DNA from: an uncultured Gemmatimonadales bacterium
Lineage (GTDB): Bacteria > Gemmatimonadota > Gemmatimonadetes > Longimicrobiales > RSA9
Length of the DNA: 64,000 nt
NCBI GenBank assembly: GCA_963798085.1
Contig: CAWCRS010000007.1
Span: forward strand, 896,001-960,000
Direction: 5' to 3'
Part shown: positions 1-64,000 of the stretch, piece after piece
Layout: each line of letters begins with the position of its first letter
Position numbering within the stretch: position 1 is the stretch's first letter
Position numbers and translations under genes: made by a program
The notes under the pieces: generated by a model
What the model saw: the letters and a program-made list of their open reading frames with translations, nothing else
What the model was told of the DNA's origin: nothing
Database searches by the model: none

Positions 1-360
1 AAGCTGGGCGAGTTCAAGCCGGCCGTACGCGCCGATCATGAGAACGGCGAAGCGACAGGTGACGACATCGACCGGCTGGGTTTCCGCGCCGAGACGCTGA
101 CGCCCGACGTGGCGCAGCAGATGGATCTCGACAGGAACGCGAAAGGCGCCGTCGTGACGCGGGTCGATCCCATGAGTGAGGCCGCACGCGCCGGCCTTCT
201 GTCCGGCATGGTCATCGAGAAGGCGAACGGCAGGGACATCCATTCGCAGACGGATCTGCAGGACGCACTGCGCGCCGTGAAGCGGGGCGATGCCGTATCG
301 CTCATTGTGAAGCAGCAGGATGGTTCCGAGGTGATTCTGAACTATCTGCTGCGTGATTGA
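1..360 (+). CDS. C-terminal PDZ domain of a DegP/HtrA (Do-family) serine protease, 5' truncated by the window edge
   Basis: Frame open from base 1 to TGA at 358-360. LGFRAETLTPDVAQQM...GAVVTRVDPMSEAARAGL..GMVIEKANG is typical of the second PDZ of DegP/DegQ. Confidence 0.75.
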   Translation, partial: KLGEFKPAVRADHENGEATGDDIDRLGFRAETLTPDVAQQMDLDRNAKGAVVTRVDPMSEAARAGLLSGMVIEKANGRDIHSQTDLQDALRAVKRGDAVSLIVKQQDGSEVILNYLLRD

Positions 361-454
361 CGACTCCGGAGCGGGGTCGATACTGCGGGGGCCGGTCCGT
401 GCGGATCGGCCCCCGGTCGTTGCGCCGCCGCGGGCACGTCCGGCATCATCCAGC

Positions 455-3010
455 ATGCCCGACCTGAGAGCGAAGATCGCTCGCTTCCTGCCCTTTCTGG
501 CAGTGCCGCCCTTCCTGGTGGCGCTGTGGGCGGTGCACCACGAGCTGTCCGCATTCCGCTATCACGACATCGTGAGCGCAGCACGCAGTGTACCGCGCGC
601 TTCGCTGGGCGCCGCGGCGCTGCTCACCGCACTCAATTTTCTCGTGCTGTCCGGCTACGACGGACTCGGTCTCGCCTATGTGGGGCGAACGCTCGAGTGG
701 TGGCGCTGGGGCTTCGCCTCGTTCGTGGGTTACGCTTTCAGCCAGGCGCTGGGGCTGCCGCTGCTGACGGGCCTGCCCATCAGACTCCGCCTCTATTCGG
801 GCTGGGGCCTGACCATGGCCGAGATCCGCGATCTGGTCGTCTTCTATTCCGTGACGCTGTGGCTGGGTCTGGTCGTGCTGGGCGGCATCGTGTTCCTCGT
901 GGAACCGCGAGCGGTGCCCGCCGTGCTGCACCTGCCCGTCACCGATGCCCGCCTGCTGGGTGCTCTGCTCCTGCTGCTGGGCGGCGGCTACATGGCGTGG
1001 GCCGTGGCGAAGCGCGCACCGCTGCGCATCCGCTCGTGGGAAGTGCCTTCCCCCGGTGTTCGACTCGCGCTGCCGCAGCTGATCGTGGCCGTCGCCGACT
1101 GGGTGGTGGCTTCCTCCGTTCTGTATGTGCTGCTGCCGCGCGGCCATCACGTTCCCTTCTTCGTCTTCGTCGGCATCTTCCTGGTCGCGCAGTTCGCAGG
1201 GCTGGCGAGTCACGTGCCCGGCGGCGTGGGTGTTTTCGAAGCCATCATGCTGGTGCTGCTGCCCAGTGATGTGCCCGCCGGCAGCCTGGCGGGATCGCTG
1301 CTCGTCTATCGCGCCATCTACTATCTCTGTCCGCTCATGTGCGCGGCCACCGCGCTGGGGCTGTACGAGGCGAGGCGCAAACGCGAGGACATCGAGCGGC
1401 TCGCGGACCGGTTCGGGCGGGGTGTTTCCCTGATCGTCCCTCAGGCGATGGCGGTGCTCACTTTCGTGGCGGGGATGGTCCTGCTCTTCTCCGGCGCCAC
1501 GCCGGGCGAGCACGAGCGCCTGAGCTGGCTCAGCCACGTGTTCCCGCTGGCCGTGATCGAAGCCTCGCACTTCCTGGCCAGCGCCGCGGGCGCATCGCTG
1601 CTGGTCCTGGCCTGGGGCATCCAGCGGCGGGTTAACACTGCATTACACATGGTGACAGCGCTGCTCGCGGCCGGCATCGTGTTCTCGCTGCTCAAGGGGC
1701 TGGACTGGGAAGAAGCGATGATCCTGACGCTCATGCTGAGCGCACTGGTGGGTTCGCGGAAGGAGTTCTATCGGCGCGCCTCGCTGCTGGTCGAACCGTT
1801 CACTCCCGGCTGGACCGCGGCCATTGTCTGCGCGGTGGTGGCCGTGATCGGGCTGGGTATCTTCTCGTACACGCACGTGGCGTACTCGCAGGCGCTCTGG
1901 CTGCGCTTCGCGCCGCACGCGGATGCCGCGCGTTTCCTGCGCTCCAGCGCGGGTGTGCTCTGCGTCATACTCGGGTTCGCGGGCGTCCGCCTCATGCGGC
2001 CCGCGGCCGCACGCAGCGCGCCGGTCACGGACGCGGACAGCGAGCGCGCGGCCACACTGGCGCACGCATCGCCCTATACCTACGCGCAGCTGGTGCTGCT
2101 GGGCGACAAGCAGCTGCTCATGGGCGAGCACAGTTTCGTGATGTACGGCGTCTCCGGCCGCAGCTGGATCGCGCTGGGCGATCCGGTGGGCGCTGCGGAG
2201 GAGCGGCGCGAGCTGGCGTGGCGCTTTCACGAGCTTGCGGACCGCAATGGCGGCTGGACGGTCTTCTATCAGGTGCGACCGGAGCACCTGCCGATCTATC
2301 TCGATCTCGGGCTCACACTCACCAAGATCGGCGAAGAAGCACGTGTGCCACTCGCGGATTTCTCGGTCGCCGGTGGCGAGCACAGGGGGATGCGACGCAC
2401 CCTGCGCACTATGGAGAAGCACGGCGCCTGTTTCCGCGTGGTGCCGGCCGAGGAAGTGCCCGGCATGTTGCCGGATCTGCGCGACATCTCGGAGAACTGG
2501 CTGACCACGAAGAACACGCGCGAAAAGGGCTTTTCGCTCGGCTTCTTCAACGAGGGTTACATACGCCGCGGTCGTGTGGCCACCATCGAGGTGGAGAATG
2601 AAATCGTCGCCTTCGCCAACATCGTGGAATCCGCGGAGCACGAGGAAATCTCGGTGGACCTGATGCGCTTCTCGCACAATGCGCCACCCAGTGTGATGGA
2701 GTATCTCTTCCTGATGGCGATGCAGCGCGGCCGCGAAGAGGGCTATCGCTGGTTCAATCTGGGCATGGCGCCGCTCTCGGGGCTGGAGGCGCGCCCGCTG
2801 AGTCCCGCATGGACTCGCCTGGGCTCAGCCGTGTACCGCCATGGCGAGCACTTCTACCATTTTCAGGGTCTGCGCGAGTACAAGCAGAAGTTCGATCCCG
2901 TCTGGGAGCCCCGCTACCTCGCCTCGCCGGGCGGACTGGCGTTCCCGCGTGTGCTGGCCAACCTGGCTGCCCTGATCAGCGGCGGCCTGCGCGGCGTGCT
3001 GCAGAAATAA
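455..3010 (+). CDS. mprF: Bifunctional lysylphosphatidylglycerol flippase/synthetase MprF
   Basis: Long multi-TM N-terminus with HVPGGVGVFE. C-terminal transferase domain with ALGDPVG, EKGFSLG, VDLMR, FNLGMAPLSG, FQGLREYKQKFDPVWEPRYL. Start taken at ATG 455; the ORF extends upstream to 353. Confidence 0.93.
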   Translation: MPDLRAKIARFLPFLAVPPFLVALWAVHHELSAFRYHDIVSAARSVPRASLGAAALLTALNFLVLSGYDGLGLAYVGRTLEWWRWGFASFVGYAFSQALGLPLLTGLPIRLRLYSGWGLTMAEIRDLVVFYSVTLWLGLVVLGGIVFLVEPRAVPAVLHLPVTDARLLGALLLLLGGGYMAWAVAKRAPLRIRSWEVPSPGVRLALPQLIVAVADWVVASSVLYVLLPRGHHVPFFVFVGIFLVAQFAGLASHVPGGVGVFEAIMLVLLPSDVPAGSLAGSLLVYRAIYYLCPLMCAATALGLYEARRKREDIERLADRFGRGVSLIVPQAMAVLTFVAGMVLLFSGATPGEHERLSWLSHVFPLAVIEASHFLASAAGASLLVLAWGIQRRVNTALHMVTALLAAGIVFSLLKGLDWEEAMILTLMLSALVGSRKEFYRRASLLVEPFTPGWTAAIVCAVVAVIGLGIFSYTHVAYSQALWLRFAPHADAARFLRSSAGVLCVILGFAGVRLMRPAAARSAPVTDADSERAATLAHASPYTYAQLVLLGDKQLLMGEHSFVMYGVSGRSWIALGDPVGAAEERRELAWRFHELADRNGGWTVFYQVRPEHLPIYLDLGLTLTKIGEEARVPLADFSVAGGEHRGMRRTLRTMEKHGACFRVVPAEEVPGMLPDLRDISENWLTTKNTREKGFSLGFFNEGYIRRGRVATIEVENEIVAFANIVESAEHEEISVDLMRFSHNAPPSVMEYLFLMAMQRGREEGYRWFNLGMAPLSGLEARPLSPAWTRLGSAVYRHGEHFYHFQGLREYKQKFDPVWEPRYLASPGGLAFPRVLANLAALISGGLRGVLQK

Positions 3011-3113
3011 CAGTCTGTTGGACGTCAGCGTTCCACCCACCACATCCACACAATGTAACCCAGCACCAGCAGCCCGAAGACGGCGAAGAGTCCCCAGAAG
3101 ATGAAGCCGGGCA

Positions 3114-3809
3114 TCAGCGCGCGGCCGCGCGGAAATTGCGCCAGGCGAATACCACGAAGATGGCCAGCGCGAGCAGCACGCTCCCATTGAGCACGGTGCG
3201 CAGGCTGAAGCGCGGCGCAGTACCGCGCGTGATGCTGAATGACACGACGGCGGGCAGCACGGACAGTTCGGTGGCATAGCTGCCGGTTGCGTCCGTCCTC
3301 AGGTGCGAGGGCAGCGCATCGTACGCCGTGTAGCCATCGGGCACGGTGAGCCGGGCCACGAACGTGCCCGGCCGGGCCTCGGCCGGTGGCCAGAGCACGG
3401 CCAGGACGGGCAGCTGCACACGCGCATGCCCGTTCACGGAGGCAAACACCGTGTAAGCGACGTCAATGGTCACGCTGTCGGTGGGCGTCCGTGTCTCCGG
3501 CAGCTGCACGTTGCCGGCAATGCGTGAGCCGGTCGTATCCAGGCCGCTGAACTCGAGCAGCACATCATTCCAGCGCGCAGCAATGCCCTCAATGCGCGAA
3601 CTGCCGAAGCGCAGGGCGGCCAGCGGCAGCTCTTTCTGCCCGCCGGGCAGGACGTGATAACGGATGCGCACCTCGGCTGGTGCAGTGGCGTCGGGCAGCT
3701 CTGCCGTCAGCTCCGCACGCAGCAGCCGACCCTGGGCCGCCACGGTGCCCGGCGCCACGGTCAGCAGCGCCAGCAGGGGCAGAGCGCGTCTCAGCAGCGC
3801 ACGGCTCAT
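3114..3809 (-). CDS. Hypothetical exported protein with C-terminal TM anchor
   Basis: Signal peptide MSRALLRRALPLLALLTVAPGTVAA-Q and hydrophobic C-terminus. ATGA overlap with the upstream dipeptidase stop. Confidence 0.7.
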   Translation of the reverse strand: MSRALLRRALPLLALLTVAPGTVAAQGRLLRAELTAELPDATAPAEVRIRYHVLPGGQKELPLAALRFGSSRIEGIAARWNDVLLEFSGLDTTGSRIAGNVQLPETRTPTDSVTIDVAYTVFASVNGHARVQLPVLAVLWPPAEARPGTFVARLTVPDGYTAYDALPSHLRTDATGSYATELSVLPAVVSFSITRGTAPRFSLRTVLNGSVLLALAIFVVFAWRNFRAAAR

Positions 3810-5026
3810 GCGACCCACACCTGATCCAGCAGACGCAGCGCGTTGCCGCCGATGACTTTCTCAATGTCGGCGTCGGCGTAGCCGTGCTTGACCAGCCAGC
3901 GCAGGATGTTGTGCGAGCCTTCCGTGGGATTCTCCAGGCCCTCGACCCACTCGACCGGCGTGAACGCGTTGTCGGCAGTGGCGCCACCGGCGCGGGATTC
4001 CTTCAGTGACAGGTTGGCCGCATACACCTTGTGCAGGCCCACGTGGTCACCGTACAGCGAGTCCGGGCCAAAGCCCACGTGGTCGATGCCGACGAGGCCC
4101 ACAATGTACTCGAAGTGCTCCATGAAGGCTTCAATGTCGTGGCGGCGGTGCTGGCGTGTGAGCGTCGTGTGCGGCGCTGCTTCCACGCCGATCACGCCAC
4201 CCCTGCGCGCACAGGCTTCTAACACGTCGTCAGGCGCCAGCCGGTTCGAGTCCCAGAGCGCGCGCGCGCCGATGTGGCTCAGCAGGATGGGCTGCTCACT
4301 GGCCTCGATCACGTCCCGCGTGGTCTGGTCGCCGCAATGCGAGCAGTCGATGAGCATGCCCACCTTGTTCATGCGCTCGACCGCGCGCCGGCCCAGGGCG
4401 GTGAGCCCGCCGTCGCGTTTCTCCTTGAGGCCCGAGCCCAGGGCATTGGCTTCGCTGTAGGTGATGCCCAGCGCGCGCACGCCCAGGCCATGGAGCACCT
4501 CAATGCGCTCGATCTCGTTCTCGATCATGGCCGCGCCTTCCATGGACGCGATCCAGGCGATGCGGCCGGTGGCATGGGCCTCCCGGATCTGGCTGGCGCG
4601 GGTGCAATGCACGACAAAGTCCTGGTGCGCCAGATCGGACAGGCGCATGCCCAGGTCGTGCAGCATTTCGGTCCACTTCCAGCCGGTCTTCGACTCGATC
4701 GCGCCAATGCCATCGATCAGGTTGTCGAAGATCGCGTCCCACCAGCAGTGCGCGAGCCCCTCGAACGCCGTGGGCTGCCGGCCCTGCCGCACGAACGCGG
4801 GTGTCTCCTCAATGCGCGCCGGGAACACGCCCACGTGTTCGTGCAGCGACACCATGATGCAGCGGTCCGCGAGCTGCCGTACGCGCGCCTCCTCCGCCTC
4901 CGCCAGCGGCAGCACGAACGCCGGCACGCGCGCAACCTGGTCCGCCATCTCGAACAGCACGTAATCCCTGCCGCCCTCCAGGTACTCGAACGAGCGATAC
5001 CCTCCATACCTCTTCTCTCTCCCCAT
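3806..5026 (-). CDS. Membrane dipeptidase (peptidase M19, renal dipeptidase family)
   Basis: SLHEH, SMEGA, ITYSEANALGSG, GLTALGRRAVERMNKVGMLIDCSH, LSHIGARAL, GIDHVGFGPD, KVIGGNALR. GGAGGAG RBS upstream. Confidence 0.9.
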   Translation of the reverse strand: MGREKRYGGYRSFEYLEGGRDYVLFEMADQVARVPAFVLPLAEAEEARVRQLADRCIMVSLHEHVGVFPARIEETPAFVRQGRQPTAFEGLAHCWWDAIFDNLIDGIGAIESKTGWKWTEMLHDLGMRLSDLAHQDFVVHCTRASQIREAHATGRIAWIASMEGAAMIENEIERIEVLHGLGVRALGITYSEANALGSGLKEKRDGGLTALGRRAVERMNKVGMLIDCSHCGDQTTRDVIEASEQPILLSHIGARALWDSNRLAPDDVLEACARRGGVIGVEAAPHTTLTRQHRRHDIEAFMEHFEYIVGLVGIDHVGFGPDSLYGDHVGLHKVYAANLSLKESRAGGATADNAFTPVEWVEGLENPTEGSHNILRWLVKHGYADADIEKVIGGNALRLLDQVWVA

Positions 5027-5039
5027 CTCACTCTCCTCC

Positions 5040-5070
5040 CACCGCAGAGATCGCTGTGCATCGCGGAGAA
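5040..5070 (+). repeat. 9-10 nt periodic CACCGC(A/G)GAG-type intergenic repeat, copy 1
   Basis: CACCGCAGAG AT CGCTGTG CAT CGCGGAG AA. Confidence 0.5.
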
Positions 5071-5078
5071 CGTGCCAA
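5063..5078 (-). promoter_or_regulatory. Possible sigma54 (-24/-12) promoter of the dipeptidase operon
   Basis: Minus strand TTGGCACGTTCTCCGC: perfect -24 box and GG-N10-GC spacing, but weak -12 (CCGC instead of TTGC). About 37 bp upstream of the start; overlaps repeat copy 1. Confidence 0.35.
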
Positions 5079-5175
5079 TTCGCCTCGGCAATATAGGCGA
5101 CCGGATTCTGGGCGATACCTCGGCGAATTCTCGTTTCATGCGGCCGGACAACGGATTATCGGCGGTTCCCGATCT

Positions 5176-5206
5176 ACCGTAGAGATCGCGGAGACGCGCG
5201 GAGAAC
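5176..5206 (+). repeat. Periodic CGCGGAG repeat, copy 2
   Basis: ACCGTAGAG AT CGCGGAG ACG CGCGGAG AAC. Confidence 0.55.
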
Positions 5207-5441
5207 GACACGTTCGGCGTGGCAGGACAGGCGAACGGATGCCCCGCGAAATCTCGCGCTCATGCCTCCGGCAAGACGGAAAGCGGATTCCTGAAGGCGA
5301 AATTGCCGCGAGCGATTACGCGTTGCCGGGGCATCAAGTGCCTCGGGTGTAAAGGGGAGCAAGGCAGCGACCTGCGCACTCGCCGCGGTGTGGTGTGCCA
5401 GCAGTCACGCTCCAGTGTACGCGCCGGACTCAGCGCGCAAA

Positions 5442-5471
5442 CTCCGCGCTCACCGCGCTCTCCGCGGTGAG
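5442..5471 (-). repeat. Periodic CGCGGAG repeat, copy 3 (inverted relative to copies 1 and 2)
   Basis: Reverse complement reads CTCACCGCGGAG AG CGCGGTG AG CGCGGAG. Confidence 0.55.
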
Positions 5472-5603
5472 GCGGGTTGGAGCGCGGGGCCCGACCGGGA
5501 GGCAATGGCAGGTGGCGAGAAGGAGACAGAGCGCCGTCAGAATGGCGGCGCGGAGGGTGATCGGATCTGGCTTGCGCATTTGAATCGTCGGAGACACACA
5601 AGA

Positions 5604-5657
5604 GGACCGTTTCCCGGTCCGGGCCCGCGTTCGTGTTGCCGGACCGGTCGGCGGTCC
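5604..5657. promoter_or_regulatory. Tandem identical palindromes GGACCG-N5-CGGTCC (operator-like sites or hairpins)
   Basis: GGACCGtttccCGGTCC at 5604-5620 and GGACCGgtcggCGGTCC at 5641-5657. Confidence 0.4.
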
Positions 5658-5781
5658 GTTGTGCCGGCTTCGAGATCGGCACATCTCCTCATGCGCAGGG
5701 TTGCGGAAGAACCGGACAGGCGGGTGCGCTGAATGACGACGGGCGCTGTACGAGTGGCGTCGCCTGCAATCCGTGCGACGG

Positions 5782-7347
5782 TCAGGCGGGCTGCACGCCG
5801 GGGTGACCGGCCTGGACAACGAAGGACGCGCGCGTGGTGACGGGCGCGCCCGGACGCGTCACGTAGCCGAGTACGCGATAGTCGGCCTGCCAGCGCTCGG
5901 GCGTCACGAGGCAGCGCACGTAGCCGCGCTGATTGTTGTGGAAACGGAGGTGCGGGCTGTTGCGCAGTGCGTGTTCGCCGAATGTGCTGATGTCCTGGCC
6001 ATCGCCGCCCGAGCTGAGGGAGGTGCCGATGAACTCGATGGCGGCGACCGGGGAATTCGCGTTCTCGAAGTCGGGCCGCAGTTCGGCGACCCAGTTGGAG
6101 TGGATGTCGCCGGTCATCACGATGGGATTGGCGGCGCTGTGCCGGCCCAGGAACTCGATCAGGCGTTTGCGCGGCGCGACGTAGCCATCCCAGCGGTCCA
6201 TGCCGAAGCGCGGTGCCTCGACGGTGCCGTCGTTGATCTCCGCGATCGCCACCTGATTGGCGAGTGCGTTCCAGCGTGTGCGCGAACGGCTCAGGTTGTG
6301 CTGCAGCCACTTCTCCTGCGTGCCGCCCATCATGGTGGCTTTGGGATCGAGCGCACCCGCGCAGCGCGGCTTCGTGCCATCACCGCAGGGCTGGTCCGTG
6401 CGGTACTGCCGCGTGTCCAGCACGTGCAGGTCCAGCAGCGTGCCGAAGCGCAGCTGACGATACAGTGTCGCATCCGGTCCGCGCGGCATGGCGCTGGCGC
6501 GCAGAGGCTGGTGCTCGTAATACGCCTGGTACGCGGCGGCACGACGCCGCAGGAATGTGTCGCGCGGCGTGCCATGCTCGTCGTGATCGTTCGCGTAGTT
6601 GTTGTCCACTTCGTGGTCATCCCACGTGACGATCCAGGGCGCGATCGCGTGCGCGGCCTGCAGGTCGGCGTCCAGCTTGTACAGCGCGTAGCGGCGGCGA
6701 TAGTCGTCCAGCGTGCGGATCTCGTTCTCGCCGTGCCGCCGCGGGCGGTTGGCGATGGCGCCATCTTCGTAGATGTAGTCGCCGAGATGCACGACCAGGC
6801 GAATGTCCTCATCGGCAATGTGCCGCAGCGACGTATAGTAGCCCTGCTCGTAGTGCTGGCAGGAGGCGAACACGAAAGGAAACGCCGCGACTGCGGCGCC
6901 TGCAGCCGGCGCCGTGCGCGTGCGACCCACCGGGCTCGCGTCACCACCGGCCAGGAAGCGATAATAGTACACACGATCCGGAGCCAGTCCGGACACATTC
7001 ACGTGCACGGAATGCGCGAGCGTCGCAGTCGCCTCCGCGCGCCCGCGCTTGACTACTTGCGCGAACTGCTCGTCGTGCGCGATCTCCCAGTCGACACGCA
7101 CGACGTCCGAAGACATGCCGCCCGCCGCTTCCAGAGGGCGGGGCGCGAGACGCGTCCAGAGCACGATCGTATCAGGCCGAGGCTCGCCGGATGCGATGCC
7201 CAGTGTGAACGGATAATCGAGGAAGCGGCGCAGCCGGCCCGGTGTGGCGCCCACCGTGAGGAAGGCCGTACCCAGTCCGGCGGAAACGCGGATGAAATCG
7301 CGGCGCGATGCCTGCGCCCGGATGTGCATCGGTGGAAACGATGGCAT
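5782..7347 (-). CDS. phoD: Alkaline phosphatase D family protein, Tat-exported
   Basis: Tat motif SRRDFI. YPFTLGIASGEP, FASCQHYEQGY, HLGDYIYE, TWDDHEVDNNY, LDTRQYR, WDGY, TGDIH. GAGGAG RBS before ATG 7347. Confidence 0.95.
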   Translation of the reverse strand: MPSFPPMHIRAQASRRDFIRVSAGLGTAFLTVGATPGRLRRFLDYPFTLGIASGEPRPDTIVLWTRLAPRPLEAAGGMSSDVVRVDWEIAHDEQFAQVVKRGRAEATATLAHSVHVNVSGLAPDRVYYYRFLAGGDASPVGRTRTAPAAGAAVAAFPFVFASCQHYEQGYYTSLRHIADEDIRLVVHLGDYIYEDGAIANRPRRHGENEIRTLDDYRRRYALYKLDADLQAAHAIAPWIVTWDDHEVDNNYANDHDEHGTPRDTFLRRRAAAYQAYYEHQPLRASAMPRGPDATLYRQLRFGTLLDLHVLDTRQYRTDQPCGDGTKPRCAGALDPKATMMGGTQEKWLQHNLSRSRTRWNALANQVAIAEINDGTVEAPRFGMDRWDGYVAPRKRLIEFLGRHSAANPIVMTGDIHSNWVAELRPDFENANSPVAAIEFIGTSLSSGGDGQDISTFGEHALRNSPHLRFHNNQRGYVRCLVTPERWQADYRVLGYVTRPGAPVTTRASFVVQAGHPGVQPA

Positions 7348-7509
7348 GCGACGATGCTCCTCGCTGTCTGCTGCGCGTGCCAGGCTGCGCTGCCGGCCGC
7401 AGCGAAGGATCGAGCGCGGACCGCTGGCTGTCAATCTCGACCGGGAGCAGAAGCCGGTCGCGCGGTGATGCGTATCTCACTCGTTACCGGACTCGGAGGA
7501 GGTGTTGCC

Positions 7510-7968
7510 ATGACGAGCACGTACCTGATGGTGCCCGCAGGACCACGGCCGCTCTACATCCTGATTCCCGTATTCGCGCTGCTGCTGCTGGTGTTCATGC
7601 TGCTCGTGGTCACGATGCTGGGCTCGCAGAACACGCGCTTCGAATTGTCGCCGGCCGGGCTGCGACTGCGCGGCGACCTGTACGGCCGCTTCGTGCCGAT
7701 GGAGAAGCTGCGTGTGGACCTGGCGCAAGTGGTGGATCTGCGCACACAACCTTCGCTCGCGCCCGCATCCCGCCGCATGGGAACGGCCGCGCCCGGCTAC
7801 GCGGCCGGCTGGTTCCGCCTGCGCAACGGCGAGCGAGCGCTGCTCTATCTCACCGATCGGCAGCACGCACTCTACGTCCCGACACGTGACGGCTACGTTC
7901 TGCTCCTGAGTCCGCAGCGTCCCGCCGACATGCTGGAGGAACTGCGCCGCCAGGCCCGCGGCAGCTGA
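7510..7968 (+). CDS. Bacterial PH domain (bPH_5-like) membrane protein
   Basis: GGAGGAGG RBS, one TM segment, RRMGTAAPGYAAGWFRLRNGERALLYLTD...LLLSP. Confidence 0.75.
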   Translation: MTSTYLMVPAGPRPLYILIPVFALLLLVFMLLVVTMLGSQNTRFELSPAGLRLRGDLYGRFVPMEKLRVDLAQVVDLRTQPSLAPASRRMGTAAPGYAAGWFRLRNGERALLYLTDRQHALYVPTRDGYVLLLSPQRPADMLEELRRQARGS

Positions 7969-8190
7969 GCCCGGCTCAGCCCACCCTCCGCAGCATCCTG
8001 ACCCGGCGTTAGCCGTTGTCCCGGGCGGCGTGAGGCATCGCCCTACACTTCCTGCGCCGTTTCCTGACATCTCCGCGGCATCTCGCTGCTGGAGCCGGGT
8101 CCGGCGTCCCGCATACTTGGAGACAGGCGCGGCGACAAACTTCATGGTGGCCACAGTGCCGCGCCGGCACCCCCGTGAGGGAGGGGTGAC

Positions 8191-8628
8191 GTGCACGGCG
8201 AGCGACACGATGGCGGAACCAGGCCGGCCCCCCCGGCGTCCGGCGACCTCGCGCACCTGCTCGAGGCGGAGACCCGCTTTGCCGGCAAACTGGAGTCCGC
8301 CCGCCTGCAAGCGGCCCGTCTGCTCGAAGAAGCCCGCGCGGCGGCGGCCGCCGACGAGGCGCGCTTCGGCGCCGAGCAGGAAGCTGCGGAATCGGAACTG
8401 GCCACGCGCATCGAAGCCGAGGTGCGCACGCGGCTGTCACGCATGGAGCAGGCTGCCCGCGTGCGTATTGCCTTGTACTCGGGCATTGGCCCGCTGGAGC
8501 AGGCGACCCTGGTGCAGCTGGTGCTGCGGCGATTGCTGGGCTCGCCCGCCGCGACCGCGGCTCACGCACCCGAAGCCTCGGCGCCCAGAACGGGCACGAC
8601 GCCGACAGCCGCGGAGTCAACGCCATGA
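8191..8628 (+). CDS. V/A-type ATP synthase peripheral stalk subunit G (H)
   Basis: Ala/Glu/Arg-rich coiled coil, GGAGGGG RBS, first gene of the operon, overlaps subunit I by 4 bp. Confidence 0.6.
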   Translation: MHGERHDGGTRPAPPASGDLAHLLEAETRFAGKLESARLQAARLLEEARAAAAADEARFGAEQEAAESELATRIEAEVRTRLSRMEQAARVRIALYSGIGPLEQATLVQLVLRRLLGSPAATAAHAPEASAPRTGTTPTAAESTP

Positions 8629-10529
8629 TGGTGCCCATGGCGAGGGTGCGGCTGCTGGGGCCGCGCAGTGATCTGCCGGCAGTGCTGCGCGTGCTTCAGG
8701 ACATGGGCGAGCTGCACGCGGCAAAGCCGTCGGCAGCGGTTCTTGCGCCGGCCGCACCGGAGACGATGGAGCGACGCGAGCGCCGTCGCGTGGGTCGCGT
8801 GCTGGACCGTGTGGAAGCCGCGCTGACGGCGCTGTCTGCTGACTCGCCTGTTCGCAACCCGCAATCCGCTGAAGGGATACCCGTCCCTGATGACGCGACG
8901 CTGGCCTCGTGGGCTCGCCTGGCGAGGCGGGTCATTGGCCGGGCGACGATGCTGCGTCGTCGCGTAGTGTCGCTGGAAGAGGAACAGGCACTGCTGGAGA
9001 AGTACCGCCACTTCTTCGCCAGCTTCGAGCAACTGCGTACTGCCGCCGCACGCTGGCCCAATGCGGCAGCCTATCACGTGGTGCTGCGCCGGGGCGGCGA
9101 GCACGCGGTGCAGGAGCTGCGCACGGCGCTCACCACGGTGCTGGGCGAGCACTTCGATCTGTGGTCCGACACGCTGCCCAGCGGCGAGACGGCGCTGCTG
9201 CTGCTCACCACGGCAAGAGAAGCGAAACGCATCGAGGGTGTGCTCGCGGACGCGGGCGTTGCGGAAGTGCCGCTGCCCGCCTCGCTGGGGCAGTCGGGTC
9301 AGGCGGTGGCATCGCTGGACACGCGGCTGCAGTCGATACCGCGCGAGCTGGAGGCGCAGCGGCGCGCGCTGGCGCAGCTGGGCGCGGCGGAGCGCCCGGC
9401 ACTGCTGCGCGCGCAGGGTGCACTGCGCGACATGCTCGCGCAGATGGAGGCCTTCGAGATGGCGCGCGCCACCGACCACGCCTTCGTGATCGAGGGCTGG
9501 CTGCCGCAGGTGGGCGTGCCTCGACTGCGCGCTGCGATGGACACGTCGTTCAGCGGCCGCATCGTGGTGGAGACGGTGGCGCGTGAAGAGTGGCGCGGTG
9601 AAGATGCGCCGGTTGTCATGAGCAATCCGCGACTGTTCCGGCCGTTCGAGCTGATCGTGAACGTGCTGCCGCTGCCACGCTACGGCACCATCGATCCCAC
9701 GCCGTTCGTCGCGGTCTTCTTCCCCATGCTGTTCGGCGTGATGCTGGGCGATGCCGGCTATGGTCTGGTGCTGGCGCTGCTCGCCGGGGTCATCCACTGG
9801 CGTGCACCGGAGGGCTCGCGACTGCGCACCGTTGCGGAGATCGCGGGGCCGTGCGCGGCCTTTACGATAATCTTCGGTTTGCTGTACGGTGAGTTCCTGG
9901 GCAGCGCGGGGCGCGCCTGGTTCGGCCTGCGCCCGCTGCTGTTCGACCGCGAGGAAGCGCTGCTGCCCTTCCTCGGTCTGGCGGTTGCCATTGGTCTCGT
10001 GCACATCCTGCTCGGCCTGGTGCTCAGCGCCGTGGCCGCGGCGCGCAACCAGCCCCGTCATGCGCTGGGATCCGGCGTCATGGCCCTCATGGTGGTGCTG
10101 GTGGTAGTGGCCATTCTCTCCGCGGTGGAAGTGCTGCCGCACGCCTTCTTCACACCCATCGTGGTGGCCCTGCTGATCGCGTTTCCCGTTCTGGTCGTGA
10201 TCGAAGGCATGGTGGCAGCGATCGAGCTGCTCTCGACGCTGGGCCACATCCTCTCCTACGCGCGTGTCATGGCGCTGGGCACCGCTTCGGTGATGATGGC
10301 GGTGGCGGCGAATCGCATGGTGGGCGCGATGGGCAGTGTGGTGGTGGGCATCCTCTTCGGCCTGCTCTTCCACCTCGTGAATTTCGCGTTAGGCATGTTC
10401 AGCCCGACGATCCACGCGCTGCGCCTGCACTACGTGGAGTTCTTCGGCACGTTCTTCAGCCCGGGTGGCGTGGCGTACCGGCCGCTGCGTCACTGGAAGC
10501 CGGGCCTGGAAAGCCGGACGAGAGGGTAG
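8625..10529 (+). CDS. atpI: V/A-type ATP synthase subunit I (a)
   Basis: LPRYGTIDPTP, FGVMLGDAGYG, conserved Arg in LSYARVMALG, HALRLHYVEFF. Confidence 0.93.
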   Translation: MMVPMARVRLLGPRSDLPAVLRVLQDMGELHAAKPSAAVLAPAAPETMERRERRRVGRVLDRVEAALTALSADSPVRNPQSAEGIPVPDDATLASWARLARRVIGRATMLRRRVVSLEEEQALLEKYRHFFASFEQLRTAAARWPNAAAYHVVLRRGGEHAVQELRTALTTVLGEHFDLWSDTLPSGETALLLLTTAREAKRIEGVLADAGVAEVPLPASLGQSGQAVASLDTRLQSIPRELEAQRRALAQLGAAERPALLRAQGALRDMLAQMEAFEMARATDHAFVIEGWLPQVGVPRLRAAMDTSFSGRIVVETVAREEWRGEDAPVVMSNPRLFRPFELIVNVLPLPRYGTIDPTPFVAVFFPMLFGVMLGDAGYGLVLALLAGVIHWRAPEGSRLRTVAEIAGPCAAFTIIFGLLYGEFLGSAGRAWFGLRPLLFDREEALLPFLGLAVAIGLVHILLGLVLSAVAAARNQPRHALGSGVMALMVVLVVVAILSAVEVLPHAFFTPIVVALLIAFPVLVVIEGMVAAIELLSTLGHILSYARVMALGTASVMMAVAANRMVGAMGSVVVGILFGLLFHLVNFALGMFSPTIHALRLHYVEFFGTFFSPGGVAYRPLRHWKPGLESRTRG

Positions 10530-10533
10530 GCGC

Positions 10534-10755
10534 ATGGGATCCTTCTGGCTGGTCCTGGCCGCGGCACTCGCTGTCGGCCTGACGGCTCTGGCAACCGCGT
10601 GGGCGCAGTCGCGCATTGGTTCGGCGGGTGCGGCGACACTGGCGGAGAAGCCGGAGCTGGGCGGGACCATGATCATTCTGGTGGCAATCCCCGAGACCAT
10701 GGTCATCCTCGGGTTCGTGGTCGCGGTGCTGATACTGCTGCGCGGCGGCGGCTGA
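10534..10755 (+). CDS. atpK: V/A-type ATP synthase proteolipid subunit K (c), single hairpin, 73 aa
   Basis: Two TM helices; AWAQSRIGSAG...AEKPE...IPETMVILGF with the essential Glu. Confidence 0.92.
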   Translation: MGSFWLVLAAALAVGLTALATAWAQSRIGSAGAATLAEKPELGGTMIILVAIPETMVILGFVVAVLILLRGGG

Positions 10756-10767
10756 TCGGAGGCAGCC

Positions 10768-11385
10768 GTGGCGCTCGCGGATCTTATCGCTGCGCTCGAG
10801 GCGGACGTCGAGCGACAGGCCGCGGACATTCTCGCGGCCGGTCGCGCGGAAGCCGAACGCATCCGCCAGACGACAGCGGACGCACTGGCGCGCCGCCGGG
10901 CGGAGCGGCTGGCGCAGCACGAGCAGCAGTCGCGGCACGCGCTGGCGCGTCAGCTCACGCAGGCGGAAGCGCGCCTGCGCGGCGAACTGCTGGCGGCGCG
11001 CGAGGCGCTGCTGACAAGTGTGTTAGCAGGGGCCAGGACGCAGCTGGCGGGATTGCAGAAAGGCGAGGTGTACCAGCGCCTGCTGGCGGACGAGCTGCTG
11101 GATGCGCTCAGCTACGCGGATCCGCACGGCGCGGTGGTGCGCTGTCCGCCGGCGCTGGCGGCGCCCGCACGGGCCGCTCTGAACTCGGGGCACGAGTCCG
11201 TCATGGTGGAGGAGGACGCCGCCATGGGCGCGGGCTTCCGCGTGATTGCGGAAGGTGGCCGCGTCGAGGTAGACCAGACGCTGGAGACGCGGCTGCGCCG
11301 GCTGGAGCCGCGGCTGCGCATCGAGATCGTGCAGCGCGTCGAGCGTGTGGCGACGGCGGGTGAGGACGGCCATGCGCTGGGATGA
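10768..11385 (+). CDS. atpE: V/A-type ATP synthase subunit E
   Basis: N-terminal coiled coil, C-terminal GAGFRV...VEVDQTLETRL, GGAGG RBS, position in the operon. Confidence 0.85.
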   Translation: MALADLIAALEADVERQAADILAAGRAEAERIRQTTADALARRRAERLAQHEQQSRHALARQLTQAEARLRGELLAAREALLTSVLAGARTQLAGLQKGEVYQRLLADELLDALSYADPHGAVVRCPPALAAPARAALNSGHESVMVEEDAAMGAGFRVIAEGGRVEVDQTLETRLRRLEPRLRIEIVQRVERVATAGEDGHALG

Positions 11386-12376
11386 TCTGAACGCACGCGT
11401 GCGCGGCCTGGCCGGGCACCTGCTCGGGCGTTCCACGATCCAGAGCATGGCCGCGGAAAACGAGCTGGACGGCCTGCTGCGCCGGCTGCGCGACGGCCCG
11501 TACGACGTCGGGTTGCGCGGCGCACCCGCGGGCGCGCTCACCATCGACCTCTCCGTGCGCCGCGCGGCGGGGCATCGGCTGGCCACGATTTCGCGCTGGT
11601 CGGGCCGGCGGCGCGAGCGGCTGCGCGTGCTGTTCGAGGAAGAGGACCGGCGCAGTGTACGCGCGCTGCTGCGTGGTGCGGTGGGTGGTGCCCGACCGGA
11701 AGCGCGCGTCGCCGGACTGCTGCCCACGCCCGGGTTGCCGGAGCGTGCACTCGAGGAACTGGCGAGGCAGCCCACGGCGGCGAAGGTCGCGGCACTGCTG
11801 GTGGCGTGGGGCAATGCCTACGGCTCGGCGGTGTTCGAGCACGCGGTGGAATCGCGACCCGACCTGTTCGCAATGGAACTTGCGCTGGCGAGGACGTTCG
11901 CGTTGCGCACGCGTGCGGCGGCACGACGGGGCGCGCTGCGCCGTTTCGCGCAGGACGCGATCGACGCCGAGAATATCGCGTCCGCCGTGGCCCTCGCGGG
12001 TCGCCGCATCGGCACACCCATCGAGGAAGTATTTCTCGCCGGCGGCCGTGCACTCGCCCTGGACGGCTTCGTCGCTGCCGCGCACGCAACGGACGCCGAA
12101 GGCGCGCTGCTGCGTCTGACGCGTGCCGCGGGAATGCGCACACCGCTGGGGCGTACGCTGGCCGCGGCCGCACCCGACACGCTGGAGCAGGCGCTTCTGG
12201 TATTGCGAACACGCGCGTTACGGCGGGGCGCACGCGAGCATCCGATCGGCCCCTCGCTCATTCTGGGGTACGCGCTGCGCCTGCGCGGCGAGGTCATGGA
12301 CCTGCGCACCATCGCGTGGGGTCTGGCGCTGCGTGCGCCACGCGCGCTGGTGCTCGATCAGCTGGTGACGCAATGA
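11372..12376 (+). CDS. atpC: V/A-type ATP synthase subunit C (d)
   Basis: LNARVRGLAGHLL N-terminus, IDAENI, EVMDLRTIAWG C-terminus. Confidence 0.85.
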   Translation: MRWDDLNARVRGLAGHLLGRSTIQSMAAENELDGLLRRLRDGPYDVGLRGAPAGALTIDLSVRRAAGHRLATISRWSGRRRERLRVLFEEEDRRSVRALLRGAVGGARPEARVAGLLPTPGLPERALEELARQPTAAKVAALLVAWGNAYGSAVFEHAVESRPDLFAMELALARTFALRTRAAARRGALRRFAQDAIDAENIASAVALAGRRIGTPIEEVFLAGGRALALDGFVAAAHATDAEGALLRLTRAAGMRTPLGRTLAAAAPDTLEQALLVLRTRALRRGAREHPIGPSLILGYALRLRGEVMDLRTIAWGLALRAPRALVLDQLVTQ

Positions 12377-12690
12377 GCCGGCTGGGCGTGCAGGTGATCT
12401 GCCGGCCCGAGCTGGTCGCCGGCTTCCGCCTCGCGGGTGTGGCGCCGCTGGAAGCGGTGCACGCGGCCGAAGCGGCGGTGCTGCTGCGCAGTGCTGCTGC
12501 GCATCGCGATACCGGCGTGATTCTGGTGCAGGACGATCTGCTGGCTGGCGCGCCTGCGCACCCGCCGGGCGCGCTGCCCATGGTCGTGCCGTTCCCCGGT
12601 CCGAAATCGCTCGAGAGCATGGAGAGCCCCGCCGCGTACGTGGCGGAGATCCTGCGCCGCGCCATTGGCTACCGCGTGAGGCTGGAATGA
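12373..12690 (+). CDS. atpF: V/A-type ATP synthase subunit F
   Basis: ELVAGFRLAGV, GVILV, ILRRAIGY; ATGA overlaps at both ends. Confidence 0.88.
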   Translation: MSRLGVQVICRPELVAGFRLAGVAPLEAVHAAEAAVLLRSAAAHRDTGVILVQDDLLAGAPAHPPGALPMVVPFPGPKSLESMESPAAYVAEILRRAIGYRVRLE

Positions 12691-14528
12691 AGCAGGCGAC
12701 GATGCGGCGCCCGGATCCGTCGAAACGAGACAGCCCGCGGGCGCAGGATGGACCGCGCATCACGCGCATCAGCGGCGCGCTGGTGGAAGCGAAGCCGATG
12801 CCTGAAGCCGCGCTCTATGAGCTGGCGCTCATCGGCGAGCAGCGGCTTCTCGGCGAAGTCGTGCGTGTGCGCGGCGACCTGGGCACGCTGCAGGTCTACG
12901 AGGAAACAACGGGTTTGCGCGTCGGCGAACCGGTGAAGCTGACGGGCGCACCCCTGGAAGTGCGACTGGGGCCGGGCCTGCTCGGCTCGATCCTGGATGG
13001 CGTCGCGCGACCACTGGTGCGCGTGGCCGAAGCCATGGGCGACTTCATTCTGCCGGGCAGCGCATCACCGACACTGGATCCTGCGCAGCAGTGGGAATTC
13101 AAGGCGCTGGTCGAGCCGGGCACGCGGGTGTCGGGCGGTGATCGCATCGGCGTCGTACGCGAAGGCAGGAACTTCGATCACTGGATCCAGGCGCCGCCCG
13201 GTGTGTGCGGCGTCGTCGCCGACATCCGTTCCGGTTCCTTCACGGTTATCGACACCATCGGCACGCTCGAGGATGGCACGCCGTTGCGACTCGCGCAGAA
13301 CTGGCCTGTTCGCAAGGCCCGGCCCGTACAGCGGCGGCTGCCCGGCGACCGGCCCTTCATCACGGGGCAGCGCGTGCTCGACTTCCTGTTTCCCGCCGCG
13401 GAAGGCGGCAGTGTGGCGTTGCCCGGCGGCTTCGGCACCGGCAAGACCGTGGTCGAACAGTCGCTGGCCAAGCACGGCGAAGCGGACGTGGTCGTGTACA
13501 TCGGCTGCGGTGAGCGCGGCAACGAGATGGCGGAGGTGCTGCACGAGTTTCCGCAGCTGGAAGATCCACGCGGCGGCGGCTCCATCATGGAGCGCACGGT
13601 CCTGATCGCCAACACCTCGAACATGCCGGTAGCGGCGCGCGAAGCATCGATCTACCTCGGCATGTCCATCGCCGAATACTTCCGCGACATGGGGTATCGC
13701 GTCGCCGTGCTGGCGGACAGCATCTCGCGCTGGGCGGAAGCGCTGCGCGAGATGGCGTCGCGCCTGCAGGAGATGCCGGGAGAGGAAGGTTATCCGACGT
13801 ATCTCGGCAGCAGGCTGGGCGGCGTGTACGAGCGCGCCGGTCGCATTGAGGCGCTGGGCCTGCCCGAGCGCACGGGTGCGCTGACACTGATCGCCGCGGT
13901 GTCGCCACCCGGCGGGGATCTCTCCGAGCCCGTAACCCAGGCATCACTGCGCGTGGTGGGCGCGCTCTGGGCGCTGGATGCCTCGCTCGCGCATCGTCGC
14001 CATTTCCCGGCTGTCGACTGGGAGACGAGCTACAGCCTGTACGGCGCCGCGACGGATCCCTGGTTCATTGCGCACACCGGTGCCGACTGGCCGGAACTGC
14101 GCCGCGCATCGCTCGCATTGCTGCGCCAGGAGCGCGACCTCGAGGAGATCGCCGGCCTCATCGGCATCGACGCCATGCAGGATCGCGAGCGCTTCGTGCT
14201 CGCCGTGGCGAAAATCCTGCGCGAGACCGTGCTGGCGCAGAGCGCGTACGAAGAGAACGATCGCATGTCCAGTCCGCGCAAGACGCATCGCATGATCTCA
14301 CTGGTACACGAGCTGGTGCGTGCCGGCCAGGAGGCCATGCAGTCGGGCTCGGTCCTGGCCGACCTCGAGCTGGATCCGGCGCGTGACGCCATCATGGCCG
14401 TGCGCCTCGCGCCCGAAAGCGGGCTGGAGGAAGCCGTGGCCCTCGCCAGCGGCACGATCGAGCGGGTGCGCACCACAAGACCGGTCACCGCCCGGAGCGG
14501 CGCCGGCGGCGAGTACGAAGGCGCTTGA
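12687..14528 (+). CDS. atpA: V/A-type ATP synthase catalytic subunit A
   Basis: QVYEETTGL, Walker A GGFGTGKT, GCGERGNEM, NTSNMPVAARE, EMPGEEGYPTYL, VSPPGGD. Confidence 0.97.
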   Translation: MKQATMRRPDPSKRDSPRAQDGPRITRISGALVEAKPMPEAALYELALIGEQRLLGEVVRVRGDLGTLQVYEETTGLRVGEPVKLTGAPLEVRLGPGLLGSILDGVARPLVRVAEAMGDFILPGSASPTLDPAQQWEFKALVEPGTRVSGGDRIGVVREGRNFDHWIQAPPGVCGVVADIRSGSFTVIDTIGTLEDGTPLRLAQNWPVRKARPVQRRLPGDRPFITGQRVLDFLFPAAEGGSVALPGGFGTGKTVVEQSLAKHGEADVVVYIGCGERGNEMAEVLHEFPQLEDPRGGGSIMERTVLIANTSNMPVAAREASIYLGMSIAEYFRDMGYRVAVLADSISRWAEALREMASRLQEMPGEEGYPTYLGSRLGGVYERAGRIEALGLPERTGALTLIAAVSPPGGDLSEPVTQASLRVVGALWALDASLAHRRHFPAVDWETSYSLYGAATDPWFIAHTGADWPELRRASLALLRQERDLEEIAGLIGIDAMQDRERFVLAVAKILRETVLAQSAYEENDRMSSPRKTHRMISLVHELVRAGQEAMQSGSVLADLELDPARDAIMAVRLAPESGLEEAVALASGTIERVRTTRPVTARSGAGGEYEGA

Positions 14529-14606
14529 GCAGGCACTAACAGGCTGCAAGGCGGGATCGCGTCGCGCCCGTACGGGAAGATTGCAGCGCAGATTCAGGAT
14601 GGGCCC

Positions 14607-15985
14607 ATGAACGGTGTCGAACGGGTGATGCGGGGTGCGGCCGGAGCGGCCGGGCCGCTGCTGTTCCTCAGCGGCTGCCGGCGAGTCGCGCTCGGCGAAT
14701 GGGTCACCATCCAGGTACCGGGCGAGGCGCAGCGCAACGGTCAGGTCATCGACGCCTCCGATGGACTCACGCTCGTGCAACTGCTGGAAGACACGGTGGG
14801 CCTCGCGCCGGGCCTGGCCATCGCGACGCTGACCGGCGAGGTGGCGCAGGCACTCGTGGGTCGGGACCTGCTGGGCCGCGTCGTGAACGGCCTGGGCGTT
14901 CCCGTCGATGGGCTGCCCGCACCCGTGGGCGAGGCGCTGCTGCCCGTGCACGGTGCGCCCGTCAATCCCGCCCGCCGACTGCCGCCCGCAGACTTCATTG
15001 AGACTGGCATTGTCGGCGATCGATGGACTCAACACACTGGTGCGCGGGCAGAAGCTGCCCGATCTTCGCCGGCCCCGGCCTGCCCGGTCTCGAGCTGGGC
15101 GCGCACATCGTGGAATGGGCGCGCGTCAAAGGCGATGAGCCCTTTGCCGTGCTCTTCGTGGCGCTCGGCATCACGCAGCGCGAGACGCGCACCTTCATCG
15201 AGCGCTTCGAGGCCAGCGACATCCTGCAGCGCAGCGTGATCTACCTGAACCAGACGCGCGACCCCACGATCGAGCGACTGCTGGCGCCACGCGTCGCGCT
15301 TTCGCAGGCGGAGTTCCTGGCGTTCCAGCGCGGCTATCGCGTGCTGGTCGTGATCGCGGACATGCTGCACTACTGCGATGCCTTGCGTGAAGTAGCGGCC
15401 GCGCGCGAGGAAGTGCCAGGCCGCCGGGGCTATCCCGGCTACATGTACACGGACCTGGCCAGCATCTTCGAACGCGCGGGCATCGTGCAGGGTTCGGCGG
15501 GATCGGTGACGCAGCTGCCCATCCTCACCATGCCGGATGACGACATCACGCACCCGATTCCCGATCTCACGGGCTACATCACCGAAGGGCAGGTCGTGCT
15601 GGCGAGGGAGCTGCACCGCAAGGGCGCGTTCCCGCCCATTGATGTGCTGCCCTCGCTCTCGCGGCTCATGAACGCCGCCATTCGCGGGGGCACGGTGGAG
15701 GGGCACCGGCAGTGGGCTAACAGGCTGTATGCAGCCTACGCGCAGGGCCGTGAGGCCGCGCTCACCGCGGCCATTGTAGGGGAAGCCGGACTGCAGGAGT
15801 CGGATCGGCGGGCCATGGCGTTCGCGGAGCGCTTCGAGATGGAGTTCATCCATCAGGGCGAGCAGCGGCGCACGCTCGAGGAGACCGTGCTGATCGGCCG
15901 CCAGCTGCTGGCCGCGCTGGATGCGCGCAGGCCGGCGGGCGAGGCAGAGCAGGATGGGGTCGCGCACGCGGGCGGGCGCACATGA
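14607..15985 (+). CDS. atpB: V/A-type ATP synthase subunit B, with two apparent +1 indels near 15012 and 15061 (probably assembly errors)
   Basis: N-terminal part in 14607..15239, SAIDGLNTLVRGQKLP in a second frame, C-terminal part in 15023..15985 with EEVPGRRGYPGYMYTDL, HPIPDLTGYITEGQ, PPIDVLPSLSRLM. Confidence 0.93.
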
Positions 15986-16620
15986 AGCGCGCGCCGCGCA
16001 TTGCGGTCACGCGTCAGAATCTCCTGCGGGCGCGTCGTCGCCTCGATCGTGTGTGGAAGGGCGCGGAGCTTCTGCGGCGTCGTCGCGAAGCCCTGGCGAG
16101 GGAGCTGCTGCGGCTGGCGCGGCCGGCGGTGGACGCGCGCACGGTCGTGATCCAGGAGAGTCACCAGGCGTACCGGGCGTTGCTCGAGGCGCTGGCGTCG
16201 CAGGGCGAGACCGGCCTGCACGCGCTGTCCTGGCCGCCGCGCGCCGCATGGGTCGAGATCCGCTCGGCGCAGGTGTGGGGCGTGGCCGTCGCGGACATCA
16301 CGAATCGCGCCCGCCTGCACGCCGCCATGGATGCGCGCGGCACGCCACCCGGCGTGGGGCCCGCGGTGGCCAGTGCGGCCGACCATTTCGAACAGCTGCT
16401 CGAACTGTTGCTCAATGCCGCGCCGCGCGAGCAGCTGCTGCGGCGACTCGGTGACGCGCTGGCCCGCACGTCCCGTCAGGTGCACGCGCTGGAGAACAGC
16501 GTGGCGCCTCGCCTTGAAGGCCAGGTCGGCTGGATCCGGGGCAGCCTCGAAGAGCGCGAGCGCGAGGAACACGAGCGGCTGAAGCGCTTCGCGCACCGCC
16601 AGAACCCCCGCCAGGCCTGA
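15982..16620 (+). CDS. atpD: V/A-type ATP synthase subunit D
   Basis: TRQNLLRARRRL..KGAELLRRRREAL, RTSRQVHALE, LEEREREEHERLK. Confidence 0.9.
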   Translation: MKRAPRIAVTRQNLLRARRRLDRVWKGAELLRRRREALARELLRLARPAVDARTVVIQESHQAYRALLEALASQGETGLHALSWPPRAAWVEIRSAQVWGVAVADITNRARLHAAMDARGTPPGVGPAVASAADHFEQLLELLLNAAPREQLLRRLGDALARTSRQVHALENSVAPRLEGQVGWIRGSLEEREREEHERLKRFAHRQNPRQA

Positions 16621-16928
16621 CCCGGCCCCTGCCGATCGAAAAGGCGCCGCAGTAGCGCGTCGCACCCCACCGGCGAGGCCGGCCGTTCCGCGCCCTCGCC
16701 GGGCTTCGTCACAACAACCGGAACCCTCGCGCCGTTCCACCGTAAAAAGGGGCCGCTGGACACGTTCGAGCGCGCCGGATAACATCGTCAGCGCCGGTGG
16801 TTCCAGCGCCACTGCACAGCGGTGACACCACGCTCGACGCGCCGGGCCGACGACGGTCCGCGATTGAGCAGAGCCGCGTCGAGGCAACGCCCCGGCGCGG
16901 CCTTTCGTTTTTTCGGAGACAGGAGCGG

Positions 16929-17906
16929 ATGATCACGGTCGAGAACATCACCAAGCGCTTTGGCCCGCTCGTCGCCGTGAACGACCTGAGCTTCCAGGTC
17001 GATCGTGGTGAGGTCGTGGGCTTCCTCGGCCCCAACGGGGCCGGCAAGACGACCACGATGCGCATGCTGACCGGGACGCTGCAGCCGGACCAGGGTCGCG
17101 TGCTCTTCGATGGCAAGTCGATCGGCGATGATCTTACCGCCGCGAAACGGCGGGTTGGGTATCTGCCCGAATCGAATCCGCTGTACGAGGACATGCTGGT
17201 CTGCGAGTACCTCGAGTTCGCGGCGCGGCTGCGCGAGTCGGAAGGCGAGAAGATGCGCAAGGCCGTGCGCCGCGCCGCCGAGCAGACCGGCCTCGAGGAG
17301 GTGTTCTACCGCCCCATCGCGGAGGCATCGAAAGGCTACCGCCAGCGCATTGGACTGGCCGCCGCGATCCTGCACGAGCCCGAGATTCTCGTGATGGATG
17401 AGCCGACGGAGGGGCTCGATCCCAACCAGCGCGTCGACATTCGCAGGCTGGTCGCGGAGCTGGGGAAGGAGCGCACCGTGCTGCTCAGCACGCACGTGAT
17501 GCAGGAAGTGGAAGCGACGTGCAGCCGCCTGCTGATCATCAATCGCGGCCGGCTCGTGGCGCAGGGCCGCGTGCAGGACCTGCTCGCCGGCGAGCAGAGC
17601 TTCTCGCATTACACGGTGGAGGCGGCGGGTGATGGCGTGGCCGGCGCACTGGCCGCACTGCCGGGTGTGAACGAGCACGCCGCGGAGTCGCTGGATGGGC
17701 GCACGCGGGTGCGGCTCATGGTGCGCGGCGATGAGGAATTGCGCCCGCGCATCTACCAGCTGGCGCGAGACCGCAACTGGACCCTCTGGGAACTGCATCG
17801 CGAGCGCGCCAGCCTGGAAGCGGTGTTCCGGCAGCTGACCACGGAAGCGGGCGAGACGGTGGTGGAAGCGGCCGCGGAAGTGGCGGCGGAAGGAGGCGAC
17901 GAATGA
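16929..17906 (+). CDS. ABC transporter ATP-binding protein (GldA-like)
   Basis: GPNGAGKTT, SKGYRQR, MDEPTEGLDPNQ, LSTH; AGGAG RBS. Confidence 0.92.
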   Translation: MITVENITKRFGPLVAVNDLSFQVDRGEVVGFLGPNGAGKTTTMRMLTGTLQPDQGRVLFDGKSIGDDLTAAKRRVGYLPESNPLYEDMLVCEYLEFAARLRESEGEKMRKAVRRAAEQTGLEEVFYRPIAEASKGYRQRIGLAAAILHEPEILVMDEPTEGLDPNQRVDIRRLVAELGKERTVLLSTHVMQEVEATCSRLLIINRGRLVAQGRVQDLLAGEQSFSHYTVEAAGDGVAGALAALPGVNEHAAESLDGRTRVRLMVRGDEELRPRIYQLARDRNWTLWELHRERASLEAVFRQLTTEAGETVVEAAAEVAAEGGDE

Positions 17907-20201
17907 GACACGTCTGGACCGTCGCCCGGCGCGAGATCCGCGGCTACTTCGACCATCCCACGGCGTACATCCTGGTCGTCGCGTTCCTCGCGCTCGGCCT
18001 GTTCCTCACCTTCCGTACCATCTTCGCCCAGCGCATTGCCACGCTGCGCCCGCTGTTCGACCTGCTGCCCTGGCTGTTCGCGGTGTTCGTGCCCGCCATC
18101 ACCATGCGCTCGCTCGCGGAGGAGCGCCGCACCCACACGCTGGAGTGGCTGCTCGCGCATCCGCTCAACGAGACGGAAGTCGTGGCCGGCAAGTTCCTGG
18201 GCGACTGGATCTTCATCCTGTTCGCACTGGCGGCCACACTTCCCACCGCGCTCGGCATCCTGATGGCCTCCGATGCCGATCCGGGCATCATGGTGGCGCA
18301 GTACGTGGGCGCGGCGCTGCTGGGTGCGCAGATGGTGGCCATCGGGCTCTGGTCCTCGAGCGTGACCCGCAACCAGATCACCGCGTTCATCCTGGGCGCC
18401 GGCATCAGTCTGGTCCTCGTGCTCATGGGACTGCCCGTGGTGCAGGTGGGTCTGACACCCGTGTTAGCAGGCGCCGTGGCCCGGCTCTCGGTCATGAATC
18501 ATTTCGATAATGTGGCCAGAGGCGTCATTGATCTGCGCGACGTGATCTACTTCGTGTCCGCGGCGGCGCTCTTCCTCGCGCTCGCGGCCACCGCCGTGAG
18601 CCGGGAGCGCCTGAGCCACACGCGCGGCGCCTGGCGCCGGCAGCGCATGGGCGCCATTGCCATTGCCGCGCTGGTCATCTTCGTCAACCTGCTCGGTGGC
18701 TACATCCGCGGCCGCCTCGACATCACGCGCGATCATCTCTACACCTGGCGCCCGGCAGTCGCAGCATCATGGGCAGGCTCGATGATGTGGTGAACCTGAA
18801 GCTTTTCGTGTCGCGGGAGCTGCCGCCCGAGGTGCAGCTGACGCTGCGCGATGTGCGCGACCTGATCAGCGATCTCGAGCGGGCCAGCAACGGCCGGCTG
18901 CACGTGGAGGAGCTGGACCCCGATCGCGACACGGCCGCGGCCTCACAGGCCAGCGAACTGGGCATCCAGCCGATCGACTTCAACGTGCTGCGCGAGGCGG
19001 AATTCCAGGTGAAGCGCGGCTGGTTCGGCATGGCGCTCAGCTATGCCGACAAACACGAGGTTATACCGGTGGTCGACCACACCGAAGACCTCGAGTACCA
19101 GCTGGTCTCGGATATCGCCAGCATGACCGCCGCACACAAGCCGCGGCTGGCGTTCATCACGGATTCGGCGCCAAGGGGCCGTACGACTACCCCACGTTCC
19201 AGCAGGTGCTGGCCGATCGCTACGACGTGAGGAGCCTTGCGCTGGGCACCGATTCCACGGCCACGCTGAATCACGATTCCACCGATGTCGTGGTGCTGGC
19301 CGCGCCGCAGCAGCCCGTGAGCGAGGCGGCGCAGCAGCAGCTGGAGGCCTTCATGGATGCGGGCGGCTCCGCGCTGCTGCTGGTCGAGACCACGCAGATC
19401 AACCCGCAGTATCCCATTGCGCTGGGCGTGCAGACCGGGCTCGATGGATTCCTGGCCAGACACGGTGTCAAGCTCGAAGCCGGCATGGTCTTCGACATGC
19501 GCTCGCACGCCAACGTGTCCATGGGACGCAGCGGCATATTCAATCTGGTACGCGGCTATCCGCTCTGGCCCATTGTCGTGCCCGCGGAGGAACACACAGT
19601 TACGCGCAATCTGCAGAATCTCAGCCTGGGCTGGAGCGGCGCGCTGCAGATCAGCGACACCACGAACGTGAAGCCGCTCTGGCGCACCACTGATCAAGGC
19701 GGCCTGCGACCCGCGGAAAGCTCGATCGATCCATCGCAGTTCGCCAATGTGATGCCCGACTCAATGCACACGGAGATCGTCGCCGCCGCCATCGACCCGA
19801 CCACGCCGGCGGCCGGAGCGACGAAGCCCGCGGGCACGAGCACAACCGCAGGCGAGGCGCCGCCCGCAACCCACGCGGGCCGCATGGTGGTGGTGGCCGA
19901 CGCGAATTTTCTCGAAGACCAGTTCGTCCAGGCCAATCCGCAGAACCTCATCTTCGCCGCCAACGCGGTGGACTGGCTGGCTCAGGACGACGCACTGATC
20001 CGCATCCGTTCCAAACATTGTGCACCACCCGCGCTCGTCTTCGAATCAGACTTCGGACAGGGCCTGCTCAAGTGGGGCAACCTGGTGGGCATGCCGGCGC
20101 TCATCGTGCTCATCGGCCTGCTGCTGATCACGGGCCGGCGGCGGCGCGCCATGCGCGCGTGGGGTGAGGCTCCCGCGCGCACCTCGCCATCCAGAGCGTA
20201 A
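17903..20201 (+). CDS. Fused GldF-like ABC-2 permease and GldG-like auxiliary domain, two apparent -1 indels near 18745 and 19161
   Basis: Permease motifs (TMRSLAEERR, SSVTRNQI, RGVIDLRD), RLDITRDHLYT running into the GldG-type domain in two further frames, ending ANAVDWLAQDDALIRIRSK plus a TM segment. Confidence 0.8.
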
Positions 20202-20217
20202 CGGGCGGAGAAGGATC

Positions 20218-21163
20218 ATGAGTGAACAGACACTGAAGAAACTCGTCGCACTGCTCGCAGGGTTGATCGTGGTGTACGGGCTGGTGGCATTCCTGGGCCG
20301 CGGCGCGCACCGGCCGAAAGCAGCGGGCGGGCCTTTCGCCCAGGCCATGGCGAAGCTGCACAGCGACACCATTCGACGGCGTGACCATCACCTCGCCCAA
20401 AGGCGAGCGTTTCGAGCTGAATCGGGGCAGCCCCGCCTGGACCGTGAACGGACTGCCCGCGGATTCCACGGCCATGGACCGGCTGCTGCGCGCCGTGCGC
20501 GATGCGACCATCGGCGACATGGCTTCGAGCAGCCAGGCGAACCAGCAGCGCATGGGTGTCTCCAGCGACAGCGCCTGGACGCTCGAGTTCCGGCCGCACA
20601 CCGGGCAGGCCGCAAAACTGCTGTTAGGCAAGGAGGGCGCCAGCTACTCGACGGTCTACGCGCGACTGCCTGACCAGGATGCCACCTGGGTGCTGAGCGG
20701 CGACCTGCGCGCCGCCGCCACGCGCACCCTGGCGGACTGGCGTGACAAGACCATCGTGCGCATTGACACGGCGAAAGTCGCGAAGGTTCGTGTCGACACG
20801 GACAGCGCCCACTACGCGCTGGTGCGGAGCGGCGCCGCCTGGCAGCTGCTGCGCGACAAGGCCGGGCGCGCGGCGGACAGCGTGGCCGCGGACAGTACCG
20901 GAGCACGCAACCTGCTCGGTCAGCTGGCACGCATTGAAGCGTCCGGTTTCGCCCCCGACACCGCGACCTTCACCGGCACGCACCGCACGCTGCTGGTGCT
21001 GGGCACGGCCGGCGATACGCTCGCCGCCATTGATTTCGCCGGCGCGGGCGTGAACTGGATGGCGCGGCGCACCGGCGCCACCACGACATGGCAGGTTCCC
21101 AGCTACCAGCTGGATCAGCTCATGCCGAAGCCCGATCAGCTGGCCGCCAAACCGAAGTCCTGA
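20218..21163 (+). CDS. DUF4340-domain protein, apparent +1 indel near 20373
   Basis: N-terminal TM anchor MSEQTLKKLVALLAGLIVVY; W-x-V-N-G..AD, LLLGKEG...YARLP, WRDKTI; usual position after GldA/F/G. Confidence 0.75.
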
Positions 21164-21452
21164 AGCGAGCGATCCCGCAGCAGGCAAGCCCGTTCCTGAA
21201 AATGAACCGTCCGGCCAGCGCGCCAGCGCCGACCGGACGGTCATCCCCCGGACTGTTTTCAGCTCTCGTGGACGGCACCGCGAAACGCGTGTTGCTGCGC
21301 AGGGGCCAGAGGGAGGAACGCGCCCGCAGCACCGACGCACGAGAGCCACGATCAGAAGCTTTGGTACACCTCCTTGCCTGGTAGCAACGAGTCAGAAACG
21401 GACTGGTTCGGCAAAACTTCCACGGGACATGCTTCCTGGTGTTGCCCGGTCG

Positions 21453-21902
21453 TCAGCGACTGCCGCCTGTCTTGGCTTTGCCGCCGGCCGGCTTGGGTGT
21501 CGGCTTCGGAGCCGGCACGACTGCGCCGGTCATCGCGTTCACCCACACTTCATGGCTCTTCTGGTCCGCGCCGCGGATCCGGAACACATAGACCAGATCG
21601 CCGCCGGACTGCGTGATGCGACGCGAAAGCAGGTGGCCGTTCGGCACCTGTCCCATCGCCGTCTCGGTTGCTGCATCCACCTTCACTGTGGCCTTGGCCT
21701 CGAGTCCCGGCTTCGCCTCGCGCAATGCCGGCGGCTTGTCACTGACCATCGCCTTCTTTGCGGTCGGCTGCTGCGTGGCCGTTTTGGCCGCAGCCGCTGG
21801 TGGAGCCGCCGCCTTCTTGGGTGGTGACTGCTGGGCCTGAATCGCGGTCGCACCGGCGAGCACGAGTGCGGGACCCAGCATGAGGATTCTGCCGATTCTC
21901 AT
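21453..21902 (-). CDS. PepSY-domain secreted protein
   Basis: Signal peptide; AATETAMGQVPNG...LVYVFRI...EVWVNAMTGAVV; GGAGG RBS. Confidence 0.8.
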   Translation of the reverse strand: MRIGRILMLGPALVLAGATAIQAQQSPPKKAAAPPAAAAKTATQQPTAKKAMVSDKPPALREAKPGLEAKATVKVDAATETAMGQVPNGHLLSRRITQSGGDLVYVFRIRGADQKSHEVWVNAMTGAVVPAPKPTPKPAGGKAKTGGSR

Positions 21903-22019
21903 GCGACCTCCTGATTGCATTGCTGTGCCCGGACCGGCAACCGCCGGCGCGGAGGTGCGGCGCGGCAGGCGCCCGCATTTGCCGGGAGCGAAGATGGGTG
22001 GGTGAACCTTGCGGCAGGA

Positions 22020-23300
22020 TTACAGCCGCGGGGCGCTGAAACGGGCGATGGTGCCGCCCTCCGGCACGGGCTGCAGTGTCAGCTCGGCGCGGTGCGCATC
22101 CGCGATCCAGCGTGCAATGGAGAGACCCAGGCCTGCGCCGCCTTTGCGGCCGCGCGTGTGATCGCCGCGGAAGAATCGCTCGAATATGTGGGGCAGAACA
22201 GTGGGATCAATGCCGCTGCCGGTGTCCTGCACCACCACCACCGCGCGCTGCTCCTGCGGATACACATCGACCACGACGCGACCACCGGCCGGCGTGTACT
22301 GGATGGCGTTGTCGATCAGGATCATGACCAGACGGCGCAGCAGCTCGGTGTCGCCCGGCATGGACACTTCCTCATAGCGGCCCAGTTCCAGCTGCACGTT
22401 GCGCGAAAGCGCCAGCGCACCCGCAGCCGCGACGCGGTCCACGACCACGTCGTCGAGATAGAGCTGCTGGCGCAGCACCGGACGCTCGCCCGCATCCGCG
22501 CGCGCGAGGGTGAGCAGATCGTCGGCAATCTGGCCCAGGCCTTCAGCCTCGCGCGCGATGACCGCCAGCGCAGCAGCGTAGGCAGCGGGCTCGCGCTCGC
22601 GCCGCAGCGTCACCTCCGCCTGCGTGCGCAGCAGCGCAATGGGCGTGCGCAGCTCGTGCGCCGCGTCCGCCACGAAGCGGCGCATGCGCTCGAACGAGGC
22701 TTCGACCGGCGCCGTGGACACCCGTGTCAGCTGGTAGCCGCCCGCGCCCACCAGCGCGATGGCGGCCAGGCCCGCGGCCGCGAAGACTTCCAGCACCCGC
22801 CGGTACTGGCGCTCCACTGACTCGGTGTTAGCCGCGGCCAGAGCCACGAAGGGCGGGCCGTCGTTGAGCGCGAAGCGCTGGCCGAAAACGCGCCAGTGCT
22901 GCGTCGCCGTGTCCAGCGTGGTGTCGGCCTCGCTGAACAGTGCGGCCCGCAACGCAGCGTTGCGAATGCCCGGTGTGGCCAGATCCTCCGGCTCCAGCGA
23001 GCGGCCGTACGCATCGAACAGATAGATCGGCCGATCCGGCGTCTCCAGCTCGTCCGTCGCGGCCAGCGCCGCCTGCAACGCGGGCACACCACTCGCCGCG
23101 CGAATGCGCGCCGCCCGCACCACATCGTTCACGCTGTCCTGCAGGAAACGGTCGAGCTCGCTGGAAATGGCGTGCGTGATGGGGAAGAACAGGCTTACGG
23201 CGAGCACCAGCAGGATCACCGAGTAGGTGCCCACGTACCACGCCGTGAGCCGGCGTCGCAGCGGCCGCAGATCGCTCGCCGCCGACATGCGCGCGGTCAC
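22020..23300 (-). CDS. Two-component sensor histidine kinase
   Basis: Two TM segments, H-box ADAAHELRTP, N-box ILIDNAIQY, DTGSGI, FERFFR, GAGLGLSIA. Confidence 0.95.
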   Translation of the reverse strand: MTARMSAASDLRPLRRRLTAWYVGTYSVILLVLAVSLFFPITHAISSELDRFLQDSVNDVVRAARIRAASGVPALQAALAATDELETPDRPIYLFDAYGRSLEPEDLATPGIRNAALRAALFSEADTTLDTATQHWRVFGQRFALNDGPPFVALAAANTESVERQYRRVLEVFAAAGLAAIALVGAGGYQLTRVSTAPVEASFERMRRFVADAAHELRTPIALLRTQAEVTLRREREPAAYAAALAVIAREAEGLGQIADDLLTLARADAGERPVLRQQLYLDDVVVDRVAAAGALALSRNVQLELGRYEEVSMPGDTELLRRLVMILIDNAIQYTPAGGRVVVDVYPQEQRAVVVVQDTGSGIDPTVLPHIFERFFRGDHTRGRKGGAGLGLSIARWIADAHRAELTLQPVPEGGTIARFSAPRL

Positions 23301-23965
23301 ACGCCGAAGCGGTAGCCTGCGCCGCGCACAGTGTGGATCAGCTTGAGCTCGAAGGCGTCGTCCAGCTTGGCGCGCAGCCGGCGCACCAGCACCTCGAGCG
23401 CGTTCGCCAGCGGATCGTGATTGTCGTCCCAGACATACGCGGTGATCGCCTGCCGGCTGACCACGGCGCCCGTATGGCGAACGAAAAACTCGAGCAGCTC
23501 GAATTCCTTGGAGGTCAGCGCAATGTCCTGGCCGGCCCGCCGCACGCTGCGGGATCGCAGATCCATCTCGAGATCGGCGACCTGGTGCGTCTGCGGAACC
23601 AGCGACGGCTGCCGCCGGGCCAGGGCTCGCACACGCGCAAGCAGCTCGCGGAACGCGAACGGCTTGACCACGTAGTCGTCAGCGCCTGCCTCCAGGCCCG
23701 TCACGCGATCGTCCAGGGCATCACGCGCCGTCAGCATCAGGATGGGCACGGCACTGCCCTCCGCACGCAGCGTGCGGCAGATCTCGAAGCCGCTGCCGCC
23801 CGGCAGCATGACATCGAGAATCACGACCGCGTACGTCTCGATCGCGGCCGCCACCCTCGCCTCCTGCACCGTGGATGCGCACACGACCTCAAAATGTTCA
23901 TCCCGGAAGCCGCAACGCAGAACTTCCAGCATGTCCGGGTCGTCTTCAACGATCAGCAGCCGCAT
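23297..23965 (-). CDS. OmpR-family response regulator
   Basis: MRLLIVEDD, ILDVMLPG, LMLTARD, GADDYVVKPF, IHTVRGAGYRF. Confidence 0.95.
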   Translation of the reverse strand: MRLLIVEDDPDMLEVLRCGFRDEHFEVVCASTVQEARVAAAIETYAVVILDVMLPGGSGFEICRTLRAEGSAVPILMLTARDALDDRVTGLEAGADDYVVKPFAFRELLARVRALARRQPSLVPQTHQVADLEMDLRSRSVRRAGQDIALTSKEFELLEFFVRHTGAVVSRQAITAYVWDDNHDPLANALEVLVRRLRAKLDDAFELKLIHTVRGAGYRFGV

Positions 23966-24135
23966 GGCCCGATCACTCAGCAAGGCAGCCTGGCCAGACC
24001 CCGCGCGGTGATAGCGGCCGAGCGGGTCGCGGGTTCCCGCCTCCGGAATCCTGCCCATCCGGGTGGTGGCGCCAGCAGCGCGGCAACGCCATCCTGCACG
24101 CGCGCTGGACCACCCGAACACAAGCCTGCTGACGA

Positions 24136-25189
<1,054 letters not shown>

Positions 25190-25193
<4 letters not shown>

Positions 25194-25990
25194 GCAGCCT
25201 GGCTGTGGCCTCGCCTGTACCGCTGCGCAAGGTCTTCGCGGCACTGCTGCTGCGCGATCTGCGCGTGGCGCAGCGCGAGCTGCCCTACTTCCTGATCCGC
25301 ACCACACTGCAGCCGCTGCTCTTCATCATCGTGTTCGGATTCCTGCTGCCGCGCATGGGCTTCGTGCAGCGCGGCTATGGTGCGGCGCTGCTGCCCGGGA
25401 TTCTGGCCATCAGCCTGGCGTTCTCCAGCGTGCAGAGCGTGGCGCTTCCCATGGTCGCGGACTTCGGCTGGACGCGCGAAATCGAGGACCGCCTGCTCGC
25501 CCCCGTGCCCGTCCACCTCGTCGCCCTCGAGAAAGTCGTTGCCGGCATCCTGCAGGGTGTGGTGGCCGCCGCATTCGTGCTCCCAGTCGCGCGCGTCATC
25601 ATGGGACCCATCGGGGCGCTGACCCTGCGCAACATCGAAATCGTGCTCGCCGTCACACTCGTGGGCGGCGCCACCTTCTCCACACTCGGCCTGCTCATGG
25701 GCACCGCCATCAATCCCCAGCAGATCGGTCTCATGTTCAGTGTCATCGTGGCGCCCATGATCTTCTTCGGCTGCGCCTATTATCCATGGCAGGGACTGCG
25801 CGTGCTTCCGGCACTGCAGTATGCCGTGCTCATCAATCCGCTGGTCTATGTGGCGGAAGGCATGCGCGGCGCGCTGACGCCGGACCTCCCGCACATGAAT
25901 CTCATCGCCGTGATGATGGCGTTGAGCGTGCTGACAGTGCTGTTCTGGGTACTGGGCCTGCGCGCTTTCGTGAAGCGCGCCATCAGCTGA
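25190..25990 (+). CDS. ABC-2 type transporter permease
   Basis: Six TM segments, REIEDRLLAP, INPLVYVAEGMRGAL. Confidence 0.9.
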
Positions 25991-25992
25991 CG

Positions 25993-26457
25993 CTATTTCG
26001 ACTGGCCGGGCGGGCCGGCCCTGCCGCCCGAGCCGCCGCCTTCACTCACGGCGACGCCGGATAGCAGGCCGGCCACCACGAAGCCGCCGGTGGCCAGCAG
26101 GGAACGCCACGCGGAGAAACGCCTCGCCTGCAGATCCTCGATGGCCGCATACGCCACGCGTACGGTGGCGCCGCCGCCCAGGTGCTCGGCGCCCGCACTG
26201 TCCACCACGCTCAGCGCCGAAAGCAGCAGCGTGTCCCGCTCGCTGTCCACGTACTCGCCTTCGATGCGGGCCGCCTCGTTTACCGTGATGTTGCCCAGAC
26301 GCACGGGCTGGGGCCGCGCCAGGATCACGCGCAGGCGAGTGGCCGGAGAGGGGTGCGCCTGGCCGCCCCCCAGCGGGACATAGTGGTAACAGCCTGTCAG
26401 CAGCGCCAGCAGCAGCACGCCGCGGCCCCGCCCCAGCCAGCCATCAGCCCGCAACAT
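25993..26457 (-). CDS. Hypothetical lipoprotein
   Basis: Lipobox LLTGC-YHYVP, C-terminal hydrophobic and Gly-rich tail. Confidence 0.65.
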   Translation of the reverse strand: MLRADGWLGRGRGVLLLALLTGCYHYVPLGGGQAHPSPATRLRVILARPQPVRLGNITVNEAARIEGEYVDSERDTLLLSALSVVDSAGAEHLGGGATVRVAYAAIEDLQARRFSAWRSLLATGGFVVAGLLSGVAVSEGGGSGGRAGPPGQSK

Positions 26458-26872
26458 GCATTCGCCTGCCCGGCGCGGCAGCGGGCGGCCCGTCGCCGGC
26501 GCGGCCCTCAATGCGCAGCAGATTGCTGCGCAGCTGCCAGTAGAGATGATCGCCCGGCCGCAGCGTCAAGGTCTGCAATGTGACCGCGGCCCGCTGCGCG
26601 TTGGCCAGCAGCGAATAGCTGCCGCGGAACTGCGACTGCCGGAACTGCAGCTGGCGTGTGCGCGCCGGCGGCACATCGCCCAGCAGCACGCGCCGGCCAT
26701 CTCCCACAATGTGCACGACAACGGCGGACGCCGGTACCAGGTCATTGCGTACTTCGATCAACACCCAGTCCGCACTGCGGCGCGTGGCGTGTCCAGAGGC
26801 ACAGCCGGCGCACAGCGCTGCGCACAGGATCACACCGACCGGGTACCGGCGCCGCCTGATGACCTGAACCAT
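26444..26872 (-). CDS. Hypothetical lipoprotein
   Basis: Lipobox CAGC-AS, IEVRND...LLGDVPP; start overlaps the SusD stop. Confidence 0.65.
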   Translation of the reverse strand: MVQVIRRRRYPVGVILCAALCAGCASGHATRRSADWVLIEVRNDLVPASAVVVHIVGDGRRVLLGDVPPARTRQLQFRQSQFRGSYSLLANAQRAAVTLQTLTLRPGDHLYWQLRSNLLRIEGRAGDGPPAAAPGRRMHVAG

Positions 26873-28273
26873 CAGCTGCTGGCGCAGGGCTGCGGGTCAT
26901 TGCGGTTGCGCAGCGGCTGATCCGCAGGCTCGGGCACGTTCGGATTGGTCTGCCGCTCGCGCTCGCCGTAGATCAGTCGCCCGGGTATGGCCTTGCCCTG
27001 CCAGGTCGTGAGCGCCGGCATGCAGGTGCGCTTGTAATCGTTCCACACCTCTTCATTGAGGAACAGCGCGATGTACTTCTGCGTCATGATCTCCTGCATC
27101 AGTGCGGCGCCGCTCAGCGCAGCCGGATGATTCAGGGTTACGCCGTTGGCCTGCTCCTGACAGCGGATGCCGGCGTTCAACTCTGTGTTAGCCGTGCCCT
27201 CGTCCCCCATGCGGTAGGCCGCTTCCGCCGCAATGAACGCGTTCTCCGCACAGGTGACCATGGGCGTGGCCCACGTGGGTGAACCCGTGACCGCGGGATT
27301 CAGCAGGGACGCATCATTCAGGTTCTGGCCGGGTGCTGAGCCCACGTAGGCGCCCTCCGCATCGCGCGAGTAGTACATGCCCAGACGCGGATCGCTGCGC
27401 GACTGGAGCAGGCCGATCATGAAGTTGCCCGCTGCCATGTAGCCGGAGCGGTCGTTCATGAACTGGTACCAGAATGTTGGTCTCCGTCTGCGACGTGCCG
27501 TGCACGGTGTGCCAGTTGCCCGCAGGCGAGGTAATGCCCAGGCCTGTTTCCGCCAGCGCCTTCTGCAGGCAGTTGCCGCCGCACGCCGTCTGCGCCTCCG
27601 GCATGCTCGCATCCTGCGCCTCCACCCAGTGCATGTAGAACCGGGCCTTGAGCGTATGCGCCACCGCGATCCAGGGCGCGGCATCGCCGCCGAACACGAG
27701 GTCCAGTGAACCGGGACTCCCCTGGCCCGTGGCCAGCTTCGTGATGGCGTCGTCCAGCAGCGACTGCACGGCGGCGTACACATCCTGCTGCGCATCCAGC
27801 TTCGGCGTCGCGATGGCCGGATCGACTGCCTCCGAATAGGGGATGTCGCCCCAGGTGCTCGCGGTCATGCCCACGAGGTACGCTTCGTAGACCTCGAGGA
27901 TACCGCGCAGCACCGGCGACTGCGCGCTGTCCGCCAGCGACTCCGCGCGCCTGAGATCGACCAGACCCCCACCATTGTAGCGGTTGGTCCACTCGGTGCT
28001 CACGTCCGCTTCCTTCACCACGTACGTGTCGAAGATGGAGAATTGGCGGTCCGTCCCCGCCATCTGCTGCAACCAGATCGCCGCCAGGCGACTGATGTTG
28101 TCTTCGGTGATGAAGAAGCTGTTCACCTGATCGGCGATGAACAGCTGGTTGAGCGATGCGTGCGCCACTTCGTTCGGATTCGAGTCCGTGGGACTCACAT
28201 AGTTGCAGCCGGCGGCAGTCACCAGCAGTGCTGCCAGCTGGGCGGCCGCGCGCGTCATTCGATTCGCTTGCAT
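26872..28273 (-). CDS. SusD/RagB family nutrient-binding outer-membrane lipoprotein, apparent +1 indel near 27473
   Basis: Lipobox AAGC, WGDIPYSEA, PKLDAQQDVY, DLVFGGD..WIAVAHTLKARFY, DPRL, IMTQKYIALF, EVWNDYKRT; follows SusC. Confidence 0.88.
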
Positions 28274-28287
28274 GTCAGCCTCCACCC

Positions 28288-31200
28288 TCACCGGTTGAGT
28301 GTCAGTGTGAGGACGAGCGAGCGGGTCTGCGGATTGTTGAAGTAGTCAATGCCGCGACCAATGCTCTGACCCGTGAGATTGCTCTCCGGATCGATGCCCG
28401 AGTAATTGCTCCACGTGTGCAGGTTGCGACCCGCCACCGTCACATCCATCGAGTTGAAGCCGATGCGCTGGACGACAGGCAGATCGAACGTGTACGCCAG
28501 AGAGATGTCGCGCAGCTTGACGTAGCTGGCGTCCTCCACGAACTGCGAAGCAGGGCCGGTGAAGCCGCTGCCGATATTCGACGTGAACCAGTCCTCGTTG
28601 AACGCCACCTGCTTGCCCGCACCCGGACCGGCTACACTCTGACCCGAGTACGCGGCGTACGTCTCGGTCACACCCGCGCCATGGTAGGGCAGCGTGGATG
28701 CGTGCGTGCCGAAATAGGTGAGCGCGCCCTTCGTGCCGTTCCACATGTCCATGCCGTGCGCCACATCCACCAGGCCGGAAAGCGTGAGCTTGCCGAACAG
28801 GGTGATGGTGTTGCGCAGACTGGCGGTCCACTGCGGATTGGGATCGCCGATCACCCGCGCCTGCGGATCCAGCTGCGGATAGCCATCGGCACCCACGTAG
28901 ATCGTGCCCGGCGAGGCAGTGGCGGTGCCGTCGATCGCCTGGCCCGTGTTCTGGTCCACACTGCCGCGGCCGTAGCGGATGAAGTCACTGCCGAACAGCA
29001 CGCCGAAAGGATGACAGCCTGTCTGCGGATCCGGCGCCACCAGCTCCGCGGCCGGATCCGTGAACCCGTTCAGGAACAGGTTCTCCGCCCCAGCAATATC
29101 GGTGACGCAGCTGCGCTCGCGTGTCCACTGCGCCGAGATGTTCCACGCGAGATTCGGCGAACGCACCGCATCGACATCGAGCTCCGTCTCCAGCCCGTGG
29201 TTCTTCCAGGCCGCAGCGTTCTGGTACTCGGAGAAGTAGCCCGTACTGGAGGGCACCGGCACCTGCAGGATCGCGTCCGTCGTATTGCGGTCGTAGTACG
29301 TGACGGAAACGCCGATGCGCTGGTCGAACAACCCGAGATCAGCGCCCGCTTCCCACTCCCGCTTCCGCTCCGGCTTGATCTGGTCGTTGCCCAGCGTAGG
29401 ATCCGTGAAGACGCCCTCCTTGCCCTGATACAGGCTGTACAGGCCGTTCGTCACCCAGCCATCCACGAACGAGCCGGTATTGAAGGCGGTCACATTGGAG
29501 AAGACCGGCGGCTGACGGCCGCTCACGCCCCAGGAGGCGCGCAGCTTGCCGAAGCTGAGACCGGGAATGTGCTCCAGCGCATGCAGGCGAGTGAAGGTCC
29601 ACGCCAGACCGACGCCCGGATAGAAGAAACGCCGCTGTGTACCGTTGCCGAACACGGATGAGCCGTCCCAGCGCGCCGTGCCGTCCAGCGTGAGCTGATC
29701 GCCCAGCGTAAGCTCGCCGGTGCCGAAGTAGCCGTCCGTGCGCACCCTGGAACGGAATTCGTTCCCGGTATTCGTAACACTGAAGTTAGTCTCGTCCGTG
29801 CCCTGCAGCACGGTCGTGCCGTTGACGCCGTTGCGGCGCAGATTCGTCTCGTTCAGGTTCTGACCCACCGTGAGGCTGCCCACCACGCCATTCATCACGT
29901 TGCCCGTGGCCGTGGCCGAGAGATCGCTGTCGAAGACGTTCTGGATGATGGTGTTGCGGCCAATGGCGCCGGACAGGTACGCATCCGATCCCTTGGGGAA
30001 CAGCTCCACACGGTCGTCGCTCGAGTAGTCGTTGCCGATGACATAGTTGAGCTTGAGCCAGCTCAGCGGCACGTACTCCAGCGCGATGTTGCCGAACGTG
30101 CGACCCACCTTCGATGTGGCCGGCTCCTGGAACGCCACCCAGAACGGATTGTCGTAACCGTGACCCTGCGTGAGCGACGTGGGGTCGGGATTGCGATAGG
30201 TGCGCTGGATGCCCGTCTGCGGATCGAGGTACGGCAGGTTGTTGAAGTCGGGCGGCGTGCGCAGCGCACCCAGCTGGATGCCGCTGATGTTGGAGCCCTG
30301 CTGCACGAACGTGCCGTCACTGCCCGTGTACGCGAAGTTGCCCGTGATCTGCAGATCATCGAACAGGAAATGCGAGGCCTTGAGCCGAACCGTCGTGCGG
30401 TCGTAGCCCTGCGGTCCCTTGATCACGCCGTTCATGCCCAGCCGGCTGCCCGACAGGTAGTACGTCGTGCGCTCGCTGCCGCCACTCATGCTGAGGTTGG
30501 TGTTCCACTGCGAGCCCGTCTGGTAGATCTCGTTGGCGTGATCGAACGTCTGGGTCCCCGTGCCCAGCTGCGGGCCCCAGGAAAAGCTGTTGCCCGACTT
30601 GAACACGCCCTCGTCGCCCTGGCCGAATGCACGCTGCAAAGGCACCGTGCTCGTCACGTCCGTCCAGCCGGCCGTGGTCGTCAGTGAGGCCCGCGTGGCG
30701 CCCGGCCTGCCCGATTTCGTGGTGATCAGAACTACGCCGTTCGCAGCGCGCGAGCCATAGATGGCCGTGGCCGCCGCGCCCTTCAGGATTTCCACCGACT
30801 CGATGTCGTTCGGATTCAGGTCGGCGGCACGGTTGGTGACTACCGTGCCCGCCGTCGCGCCGCCATTGCCGTTGTTGTCCGGCGCGTCCTGCAGGTCGGT
30901 GTTGATGCTGGAGTTCGTGATGGGTGTGCCATCCACCACGATGAGCGGCTGCGTGCCGCCCGTGATCGAGGCGGCGCCGCGGATACGGATGTACGAGCCC
31001 GCACCCGGATCACCGGCCGAGCTCGTGACCTCGACACCCGGCGCCTTGCCCGCCAGCGCCTGCACGACATTCTGCTCCTGGCTGCGCTGAATGTCTTCCG
31101 AGCGCACCGTGCTCACCGCGGATGCCAGCCGCTCGCGCGTGGTCGCCGTGCCCTGACCCGTCGCCACGATCTCACTCAGATGCAGCGGTTCCACCGCGAG

Positions 31201-31515
31201 TTTGAAGTCCTGCGTCACTTCCGTCACGCCCGGTGCCACCGTTGCTTCTACCGTCGCGTAACCCAGCTCTGTCGCTGCCAGCGTGAGCGTGCCCCGCGCA
31301 CGCGATGCCGGCAGCGTCATCTCGTAGTGGCCCTGCGGATCCGTTATCGTGCCCAGCAATGTGCCCTTCAGCGTCACACTCGCCGCCACCAGCGGCTTGC
31401 CCGCCTCATCGGTGACGTGACCACTGATGTGCACCGGCTCCTGAGCCTTCAGCGGCAGCGGAGCGAGACACAGCCCCGCCGCCGCCAGCGCCTTCAGTAC
31501 CTCCATGCATTTCAT
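28288..31515 (-). CDS. SusC/RagA family TonB-linked outer-membrane transporter
   Basis: N-terminal carboxypeptidase-regulatory-like domain, plug IRIRGAAS..QPLIVVDG, DIESVEILKGAAATAIYGSRAANGVVLITTK, EDASYVKLR, GIDPE; AGGAGG RBS. Confidence 0.95.
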   Translation of the reverse strand: MKCMEVLKALAAAGLCLAPLPLKAQEPVHISGHVTDEAGKPLVAASVTLKGTLLGTITDPQGHYEMTLPASRARGTLTLAATELGYATVEATVAPGVTEVTQDFKLAVEPLHLSEIVATGQGTATTRERLASAVSTVRSEDIQRSQEQNVVQALAGKAPGVEVTSSAGDPGAGSYIRIRGAASITGGTQPLIVVDGTPITNSSINTDLQDAPDNNGNGGATAGTVVTNRAADLNPNDIESVEILKGAAATAIYGSRAANGVVLITTKSGRPGATRASLTTTAGWTDVTSTVPLQRAFGQGDEGVFKSGNSFSWGPQLGTGTQTFDHANEIYQTGSQWNTNLSMSGGSERTTYYLSGSRLGMNGVIKGPQGYDRTTVRLKASHFLFDDLQITGNFAYTGSDGTFVQQGSNISGIQLGALRTPPDFNNLPYLDPQTGIQRTYRNPDPTSLTQGHGYDNPFWVAFQEPATSKVGRTFGNIALEYVPLSWLKLNYVIGNDYSSDDRVELFPKGSDAYLSGAIGRNTIIQNVFDSDLSATATGNVMNGVVGSLTVGQNLNETNLRRNGVNGTTVLQGTDETNFSVTNTGNEFRSRVRTDGYFGTGELTLGDQLTLDGTARWDGSSVFGNGTQRRFFYPGVGLAWTFTRLHALEHIPGLSFGKLRASWGVSGRQPPVFSNVTAFNTGSFVDGWVTNGLYSLYQGKEGVFTDPTLGNDQIKPERKREWEAGADLGLFDQRIGVSVTYYDRNTTDAILQVPVPSSTGYFSEYQNAAAWKNHGLETELDVDAVRSPNLAWNISAQWTRERSCVTDIAGAENLFLNGFTDPAAELVAPDPQTGCHPFGVLFGSDFIRYGRGSVDQNTGQAIDGTATASPGTIYVGADGYPQLDPQARVIGDPNPQWTASLRNTITLFGKLTLSGLVDVAHGMDMWNGTKGALTYFGTHASTLPYHGAGVTETYAAYSGQSVAGPGAGKQVAFNEDWFTSNIGSGFTGPASQFVEDASYVKLRDISLAYTFDLPVVQRIGFNSMDVTVAGRNLHTWSNYSGIDPESNLTGQSIGRGIDYFNNPQTRSLVLTLTLNR

Positions 31516-31540
31516 GGTTTCGTCCTCCTGCCAAAGACCT

Positions 31541-31582
31541 TGCCTCGCCATCGCAGCGCATGCGCCCTGCGACCGCGAGGCA
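31541..31582 (-). promoter_or_regulatory. Stem-loop in the SusC 5' leader
   Basis: TGCCTCGC/GCGAGGCA outer stem and TCGCAG/CTGCGA inner stem, about 12 nt upstream of the RBS. Confidence 0.4.
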
Positions 31583-32092
31583 GCACTGCCTGCCTGCTGT
31601 GGTGTGTACCCAAACGGTGGGATGCGACCTTACATCCGCATTACAGAGTGACGTCCGCACACGCGTCGCGTGAAACACGCGTGTTAGGAAGGTTGCAGAA
31701 GCACGCCGCAGAACGGCGACACCCCCGCCATCAGGGAAGGCGCCACACGATGCGGCGACCTGGCATCACGCCGGGGGCCGCCGCGCGCCGGGTCGTGATG
31801 ACAGCAGTGTTCGCATGCAAACGGCGGTGTTAGGCGCGGACGCGACCGCCGCAGGACGACACGCGTGCAGCGCCAGACCCGCGCCACGGGCTCGCACACA
31901 CCGCGGCGCCCACGCGGGCCACGCTCCTCGCGCACCGCGCCGCCGTGCGCCCGCCGCTCGGGCGCGCGCGGCTCGCGCACGACGGCCGGGCGCCAGCTGG
32001 TTTCCGCGCCCGCGCCAGCGGCAGTGGCCAGCGAGTCGGGGCCGCGCAAACGCCCACGCCGCGCAGGGCGAGGTGACGGCGCAAAGGTACCC

Positions 32093-32154
32093 TTGTATCA
32101 TCGCCCTTGACACAAAAAGGGCCTGTCTTTATTGTGTCAGTTGGCTCGATACAA
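32093..32154. promoter_or_regulatory. Two tandem palindromic operators (YtrA/GntR-like)
   Basis: TTGTATCA-N7-TGACACAA at 32093-32115 and TTGTGTCA-N7-CGATACAA at 32132-32154, an AT-rich island in GC-rich DNA directly before a GntR gene. Confidence 0.75.
32107..32135 (+). promoter_or_regulatory. Sigma70-type promoter
   Basis: TTGACA (32107-32112), 17-bp spacer, TATTGT (32130-32135); AAGGAG RBS and GTG start follow. Confidence 0.75.
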
Positions 32155-32163
32155 GGAGACAAC

Positions 32164-33090
32164 GTGAAGGCCTACAACTTCACCGATACCGTGCGGCGCG
32201 CGCTCGCCCTCGCCCGCGAAGAGTCCAGCAAGCTGCAGCACGACTTTGTCGGCACGGAGCACGTGCTGCTCGGACTCCTGGACCTGGGCACTGACCCGGC
32301 CATCCTGATCCTGGAACAGTGCGGCGGAAATCCGGCAGGAATCCGGGTCCAGGTGCTGGAATCGATCCGGAAAGGAAGGAGCACCATCGCATTGGCCGAG
32401 CTGCCCTACACGTCTCGCGCAAAGCGAGCGCTGGAATTCACAATGGAAGCTGCGGCAGAGCTGCGCGACGCGTATGTGGGTACGGAGCATCTGCTGCTCG
32501 GTCTGATCCGGGAAGAGAAGGGAGTCGCCGCGCAGGTGCTCGCGCATCAGGGCGTCACTGCGCAGGCCGTGCTCGACCGCATCAGGAAACGTCACCGGGC
32601 GGAGGCGGCCGCGGCGAGTGAGGGCACGGCCGAAGTTGCGGTCCAGGGCACACCAGTAGCGCGTGCAGCCGCGGACAATGTGTGGTTCCTCGAGATCGAC
32701 ACCACATCCGGCGGCGCCATCTACGAACAGATCATTGCGCGCATCGAGGAAGCCGTGGCCACGGGGCGGCTGCAGCCCGGTGAGCGTCTGCCGCCCGTGC
32801 GCGATCTCGCCGCGGAGCTGGGTGTCGCGCCGGGCACCGTGGCGCGTGCCTATACCGCACTGGAGAAGCGCAGTGTGCTGGAGACCGACGGCGCGCGTGG
32901 CACCCGTGTGGCGGAGCGCACGGCACCGGCCCAGGCGGGTGTGCATCAGAGCCGGCTGGCGGAACTAATGCGCCCCGTGGTGGTGGCCGGCTTTCACCTC
33001 GGCGCCGCCGCTACCCAGCTGCGTGCCGCGCTGGAGCAGGCCATGCGCGACATCTTCCGCCGGGAAGGCGACGACGCGGACAAACAGTGA
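32164..33090 (+). CDS. Clp N-terminal repeat domain fused to a GntR (YtrA-like) winged-helix transcriptional regulator
   Basis: Two Clp_N repeats (FTDTVRRALALAREE...VGTEHVLLGLL; YTSRAKRALE...YVGTEHLLLGLIRE), a linker, then IYEQIIARIEEAVATGRLQPGERLPPVRDLAAELGVAPGTVARAY and a short helical C-terminus; no AAA+ domain. Confidence 0.88.
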   Translation: MKAYNFTDTVRRALALAREESSKLQHDFVGTEHVLLGLLDLGTDPAILILEQCGGNPAGIRVQVLESIRKGRSTIALAELPYTSRAKRALEFTMEAAAELRDAYVGTEHLLLGLIREEKGVAAQVLAHQGVTAQAVLDRIRKRHRAEAAAASEGTAEVAVQGTPVARAAADNVWFLEIDTTSGGAIYEQIIARIEEAVATGRLQPGERLPPVRDLAAELGVAPGTVARAYTALEKRSVLETDGARGTRVAERTAPAQAGVHQSRLAELMRPVVVAGFHLGAAATQLRAALEQAMRDIFRREGDDADKQ

Positions 33091-33091
33091 G

Positions 33092-33964
33092 TTATCCACC
33101 GCCCAGGCGCTGCAGCGTCTGCTGCACCCGCCGGTTGTTGGGCTGTATCTCGAGCGTCTTCCTGTAGTAGTCCACCGCCTTCGCCGTATCGCCCCTGGCG
33201 AGGTATGTATCGCCCAGCGACATGGTCACGGTGCCTTCCTGCGGATAGAACTCGTAGTCCAGCTCCAGCATGCGGATCGCTTCAGCCTGTTTGCCGTCTA
33301 CGCTGAGCGAGCGGCCCAGGTCGATCAGTGGGAGCGGACTGAAGTCGAACACGTCGCGTCCATAGTACTGCTGCCGCAGTGTGCGATACTTCGCCACGGC
33401 CGAGTCCATGCCCTGTTCCGCGATGACGCCGCTCAGCACGGCCTGCACGGTCTGCGGCCGGTTCTGTCCGTGATGACAGGTCTGGCACGACACGCTGACA
33501 GGATGCTCCGGGCGCTCCGGCAGGTCGGGCAGGATGGTGCCGTTGATCTGCTGCACCATCTTCAGCATGAAGCGCGCGCGCTTCTTCTCCACCTTGTCGT
33601 CGGACTTGTAGTCCATGCGGTTGCCGCCGAAGCCGCCTCGTCCACGCCCGCCGCCGCCTGCGCGCCCGGCGGTGTCCGGCGGCGGTGGCGCAGCGTTGCC
33701 GGCGGCGCGCACGTGGCAGTACTCGCAGCGCACACCGAGCGCGCCGGTGAAGCCGCGCATCACGGTTTCCAGGCTGTCGCGCGAGATGTCCTTGGGCAGG
33801 ACCTGAAGGTTCTCGAACTTGTCGGGCACGCCACCCTGTGCCTGCAGTGTGCCGCGTGCCAGCAGTGAACAGGTCAGCGCCACGCCCGCGACCGTGCCGC
33901 CACGCAGGACGGCGCCGGACCACACTAACAGCCAGTTCGAGATTCCGCTGCCACTCTGCCGCAT
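33092..33964 (-). CDS. Diheme c-type cytochrome (reaction-centre cytochrome c-like family) with C-terminal TPR
   Basis: ENLQVLPKD, CEYCH, KKRARFMLKMVQQIN, CQTCH; TPR SLGDTYLARGDTAKAVDYYRKTLEIQPNN; true start may lie downstream. Confidence 0.8.
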   Translation of the reverse strand: MRQSGSGISNWLLVWSGAVLRGGTVAGVALTCSLLARGTLQAQGGVPDKFENLQVLPKDISRDSLETVMRGFTGALGVRCEYCHVRAAGNAAPPPPDTAGRAGGGGRGRGGFGGNRMDYKSDDKVEKKRARFMLKMVQQINGTILPDLPERPEHPVSVSCQTCHHGQNRPQTVQAVLSGVIAEQGMDSAVAKYRTLRQQYYGRDVFDFSPLPLIDLGRSLSVDGKQAEAIRMLELDYEFYPQEGTVTMSLGDTYLARGDTAKAVDYYRKTLEIQPNNRRVQQTLQRLGGG

Positions 33965-34155
33965 GGAGAGCCTCCCGGGTATGGTTCAGGCGACAATGCA
34001 GCCTCGGCTCTTCGTCGCCTCGATCTGTGTCCGGCTCGAGCGCCGCAACTTCCGGCGCTGCATGACGCCTGCACGCCTCGCCCGGTTACGGGGGGGCGAG
34101 GCGTGCAAGATACGGGAGTGCCGGCGTCACTGCACCATGGCCGCCGGCGGGTGCG

Positions 34156-36710
34156 TCACCACTGGAAAGGCCAGCCCAGCCAGAACATGGGTGGTTCGCC
34201 AATGGGCGCGCCGGGCGGTGCCACCTGTGTGGCAGCAGGGGCGTACGGTGTTCCGGGCCGCGCCAGGAAACGCTGGATGTCGCGGCTCACGAGCGCGAAG
34301 TGCGCCGCGTTCGGGTCGTCCGCGCGGGCCACCGCGTTGCCCAGGTCTGCCGCCTTGCGCTGCAGCCGCAGTGTAGCCACCGCCCGCACCTGTGGCATGT
34401 CGGCCGTGCTCGCGAGGCGCATCAGCTCATCGATCGCGACGCGCTGCACGGCACGCGCGATCTCGGCCTCGTACGGCGAGGCGGGTGTCGCGTTGAACGT
34501 GGCCGTGAACACCTGGTCGATTACTTCCTCGAGGCCTGGAATGGATGGGTCGAGCGCGTGCTGCTCGACAATGCGGGCCGCGCGGTCCGGCTGGAAAATG
34601 TCGGAGAGCACGAGCTGCGCGACCGTGACCGCAGGCGAGATGGCATCGAAGCCATCGCCGGTGTACCGCGGAAACATCTCGCGATGCGCGCCGTAGCCCG
34701 GCGGTCGTGGTGGAATCAGCCCCAGCACGCTGGTGGGCAGAGCCAGCGCCGAAGGCTGCAGCGTCGCCATGAGTGCGGTGAGCGCCGCCTGCTGCTCGCT
34801 GCCGGATGCAGGGCGCACGGGCTCGCGTCCGTCGCCGCGCATCGCGTAGATGTAGTGCAGCCCGCCCATCGTGGACGCGGCCGCGTCGATCTGGTAGCGG
34901 TGATACAGGTAGAGTGGCACCAGCGCTTCCTCGATCGTGGCCATGGGCGCGCCGCGCTTGATCGCGTTTTCGCCGAAGCGCGCCAGTGCATTGCGCCGGA
35001 TGTCCATCATGCGGTACAGCTCGGCCGCTGCATCCGTGCCGTTGGACCACTGGTCCACTCTGGGGTTGGCGGCCATATCCTGGTTGGTCAGGTAGCGGAT
35101 GTCGCGCTGCCATGCGTTGTCGAGTATGCGGTTCAGCGCGGCGGGCTCATTCGTGCCCTTCGGGAAGTCCTGATAACCCCAGGTTATGGAAACACTGTCC
35201 CACTCGCCGATGCCCGACTCGTAGACCTGGCTGTAGTCGAGCGTGCCATCGCTCTTCAGCGTCACCAGGGGCTGCGGGTAATCCATCACTGAGATGCGGC
35301 CCGCCTCGCTGTCGTAGTAGTTGTGGCCCAGCCCCAGCGTGTGCCCCACCTCGTGCGCGGCCAGCTGGCGGATGCGCGCCAGCGCCCACTGTGTCAGCTC
35401 CGGCGGTGTCTCGTCGCCATTCTTGTAAGGGGAGAGCAGGCTTTCCGCGATCAGGTAGTCCTGGCGCGCGCGCAGCGAGCCCAGCTCCACCACGCCTTTG
35501 ATGATCTCGCCTGTGCGCGGATCATCGACTGAGCCGCCGAAGCTCCAGCCGCGTGTCGAGCGATGCACCCAGTTGATCACGTTGTAGCGCGCATCCAGCG
35601 GGCTGATGCTGTCGGGTCGCAGCTCCACACGGAACGCGTTGCGGTAGCCGGCCGCTTCGAAAGCCTGGTTCCACCAGCGCGCGCCCTCCAGCAGCGCCGA
35701 GCGGATGGGCTCGGGCGCACCCGGATCGAGGTAGTAGATGATGGGCTTCACCGGATCGCTGACGCGTGCGCTCGGGTCCACCTTCTTCAGCCGGTGCCGG
35801 TTCGTGAAGCGCTTCGTCAGCGGTTCGCTGAGCGGCGAGGCGAAGTCGTCGTACGAATGTCGCCGAACCCCGAGCGCGGATCGAACGGGCGAGGCGTGTA
35901 GTTGCTGTCGGGCAGTTCAATGAAGGAGTGGTGCACCCGCAGGCTTGCCGCTTCCGGCGAGGCCGCGACATTGCCCACGCCCTCGAAGTACCCGCCGCCA
36001 CCGCCACCGCCGCCCCCCCCACCGCCACCGACATTGCCGGCCGCCGCGGGCTGGCGCACATAGGTGAGTTCCGCTTCTAACTCCGTGTTCCTGGGGAAGA
36101 CCTTCGTCATGGGCATGAAGATGCTGCTGCGGCTCGCCTCCAGGCGGTAGCTGCCGGGGCGCAGCCGCTGCGCCAGGTTGCCATCGTCGCGCAGCACGAA
36201 ATCGGTCATGTCCACGAGCACGCGGCCGCCACTCTCGGCTGCCACCGTGAAGCCCCACAGCACGGAGCGAGCGAAGGCGTCGCGCACCGCTCTGACTTCT
36301 GCGGGGTTCGTGCTGGTGGCGCGGAAGTCGTAGTTGGGCTGCACCATCAGCACCTTGGGCCCCACGCGCTGGAAGAACACAATGCGCGAACCCAGCAGTG
36401 CGCCGCGGTCCAGCCCGATGTCGTTGGAGCCCAGACCAGCCGCCAGTCCCGTGATGTAGAGCACCTCCGTGTCGAGGTGTGGGATCTCCATCCAGAGCTT
36501 GCCGGCGCTCTCCTCCCAGTAAAGCGGGAAGAAACCGGCGAGCTTCGTCATGCCCGCAGTTTTCGCCTCGATCGTAGGCGTGCGCTGGCGTGCCGCGAGC
36601 GGTTGCGCCCCCGGCCATGCGACAGCGGCGAGGACGAGTGCGGTGAGAAGGGGGCGGCGTCGTCGCCAGAAACCGGCGCCGTGGAGAGCACGAAGCGCAT
36701 GCGCGCGCAT
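34156..36710 (-). CDS. Zinc-dependent metalloprotease (DUF5117/DUF4953, EcxA-like), apparent -1 indel near 35856
   Basis: Signal peptide, VHHSFIELP, PIIYYLD, WWNQAFEAAG, DPRTGEIIKG, metzincin HEVGHTLGLGHN, Met-turn SVMDY. Confidence 0.88.
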
Positions 36711-36896
36711 GACACACCTCCGAGGATGTTCGGGTAGCGATCCGGCGCAGTGTACGCACGCCCGCCTGACCCGGCCAGCCGGACCGGGATCAGGCGCCGT
36801 TTCCGAACGTGACTCGCTCGGAACGAGGGCCGTCACGCACGTTGCGGATGCGTTTTCCGGCCGTTTCTGTGGCGGGTCGGCCGATTTTGTCCGGCG

Positions 36897-39374
36897 CTAT
36901 TTCGGATTGAGGACCTGCGGGGGGCTCTCAGCCGCGAGCTTCATGATCCGCTGGACCTCTCGCTCGTTGTCCCGCATTCGCGGCGGCGCCGCGGGCGAAG
37001 CCGGTGCAGCGGGACTGGCCGCCGCCACAACAACCGGAGAACGCGCGGCGGCACTGTCTTCCGCGGACAGCAATGGCAGCTCTTCAATGACAGGCATCAG
37101 GTAGGGTCTTGCTGGCGGTTTCCTCGGGCGGTCGGAATGCGCCGTCGGTGTGACGAGCTGCGCTGCCGTCGTGCGCCCCGCATTGATCGGTATGGCGGCG
37201 GCCGGCGCCAGCTCCGGGCGCAACGTCAGGGGCGCCGATTTCGCCACCGCCGCCGCTATCGCGGCAGCCGTTTCCTGCACATGGGGATGCAGGACGTCGC
37301 CGCGCGACTGGACTGGAGCTGCGAGGGCCGTCAATGCGTCTGCGAGCACCGTGTCGGATGTCTTGACCGCAGTCCGGCTCTCTGCCGAAGCGGGCGTGGG
37401 TGCCGTCGCAACGTGACGATCGGGTGCGCGGGCTGCACGCGCCGGCGCGATGGGATCGCGCTTCTGCCGGCCAGCGTGTATGGCGAGAGCGTCGTGTTTT
37501 CTGATCGAAACGCAGGCGTGATGCAGATGTCCCGCATCATCAGCGAATGCGACATGCGTCGCGTGTTCCGCACAACCCACGATGGGATCGCTCGCCAGTT
37601 CGAGTGTGCCGGACGAGCGGCGTTCCTGACTCACGTTCTCGCTGCTCCAGTCCCCGACCGGCGTCCAGCGGAAGAGAAGCAGGTTCTTCGACTGGCGCGC
37701 GAAGATGTGCAGGCTCCCGGCAGGGCCGGTTGCGATGACCGGAGCGCCCTCGATCCTGCCACCACTGCGAGCGGACATCTGCGCACGTATGACCGTTTCG
37801 CCGCCCGCCGCGCCATTCCGGCCGTACCAGAGGTGGATCAATCCACCCTCGGCCTCCCGGGCCGCGACGTGCACGGTGCCTTCGTCGTCGATGAGAGCGG
37901 ATAACCTGGAGACCGCAACAACGGGCTGGTCGTCCGTCGGAAAAGCGGCGCTGGTCAGGTCGATTCCCTTGCTGACCTGGTCCTCCGTCAGGCGAAACAG
38001 AAGCACCCTGCCGTCGTGCGACCGTATGACGGCGTTCAGCGCCCTGCCCGCCGCGTCGTACAGCGCGATGGGATCATCAGCCGCAGTAACGCGCTTTCCT
38101 CCAGCCAGGCGATCGCCGAGGTTCGATGCCATCCAGCCGTTCTTGTGATGCTCGCGCAGGTGCACGATGTCGCCGGCATCGGTACGACAGAACACATGGA
38201 GTTCGGCCCGCTCGACGAGTGCCGGTGTGCCCACGAAATTCGCCCTGCCGGCACTTCCTGCGTTTACGAGATCCGCTTTCCAGCGGCCCAGCGCGTTGCA
38301 TCGGTAGCGTACCAGCTGTCCGCGTCCGCAGCCCATCACGATGATCCCGGCGCGACCGGCGAGGACCGCCAGGTTGCTGTCGACGCGAAAGGCATCACCA
38401 ATGCGGCGCGATTGTGTGATGTTGCGCGCCCGCCAGCCGAGGACCGGAATACGGCGGACTTCCAGCACATCGCCGTTCGCTGAACGCGCCAGGATGCGTC
38501 GCGGCGCCACCAGGGTGACTCCACCTGCATCCGGCACCAGCGCTGTGCGTGCCGCCTTCTGCACGTCTTCCACCGACCACCGCTGCCGGCCGTCCCGTCG
38601 GACCTTCAACAGCCCGCCGCCTGTGTGCGCCGCGGCGAGCATGTCGACTGCACCGTCCGCCGCATCGGTTCCGAGCACGGACACGACAGCCCCGATCGGG
38701 AGCGTGTCGATGTCATCGGCCCTGTCCAGCGACAGCGCGGCCGGCTCGGCGCGATCGTATCGCACCATGAAGAAGGCACGGACCCGCTGTTCGCCCTCGA
38801 AACGCGCGTCCAGCGGACCGTAGCGGCCGGTTGAGAAGACCAGTCGCAGGTTGTCCTTCCCGGGCTGATCCGGATCGTAAACCAGAAGCGTTGCGCGCCG
38901 CGCACTGCGGTCGACGTCGTAACCCACCGCGAGGACCGCCTTGTTCGACGAAGGATTGGCGTGGCGTCCACTGGCGAGTACCAGGAAGAGCATCACTGGA
39001 GTGCCCGCGTCGAGGCTTCGTCGCGCCAGGCGCCAGTGTACGCGACTGCAGACTGTCAGGCTGGGACGACCTGGCAGTCCACGCTCGGGCAGGGATTGCC
39101 ATTCGACGAGTTGACTCCAGGGCGCCACGGCCAGCGCGTTCGCCTGCCGCATCACGAGTTCCTGATAGAGCGGATCCGCCGGCGCGGGTGGCTCGGCTGC
39201 GGTGGGTACTGGCCGGTCCGCCAGGTATCGATCGAGCGCGACCCAGGCCATCCCGGCGCCCAGCCCGAAGGAGGGCAGCATGGGTGCGCCCAGCCCGAAG
39301 GCAGTGCCGGGCACGCTGAACGCGTTCGGAAAACGGAAACCATTGACGGAGGGTCGGAATGCGTGTTTCGGCAT
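36897..39374 (-). CDS. Large hypothetical protein: degenerate papain-like N-terminal domain, beta-propeller-like repeats, low-complexity tail
   Basis: 825-aa ORF with GGGAG upstream; GFRFPNAF, GLGAGMA, NKAVLAVGY, VYDPD; repeats of W..N/D..G.P....HVF.R...G.L.H. Confidence 0.6.
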   Translation of the reverse strand: MPKHAFRPSVNGFRFPNAFSVPGTAFGLGAPMLPSFGLGAGMAWVALDRYLADRPVPTAAEPPAPADPLYQELVMRQANALAVAPWSQLVEWQSLPERGLPGRPSLTVCSRVHWRLARRSLDAGTPVMLFLVLASGRHANPSSNKAVLAVGYDVDRSARRATLLVYDPDQPGKDNLRLVFSTGRYGPLDARFEGEQRVRAFFMVRYDRAEPAALSLDRADDIDTLPIGAVVSVLGTDAADGAVDMLAAAHTGGGLLKVRRDGRQRWSVEDVQKAARTALVPDAGGVTLVAPRRILARSANGDVLEVRRIPVLGWRARNITQSRRIGDAFRVDSNLAVLAGRAGIIVMGCGRGQLVRYRCNALGRWKADLVNAGSAGRANFVGTPALVERAELHVFCRTDAGDIVHLREHHKNGWMASNLGDRLAGGKRVTAADDPIALYDAAGRALNAVIRSHDGRVLLFRLTEDQVSKGIDLTSAAFPTDDQPVVAVSRLSALIDDEGTVHVAAREAEGGLIHLWYGRNGAAGGETVIRAQMSARSGGRIEGAPVIATGPAGSLHIFARQSKNLLLFRWTPVGDWSSENVSQERRSSGTLELASDPIVGCAEHATHVAFADDAGHLHHACVSIRKHDALAIHAGRQKRDPIAPARAARAPDRHVATAPTPASAESRTAVKTSDTVLADALTALAAPVQSRGDVLHPHVQETAAAIAAAVAKSAPLTLRPELAPAAAIPINAGRTTAAQLVTPTAHSDRPRKPPARPYLMPVIEELPLLSAEDSAAARSPVVVAAASPAAPASPAAPPRMRDNEREVQRIMKLAAESPPQVLNPK

Positions 39375-39696
39375 ACACTCACTCCCAAATGCCTGTCAGC
39401 ACCTTGGGTCGGGGGGCCCGGTCACGGTTGGGGAGAGTACCGCGGGAGAGATCGCCGGGGGGCCGGCGAAGAGGGACGGGGTAGAAAAAGCTAATGAGCG
39501 CGCTGCTCGTCCGCAACCGGCCGAATGACTAACTCGTTGATACGACTGAAGAACGGCGTGGTCGCGCGTGCAGGGAGGAACGCGGCCCGCACGCGCGACC
39601 TCTCCAGCGATGGCAAAGAAATGCGCTGCGGCAGGAAAGAAATCGCAGGCGTCGCCGTCCCGGTCTGCCCGCGCGGAACTGTCCTTGCTTCTGCAA

Positions 39697-39725
39697 TTGA
39701 CCCATCTCGCACTCGCTCTTAAACT
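39697..39725 (+). promoter_or_regulatory. Sigma70 promoter of the tRNA gene
   Basis: TTGACC-N17-TAAACT, 14 bp before the tRNA 5' end. Confidence 0.7.
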
Positions 39726-39739
39726 TGGGATCCCGATCC

Positions 39740-39811
39740 GGCTGGGTAGCTCAATGGTAGAGCAGCGGAGTCATAATCCGTAGGTTGGGGGTTCGAGTCC
39801 CTCCCCAGCTA
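39740..39811 (+). tRNA. tRNA-Met (CAT), probably elongator; CCA not encoded
   Basis: Acceptor GGCTGGG/CCCAGCT, D arm GCTC-AATGGTA-GAGC, anticodon arm GCGGA-GTCATAA-TCCGT, T arm GGGGG-TTCGAGT-CCCTC, discriminator A. Confidence 0.92.
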
Positions 39812-39935
39812 TTCCCTTGTTGGCTCAACGATTTGCCGCCCGGCCGCCGTGTCGGGCGTCAGGCAGGTCCGATGCTGTGCGTCGAGCAGAGCCCAGACCG
39901 CTTGCACGTCCTCACGTTCGCTGTCACCTGAATCC

Positions 39936-40736
39936 ATGCACACGGATCATGAAGTGAATCGCGAAAGCTGGAATGAGCTCGCGGGCCTGCACGGGCAGGA
40001 TGCCTACTATGATTCCGAGGCTCTCGTTGCCGGCGCGAGTTCGCTGATCGAGGAGGAGGAAGCCGCACTTGCGCATGCGATCGGTGCCGATCCCGCAGGA
40101 CTTCGCATTCTGCATCTGCAGTGTCACCTGGGCTTTGATGCGATCACGTTCGCGCGGCGGGGAGCTCGCGTGACAGGCGTGGACTTTTCTCCCGTTGCCC
40201 TGGCCAAAGCCCGGCTTCTGGCACATCGCTGTGGTGTCGCGGTCGAGTGGGTCTGCGCTGATGCCACCGCGTTGCCGGACTCCCTCGCCGGCGGATTCGA
40301 CCTCGCCTGGGCTACCATGGGCATCATCTGCTGGATCGCAGACGTACGTGCCTGGATGCGCGCAGTCACCGCGGCGCTCGCGTCTGGTGGCAGACTCATT
40401 CTGATCGATGGCCACCCGGATGGCGGGATTCGGAAGCCTGAGCCCGCGGGAATCGACGGACATGAGAGTGCGCCCGTACGCCGCTTCCTGGAGACAGGCT
40501 GTGACTATGCGACCACAGCCAGGACCGGCCCGCAAGTGCAGTTTCGACACTCGCTCCGCGCTGTCGTGTCCGCGGCCACGGATGCCGGCCTTCGTGTGAG
40601 CCAGCTGCTCGAGCACACGTCGGCATCGAATCACTTGTGCGTTCAGGGCCTCGAGCGCGAGGACGACGGCCGCTATCGCCACCGCGTTGGCGGCCAGCCA
40701 CGCACGATCTTCTTCACACTCATCGCGGACCGCTGA
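39936..40736 (+). CDS. Class I SAM-dependent methyltransferase
   Basis: NRESWNELAGLH, LHLQCHLGFD, GARVTGVDFS, GIICWIADV, LIDGHP. Confidence 0.85.
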   Translation: MHTDHEVNRESWNELAGLHGQDAYYDSEALVAGASSLIEEEEAALAHAIGADPAGLRILHLQCHLGFDAITFARRGARVTGVDFSPVALAKARLLAHRCGVAVEWVCADATALPDSLAGGFDLAWATMGIICWIADVRAWMRAVTAALASGGRLILIDGHPDGGIRKPEPAGIDGHESAPVRRFLETGCDYATTARTGPQVQFRHSLRAVVSAATDAGLRVSQLLEHTSASNHLCVQGLEREDDGRYRHRVGGQPRTIFFTLIADR

Positions 40737-40840
40737 ACATGCGACGGATAATCAGTCCCGCACCGCAGGAGCATACAAGCCGCCGCGTTCGTGCACAGCG
40801 GGTGGGTCATGTCCGTCCACTGTCCTGGCGCGCGCGGTGA

Positions 40841-42277
40841 CTATTTGCGCCGCTCGTACGCATACAGTTCCTCGCCGGCATGGCCAATGAAGCGCAGGCG
40901 GAAGACGTCGGGCTCGACTTCCACGACCGCGAAACCCGGCGCCGACATGGCGAACCTGCGTCCGGGCGCAGCCCGCAGGGTGTCGCCCAGCGCATAGTTA
41001 GGGGCGCCGCCTGATCCGGCCACGATGTAGTCGGTGCCATCTCTGAACCAGTGCTGCATCGAGTGGTGGTGGCCTGCGAAGTAGGCGTCGACGTGGTAAC
41101 GCTTCAGCAGCGGCAGCACCTTCGCCTGCTGCGGCTCGACCGTGTAATTCGTCTGCTCGTACACCGGGTAGTGACCGTACACGAATTTCCACTTCGCCGT
41201 GCTCTTCGCCAGCGCATCGCGCAGCCAGTCCAGCTGGCGCTCGGTCAGCTCGTTCGTGTTGATGGCGAAGAACTGCGCGGGTCCGGCCGTGAACGTGTAG
41301 TAGTACGCAGGCAGCCTGAAGCTCGTGCTCGTCCTCCCATAGACGTATTCCGCCAGCGGCCCGTCCGGTTGCCCCCAGTCGTGATTGCCCAGGCTGATGT
41401 AGAAGGGAAATTTCAACCCGTCGTACAGGTCCTCCCATGTGACTTTCCAGTCCGGATCCGATGGTGTGGCGAACGAAGTCGGATAGAAATTGTCACCCGT
41501 CGTGATGCCGAAGTCGATGCGGTGGAGTTTGTGGTATTCGCTTAACACATGTGCCATCAGGACCTGGTGCGTGTCCGTGCGCTCCAGGTGCGCTACACCG
41601 TAGTCCCCGAAAACCGAGAAGCGGATGGGAAGGTTGGCGGGCGCGACGCGGAAGGGCGAGGGTGGCGTGCGCACGAACGCCGGCGCAGCCACCGGTCGCG
41701 CCGCGTGCACCAGGCTTTCGTCCTCCTCGAGCAGCAGGCGCAGCAGTGCGGTGTCGCGCGCCGTCCTCGCCTGCCCGATCCGCTTGCTGACGGCGTCGGG
41801 CAGGCCGCTCGTGGCGAGGGCGAGTACCCGCACCGCACGGGCAGCCGCGGCGATGACCCGCGCGTCGGGATCACGCGCCACACGGTCGACGAGGGCGGGC
41901 ACGATCCCTTCCACACGCGCCCAGCGAGCCGCGTAGTACGGCATCGAGACGACCAGGCTCTCGCGGATGCTGGCGGACGGATCGCGCGCCAGGATCGCCA
42001 GCAGCAGCGGACCCGCCGCCGCGTCGAAGCGGAAACTGCGCAGCGCCACGCGTGCCACGGAATCGTTGCCGGCGGCGTAGCGTCGTGCGGCAACCGCGGC
42101 ATCGGGAGCGAGCCCGACCAGCAGCCGCTCCACCGAATCCGCGCGCAGCCCCAGCCGCTGCGCCACCGCCGGCTGGGCCGTTCCGCCAAGGCTGATGCCG
42201 CAAAGCAGGAGGATGGTAGCCCGACGACGCCGGCGCCGCTCGTCATCTTTCGCTGCCGACAACCGCATTCGATTCAC
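40841..42277 (-). CDS. Secreted metallophosphoesterase (purple acid phosphatase/TRAP-like) with N-terminal HEAT-like repeats
   Basis: FGDYG, TGDNFY, LGNHDW, VYGHYP, AGHHH; N-terminal ARDPSASIRE and ARDPDARVIAAAARA repeats; signal-like segment. Confidence 0.85.
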   Translation of the reverse strand: MNRMRLSAAKDDERRRRRRATILLLCGISLGGTAQPAVAQRLGLRADSVERLLVGLAPDAAVAARRYAAGNDSVARVALRSFRFDAAAGPLLLAILARDPSASIRESLVVSMPYYAARWARVEGIVPALVDRVARDPDARVIAAAARAVRVLALATSGLPDAVSKRIGQARTARDTALLRLLLEEDESLVHAARPVAAPAFVRTPPSPFRVAPANLPIRFSVFGDYGVAHLERTDTHQVLMAHVLSEYHKLHRIDFGITTGDNFYPTSFATPSDPDWKVTWEDLYDGLKFPFYISLGNHDWGQPDGPLAEYVYGRTSTSFRLPAYYYTFTAGPAQFFAINTNELTERQLDWLRDALAKSTAKWKFVYGHYPVYEQTNYTVEPQQAKVLPLLKRYHVDAYFAGHHHSMQHWFRDGTDYIVAGSGGAPNYALGDTLRAAPGRRFAMSAPGFAVVEVEPDVFRLRFIGHAGEELYAYERRK

Positions 42278-42623
42278 CCTTCATGTTCGTCCGCACCGGC
42301 CCGTCGCCGGCACTCCGTGTCAGGATTCTGCGATGGTGTTCGCACCGCAAGCGAACCGATTCCATCCGTGGACCGACTCGCTGACTCGATCACGCGGCCT
42401 TGCGCTGGTTGCGTGTTGTCGGGGCCGTGCGAGCGCAGTCTACAGCCCGCATGCACTCGCGGGCCAGCCGACGCGGTTTTTTTCGCCGTGGGGCTGCAAG
42501 AGACCCGTCCCTCTTTCGGCCCGCCGAAAATCCGGCATAGTTCCAGCCTTGGAGCGCACCTGAATGCGCGCCGACAGGCCGGCGATACTTTCCATGCTAC
42601 CTACCGGTTACGAGGAGTGTGCC

Positions 42624-43922
42624 ATGAAGCGCCTGATCGATTCCGGACGAATGCTGGTGGCTTCCTGCGCGGCATTCTCCCTCGTTCTGGCGGTGCCCGT
42701 GTCTGCACAGCAATCCGACAGCGTGCAGGGCGCGCATCAGCTCGAAGCGCTGCTGAGTCTGATTGCCAAACACTATGTTCGTCCCGTCGGCACGGAGAGT
42801 CTCGTCGCTGCGGCGGCGAGAGGCATGATTGCCTCGCTGGATCCGTACTCCGCATGGCTCAATGCAGCCGACTACGCGAACTTCAAGGCGACCCTGGCGG
42901 GCGCGTTCAGCGGGATCGGCATACGCCTGGGATATGACAGCGCACAAGCGGCGTTCCGCGTCGTCGCGCCGTACAGGAATTCGCCGGCCCTCGCGGCAGG
43001 CCTGCGTGCCGACGACATCATTCTCGCCGTGGACGGCCAGCCCGTTACGGGGCGGGGCTTCTTCGACGTGCTTGATGCGATCTCGGGTGCGGCGGGATCG
43101 ACCGTCGCGCTGACGGTTCGCCGCGCTGGCGCCACCAGCCCGCTGAATTTCACGATCCGGCGAGCCGTTGTGGACGTGCCCACGATCCGCGGACTCCGCC
43201 GCGCATCCGCCGGCGGCTGGGACTACATGGCCGGCGCCGGGAGCGATGTGGGCTACATTCGCATCGAGCATTTTGCTGCGACCACGGCGGCCGAGATGGA
43301 CACAGCCCTGAGCGCGCTGCGGCGTGCCGGTGCCCGGGCCCTCATACTCGACTTGCGCGAAAACGCCGGCGGCCTGCTCAGAACCGCACTGGAAACGGCG
43401 GATTTCTTTCTCGACGGCGGTCGCATGCTGACCCTTCACACCGTGGATGGTGACACGGTATACGACGCCCGGCCGGGCGTGGCGACGGCTGTGCCGCTCG
43501 CGATACTCGTCAACCAGCGTACGGCTTCGGCCGCTGAGGTTCTGGCCTCCAGTCTGCAGGATAACCAACGCGCTGTTATCGTCGGCGAGCGCACCTATGG
43601 CAAGGGTTTCGGCCAGGTGCTGTTCAGCCTGGCCGATGGCCAGGGCGCTCTGCGTCTCACCACAATCCGCATGGAGCGCCCGTCCGGCCGGAATCTCGAC
43701 CGGCACATGGCGTCGCCGGACACTGCGCTCGGCGGTGTCTGGCCGGATTCGGGAATGACCCGGGCAATGTCGCCGTCAGAGTACCGCAGCTGGCTGGCTG
43801 TCATGTCGGCTCTCGACGAGGGCATCCCGTTCGCGGACGGACAGGGAGCGTTGCCGTCGCCCGCGGTCGATCCCGTGCTGGACCGCGCGCTGGCCGTGCT
43901 GCGCCGCCGCATCCGGAGCTGA
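42624..43922 (+). CDS. S41 family C-terminal processing peptidase (CtpA/Prc-like)
   Basis: Signal peptide, SLDPYS, PDZ FSGIGI..SPALAAGL, LILDLRENAGG, TASAAE, RTYGKG; GAGGAG RBS. Confidence 0.92.
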   Translation: MKRLIDSGRMLVASCAAFSLVLAVPVSAQQSDSVQGAHQLEALLSLIAKHYVRPVGTESLVAAAARGMIASLDPYSAWLNAADYANFKATLAGAFSGIGIRLGYDSAQAAFRVVAPYRNSPALAAGLRADDIILAVDGQPVTGRGFFDVLDAISGAAGSTVALTVRRAGATSPLNFTIRRAVVDVPTIRGLRRASAGGWDYMAGAGSDVGYIRIEHFAATTAAEMDTALSALRRAGARALILDLRENAGGLLRTALETADFFLDGGRMLTLHTVDGDTVYDARPGVATAVPLAILVNQRTASAAEVLASSLQDNQRAVIVGERTYGKGFGQVLFSLADGQGALRLTTIRMERPSGRNLDRHMASPDTALGGVWPDSGMTRAMSPSEYRSWLAVMSALDEGIPFADGQGALPSPAVDPVLDRALAVLRRRIRS

Positions 43923-45190
43923 TGATCGGCAGCCGGCGTTGCGCACGCATCACACCCCCACGTTGCAGGACAGCGGACCAATGGAGGATCACGTGTACCG
44001 GAGCCGATCCCGTATCGCCATCCGTCGCATTGGCGGGCATTCCTGCGACATTCTGCCCCCGCCCCGCGGGCGCGCTGCTTCCCCCGCGCCGCGCCGCTCC
44101 TGTTCTAACACAGTGTTGCCCCTGCACACGCAATGCTCCCGCCTGACTGCGCCGCAACCTGTGAATGGCTCCACGCGGCGTTGCGTGGGGCGCACCACCC
44201 ACAGGGGCCCCTGCGATCAGGGGAGGCGACCATGGATACTGGAATGCGAGGGATCGCAATCGGCAGTTTCAGCGTACTCCCGGGCTGCTCCGAGCCGGTG
44301 AGGGAACCGTCCGCGTTCGGCAACCTTGGATCTCGGCACGCTGCTTCGCGGGTGCTCCGGAAACGCCCCGCGATCCGTGGGGACGCGTGGTGGTGCAGTA
44401 CTCCGATCTCGGAGGCAATGCACGGCCGGGCATGCTTGTGCGGGTACAACCGGGCGACCACGGCGACGGCCGGGTGCGCCATCGCACACTCGCTGTTAGC
44501 GCACCGCAGGGTTCGGGCCCGGCGCGGCTTTCCCGGGCCGTAGACCCTTCTTGTGAGACGCGTGCGCTCGACACGCCGCGCTCGCGCCGCACGCGCACGT
44601 TCGGGATCGGGCCGGCCCGGATACAACATCCCGCAGGCTAACGCCTGGGGCCGTCACTTTATGACGCTGCGCATGCCAGCGTCCGGTCGCCTGTCGCATG
44701 CGGGGCCGCATCCTGCGTGTGGGCTGGACCTGTACAGGGACGAAACGAAACTCCCGTACTTGCGCGCGCGCCGTCCGCCACGCAAAGTCCCACCGTGCGC
44801 AAGAAAGGGTGCGGAATGTGTGAAGCTGGCCCATCGCTGACAACGGTTCCGGGCCAGCAGTGATCTGTAGTCGTGGTTGCAGACGCATCACACCCCATTT
44901 TTCAAGACAACGGACAGATCCGGGAACATCCGTGAACGCGCGAGCGGGCTGAAGCGGGCCGCTCCGCGAATCACTCACGCGAACGGCGCGCCTGCTCCCC
45001 ACAGACGACGCAGGGATGTTCATGCCGGTGCGTTTTGCGGGCGAATCATCGCGACCGATGCAGGCAGCTCTGCAGTTCTGCCGCAGCAGCGCCGGTGCCT
45101 TTGCCCGTGGGTCGAGAGTCATCGATCCGCCTGAGCGCTCCGCAACTGCCGCGCGAGCCTCCGGTCCTCTTTCCTCCAAGGAGGTGCTGC

Positions 45191-48100
45191 ATGAGTCGAC
45201 GAGCACATCCCCCAGAGCCCGCCGGGCCTGTTCTCCAACACTCCGTTCGCAGGCGGGTTGCGCTCAGCATCGTGCTCGCGGCCGCGTTCGTTGCCTTCCA
45301 CGCGCAGACCGCGCTGGCGCAGGTGCGAACTGTCACGGGCCGCGTCGTTTCCTCATCCACCCGCGAGGCGCTGGTGGGTGCAGAAATATCGGTGGGCGGC
45401 AGCGCCGTCTCCGCCGCGGGTCGCACCTCCGTGACCCTCAGCGCCACTGATGGCACGTTCACCGTGCGCCAGGAAGGCGGCTTCGCGCTCACGATTCGCC
45501 TGCTCGGCTACAAGACCCGCTCGGTCGACATCGTGGCCGGTCAGGACACCCTGCTCGTTTCGCTGGATCCCGATCCACTGCGTCTCGACGAAGTGGTCGT
45601 GACTGGACAGGCCACCGGCGTGCAGCGTCGCAACCTTGCCAACGCGGTGTCCACGGTGGACGCGAGTCAGCTCAACATCGTGCCCACGGCCAGCATCGAG
45701 ACGCAGCTCATCGCCAAGGTGGCGGGCGCGAACATCCAGGCCAATTCCGGGGCGCCCGGTGGCGGTAACCAGGTGATGCTGCGCGGCGTCTCCACCATTT
45801 TCGGGGATGCGACGCCGCTCTTCGTCGTGGACGGCGTCATCATCTCGGACGTCGCGATTCCTTCCGGCGCCAATTCCATTACCGACGCCGGTGGCGGCAT
45901 TGCCAACGTGCAGGACAACGCGCCCAACCGCATTGCCGACCTCAACGTCGCCGACATCGAGAACATCGAGATCCTCAAGGGCGGCTCGGCGGCCGCGATC
46001 TACGGGTCACAGGCTAACAACGGCGTTATCCTGATCACGACCCGGCGAGGCCGCGCCGGCAAGACAGCCTTCTCCCTGACCCAGCGCTTCGGCGTTTCCC
46101 GCCTGGCCAACGAAGTCGGCGTGCGCACCTTCAAGACCGCGCAGGAAGCCATCGACGCGCGCGGCAGCACCGCCAGCGACTACCTCTCCCAGTTCAACGG
46201 CCAGCTGCCCGGTCCGTTCGATCTCGAGAAACAGCTCGCGCCAGGCAATGCGCCCGGACTGGAAACGTCGCTCAGCATGAGCGGCGGCAATGACCAGACG
46301 CGCTTCTACGCCTCGGGGCTGGCGCACAAGGAAGACGGCATCGTCACCGGGACGTACTACGACAAATACACGATGGCGCTGAATCTCGACCAGAACCTGA
46401 GCGACCGCATGGCGCTCGAGCTGCGCACCAATGCGCTGCACACCATGACCGGCCGCGGCTTCACAGGCAACGACAACACCAGCACGACGTACTACGTCAC
46501 GCTCACCAGTACGCCCAGCTTCGTTGACCTGCGCAAGAGCGCCAACGGCACGTTCCCGGTCAATTCCTTCGCCAACTCGAACCCGCTGCAGACCGCCGAT
46601 CTCGTGAAGAATGACGAATCGGTGAATCGCTTCATCGGCAGTCTGCGCGGCTCCTGGGATGTGTTGCGCACGGAGCGGCAGTCGCTGCGGCTGCTGGTGC
46701 AGGGCGGCGCGGACGTGTTCGACCTCGAGAACAAGGTCTATGCGCCGGAGGACGTGCAGTTCGAGTGTCTGACGGTGGGCTGCACGCCCACGGACCAGTT
46801 CCCCGGCACCTCCGTCAACGGCAACACGTCCAACCGCCAGTACAACATGAACACCAACGCGGTGCACAGCTTCTCGCCCGCCAGCGGCTTCTTCACCGCC
46901 ACCACATCCGCGGGGCTGCAGTACGAGTACACGGATCAGGACGTGGTGCGCGTGCAGGCCACGGATCTGTTCCCCGGCCAGGAGAACGTGAACCAGGCCG
47001 TGAATCGCCTGCCGCAGGAGGCCCGCAGTCGCAGCAAGAACTACGGCGTATATGGCCAGGAGGAGCTGCTCATCAATGAGCGCCTGCTGCTCACGGCCGG
47101 TCTGCGCGGCGATCGCTCCAGCAACAACGTGCAGATCGACAAGTGGTTCACCTATCCGAAATTCTCCGGCTCCTACCGCTTCGGCGTGAAGCGCGGACTG
47201 CTGGACGAGTTCAAGCTGCGCGCGGCCTGGGGCCAGTCCGGTCTGCAGCCGCAGTACGGCCAGAAATTCAACAACCTGAATCCCGGTTCCATCGGCGGGC
47301 TGCAGACACTGGCACTGGGTGGCACTACGGCCGCGGCAGACCTGCGGCCCGAGCGCCAGACGGAGATCGAGGGCGGCTTCGATGCCACGCTCTTCGGCGG
47401 CAAGGCCAGCTTCGAGTTCACCGCGTTCCACCAGCGCGTCGATGACCTGATCCTGACGCGCGCACTGGCGCCCTCCACCGGTTTCGCCAGTGCCGTGTTC
47501 AACAATGACGGCTTCATGAGCTCGCACGGCATCGAGGCCGCGCTGCGCGCGGTGCCCGTCCAGAGCGGCGGCTTCAGCTGGAACACCGGCATCACCTTCG
47601 CCATGGATCGCTCGAAGATGGACTCGCTGAGCGTGCCGCCCTTCAATGCGCCTAACGCGGGGTTTGGCACCTCGCTCGGCGCCGGCCGCATTGAGCAGGG
47701 CAGGTCGCTCACCCAGATCGTGGGCCGCGACACCATTTCCGTGGCCGATGACCCGCGCTGCCTGGAAGCGCTGGCCGCGACGGCGGGCGATGGCAAGTGC
47801 GTGCCCGGCACGCGCATTGTCACCAACCTGGGCGACGCCAGCCCCGACTTCCGCATGGGCTTCTCCAATGACTTCCGCTACCGCTCCCTCACGCTGACCA
47901 CGACGCTCGACTGGCAGCAGGGCGGCAAGGTCGTGAATCTGCTCGGCTACCTGCTCGACCTGAATCAGAACAGCAAGGACTACGCGGACCCGTGCACCAA
48001 TCCGGGCTGCAAGGCCGGGGAAACGCTGGGCGAGTACCGGCTGCGCGTCTACCCCGCGCGCACGTCCACCGTCTGGCTGGAAGACGCCACCTTCGTGAAG

Positions 48101-48340
48101 CTGCGTGAGCTGGCGCTGTCGTGGGACCTGCCCAGGGGATTCCTCCACAACTCGCCGCTGCGCGACATTAACAGCGCCCGCATCACCTTCAGCGGCCGCA
48201 ACCTGCTGCGCTTCACGAAATACACGGGCATGGATCCCGAAGTGAACAACTTCGGCAATACCGCGATCCGCACGAACATTGACGTCGGGCCGTACCCGCC
48301 GAGCCGTTCATTCTGGCTCTCCCTGGACCTCCGTTTCTGA
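45191..48340 (+). CDS. SusC/RagA family TonB-linked outer-membrane transporter
   Basis: AAGGAGG RBS, LDEVVVTG, PLFVVDG, DIENIEILKGGSAAAIYGSQANNGVILITT, EDATFVKLRE, YTGMDPE, C-terminal Phe. Confidence 0.95.
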   Translation: MSRRAHPPEPAGPVLQHSVRRRVALSIVLAAAFVAFHAQTALAQVRTVTGRVVSSSTREALVGAEISVGGSAVSAAGRTSVTLSATDGTFTVRQEGGFALTIRLLGYKTRSVDIVAGQDTLLVSLDPDPLRLDEVVVTGQATGVQRRNLANAVSTVDASQLNIVPTASIETQLIAKVAGANIQANSGAPGGGNQVMLRGVSTIFGDATPLFVVDGVIISDVAIPSGANSITDAGGGIANVQDNAPNRIADLNVADIENIEILKGGSAAAIYGSQANNGVILITTRRGRAGKTAFSLTQRFGVSRLANEVGVRTFKTAQEAIDARGSTASDYLSQFNGQLPGPFDLEKQLAPGNAPGLETSLSMSGGNDQTRFYASGLAHKEDGIVTGTYYDKYTMALNLDQNLSDRMALELRTNALHTMTGRGFTGNDNTSTTYYVTLTSTPSFVDLRKSANGTFPVNSFANSNPLQTADLVKNDESVNRFIGSLRGSWDVLRTERQSLRLLVQGGADVFDLENKVYAPEDVQFECLTVGCTPTDQFPGTSVNGNTSNRQYNMNTNAVHSFSPASGFFTATTSAGLQYEYTDQDVVRVQATDLFPGQENVNQAVNRLPQEARSRSKNYGVYGQEELLINERLLLTAGLRGDRSSNNVQIDKWFTYPKFSGSYRFGVKRGLLDEFKLRAAWGQSGLQPQYGQKFNNLNPGSIGGLQTLALGGTTAAADLRPERQTEIEGGFDATLFGGKASFEFTAFHQRVDDLILTRALAPSTGFASAVFNNDGFMSSHGIEAALRAVPVQSGGFSWNTGITFAMDRSKMDSLSVPPFNAPNAGFGTSLGAGRIEQGRSLTQIVGRDTISVADDPRCLEALAATAGDGKCVPGTRIVTNLGDASPDFRMGFSNDFRYRSLTLTTTLDWQQGGKVVNLLGYLLDLNQNSKDYADPCTNPGCKAGETLGEYRLRVYPARTSTVWLEDATFVKLRELALSWDLPRGFLHNSPLRDINSARITFSGRNLLRFTKYTGMDPEVNNFGNTAIRTNIDVGPYPPSRSFWLSLDLRF

Positions 48341-48369
48341 CCATGACCCGACCGGGAGAAATTGCGACC

Positions 48370-49704
48370 ATGAAAACATCAATGCTGCTTTTCGTCGCGG
48401 CGCTGTCGCTGGCGGCGTGTAATCCCGACCTGACAGTGCCCAACCTGAACAACCCCAGCGCCGGCGGATCCGCCACACGCAGCACGGTGGTCGCCAACGC
48501 ACAGGGGCTGATCGGCAACGTGCGCGGCATGGCCACCTCGAACGTGGTCAGCTCTTTCGGCGTGTGGGGACGCGAAGCCTATGCCCTCGCGCCTGAAGAG
48601 CCTCGCCCGTACACGGACAACCTCATCGGACCGAGAGACCCCAACTCCTTCGGCTCCGGCGCCTACTTCAACTACGGCACGCTGGTGCAGGTGAGCTCGC
48701 TGCTGCAGGCGGTCGATGCCGTGTCCAACATGACCGACGAGGAGAAGCAGGCCGTCCGCGGCTGGGCTAACACGGTGGCAGCGTTCGCGTATTTCCAGAC
48801 CGCGCTCGCCTACCAGCCCGATGGGGCACCGCTGGAGCCGCCCGAGAACCCCACGGGCGAACTCGCGCCCATCGCCACCGGCGCCGAGCTGTATCAGCGC
48901 TCGCTCGACCTGTTCGATGAGGCGTACACCGAGCTGCAGGCGGGCGGCAGCGCCTTCCCCTTCTCGCTGACGCCCGGTTACGCCGGCTTCGACACGCCGC
49001 AGCAGTTCGCCAAGGTCAATCGTGCGCTGAAGGCCCGCACGCTCAAGTACATGGGCAGGTGGGCCGATGTGCTGACCGCGCTGCAGCAGTCGTTCATCGA
49101 CCCCACCGGCGATCTCGACCTCGGCGCCTACAGCGACTACTTTGCCGCGGACAACACCTTCAATCCCTTCAACAACCCGCGCACGAATTTCGTGCATCCG
49201 CGCATCCTGCACAATGCGCAGCTCAAGGCGAATGGTCAGCCGGATGACCGCGCAACCAGTAAGACGGTGCCCACGGATCCGACCAACTATCAGGGTGTTG
49301 TCGCCACGGAGAAGCCCAACATGTATCCCAGTAACACTTCGCCCTTCCCCTGGATCACCAATGAAGAGCTGATCCTGCTCCGGGCGGAAGCGGAGCATGG
49401 GATGGGCAGTGATGCCAATGCCCTCGCCGATGTGAACATCATTCGCACAAGGGCAGGCGGCCTGCCCGCGGCCAGCGGCCTCACCGGTGATGCGCTGCTG
49501 ACCGAGATCCTGTACAACCGCCTCTACTCGCTGCTCTGGCGAGGCGGCTTCGCGTACTGGGACGCGCGCCAGTACAACCGGCTGAGCCAGCTGCCGCGCG
49601 CCCTGCCCAACCACGTGGTATTCGACCGCGTGAACTGGCCTGCCAACGAGTGCATTGCGCGCGTCATGACCACCGGCCCCTGCGGCCCGGTGGATGGTTC
49701 ATGA
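48370..49704 (+). CDS. RagB/SusD family outer-membrane lipoprotein
   Basis: Lipobox LAAC, NRALKAR, NEELILLRAEA, DVNIIRTRAGGL, LLTEILYNRLYSLL. Confidence 0.9.
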   Translation: MKTSMLLFVAALSLAACNPDLTVPNLNNPSAGGSATRSTVVANAQGLIGNVRGMATSNVVSSFGVWGREAYALAPEEPRPYTDNLIGPRDPNSFGSGAYFNYGTLVQVSSLLQAVDAVSNMTDEEKQAVRGWANTVAAFAYFQTALAYQPDGAPLEPPENPTGELAPIATGAELYQRSLDLFDEAYTELQAGGSAFPFSLTPGYAGFDTPQQFAKVNRALKARTLKYMGRWADVLTALQQSFIDPTGDLDLGAYSDYFAADNTFNPFNNPRTNFVHPRILHNAQLKANGQPDDRATSKTVPTDPTNYQGVVATEKPNMYPSNTSPFPWITNEELILLRAEAEHGMGSDANALADVNIIRTRAGGLPAASGLTGDALLTEILYNRLYSLLWRGGFAYWDARQYNRLSQLPRALPNHVVFDRVNWPANECIARVMTTGPCGPVDGS

Positions 49705-49730
49705 CCACAGTTCGCCACTGAAGAAAACAA

Positions 49731-49763
49731 CCGCCCCCGCGGTCCATTGGTCCGCGGGGGCGG
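49731..49763. terminator. Intrinsic terminator-like hairpin after susD
   Basis: 12-bp stem CCGCCCCCGCGG/CCGCGGGGGCGG with an A-rich run on its 5' side (T-rich on the minus strand). Confidence 0.65.
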
Positions 49764-49911
49764 CGTCGCTCCATCACCTCCGCATTCGCTGTTTACGCGT
49801 GGCCGGCACTGGCTGGTACGAGCCGGCGTGCGCGCTGCTCGAAACGAAGCCGTGCGCAATGTCGTATTTCCCGAAGCAACACTTCCCACACACTCCACGC
49901 GGATAGATCGC

Positions 49912-52388
49912 ATGGCATCGCTGATGCGGGACATTCGATATGCGCTGCGGCAGCTTGCGCGCGCCCCGGCTTTGCCGCGGTCGCCGATCCTTACGCTCGG
50001 TCTCGGGATCGGCGCGAACACGGCGATCTTCAGCGCCGTGAACGGGCTGCTGCTGCGGCCGCCCGGCGGCGTCGCGGATTTCGGTGCGCTCGTCTCCATC
50101 TACACGAGCGACTACAGCGGCCCGCCGTACGGCAATTCGCTCGCTGCCGGACGTCCGCGATTTCGGTGCAGGCACACCGGCGCTGTCGGGCGTCGGCAGC
50201 ATACACCGTTTCGCCTGTGGTCGCTCAGCGATGCTGAGCGGCAGCCGCGGCCGCCGAGATGGTGCTCGGACAGGTCGTGACGCCGAATTTCTTCACAGGT
50301 GCTCGGCGCCCGGCTCCGATTGCGGGTCGCTCATTCACGGGTGATGAAGGCTCGCCGGCCGGCCGCAACGATGTGGTCGTACTGGGCCACGAATTCTGGC
50401 AGACCATTTCCCGGGCGACCCGGCATCGTGGGCCGCGGCCGTGCGACTCGGCGGGCGTGCCCTTCACCGTGATCGGTGTCGCCGCCCCGCGAATTCCCGG
50501 GCTGTTGCCCGGACTTTCGCCCGCGTTCTTCGTGCCCGTCGGCGCGCCCGGCTGTCACGGAAGCCGGACATGCTTCGAGCAACGCGGCAGCCGCAGCTTC
50601 TTCACGTTCGGTCGGCTCGCCGGAGTGCGACACTCGAGCAGGCCGCGCCAGCTGCAGACGTGTCGCCGCCGCGCTGCACCAGCAGTACCCGCACGCATGG
50701 ACGGACATCCAGGACCAGCCGCGACGCGTCATCGGTGATTCCCGCGGCGCAGGCGACGGTTCCGCCGCAGCTGCGCGGTCCCGTGGCCGGCTTCGTCGCG
50801 CTGCTGATGGCCATCGTGGCCGGCGTTCTGCTGATCGGCTGCGTCAACATCGCGAACCTGCTTCTCGCGCGGGCGACGGGCCGGCGGCGCGAGATCGCGG
50901 TCCGCGTCGCCATCGGCGCCGGCCGCGGCCGGCTGATCCGCCAGCTGCTGACCGAGAGCATGGTGCTCGCCGCCCTCGGCGCGATCCTCGGCATGGTTCT
51001 GGCCGTGGCCGGGACACGTGCGCTGACTCTCGTCTCGCCAGCCTGCCCCTGCCCGTCACGGTGCGCCTCGACATTTCGCCCGACCTGCGCGTGCTCGGCT
51101 TCGCCGCCCTCGTCGCGCTCATCGCGGGCGCTGCTGTTCGGCCTGGCGCCCGCGCTGCTCTCGACTCGGCGCAGCCTCGCCGCCTCCATGCATCCGCGAG
51201 GATGAGGGCGGCCGAAGGCTCGGCCTGCGTGCCGTGCTGGCCGCGGGCCAGATCACCATCGCCATGGTTCTGCTCGTCGCTGGCGGACTGCTCGTCCGCA
51301 GCCTGCTGTCCGCGCAATCGATCGATCCCGGCTTCCGGCCCGACGGCCTGCTCTCCGTCAGCATCGCGATGGACGAAAACTCGAAGACGCCCGAGCAACG
51401 CGTCCTGTTCCAGCACGAGCTCGCCGAGCGGGTTCGCGGCCTGCCCGGGTGTCGCCGACGTCAGCTATGTCAGCTCATTACCGCTCAGCGCCGGCAACGG
51501 CCGCCGCTCCTTTGCGATCGAGGGGTACCGGCCGGCCGACAGCGAGGACATGGAGATCCACTGGAGCAATGCGGGCCCCAATTATTTCCGGACGATGGGA
51601 ACCGGTTGCTGCGAGCGGCCGCGAGTTCACGAGGCGGACGCACTGGACGCGCCGAGGACGGCGATCGTGAACGAGGCTTTCGCGCCACTACCTCGCCGGT
51701 CAGGATCCGGTCGGCAAACGGCTGGGCTCCGGTGGCGAATGCCCGCTCTCATCCGAGATCATGGTGTTGCAGAGACGGGCAAGTACGTGTCCCTCGGTGA
51801 GGAGCCGCTGCCGTTCGTCTGGCTGGCAGCCGACCAGCGACCACGCTGCTTCCTGACACTCGTCGTGCGCGGTCGGGCGGCGCCGGCGGCCCTGGCGCAG
51901 CCGATACGGCGACGTCATTGCGAACGTCGATCCCGATGCCGCCGTCACGACCGTCGCCCTCGCCGAACCAGCACTCGTCGTTCGCGCTGCTGCCGCAGAA
52001 GGTCGGTGCGCTGGATGCTCGGACTCTTCGGCCTGCTCGGCCTTGCCCTCGCCGCAATCGGCATCTATGGCGTCATGGCCTACGCCGTGAATCAGCGGAC
52101 GCGCGAGTTCGGCGTGCGGCTGGCGCTCGGTGCGAGCACTGCCAATGTCACATGGATGGTGGTGCGACAGGGAATGATCGTGGCCGCCATCGGCGGATTC
52201 ATCGGCCTTGCGCTCGCCGCCGCCGCAACTCGCCTGATGCGGTTCCTGCTGTTCGACATAAAGCCGCTCGATCCCCTGACGTTTGCCGCAGTGACGCGAT
52301 CGTTTTCGTCGTTGCACTGCTGTCGAACTGGCTGCCGGCGAGGCGGACGGCGCGCGTGGATCCGCTGCAGGCACTGCGATACGACTGA
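49912..52388 (+). pseudogene. ADOP-type (MacB/FtsX duplicated) ABC permease broken by many frameshifts; true pseudogene or low-quality sequence
   Basis: [108 protein letters not shown] scattered over all three frames. Confidence 0.8.
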
Positions 52389-52547
52389 GCCGGGCGGTAC
52401 CACTGTGTTGCACGGAGTGTGCGGGCGGCGCACCGCCGCCTCCGATGCGAATGCTGCCGGACGACGGCTGGCCGGTGGACAGCCTGCCGCTTCCCTGAAC
52501 AACGCGAAGGCGCTTCCGGGCGGAAGCGCCTCCGCGCCGGGTACGAC

Positions 52548-53738
52548 TCAGTTGATCGAGATGTGCACCACGACGTTCTCCGAAAACTTGTTGCTCGGCA
52601 GTCCGGAGAGCTGACCGGCGTTGAGCGTGATGATGCCGTAGTGCTCATCGCTGATCCGGTTCGCCGAAATCACCGTGTGCGGGATCGGTATCACTGCGCT
52701 GAATACGCTGATCCCCGGCGGGTGCGTCATCGACGGGGTTGTCGTCGTCGATGCCGTTGCCCGACAGCACGTTGTTGGTGATGACGTTCTGGTCCACGTA
52801 CTGCGCAGGCGTGTGGCTGTGGATCATGATGCCTGCGAAGCCGTTGTTTATCGCCGTGTTGCCGGAGACTTCGTTGCCCCACGCTGCGGCGCCGGGAGGC
52901 CCGGCGAACACGCCGATGCCCGGCCGCACCGTTGCCGTTGGAGGTGTTGTGCTGAACCTGTGTTGCGGTAGACGCCGGCCACGTCGGGACCCGCCGCCGC
53001 CACCGGATTGAACCAGTGCGAAGCCAGCGTGATGCCGCAGTCCAGCGTGTTGTTCAGCACCGTGTTGTCGCTGATCATGTTCCCGGATGTCGGCCCGTTC
53101 TCATCGGTCAGCAGAATGCCGCCAATGTTGTCCCGCACCAGGTTGTTGCGCACGATCGAGTTGGTCACGGTCTGCAGGTGCACCGCCTCGCCGCAATCGT
53201 CCGGCTGATTCACGCACGCCGGATTGAAGGGTCCGTATGTGTCGTTGTTGATCACGATGTTGTTGTCGATCGTGATGCGCGTGGTCTGCAACACGAAGAC
53301 GCCCTCGAGTCCTGCGTTCGTGATCGTGAACCCTGTCAGTTGCGAGCCCGCCGCGCCGGCTCCCGAGATCACCACGCCGTTCGGCGGTGCCGATTGCCCG
53401 GCCGCATCGATCGTCGCGTTGTGCCCCACGAGTGTGAGCCGCTTGGTCACGTTCACGGACTCGTGGTACGTGCCTGGCCCGACGGAAATCACGTCGCCGG
53501 CGTCCGCCTGGCTGATGGCGTAATTGATTGTCAGGCAGGCGGACTCGCTGCACCTGTGCACATCCGCACCGGTGGGCGAGACGTAACGCGTCCGGCCGGA
53601 CGAATTCACCTTGTCGAACGCAATGGCATCCGGTGCCAGCACTGACGGCGCTTTTTCGCCGCACGCGGAAAGGAGAGGAATCAGGAAGAGCAGGGACAGA
53701 CCTGAAGCAAGACGCGTATGGAGCCGTGGAGCGATCAT
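52548..53738 (-). CDS. Right-handed parallel beta-helix repeat lipoprotein, apparent +1 indels near 52957 and 52715
   Basis: AAGGAGG RBS, lipobox LSAC, YVSPTGAD..CLTINYAI..AGDVISVGPGTY, many Asn-ladder repeats (NNLVRDN, DNTVLNN, NNVLSGNG). Confidence 0.8.
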
Positions 53739-53919
53739 CGCTCCCTCCTTGGAAGGCTGTGGTCCGTCGAACGAAATGCGGGGATCGGAAGCTATCCGCC
53801 CGACGTACGCGCTACAAGGGCGCCGACCATCTGTGCGTAAAAGCGAATTGTCTTGATTGTGCGCAGCTGCCGGCGCTTCCGCGACCCGGAGGGCTGGCGC
53901 ACGTGGCCGCGCTCCTGCT

Positions 53920-54780
53920 TCAGGTGCCCAGACGTCGCAGCTCCGCTTCCGATGCAATGAACCCGAACGCCGGCCAGCCGCCTGAGGCCACCGCCGACTG
54001 AAACGCCGCACGGGCCTGCGTGGTGTCGCCGTGCAGCAGGTACCAGTTGCCCAGCCCGTACTTCAGCGTGGCCACCTGGATGTCCTGCGTGTCTGCCGGC
54101 GTAATGAGCTGTTCGGGTGTGATGCGGCCGCGGTACAGCTGGATGCGGCGCGTGTAGGCGTTGGTCTCCGGGATCGAATCGCTGTTGCGATCGAGCCAGG
54201 CTTTCGCGTCTGCGGTACGGCCCGCCCGTGAGAGTGACATCCAGCCCCAGTCGATGGAGCCGGCGTGCTCCTCCGGATTGGGCGCCAGGGGCAACGCGTG
54301 CGCGAACGCATCGGCCGCGCCCGCGAAGTCGGCGGTCACGTACTTCACCACGCCCAGGTGGTACCAGCAGCCGTACAGTGTGGAGTCGAGCCGCAGTCCA
54401 TGCTCGAGGTCGGCCCGCGCACTATCCAGCTGCCGCACCGACAGGTAGCGGTGTCCCCGCCACCGGTAGAGGATGCCGCTGTCCGGCGCAATCGCGATTG
54501 CGCGCGTGAACGTGGCGATGGCCTCGCGGTACGCACGAATCCCCGCCTGCGCGAGGCCCAGCTGCAACAGCTTCTGCGCATTGCGCGGGTCCGCCGTGAC
54601 CGCGGAGTCCGCGCGTGCCACGGCTCCCGTGTCCGCCTGCGCCAGGTATTCGACGCCCGCCGGCGAGCGGTACTCCACCACCGAAGCCGACTGGTCCGAT
54701 TGCGCCGGAGAGCAGCCGGTAGACAGCAGCTGCGTCGTCGCAAGCAATCCTGCACTCAGGAAGGCGTTCCTCACGCGCAT
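53920..54780 (-). CDS. TPR-repeat lipoprotein
   Basis: Lipobox STGC; TPR segments YREAIATFTRAI, YRWRGHRYLS, WYHLGVVKY, YGLGNWYL; WPAFGFIASE. Confidence 0.8.
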   Translation of the reverse strand: MRVRNAFLSAGLLATTQLLSTGCSPAQSDQSASVVEYRSPAGVEYLAQADTGAVARADSAVTADPRNAQKLLQLGLAQAGIRAYREAIATFTRAIAIAPDSGILYRWRGHRYLSVRQLDSARADLEHGLRLDSTLYGCWYHLGVVKYVTADFAGAADAFAHALPLAPNPEEHAGSIDWGWMSLSRAGRTADAKAWLDRNSDSIPETNAYTRRIQLYRGRITPEQLITPADTQDIQVATLKYGLGNWYLLHGDTTQARAAFQSAVASGGWPAFGFIASEAELRRLGT

Positions 54781-54984
54781 GGCTCCGGCTCCGCCTGATG
54801 GATGTGAAAGGTGTTGTTCCCGCTTCGTGAAGCGCGTCCAGCGCTTCCTGTCAGATAGCTCGCCGACGGGCACGCCGCAATGCGCGCCCAGGCCTTCCCG
54901 ACCGACGACGGCCGTTCCGCCGGAACCATAATCCTGCCCCACTTCTCTGTCCCCGTCGTTGCGCCCGCCTGAAGTAGCGGGGTT

Positions 54985-55005
54985 CCCCAGCCCCAGCCCC
55001 AGCCC
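54985..55005. repeat. (CCCCAG)3-CCC microsatellite, four G-tracts on the minus strand
   Basis: Read directly: ccccagccccagccccagccc. Confidence 0.6.
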
Positions 55006-55160
55006 GAAAACACACATGACGCACTTGTGATTCCCGAATGATGGCGCCACGGCATCGTGCGACACGGCGGCCGCGGTCCCGAAGCGCTTCGAGCCGCCGC
55101 CACCGCCGCTTTCCGGCGCTTGCACACGCGGAGAGCTTGTCCCTCGAGCGGGAGTGCGTC

Positions 55161-56429
55161 ATGCGCAGACATCGACCGGACGGATCCGCCGCCATCATCG
55201 CGACGCTCATCGCGGCCGCAGCGTGCAGTGGCGGCGGCCCGACTGTGCCACCGCCCACGCAGCGGATCGCGGCCATCCAGATCACACCAGACCCGCTCGA
55301 TCTGCTCGTGAGCGAAAGTGGCACGGTCACCGCCATTGCCCTCGACAGCATCGGCAACCGAATGCCGAGCGTCACCTTCACGTGGTCCATCGCCAACACC
55401 GGGATTGCGAGCGTGAACACCAGCGGCCTGGTCACCGGGGTCTCGCCCGGCACTACCAGTGTCACCGCAAAGTCGGGGAACACCACGGGGCAGGGGACCG
55501 TGAACGTGCGGCAGCTTTCGCCGTTGCGCATGGAGATCCAACCCGACATCGACTCCGTCATGGTGGGTGGCACGCTTCAATATTCCGTCGTCGTCCGTGA
55601 CGGCAGTGGTGCCATCATCGCCCCGCCGCCGCCGGTGACGTGGAGCTCCAGCGACACGCACGTCGCTACGATCGACGCCAACGGCAAGGCCACCGGTCTG
55701 GCAACGGGATACGCGCTGATCGATGCGCACGGCGCGACACTCAGCGCTGATTTCCCGGCCTTTCTCGGCGTCTACACAGGTCTCTGCGGCAACATCATGC
55801 AGGTCCCCGCATTCAGCTCGACGTTCCATATCAACTGGGCGCAGGGCACCACCGTGAACGGTCTGCTGATCCAGGCCGAGCACGCCATGGATATCCAGGT
55901 CGACCTGGTAATGACCACGCCGGGCATACCGCACTGGGAGGCGAATCCTGCGGGTACGGGCAAGATCAACGACAGCGAGACGGAGAAGAATCCCCCGGGG
56001 CGCAAGGCCACCATCGTCGGTGCCGGTAATCTCCCGCCCGCGAGCAATGGTCTGGGACCGGTGCTGGCGCTCGATGTCGACCTGACGAACTGCTGGTACC
56101 GGTTCAACGGCACGCCCTGGTTGAAGGACGTCGACTACACCGATTTCAGCGGTGCAACGCAGACGTATCCGTCGGCGATCGGCACCTTCAACTCAGGCTG
56201 GCTGGACATCCCGCTCCACTGGCGCACGTCCGGCGGACTCAGCGACAACACGAACCTGACCGGCTTCCCCGCGCATAGCGTGTTATGGCTGGTCTCCGAC
56301 ACCGCGAACGTCAACAGCGCCTCCTACATCCCGTCCGGCTACGGCGCCCTGATGTGGGGTGCCCAGGCTGGAAAGGGGGAGGCGGCGCTGGGCCTGGCTA
56401 GCACGAACTGGATCATCATTCCCAAATGA
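55161..56429 (+). CDS. Lipoprotein with two bacterial Ig-like (Big_2) domains
   Basis: Lipobox AAAC-SGG; TWSIANTGIASVNTSGLVTGVSPG and TWSSSDTHVATIDANGKATG. Confidence 0.85.
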   Translation: MRRHRPDGSAAIIATLIAAAACSGGGPTVPPPTQRIAAIQITPDPLDLLVSESGTVTAIALDSIGNRMPSVTFTWSIANTGIASVNTSGLVTGVSPGTTSVTAKSGNTTGQGTVNVRQLSPLRMEIQPDIDSVMVGGTLQYSVVVRDGSGAIIAPPPPVTWSSSDTHVATIDANGKATGLATGYALIDAHGATLSADFPAFLGVYTGLCGNIMQVPAFSSTFHINWAQGTTVNGLLIQAEHAMDIQVDLVMTTPGIPHWEANPAGTGKINDSETEKNPPGRKATIVGAGNLPPASNGLGPVLALDVDLTNCWYRFNGTPWLKDVDYTDFSGATQTYPSAIGTFNSGWLDIPLHWRTSGGLSDNTNLTGFPAHSVLWLVSDTANVNSASYIPSGYGALMWGAQAGKGEAALGLASTNWIIIPK

Positions 56430-56455
56430 CCCGGCGGTCAGCGGGCTCGTGAGGA

Positions 56456-59131
56456 TCAATTGCCGGAGGAGCCGGCACGACGGCCGGCCGCGCTGTCGGC
56501 CAGCTCCGCGCGGAAGCGGGCCGCCTGCTCCGGCGCCTTCAGCGAGTCGTACAACATGACCAGGTCTGTGCGTGCCGACTTCAGCCAGCTGACCGAGGGA
56601 TTGGACTGCCGGCTCAGGATGTCGTAGCCGGCGCGCGACTCGACTTCGGCCTCGGCAAAGCGAGCTTCGTGCAGCAGCGTGCGTCCGAGTTTGATGCGCG
56701 CAATGGCCGTGTTCATGTTGTCCGCTGAGAGCGCCTGCGTCAGTAACGCGATGGCGTTGCGGAATAGTGCCTCGGCGCGTGTGTACTGCTTCTCGGCCAG
56801 CAGTACGCTCGCCAGATTCGATGTCGCCACACCCACCAGATAGTGGCGATCGCCGTACACGCTGCGCTCGATCGCAATCATGCGCGTGAACGCCGACTCC
56901 GCCGCCGCGAAATCGTCCCGCTGCAGCGCCGCGTTGCCCAGCTCGTTGAGCGCCGAAGCCACGCGCGGATGCGCATTGCCGTACACGCGCTGCTGAATCG
57001 CCAGCGAGCGGCGCAGCATGACGACGGCCTCGTCCTGCCGCCTCTCGAACAGCAGCGCCCTCGCCAGCAGGGTCAGCGCCGAAGCCGTTTCCGGATGGTC
57101 CTCCCCGTAATACGCCGTTATCATGTCCAGCGCCTGCCGGTCGTACTTCTCCGCCTCCGCGTAGTTGCCCCGCTGGAACTGGCTGGCGCCCAGGTTGATG
57201 AGGCCGTCCGCGATCAGCGGGTGCCGCTCGCCGTACCACCGCCGGTTCATGGCCAGCACCACGCGGTTGAGCGAATCCGAGACATCCAGATTGCCCGCGT
57301 AGAAGTTGACATTGGCCAGCTCGCTGAGACTGCTGGAGAGATCCGCGCTGCCCGGCTGCCCGGCGCTCTGCAGGCGCACCGCCTCCTGCAGCACGGCGGC
57401 GGCGCTGTCGTACACGCCGCGCTCCTCCAGCACGCGGCCCAGCGCGTTCAGCCCGCGCGCAATCGCCGGATGACCCGGATCCAGCCGACGACGCTCCACC
57501 GCGAGGCCGTCCCGGATCAGCTGCTCCGCTTCGTCCAGATTCGCCTGGTCCAGCCGCACCAGGCCCAGCGCTATCAGGCTGTTAGCCGTCTCCGGCGCAT
57601 CTCCGCCCAGCACCCGGCGCCGCTGCGCCAGCGCCACGCCGATCAGCGAGTCCGCGCGCTCCATGTGGCCCAGCTTCTGGTAGATGCCACCCAGTGTCTG
57701 GTACACTTCGGCCTGCCGCGCCGGATCGCCATCCAGTACGCTCGCCTGCTGCAGCCCGCGGTCCAGCAGCGTGATGACGCGCAGCGTGTCCGCCGGCCCC
57801 ACGGCCTCGTCGCCGCCCTGGAACAGGTTCAGCATGAACGCCTGGATGCGCTGCGTGCGTGCGGCTTCTGTCAGTGCGTTGTCCCGCGCGCGCGCCAGCC
57901 GCAGCGTGTAGAACGCAACCAGCCCGACGATTGCCACCAGCACGACCGCAGCCATGCTGACCGCGCGCCAGTTCCGGCGCAGGAACTTGCCCGCCCGATA
58001 GCTCGCGGAATCCGCCCTCGCCTCCAGCGGCTGCTGCTTCAGGTAGTGGTCCAGATCGCGCGCCAGCGCTTCCACCGTGCGATAGCGACGCAGCGGATCC
58101 TTGTGCATTGCCGTGAGGCAGAGCACATCCAGGTCGGTCCAGCCCGCACCCTGCAGCACAGGCGTGCGACCTGTTGCATTCGGGTCGCGCATCCGGTGGG
58201 CCGCGACCGATGGCCGCTCCGGATCCTGATCCAGGATCGCGGCTTCCACCTGGCCCGGCGTGCGATTCGAGAGATCGAAAGGCAGCCGGCCCGTCAGCAG
58301 CTCGTAGAGAATCACGCCCAGTGCGTAGACGTCCGTGTGCAGACCGACCGGCTCCCCACGCACCTGTTCCGGCGCCGCGTACGCGGGCGTCATCAGCCGG
58401 AACCCCGTCTGTGTCGGATCGACGGGCGAGTCCAGGCCCTCCAGCTGCTTCGATATGCCGAAGTCCAGCAGCTTCACGGCGCCATCGGCAGTGACCAGGA
58501 TGTTCGAGGGCTTGAGATCCCGGTGGATGATCGTCTGCCGGTGCGCGTGCTGCACGGCGTCGCAGATCTCGCGGAACAGACGAAGTCGCTCGGGAATCGT
58601 GGGCAGGTGCGCGCTGCAGTACTCCGTCAGCGGCACGCCCTCCACGTATTCCATGACGAAGTACGGCGTGCCGTCCGGCAGCACGTCGGCATCGTAGAGC
58701 CGCGCGATCGAAGGGTGATTCAGCTGGGCGAGGGTGCGCTGCTCGCTCGCGAAGCGTTCGCGCCGCGTCGGCGAGAGCCAGGCGTCGCGCAGGATCTTGA
58801 TGGCCACGCGATTGCCCAGATCCTCACGCTCCGCCAGGTACACGACACCCATGCCACCGTGGCCCAGCAGCGTGAGGATACGATACGGCCCGATCCGCGG
58901 CGGTACGGTGTTGGACGGGCCCAGCAGGTCCGACGCCACCTGCCCGAGAGGGCGGTCGAGCAGGGAACTGCCGCGCTCGTCTTCCGTGAGCAGCGCCTGT
59001 ACCTGCGCCCGCACATCCGGCTCGCTGGCGCACTCCGCCTCGAGGAACGCCGCACGCTCCGACGCCGGAAGCGCCAGGGCGGCGTGGAACAGCGACTGGA
59101 TGCGATTCCAGCGGACGGCGGGATCGTCCAT
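56456..59131 (-). CDS. Hanks-type Ser/Thr protein kinase with TM segment and C-terminal TPR array
   Basis: LGHGGMGVVY, VAIK, HRDLKPSN, LLDFG, TPAYAAPEQ, DVYALG; TM AAVVLVAIVGLVAFY; many HP..A..L..LG TPRs. Confidence 0.95.
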   Translation of the reverse strand: MDDPAVRWNRIQSLFHAALALPASERAAFLEAECASEPDVRAQVQALLTEDERGSSLLDRPLGQVASDLLGPSNTVPPRIGPYRILTLLGHGGMGVVYLAEREDLGNRVAIKILRDAWLSPTRRERFASEQRTLAQLNHPSIARLYDADVLPDGTPYFVMEYVEGVPLTEYCSAHLPTIPERLRLFREICDAVQHAHRQTIIHRDLKPSNILVTADGAVKLLDFGISKQLEGLDSPVDPTQTGFRLMTPAYAAPEQVRGEPVGLHTDVYALGVILYELLTGRLPFDLSNRTPGQVEAAILDQDPERPSVAAHRMRDPNATGRTPVLQGAGWTDLDVLCLTAMHKDPLRRYRTVEALARDLDHYLKQQPLEARADSASYRAGKFLRRNWRAVSMAAVVLVAIVGLVAFYTLRLARARDNALTEAARTQRIQAFMLNLFQGGDEAVGPADTLRVITLLDRGLQQASVLDGDPARQAEVYQTLGGIYQKLGHMERADSLIGVALAQRRRVLGGDAPETANSLIALGLVRLDQANLDEAEQLIRDGLAVERRRLDPGHPAIARGLNALGRVLEERGVYDSAAAVLQEAVRLQSAGQPGSADLSSSLSELANVNFYAGNLDVSDSLNRVVLAMNRRWYGERHPLIADGLINLGASQFQRGNYAEAEKYDRQALDMITAYYGEDHPETASALTLLARALLFERRQDEAVVMLRRSLAIQQRVYGNAHPRVASALNELGNAALQRDDFAAAESAFTRMIAIERSVYGDRHYLVGVATSNLASVLLAEKQYTRAEALFRNAIALLTQALSADNMNTAIARIKLGRTLLHEARFAEAEVESRAGYDILSRQSNPSVSWLKSARTDLVMLYDSLKAPEQAARFRAELADSAAGRRAGSSGN

Positions 59132-59157
59132 GAAGTCCTGCGAACGGGGAGTGCGGC

Positions 59158-59679
59158 CTACTGCGTGCGACGCAGTTCCAGCGACAGCCAGGCCTTGGCC
59201 GCTCGCCAGTCACGCACAATGGTGGATTCTGACACTTCCAGCAACGCGGCGGTTTCATTGAGATCGAGCCCGCCGAAGAACCGGTACTCGACCATCATGG
59301 CCTGGCGAGGGTTCAGGCGCGCCAGCTCCTCGAGCGCCGCATCCAGAGCCAGCACGTCGGAGGATGAAGCATCGGCGGCGTTGAGGCCTTCGTCGAATGT
59401 GACGATGGCGTATGATCCGCCGCGCTTCTGCGCTTTGCGCCGTCGTGCCGCCTCGATCAGCACCTGGCGCATGGCGCGCGCCGCAATGCGCTTGAAATGC
59501 AGCTGCGATTCCGGTGTGAGGCGCAGCGAACCCGACAGCTTCACGTACGCTTCATTCACCAGCGCGGTCGGATTCAGCGTCTCGCTCGGATCGTCGCGCC
59601 GGACCCGTGACGCCAGCCGGCGCAACTCTTCGTACGTCGCGCTGAACAGCTGGTCGAGCGCCCCTTTTTCCTCTCGCAT
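59158..59679 (-). CDS. ECF sigma factor, TIGR02999 family (kinase-associated)
   Basis: YEELRRLA, TLNPTALVNEAY, AARAMRQVLIEAARRRKAQKRGG, FFGGL, TIVRDWRAAKAWL. Confidence 0.92.
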   Translation of the reverse strand: MREEKGALDQLFSATYEELRRLASRVRRDDPSETLNPTALVNEAYVKLSGSLRLTPESQLHFKRIAARAMRQVLIEAARRRKAQKRGGSYAIVTFDEGLNAADASSSDVLALDAALEELARLNPRQAMMVEYRFFGGLDLNETAALLEVSESTIVRDWRAAKAWLSLELRRTQ

Positions 59680-59984
59680 CGCGGTTTTTCCCTGCCCGTC
59701 GCGCCGGTGTTGAGAGTCGCGCCCGGTTGAGCGGGTGGGGTCGCGCATTGTCCGAGGAACCTCGTGACAGGCCGACCTGGTCGAGCAACCCCCGTTCCCG
59801 TGGACATCTCCAGGGCATCCATTCGCCGAGTCGCAATTTCCGCGCAAACGGCAGTCCGTACAAGAGCGGGGTTTCCCCGACTCCTCCCGGCTTCATCACA
59901 ACCGCCTCGCCGACTGTTGGGACGCCGCGCCAGCACGCTACCTTCTGCCCGTACGCCGCCCATAGCCCGAGAGGACAGGGATCG

Positions 59985-61328
59985 ATGTCCGTTGCAGCCA
60001 GGCGACTGCCACCGGGACCGCCCGGCCGCCCGCTCGTGGGCAATCTCCCCGAATTCGCCGCCGATGTGCTCGGCTTCTTCACCCGATCCGCGCGCCAGTA
60101 CGGCAATGTCGTGCGCCTCCGTTTCGGCCCGCGCATCGGCTACCTGCTCAGTGATCCCGCCGACATCGACGAGGTCCTCATCGGCCAGCAGCGCAACTTC
60201 GTCAAACATTCCTGGTTCTGGCGACACGTCACCGCCGTGTTCGGGCAGGGACTTCTCACCGCCGAAGGTGAGCCGTGGCTGCGCCAGCGGCGGCTCATCC
60301 AGCCCGCGTTCCACCGCGACCGCATCGCGGGCTACGGCGAAGCCATGGTGGAGGCGACCGAACGCATGCTCGACGCGTGGCGCCCGGGCGACCTGCGTGA
60401 CATCCACGCTGAGATGATGGCGCTCACCATGCGCATCGTGGCCCGCGTCCTGTTCGCCGCCGATGTGGATGCCGATGTGGCGCGTGTCGAGTCCGCGTTC
60501 GACGAGGCGCTCTACGAGATCGCACTGCGCTTCCGCCGGCCGTTCCGCATCCCGGACTTCGTCCCCACGCCCGGCAACCTGCGCTACGCCCGCGCCGTGC
60601 GCCGCCTGGACGAACTCGTGTACCGCTTCATGCGCGAACACCAGGAGCATCCAGGCGATGGTAACGACCTGTTAGCAAGGCTGCTGGCCACGCGCGGCGA
60701 GGACGGCAGGCCCATGCCCGGAAAGCAGGTCCGCGACGAAGCCGTGACCCTGCTGCTCGCCGGTCACGAGACGACCGCGCTTACGTTGTCCTGGACGTTC
60801 GCCCTGCTCTCCCGCCACCCGCAGGCCGCGCGGCGCCTGCAGGCCGAGCTGGCCACAGTCATCGGCGAGCGCGCACCGACGCCCGCGGATGCGGCCAGGC
60901 TGCCTTTCACGGAAGCCGTGATCAACGAGTCGCTGCGCCTCTATCCGCCCGCGTACACGATCGGCCGCGAAGCGCTGCGACGTTGCACCATACACGGGTA
61001 CGAGGTGCCCGCTGGCACCACGCTCTTCATCAGCGCATGGGTGGTGCACCGCGATCCGCGGCGTTTCACGGATCCGGACGAGTTCCGGCCCGAGCGCTGG
61101 CTCGACGGGCTGGCCGAGCGCCTGCCACGCAGCGCCTGGCTGCCCTTCGGCGGCGGTCCTCGCCTCTGCATTGGCAGCCGCTTCGCCATGCTGGAAGCCA
61201 TGCTGCTGCTTGCGACCATCGCCCGCCGCTTCCAGCTGCACCTCGAGCCGGATCGCTTTCCCACGCCGTTCCCAACCGTCACCTTGCGACCCCGGAGCGG
61301 CGTTCCCATGCGGCTGTCCGCCGCGTGA
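59985..61328 (+). CDS. Cytochrome P450
   Basis: PPGPPG, I-helix AGHETT, K-helix ESLR, PERW, heme loop PFGGGPRLCIG. Confidence 0.95.
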   Translation: MSVAARRLPPGPPGRPLVGNLPEFAADVLGFFTRSARQYGNVVRLRFGPRIGYLLSDPADIDEVLIGQQRNFVKHSWFWRHVTAVFGQGLLTAEGEPWLRQRRLIQPAFHRDRIAGYGEAMVEATERMLDAWRPGDLRDIHAEMMALTMRIVARVLFAADVDADVARVESAFDEALYEIALRFRRPFRIPDFVPTPGNLRYARAVRRLDELVYRFMREHQEHPGDGNDLLARLLATRGEDGRPMPGKQVRDEAVTLLLAGHETTALTLSWTFALLSRHPQAARRLQAELATVIGERAPTPADAARLPFTEAVINESLRLYPPAYTIGREALRRCTIHGYEVPAGTTLFISAWVVHRDPRRFTDPDEFRPERWLDGLAERLPRSAWLPFGGGPRLCIGSRFAMLEAMLLLATIARRFQLHLEPDRFPTPFPTVTLRPRSGVPMRLSAA

Positions 61329-61358
61329 TTTCACGGCTACCGCAGGCAAGAGAGAGCC

Positions 61359-61790
61359 ATGTCGTCGCATGATTCCCTGATCAGAGTCAGCACCGGCGAG
61401 GGACTGCGCACGGAGGTCACGGTGCGTGGCCACCAGCTGACTTCGGACGAGCCCTTGTCGGGCGGCGGCACGGACGCCGGACCCACGCCGTACGATCTGC
61501 TCGCGGCCGCACTGGGATCGTGCATCGGCATGACCCTGCGCCTGTACGCCGACCGCAAGGGCTGGCCGCTCCAGCGTGTGGACGTCACGTTGCGCCACAG
61601 CCGCCTGCACCGCGAGGATTGCGCGCAGTGTCCGGAAGAGGACATCGGCATGGATCGGCTGGAGCGCCGCATCGACCTGACCGGGCCACTCAGCGACGAG
61701 CAGCGTGCGCGCCTGCTCGAGATCGCGGAGCGCTGCCCCGTGCGCCGCACGCTGGGGCGCGGAGTACGCGTCGAGTCGCTGCAGCCCTGA
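61359..61790 (+). CDS. OsmC family protein
   Basis: DEP..GGTDAGPTPYDLLAAALGSC, IAERCPV. Confidence 0.9.
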   Translation: MSSHDSLIRVSTGEGLRTEVTVRGHQLTSDEPLSGGGTDAGPTPYDLLAAALGSCIGMTLRLYADRKGWPLQRVDVTLRHSRLHREDCAQCPEEDIGMDRLERRIDLTGPLSDEQRARLLEIAERCPVRRTLGRGVRVESLQP

Positions 61791-61845
61791 CACACTGTTA
61801 GCCAAACCCGCAGACCAGACCGGCCGCCTGCAGCAGGAAGGAGAC

Positions 61846-62259
61846 ATGGCCATCACCGCCGGCATGAAAGCCAGTCGCACAATGACGGTGACCGCGCAGC
61901 ACGTGCAGAGCTTCGCCGAGCTGACCGGTGACCGCAATCCACTGCATTTCGACGAAGCCTTCGCGGCGGCCACACGCTTCGGCCAGCTGGTCGCGCAGGG
62001 CGGCATCACCACCGGGCTGCTGCACGCGCTGGTGGCCATGGACCTGCCCGGTCCCGGGTCCGTCTTCCTCTCGCAGAACTGGAAATTCACCGCGCCCGTC
62101 TTCATCGGTGACACCATCACGGCGGAAGCCGAAGTGCTGAGCGTGCACCAGACCAAGCCGGTGACGCAGCTGCGCGTGCGCATCGCGCGCAGTGACGGCG
62201 AGACCGTGCTCGAAGGCGAAGCGTGGTGCTATACGATGAAGCCGGCACCCGGCCGATGA
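61846..62259 (+). CDS. MaoC family (R)-hydratase/dehydratase
   Basis: FAELTGDRNPLHFD, LPGPGSVF, FTAPVFIGD; AAGGAG RBS. Confidence 0.9.
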   Translation: MAITAGMKASRTMTVTAQHVQSFAELTGDRNPLHFDEAFAAATRFGQLVAQGGITTGLLHALVAMDLPGPGSVFLSQNWKFTAPVFIGDTITAEAEVLSVHQTKPVTQLRVRIARSDGETVLEGEAWCYTMKPAPGR

Positions 62260-63437
62260 GTCGGATGCCGCTGCGTCTGGCGGCGAGGGGAACGTGGCTG
62301 TGCCTGGCACTGGGAGCAGCCTGTCAGCGCGCGCCCGCCATCGTACACAGCGGTGCGCCCGCCTGGGGCAGCGCCTCACCCTGGGTCGTGGGTGCCACCG
62401 CCAGGCACGTGGTGGGAGGCGCTACCGGCGACGAGGGTTTTGCCGTCTCCGGCGCCGCTCGCCTGGCCGATGGCCGCTTCGTCATCGGCATCGGGGGCCT
62501 GAACGAGGTGCGCATGTACGGACCCAATGGCGCGCTGCAGCACAGCTTCGGAGGCACCGGTATCCGGCCCGGTCAGTTCCGCGCCATTGGCCCGATCCGG
62601 GTGCGCGGGGACACCATTGTGGTGGTGTCTCTGCTGGATTCACGACTCGAGATGTTCGATGACCGCGGCGCGCTCCTGCGCAGCGTCGCGCTGCAGCCGC
62701 CGCTCGGACTCGTGGCGGTCGCACCCTTCGCGCAGCTGGATGACGGTTCCATCCTGGCCTGGGCATCCGAGCCCGGCCCGCCGCTGCCCGTCGCCGGCAC
62801 CACACTGCAGGACACGATCGACATTCTGCGCTACGCGCTGAGCGGCGAGTTGCGCGCCCGGCTGGCCCGCCTGCCGGGCCCCAAACAGCTTGTTACGGAT
62901 GCCGATGGCGGCGTGCGCCAGGTGGCCATGCCGTTCGCTCTGCGGCCCGCGGCCGCGGCAGTGCGTGGTGAAGTCCTCACGGGCAGCGGCGACCAGCCCG
63001 CAGTCGCGGTGCGCGATTCGACCGGTCGCGTGCGCCGCGTCTATGCGTGGACCGCCCCGCGCATGGCGGTGGACTCGGCGCTGCGCGCGCGGTTTCGCGG
63101 TCTCGCGGGCGAGGCGCCCGGCGTGCCCCTGCCTGACAACGTCGCGCGCATTCTCGACGCCATGCGCTTTCCCGACACGCTTCCCGTGTGGCAGGCGCTG
63201 CTCGTCGACGACGATGGCGCAATCTGGGTGGACACGTACCAGCCGCCCTGGCAGGACGATTCCCAATGGACGGTGCTGGACGGCGAGGGGCGATGGCTGG
63301 GCTCGGTCAGACTGCCGCCCGCATTCCAGCCGACGCAGATCGGACACGATTTCGTGCTGGGTCTGCTCAGTGATGACACCGGCAGACACGCCGTGTGGTT
63401 CACATTGACACGGGGTGTGTCCGTGAGCACGCACTGA
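62256..63437 (+). CDS. 6-bladed beta-propeller lipoprotein
   Basis: Lipobox-like GAAC, FGGTGIRPGQF, LLVDDDGAIWV, WTVLDGEGRWLGSV; ATGA overlap with maoC. Confidence 0.75.
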   Translation: MSRMPLRLAARGTWLCLALGAACQRAPAIVHSGAPAWGSASPWVVGATARHVVGGATGDEGFAVSGAARLADGRFVIGIGGLNEVRMYGPNGALQHSFGGTGIRPGQFRAIGPIRVRGDTIVVVSLLDSRLEMFDDRGALLRSVALQPPLGLVAVAPFAQLDDGSILAWASEPGPPLPVAGTTLQDTIDILRYALSGELRARLARLPGPKQLVTDADGGVRQVAMPFALRPAAAAVRGEVLTGSGDQPAVAVRDSTGRVRRVYAWTAPRMAVDSALRARFRGLAGEAPGVPLPDNVARILDAMRFPDTLPVWQALLVDDDGAIWVDTYQPPWQDDSQWTVLDGEGRWLGSVRLPPAFQPTQIGHDFVLGLLSDDTGRHAVWFTLTRGVSVSTH

Positions 63438-63635
63438 CGCGGCAGCTCCGAGCAGTCCCGAGCGCCGCGCGGTTTGTCGCACGTGCGACGAAATTGTGTA
63501 CCGGAAAGTACACGTTCACGCCTCGCATCATTCGCACAACACACTGGAACATCTAGTACTTGCGCGTTTATATTAGCATGTGCCCGCGGCCCCCGGACGC
63601 GGCGGGCGCTGGACGCGCCAACGCAGAGAGGCAGT

Positions 63636-64000
63636 ATGACTCGAAGCAACGAACACACCGGTGATGCAGCAACCCGGACCGTCAATCATTCGCCGGGCCT
63701 GCAAATGAAGATCCGCCTGGTGGTCATTTCGTGCGCGCTGCTGGCGCTTCCTGCGTTCGCGGCCGCGCAGCAGGGCGACGGCTTTCTCTTTCACGCACCG
63801 CGCGCCACGCTGGGGATGCGCGCCAGCTTCCAGTTTGCGCGGGCCGGCAGCGGCATCTTCGATTTCGTCACGCAGCAGCTGACGCTGAATCGTCGTGACT
63901 TCGACACGTTCGGCGTGGCAGGTGATCTCGGCGTCAACCTGAGTGGTCCGCTCGATCTCGTGCTCAGCGGCGGGTATTCCGGCACCACGAAGCACTCCGA
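63636..64000 (+). CDS. Probable outer-membrane beta-barrel protein, 3' truncated (absent from the ORF track)
   Basis: Hand translation: MTRSNEH...MKIRLVVISCALLALPAFAAA-QQGDGFLFHAPRATLGMRASFQFARAGSGIFDFVTQQLTL..., open to the window end; signal peptide and alternating beta-strand pattern. Confidence 0.6.
   Translation, partial: MTRSNEHTGDAATRTVNHSPGLQMKIRLVVISCALLALPAFAAAQQGDGFLFHAPRATLGMRASFQFARAGSGIFDFVTQQLTLNRRDFDTFGVAGDLGVNLSGPLDLVLSGGYSGTTKHS

Follow-up and report, generated by a model that had tools for sequence, protein, structure and literature searches.

A ClpC N-domain joined to a GntR regulator in Gemmatimonadota, a candidate autoregulatory sensor of ClpC ligands

Results

An ATPase-less ClpC N-domain joined to a winged helix

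The window analysed, a 64,000-nucleotide stretch of contig CAWCRS010000007.1 from an uncultured Gemmatimonadales bacterium, carries on its forward strand an open reading frame at 32164–33090 that starts with GTG behind a ribosome-binding site, AGGAGA (32154–32159), and encodes 308 amino acids. Pfam searches of this protein found two Clp_N stretches (E 2.4e-26), a GntR domain at residues 187–249 (E 2.1e-15) and no AAA family, and none of 23 matching NCBIfam models reached its cut-off. The two-repeat ClpC N-terminal domain was placed at 32164–32598 (approximately residues 1–145) by Pfam, by sequence and fold matches in the PDB and by AlphaFold. It is followed by a low-confidence linker at 32599–32679 (approximately residues 146–172), which is gappy in the family alignment and widely variable in length, and by a YtrA-type GntR part at 32680–33090, made up of the winged helix (residues 187–249) and C-terminal helices at residues 261–278 and 283–306. 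In sequence searches of solved structures, the N-terminal half matched ClpC N-domains and the C-terminal half matched Lmo2241 best (4ham, residues 177–297, E 2.8e-14); the ClpC2 chains 8ad9, 8b9o and 9p2p matched the Clp part only. The initial annotation had described a complete two-repeat Clp N-domain without an AAA+ module and a YtrA-like winged helix, and both halves of that description are borne out, the first by Pfam and the second by Pfam, the Lmo2241 match and the structural model.

An AlphaFold model built from a 61-row alignment (mean pLDDT 89.9, pTM 0.57) shows the Clp N-domain, a loose linker, the winged helix and two C-terminal helices, with block means of 83–99 for the N-domain and values below 50 for linker residues 161–171. 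At this pTM the two domains appear in the model without a fixed mutual arrangement. The best fold matches were again ClpC N-domains, and those of B. subtilis, S. aureus and mycobacterial ClpC1 superpose with an rmsd of ~1–2.5 Å over ~140 residues at 40–44% identity. Compared with the N-domain of the host's ClpC, the sequence is 58% identical. Unlike ClpC, the fusion has neither an AAA+ nor a middle domain.

The stop codon ends at 33090 and the convergent open reading frame on the reverse strand (33092–33964, cytochrome c-like with TPR) ends at 33092, leaving the single base pair between them that had been noted at first reading; this neighbour closes the transcription unit and is not a conserved partner. 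No ABC gene was found downstream of the fusion, also as originally described. Elsewhere in the window, a DUF5117/5118 and Met-zincin (DUF4953) gene on the reverse strand (34156–36836) is spread over two open reading frames (35817–36836 and 34156–35781), possibly through a frameshift or sequencing error. An ABC ATPase gene (24136–25193, forward strand) and a gene that follows a TonB-dependent receptor (26872–28291, reverse strand) are apparently broken across frames as well, which suggests indel errors in the assembly.

Two palindromes over the promoter

A sigma70-type promoter is predicted at 32107–32135, with a −35 box TTGACA (32107–32112), a 17-nt spacer and a −10 box TATTGT (32130–32135) that together give 10 of 12 consensus matches; the promoter search gave 2 sites, against a mean of 0.1 in shuffled sequence. 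Over the promoter lie two 23-bp palindromes. The right arm of operator 1 (32093–32115, of the type TTGTAyCA-N7-TGryACAA) contains the −35 box, and operator 2 (32132–32154), 39 bp further on, overlaps the −10 box and the predicted transcription start. The region 32093–32154, proposed in the initial annotation for binding assays, corresponds exactly to these two palindromes, which were identified by conservation and at which binding is predicted. When the 6.2-Mb host genome was scanned with a position weight matrix (PWM) built without this locus, operator 1 was the top match (30.7 bits) and operator 2 the second (25.9 bits); the next scored 17.9 bits, and only 7 sites exceeded 13 bits.

The same arrangement recurs in relatives. 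At least one predicted site was found in 46 of 48 upstream regions, compared with a mean of 0.36 loci after shuffling, and two sites were found in 36 (by mismatch count) or 37 (by PWM), spaced 29–41 bp apart with a mode of 38; without the four fusion loci from unpublished genomes, 34 of 44 had two sites. TTGACA occupies the same place in the first site in 41 of the 48 loci. One of the two loci scored as site-less has a site, its start having been misplaced, and the other stands second in a pair of tandem genes. Divergent members of the family still carry the operators. No site above 17 bits was found in any of 50 mcsB/clpC loci, and among 22 stand-alone YtrA-like loci the 15-bit mark was exceeded in 2.

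Members of the YtrA subfamily share with the fusion a winged helix followed by two short C-terminal helices, and a long palindrome, with GT/AC far from its centre, before their own gene (PMC4494728); their regulons are given there as mostly single sites and ABC operons. The fusion differs from them in its extra N-terminal Clp domain, its double sites and the lack of an ABC operon. An ABC-type Walker A motif was found downstream of 1 of 49 fusion loci versus 14 of 21 stand-alone YtrA-like loci, and no recurrent neighbour gene was seen among the loci listed, so the predicted regulon is the fusion gene itself. A wider regulon was not accepted, because the third site (C7:384164, 17.9 bits, near position 3165 of L192) is single, weak and probably due to chance; judged from translations, it lies in a polysaccharide-type cluster before a glycosyltransferase-like open reading frame. 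From the placement and conservation of the sites, it is very likely that the fusion represses its own gene, and the predicted output of the circuit would be the fusion protein itself, as in ClpC2.

A family found in Gemmatimonadota

Searches for the Clp_N–GntR architecture, which had been suggested as a check, yielded some 200 proteins or more, a family that belongs to Gemmatimonadota wherever a taxon is given. Of the best 120 matches, 116 (one being the fusion itself) carry both domains at 46–57% identity, and all named taxa are Gemmatimonadota; these names, together with the host's ClpC, place the host in the same phylum. The ESM Atlas holds a Clp_N and GntR cluster of 196 members in which Gemmatimonadota are commonest. 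In a genome-by-genome search within Gemmatimonadota, with overlapping samples, the fusion was present in 41 of 301 genomes of the host's order, in 10 of 401 and 9 of 301 genomes of two families of another order, and in 8 of 301 genomes sampled across the phylum. No relatives were found in plasmids or in viral contigs, where close relatives were covered by the search, and a mobile origin was rejected on these grounds. Database names of members are GntR/YhcF regulators or Clp N-terminal domain proteins, and a literature search, with subscription journals mostly outside its coverage, found no published description. The family therefore appears to be undescribed, with a circuit apparently of the ClpC2 kind.

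Of 51 loci fetched from separate genomes, 49 encode both domains in one open reading frame, and the remaining two are a locus truncated at the edge of its contig and one with no N-domain; in 3 of the 49 the N-domain scores just 13–27 bits. A chimeric assembly join, raised at the outset as a possible artefact, was rejected from these 49 loci and from the position of the gene inside a 1.9-Mb contig. One DNA run additionally yielded a contig of 301 bp that covers the promoter and the 5′ end and shows 1 difference, the domain join lying outside its coverage. The locus counts, the ClpC set and the trees include four fusion loci (L091, L094, L134 and L156) and two clpC loci (L167 and L181) from the unpublished genomes G157, G182, G901 and G856.

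Within the family, conservation is highest in the GntR part, and the N-domain is far more variable. The N-domain is eroded and shortened in one subfamily (P0289, P0292, P0298, P0299 and L135) and doubled before the GntR part in P0244 and P0309, while L144 contains two tandem fusion genes. This variability, the eroded and doubled copies, and a PWM scan of the host genome that found no target gene other than the fusion itself would all suit a protein with no sensor, in which the N-domain is an oligomerisation module for cooperative two-site binding, or a decaying passenger, on a self-limiting repressor without a switch. Such a reading is regarded as improbable. Without induction there would be little sense in a doubly repressed, near-consensus promoter whose sole predicted product is the repressor, and among longer proteins the GntR clade is almost always fused: when these were searched with the GntR half alone, 396 matches were obtained at E ≤ 1e-25 and Clp_N was present in 116 of the 120 matches listed.

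Clp N-domains without an ATPase also occur in other settings. Stand-alone divergent Clp_N genes adjoin the fusion downstream in L151, L158 and L159, where they lack the residues that bind phosphoarginine (pArg), and upstream in L141. Many further proteins consist of 2–6 tandem Clp N-domains (P0122–P0270), some of which could be assembly artefacts; among 52 tandem proteins scanned, there were single cases with TIR_2, NUDIX, bifunctional nuclease and 23S rRNA-intervening-sequence domains. An ESM Atlas cluster joining Clp_N to an ArsR-type HTH_20/HTH_5 domain (88 members, mostly Cyanobacteriota, score 0.77) is a lead only, and is a possible third independent regulator with a ClpC N-domain.

Probable repeated derivation of the N-domain from ClpC

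Fusion N-domains were compared with ordinary Gemmatimonadota ClpC loci obtained by scanning genome contigs. Closer similarity to Gemmatimonadota ClpC than to ClpC of other phyla was found for 201 of 205, and the fusion N-domains group with Gemmatimonadota ClpC at a support of 100/99 in a tree to which ClpC2 sequences did not belong. Judged by sequence relationships, the N-domain is derived from the phylum's own ClpC. At ten order-diagnostic ClpC positions, 24 of 27 fusions of the host's order lean towards the ClpC type of that order, with 3 ties and none opposite; of those from the other order, 9 of 19 lean towards their own type and 6 towards the other, with 4 ties.

The origin tree was built from the genome-derived rows with at least 55% identity to ClpC (27 of 46). 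Five of these fusions are sister to Gemmatimonadales ClpC (100/99), none of them from the unpublished genomes, and a single origin of the N-domains was rejected (p-AU 0.0032; LG+G4, 137 columns, long branches present). An earlier tree (p-AU 0.002) had included chimera suspects and was not relied on. In a quick tree with 14 stand-alone YtrA-like proteins, the GntR parts of the fusions come together as one clade (SH-aLRT 92). With one origin of the N-domain rejected and the GntR parts forming one group, ClpC donated the N-domain at least two times, or the domain was replaced once. Recent gene conversion from the host clpC was not supported, as the own clpC had a mean rank of 8.5 of 21 for shared synonymous codons over 21 genome pairs and ranked 10 of 21 for the gene at 32164–33090. 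P0102, in which the first repeat is nearly pure ClpC and the rest nearly identical to L090, was set aside as a likely assembly chimera.

Uneven retention of the phosphoarginine pockets

As in the initial annotation, we take T31, T81 and R83 of ClpC to lie in one of its pArg pockets, pArg2, and T105 in the other, pArg1. T7, R9 and E106 belong to pArg1 and E32 to pArg2 (PMC12583610), the presence of dual pArg sites is confirmed in PMC9604228, and pArg1 is described as the pocket that matters most when pArg activates ClpC of S. aureus (PMC12583610). The equivalents of E32, E106, T7, K85 and E89 are present in the fusion. Both GTEH motifs and YTSR are kept, and position 9 reads Thr (FTDT) where solved ClpC N-domains read FTDR, in agreement with the first reading of the sequence. 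The pArg2 face (T31/E32/T83/R85) is thus intact, whereas pArg1 keeps T7, T107 and E108 and has R9 replaced by Thr; the groove residues are Y82, K87 and E91. Thr at position 9 holds for this copy and not for the family, in which Arg is commonest there (63 of 116).

The initial annotation had suggested one intact and one altered pArg site, and this asymmetry was found to extend across the family. In Gemmatimonadota ClpC, all eight pArg residues are kept in 45–46 of 46 sequences. Among fusions with at least 75% identity to ClpC, pArg1 is intact in 33 and pArg2 in 35 of 36; the corresponding figures are 39 and 74 of 79 at 60–75% identity, 3 and 34 of 41 at 50–60%, 1 and 7 of 32 at 40–50%, and 0 and 1 of 13 below 40%, so that pArg2 is intact in 8 of the 45 members below 50%. 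These counts, taken over 201 fusion rows that were not de-duplicated and from which four chimera suspects (P0102 and the high-identity metagenome proteins P0037, P0005 and P0161) had been dropped, are not independent, because family members are related. In contrast, a control set of 274 Clp_N domains lacking GntR, drawn from 108 proteins, is free of this bias at 50–60% identity, with pArg1 intact in 35 and pArg2 in 30 of 77. The pocket pattern holds for genome-derived fusion rows at 50–60% (2 and 11 of 14) and after the four unpublished fusion loci are removed (2 and 9 of 12).

Of the 41 fusions at 50–60% identity, 39, 40 and 38 retain Y/F82, K87 and E91 of the groove, respectively, versus 38, 58 and 52 of 77 controls. 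At 40–50% these residues are kept in 28, 27 and 20 of 32 fusions and are the longest-lasting ones; among the 35 members with the lowest scores, 17 have Pro in place of T31. That one pocket and the groove are selectively kept, in comparison with control domains, argues against a protein without a sensor, and the N-domain of the fusion probably does serve as a ligand sensor. In ClpC, pArg substrates bind by two signals, a pArg and an unfolded stretch, and the groove and K85 are where cyclic peptides bind (PMC12583610). The combination of pArg2 and a groove patch fits two-signal binding of pArg substrates. Arginine-phosphorylated proteins as the main ligand of this copy are about an even prospect. 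The loss here of pArg1, the pocket that counts most for S. aureus ClpC, speaks against them. Since divergent members lose both pockets and keep their operators, and some have an eroded N-domain, pArg sensing cannot hold family-wide.

The outlasting of pArg residues by the groove in divergent members, together with the binding of cyclic peptides there, could instead point to a decoy, that is, the same autorepression with an N-domain that mimics host ClpC and soaks up natural-product peptides, phage adaptor-like proteins or McsB. The patchy presence of the fusion, a fast-evolving N-domain captured at least two times from ClpC and once clearly host-matched, and the extra stand-alone Clp_N genes beside four loci are all in keeping with it. 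Phage proteins can hijack the ClpC N-domain. We know of no ClpC-targeting compound or phage protein for Gemmatimonadota, however, no relatives were found in plasmids or viral contigs (close relatives covered), and the drift from the host sequence (58% identity) would make the copy a poorer mimic. Residues F2, F80 and E89 are critical for CymA binding (PMC10030653), and an F80Y exchange weakens antibiotic binding ~10-fold (bioRxiv 10.64898/2026.06.30.735635); the aligned positions in the fusion are A3, Y82 and E91, and Tyr replaces F80 in the host ClpC too. Cyclomarin-type ligands, suggested for binding assays in the initial annotation, are consequently weaker candidates than it implied, with the Glu kept, F80 replaced by Tyr and F2 by Ala. 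We consider a decoy of this kind somewhat unlikely.

Host pathway

Both mcsB and clpC, for which a check of the host had been advised, are present. Clp_N occurs in three genes of the host, namely clpC, clpB and the fusion, and the host's clpC is preceded by a UVR-motif gene (mcsA-like) and mcsB, in the order mcsA–mcsB–clpC. This run of genes (L191:6522–14718; contig C7 of genome G000, approximately 1603500–1611700) leads straight into genes for POTRA/Omp85 (BamA-like), OmpH and LpxD proteins. Of the 59 other genomes that carry the fusion, 49 have mcsB (28 of the 31 of high quality), as do 150 of 151 genomes of the phylum, the unpublished genomes G057 and G097 being included in the tally. With mcsB in 150 of 151 genomes and the fusion patchy, co-occurrence does not discriminate between readings, and the pathway leaves the patchy spread unexplained. 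In Firmicutes, the activity of McsB is linked to transcription by CtsR, a heat-shock repressor connected with pArg that controls clpC and is a phosphorylation target itself; CtsR was not found in the host genome (90% complete), and the fusion, unlike CtsR, has no predicted site at the clpC operon.

Discussion

The closest known parallel is ClpC2, the single described ClpC-N-domain sensor-repressor found in the literature. ClpC2 represses its own gene via two palindromes over the −35 and −10 boxes, and has one pArg pocket intact; pArg-casein, CymA and rufomycin each release it, after which it serves as a sponge (bioRxiv 10.64898/2026.06.30.735635). The fusion resembles it as an ATPase-less ClpC N-domain homologue whose product is a presumed sponge, with dual palindromes, predicted here, over its own −35 and −10 boxes and one of two pArg pockets kept. 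The differences go beyond the reversed domain order, which together with a different DNA-binding family had been the contrast drawn in the initial annotation; its proposal of an independent ClpC2-like circuit stands for the layout and the autoregulation. ClpC2 has an N-terminal dimerisation domain and a C-terminal Clp-like domain, through which it is proposed to contact DNA, whereas the fusion has its Clp domain at the N-terminus and a true GntR winged helix as partner. The ClpC2 operator, CGTCAAC-n5-GTTGACG (PMC10030653), is unrelated to the 23-bp palindrome of the fusion. The ClpC2 pocket lies at the N-terminus of helix 1, which its numbering suggests to be pArg1, and the fusion family keeps pArg2; the CymA-binding F2 and F80 of ClpC2 are not kept. 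The fusion N-domain comes from Gemmatimonadota ClpC and not from actinobacterial ClpC1 or ClpC2, a separate origin, and the fusion's host has a recognisable McsB, whereas mycobacteria have no identified arginine kinase (bioRxiv 10.64898/2026.06.30.735635). By inference, the fusion works like ClpC2 without being a member of it.

The reading preferred here, to which a probability of roughly one half is assigned from sequence and model evidence, is a ClpC2-like autoregulatory sensor and sponge that would be released by arginine-phosphorylated proteins. Dimers of the YtrA-type GntR part would bind the two conserved palindromes over the −35 and −10 boxes and repress the gene. The N-domain copy would use its pArg2 pocket and the hydrophobic groove beside it, the residues of which are in place, to bind ClpC ligands; the likeliest of these are partly unfolded proteins that McsB has phosphorylated on arginine. 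Ligand binding would lower the occupancy of the two sites and, by analogy, would probably do so by disrupting contacts between N-domains that hold the two dimers together. Once the gene was de-repressed, the accumulating ATPase-less protein may hold ClpC clients until ClpCP clears them.

Rather than holding substrates, the induced N-domain might compete for ClpC resting-state contacts or for McsB and so alter protease activity. K85 and the pArg pockets are resting-state anchors in S. aureus ClpC (PMC12583610), and K87 is well kept here; R9 and T7, however, which decay in the family, make resting-state contacts to the middle domain (PMC12583610), and such tuning of ClpC is judged highly unlikely. 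A broader and tentative idea, rather unlikely as it stands, is that repressors repeatedly capture the host ClpC head as 'integrated decoys', the copy diversifying to sense ClpC-engaging agents, foreign hijackers included, and overproducing itself as a sponge. ClpC2 in Actinomycetota, the GntR fusion in Gemmatimonadota with at least two captures and possibly the cyanobacterial Clp_N–ArsR proteins would be its instances.

On the preferred sensor-and-sponge reading, the fusion family rebuilds the logic of ClpC2, with dual operators, one pocket and itself as output, from different parts. In mycobacteria, which have no identified arginine kinase, pArg and antibiotics are both candidates for the natural signal of ClpC2; as mcsB is nearly universal in Gemmatimonadota, the pArg question becomes testable there with the cognate kinase. 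Natural variants with two, one and no intact pockets offer a ready test series, and the GntR module with its defined 23-bp operator could serve as a genetic reporter for pArg load or for ligands of the ClpC N-domain.
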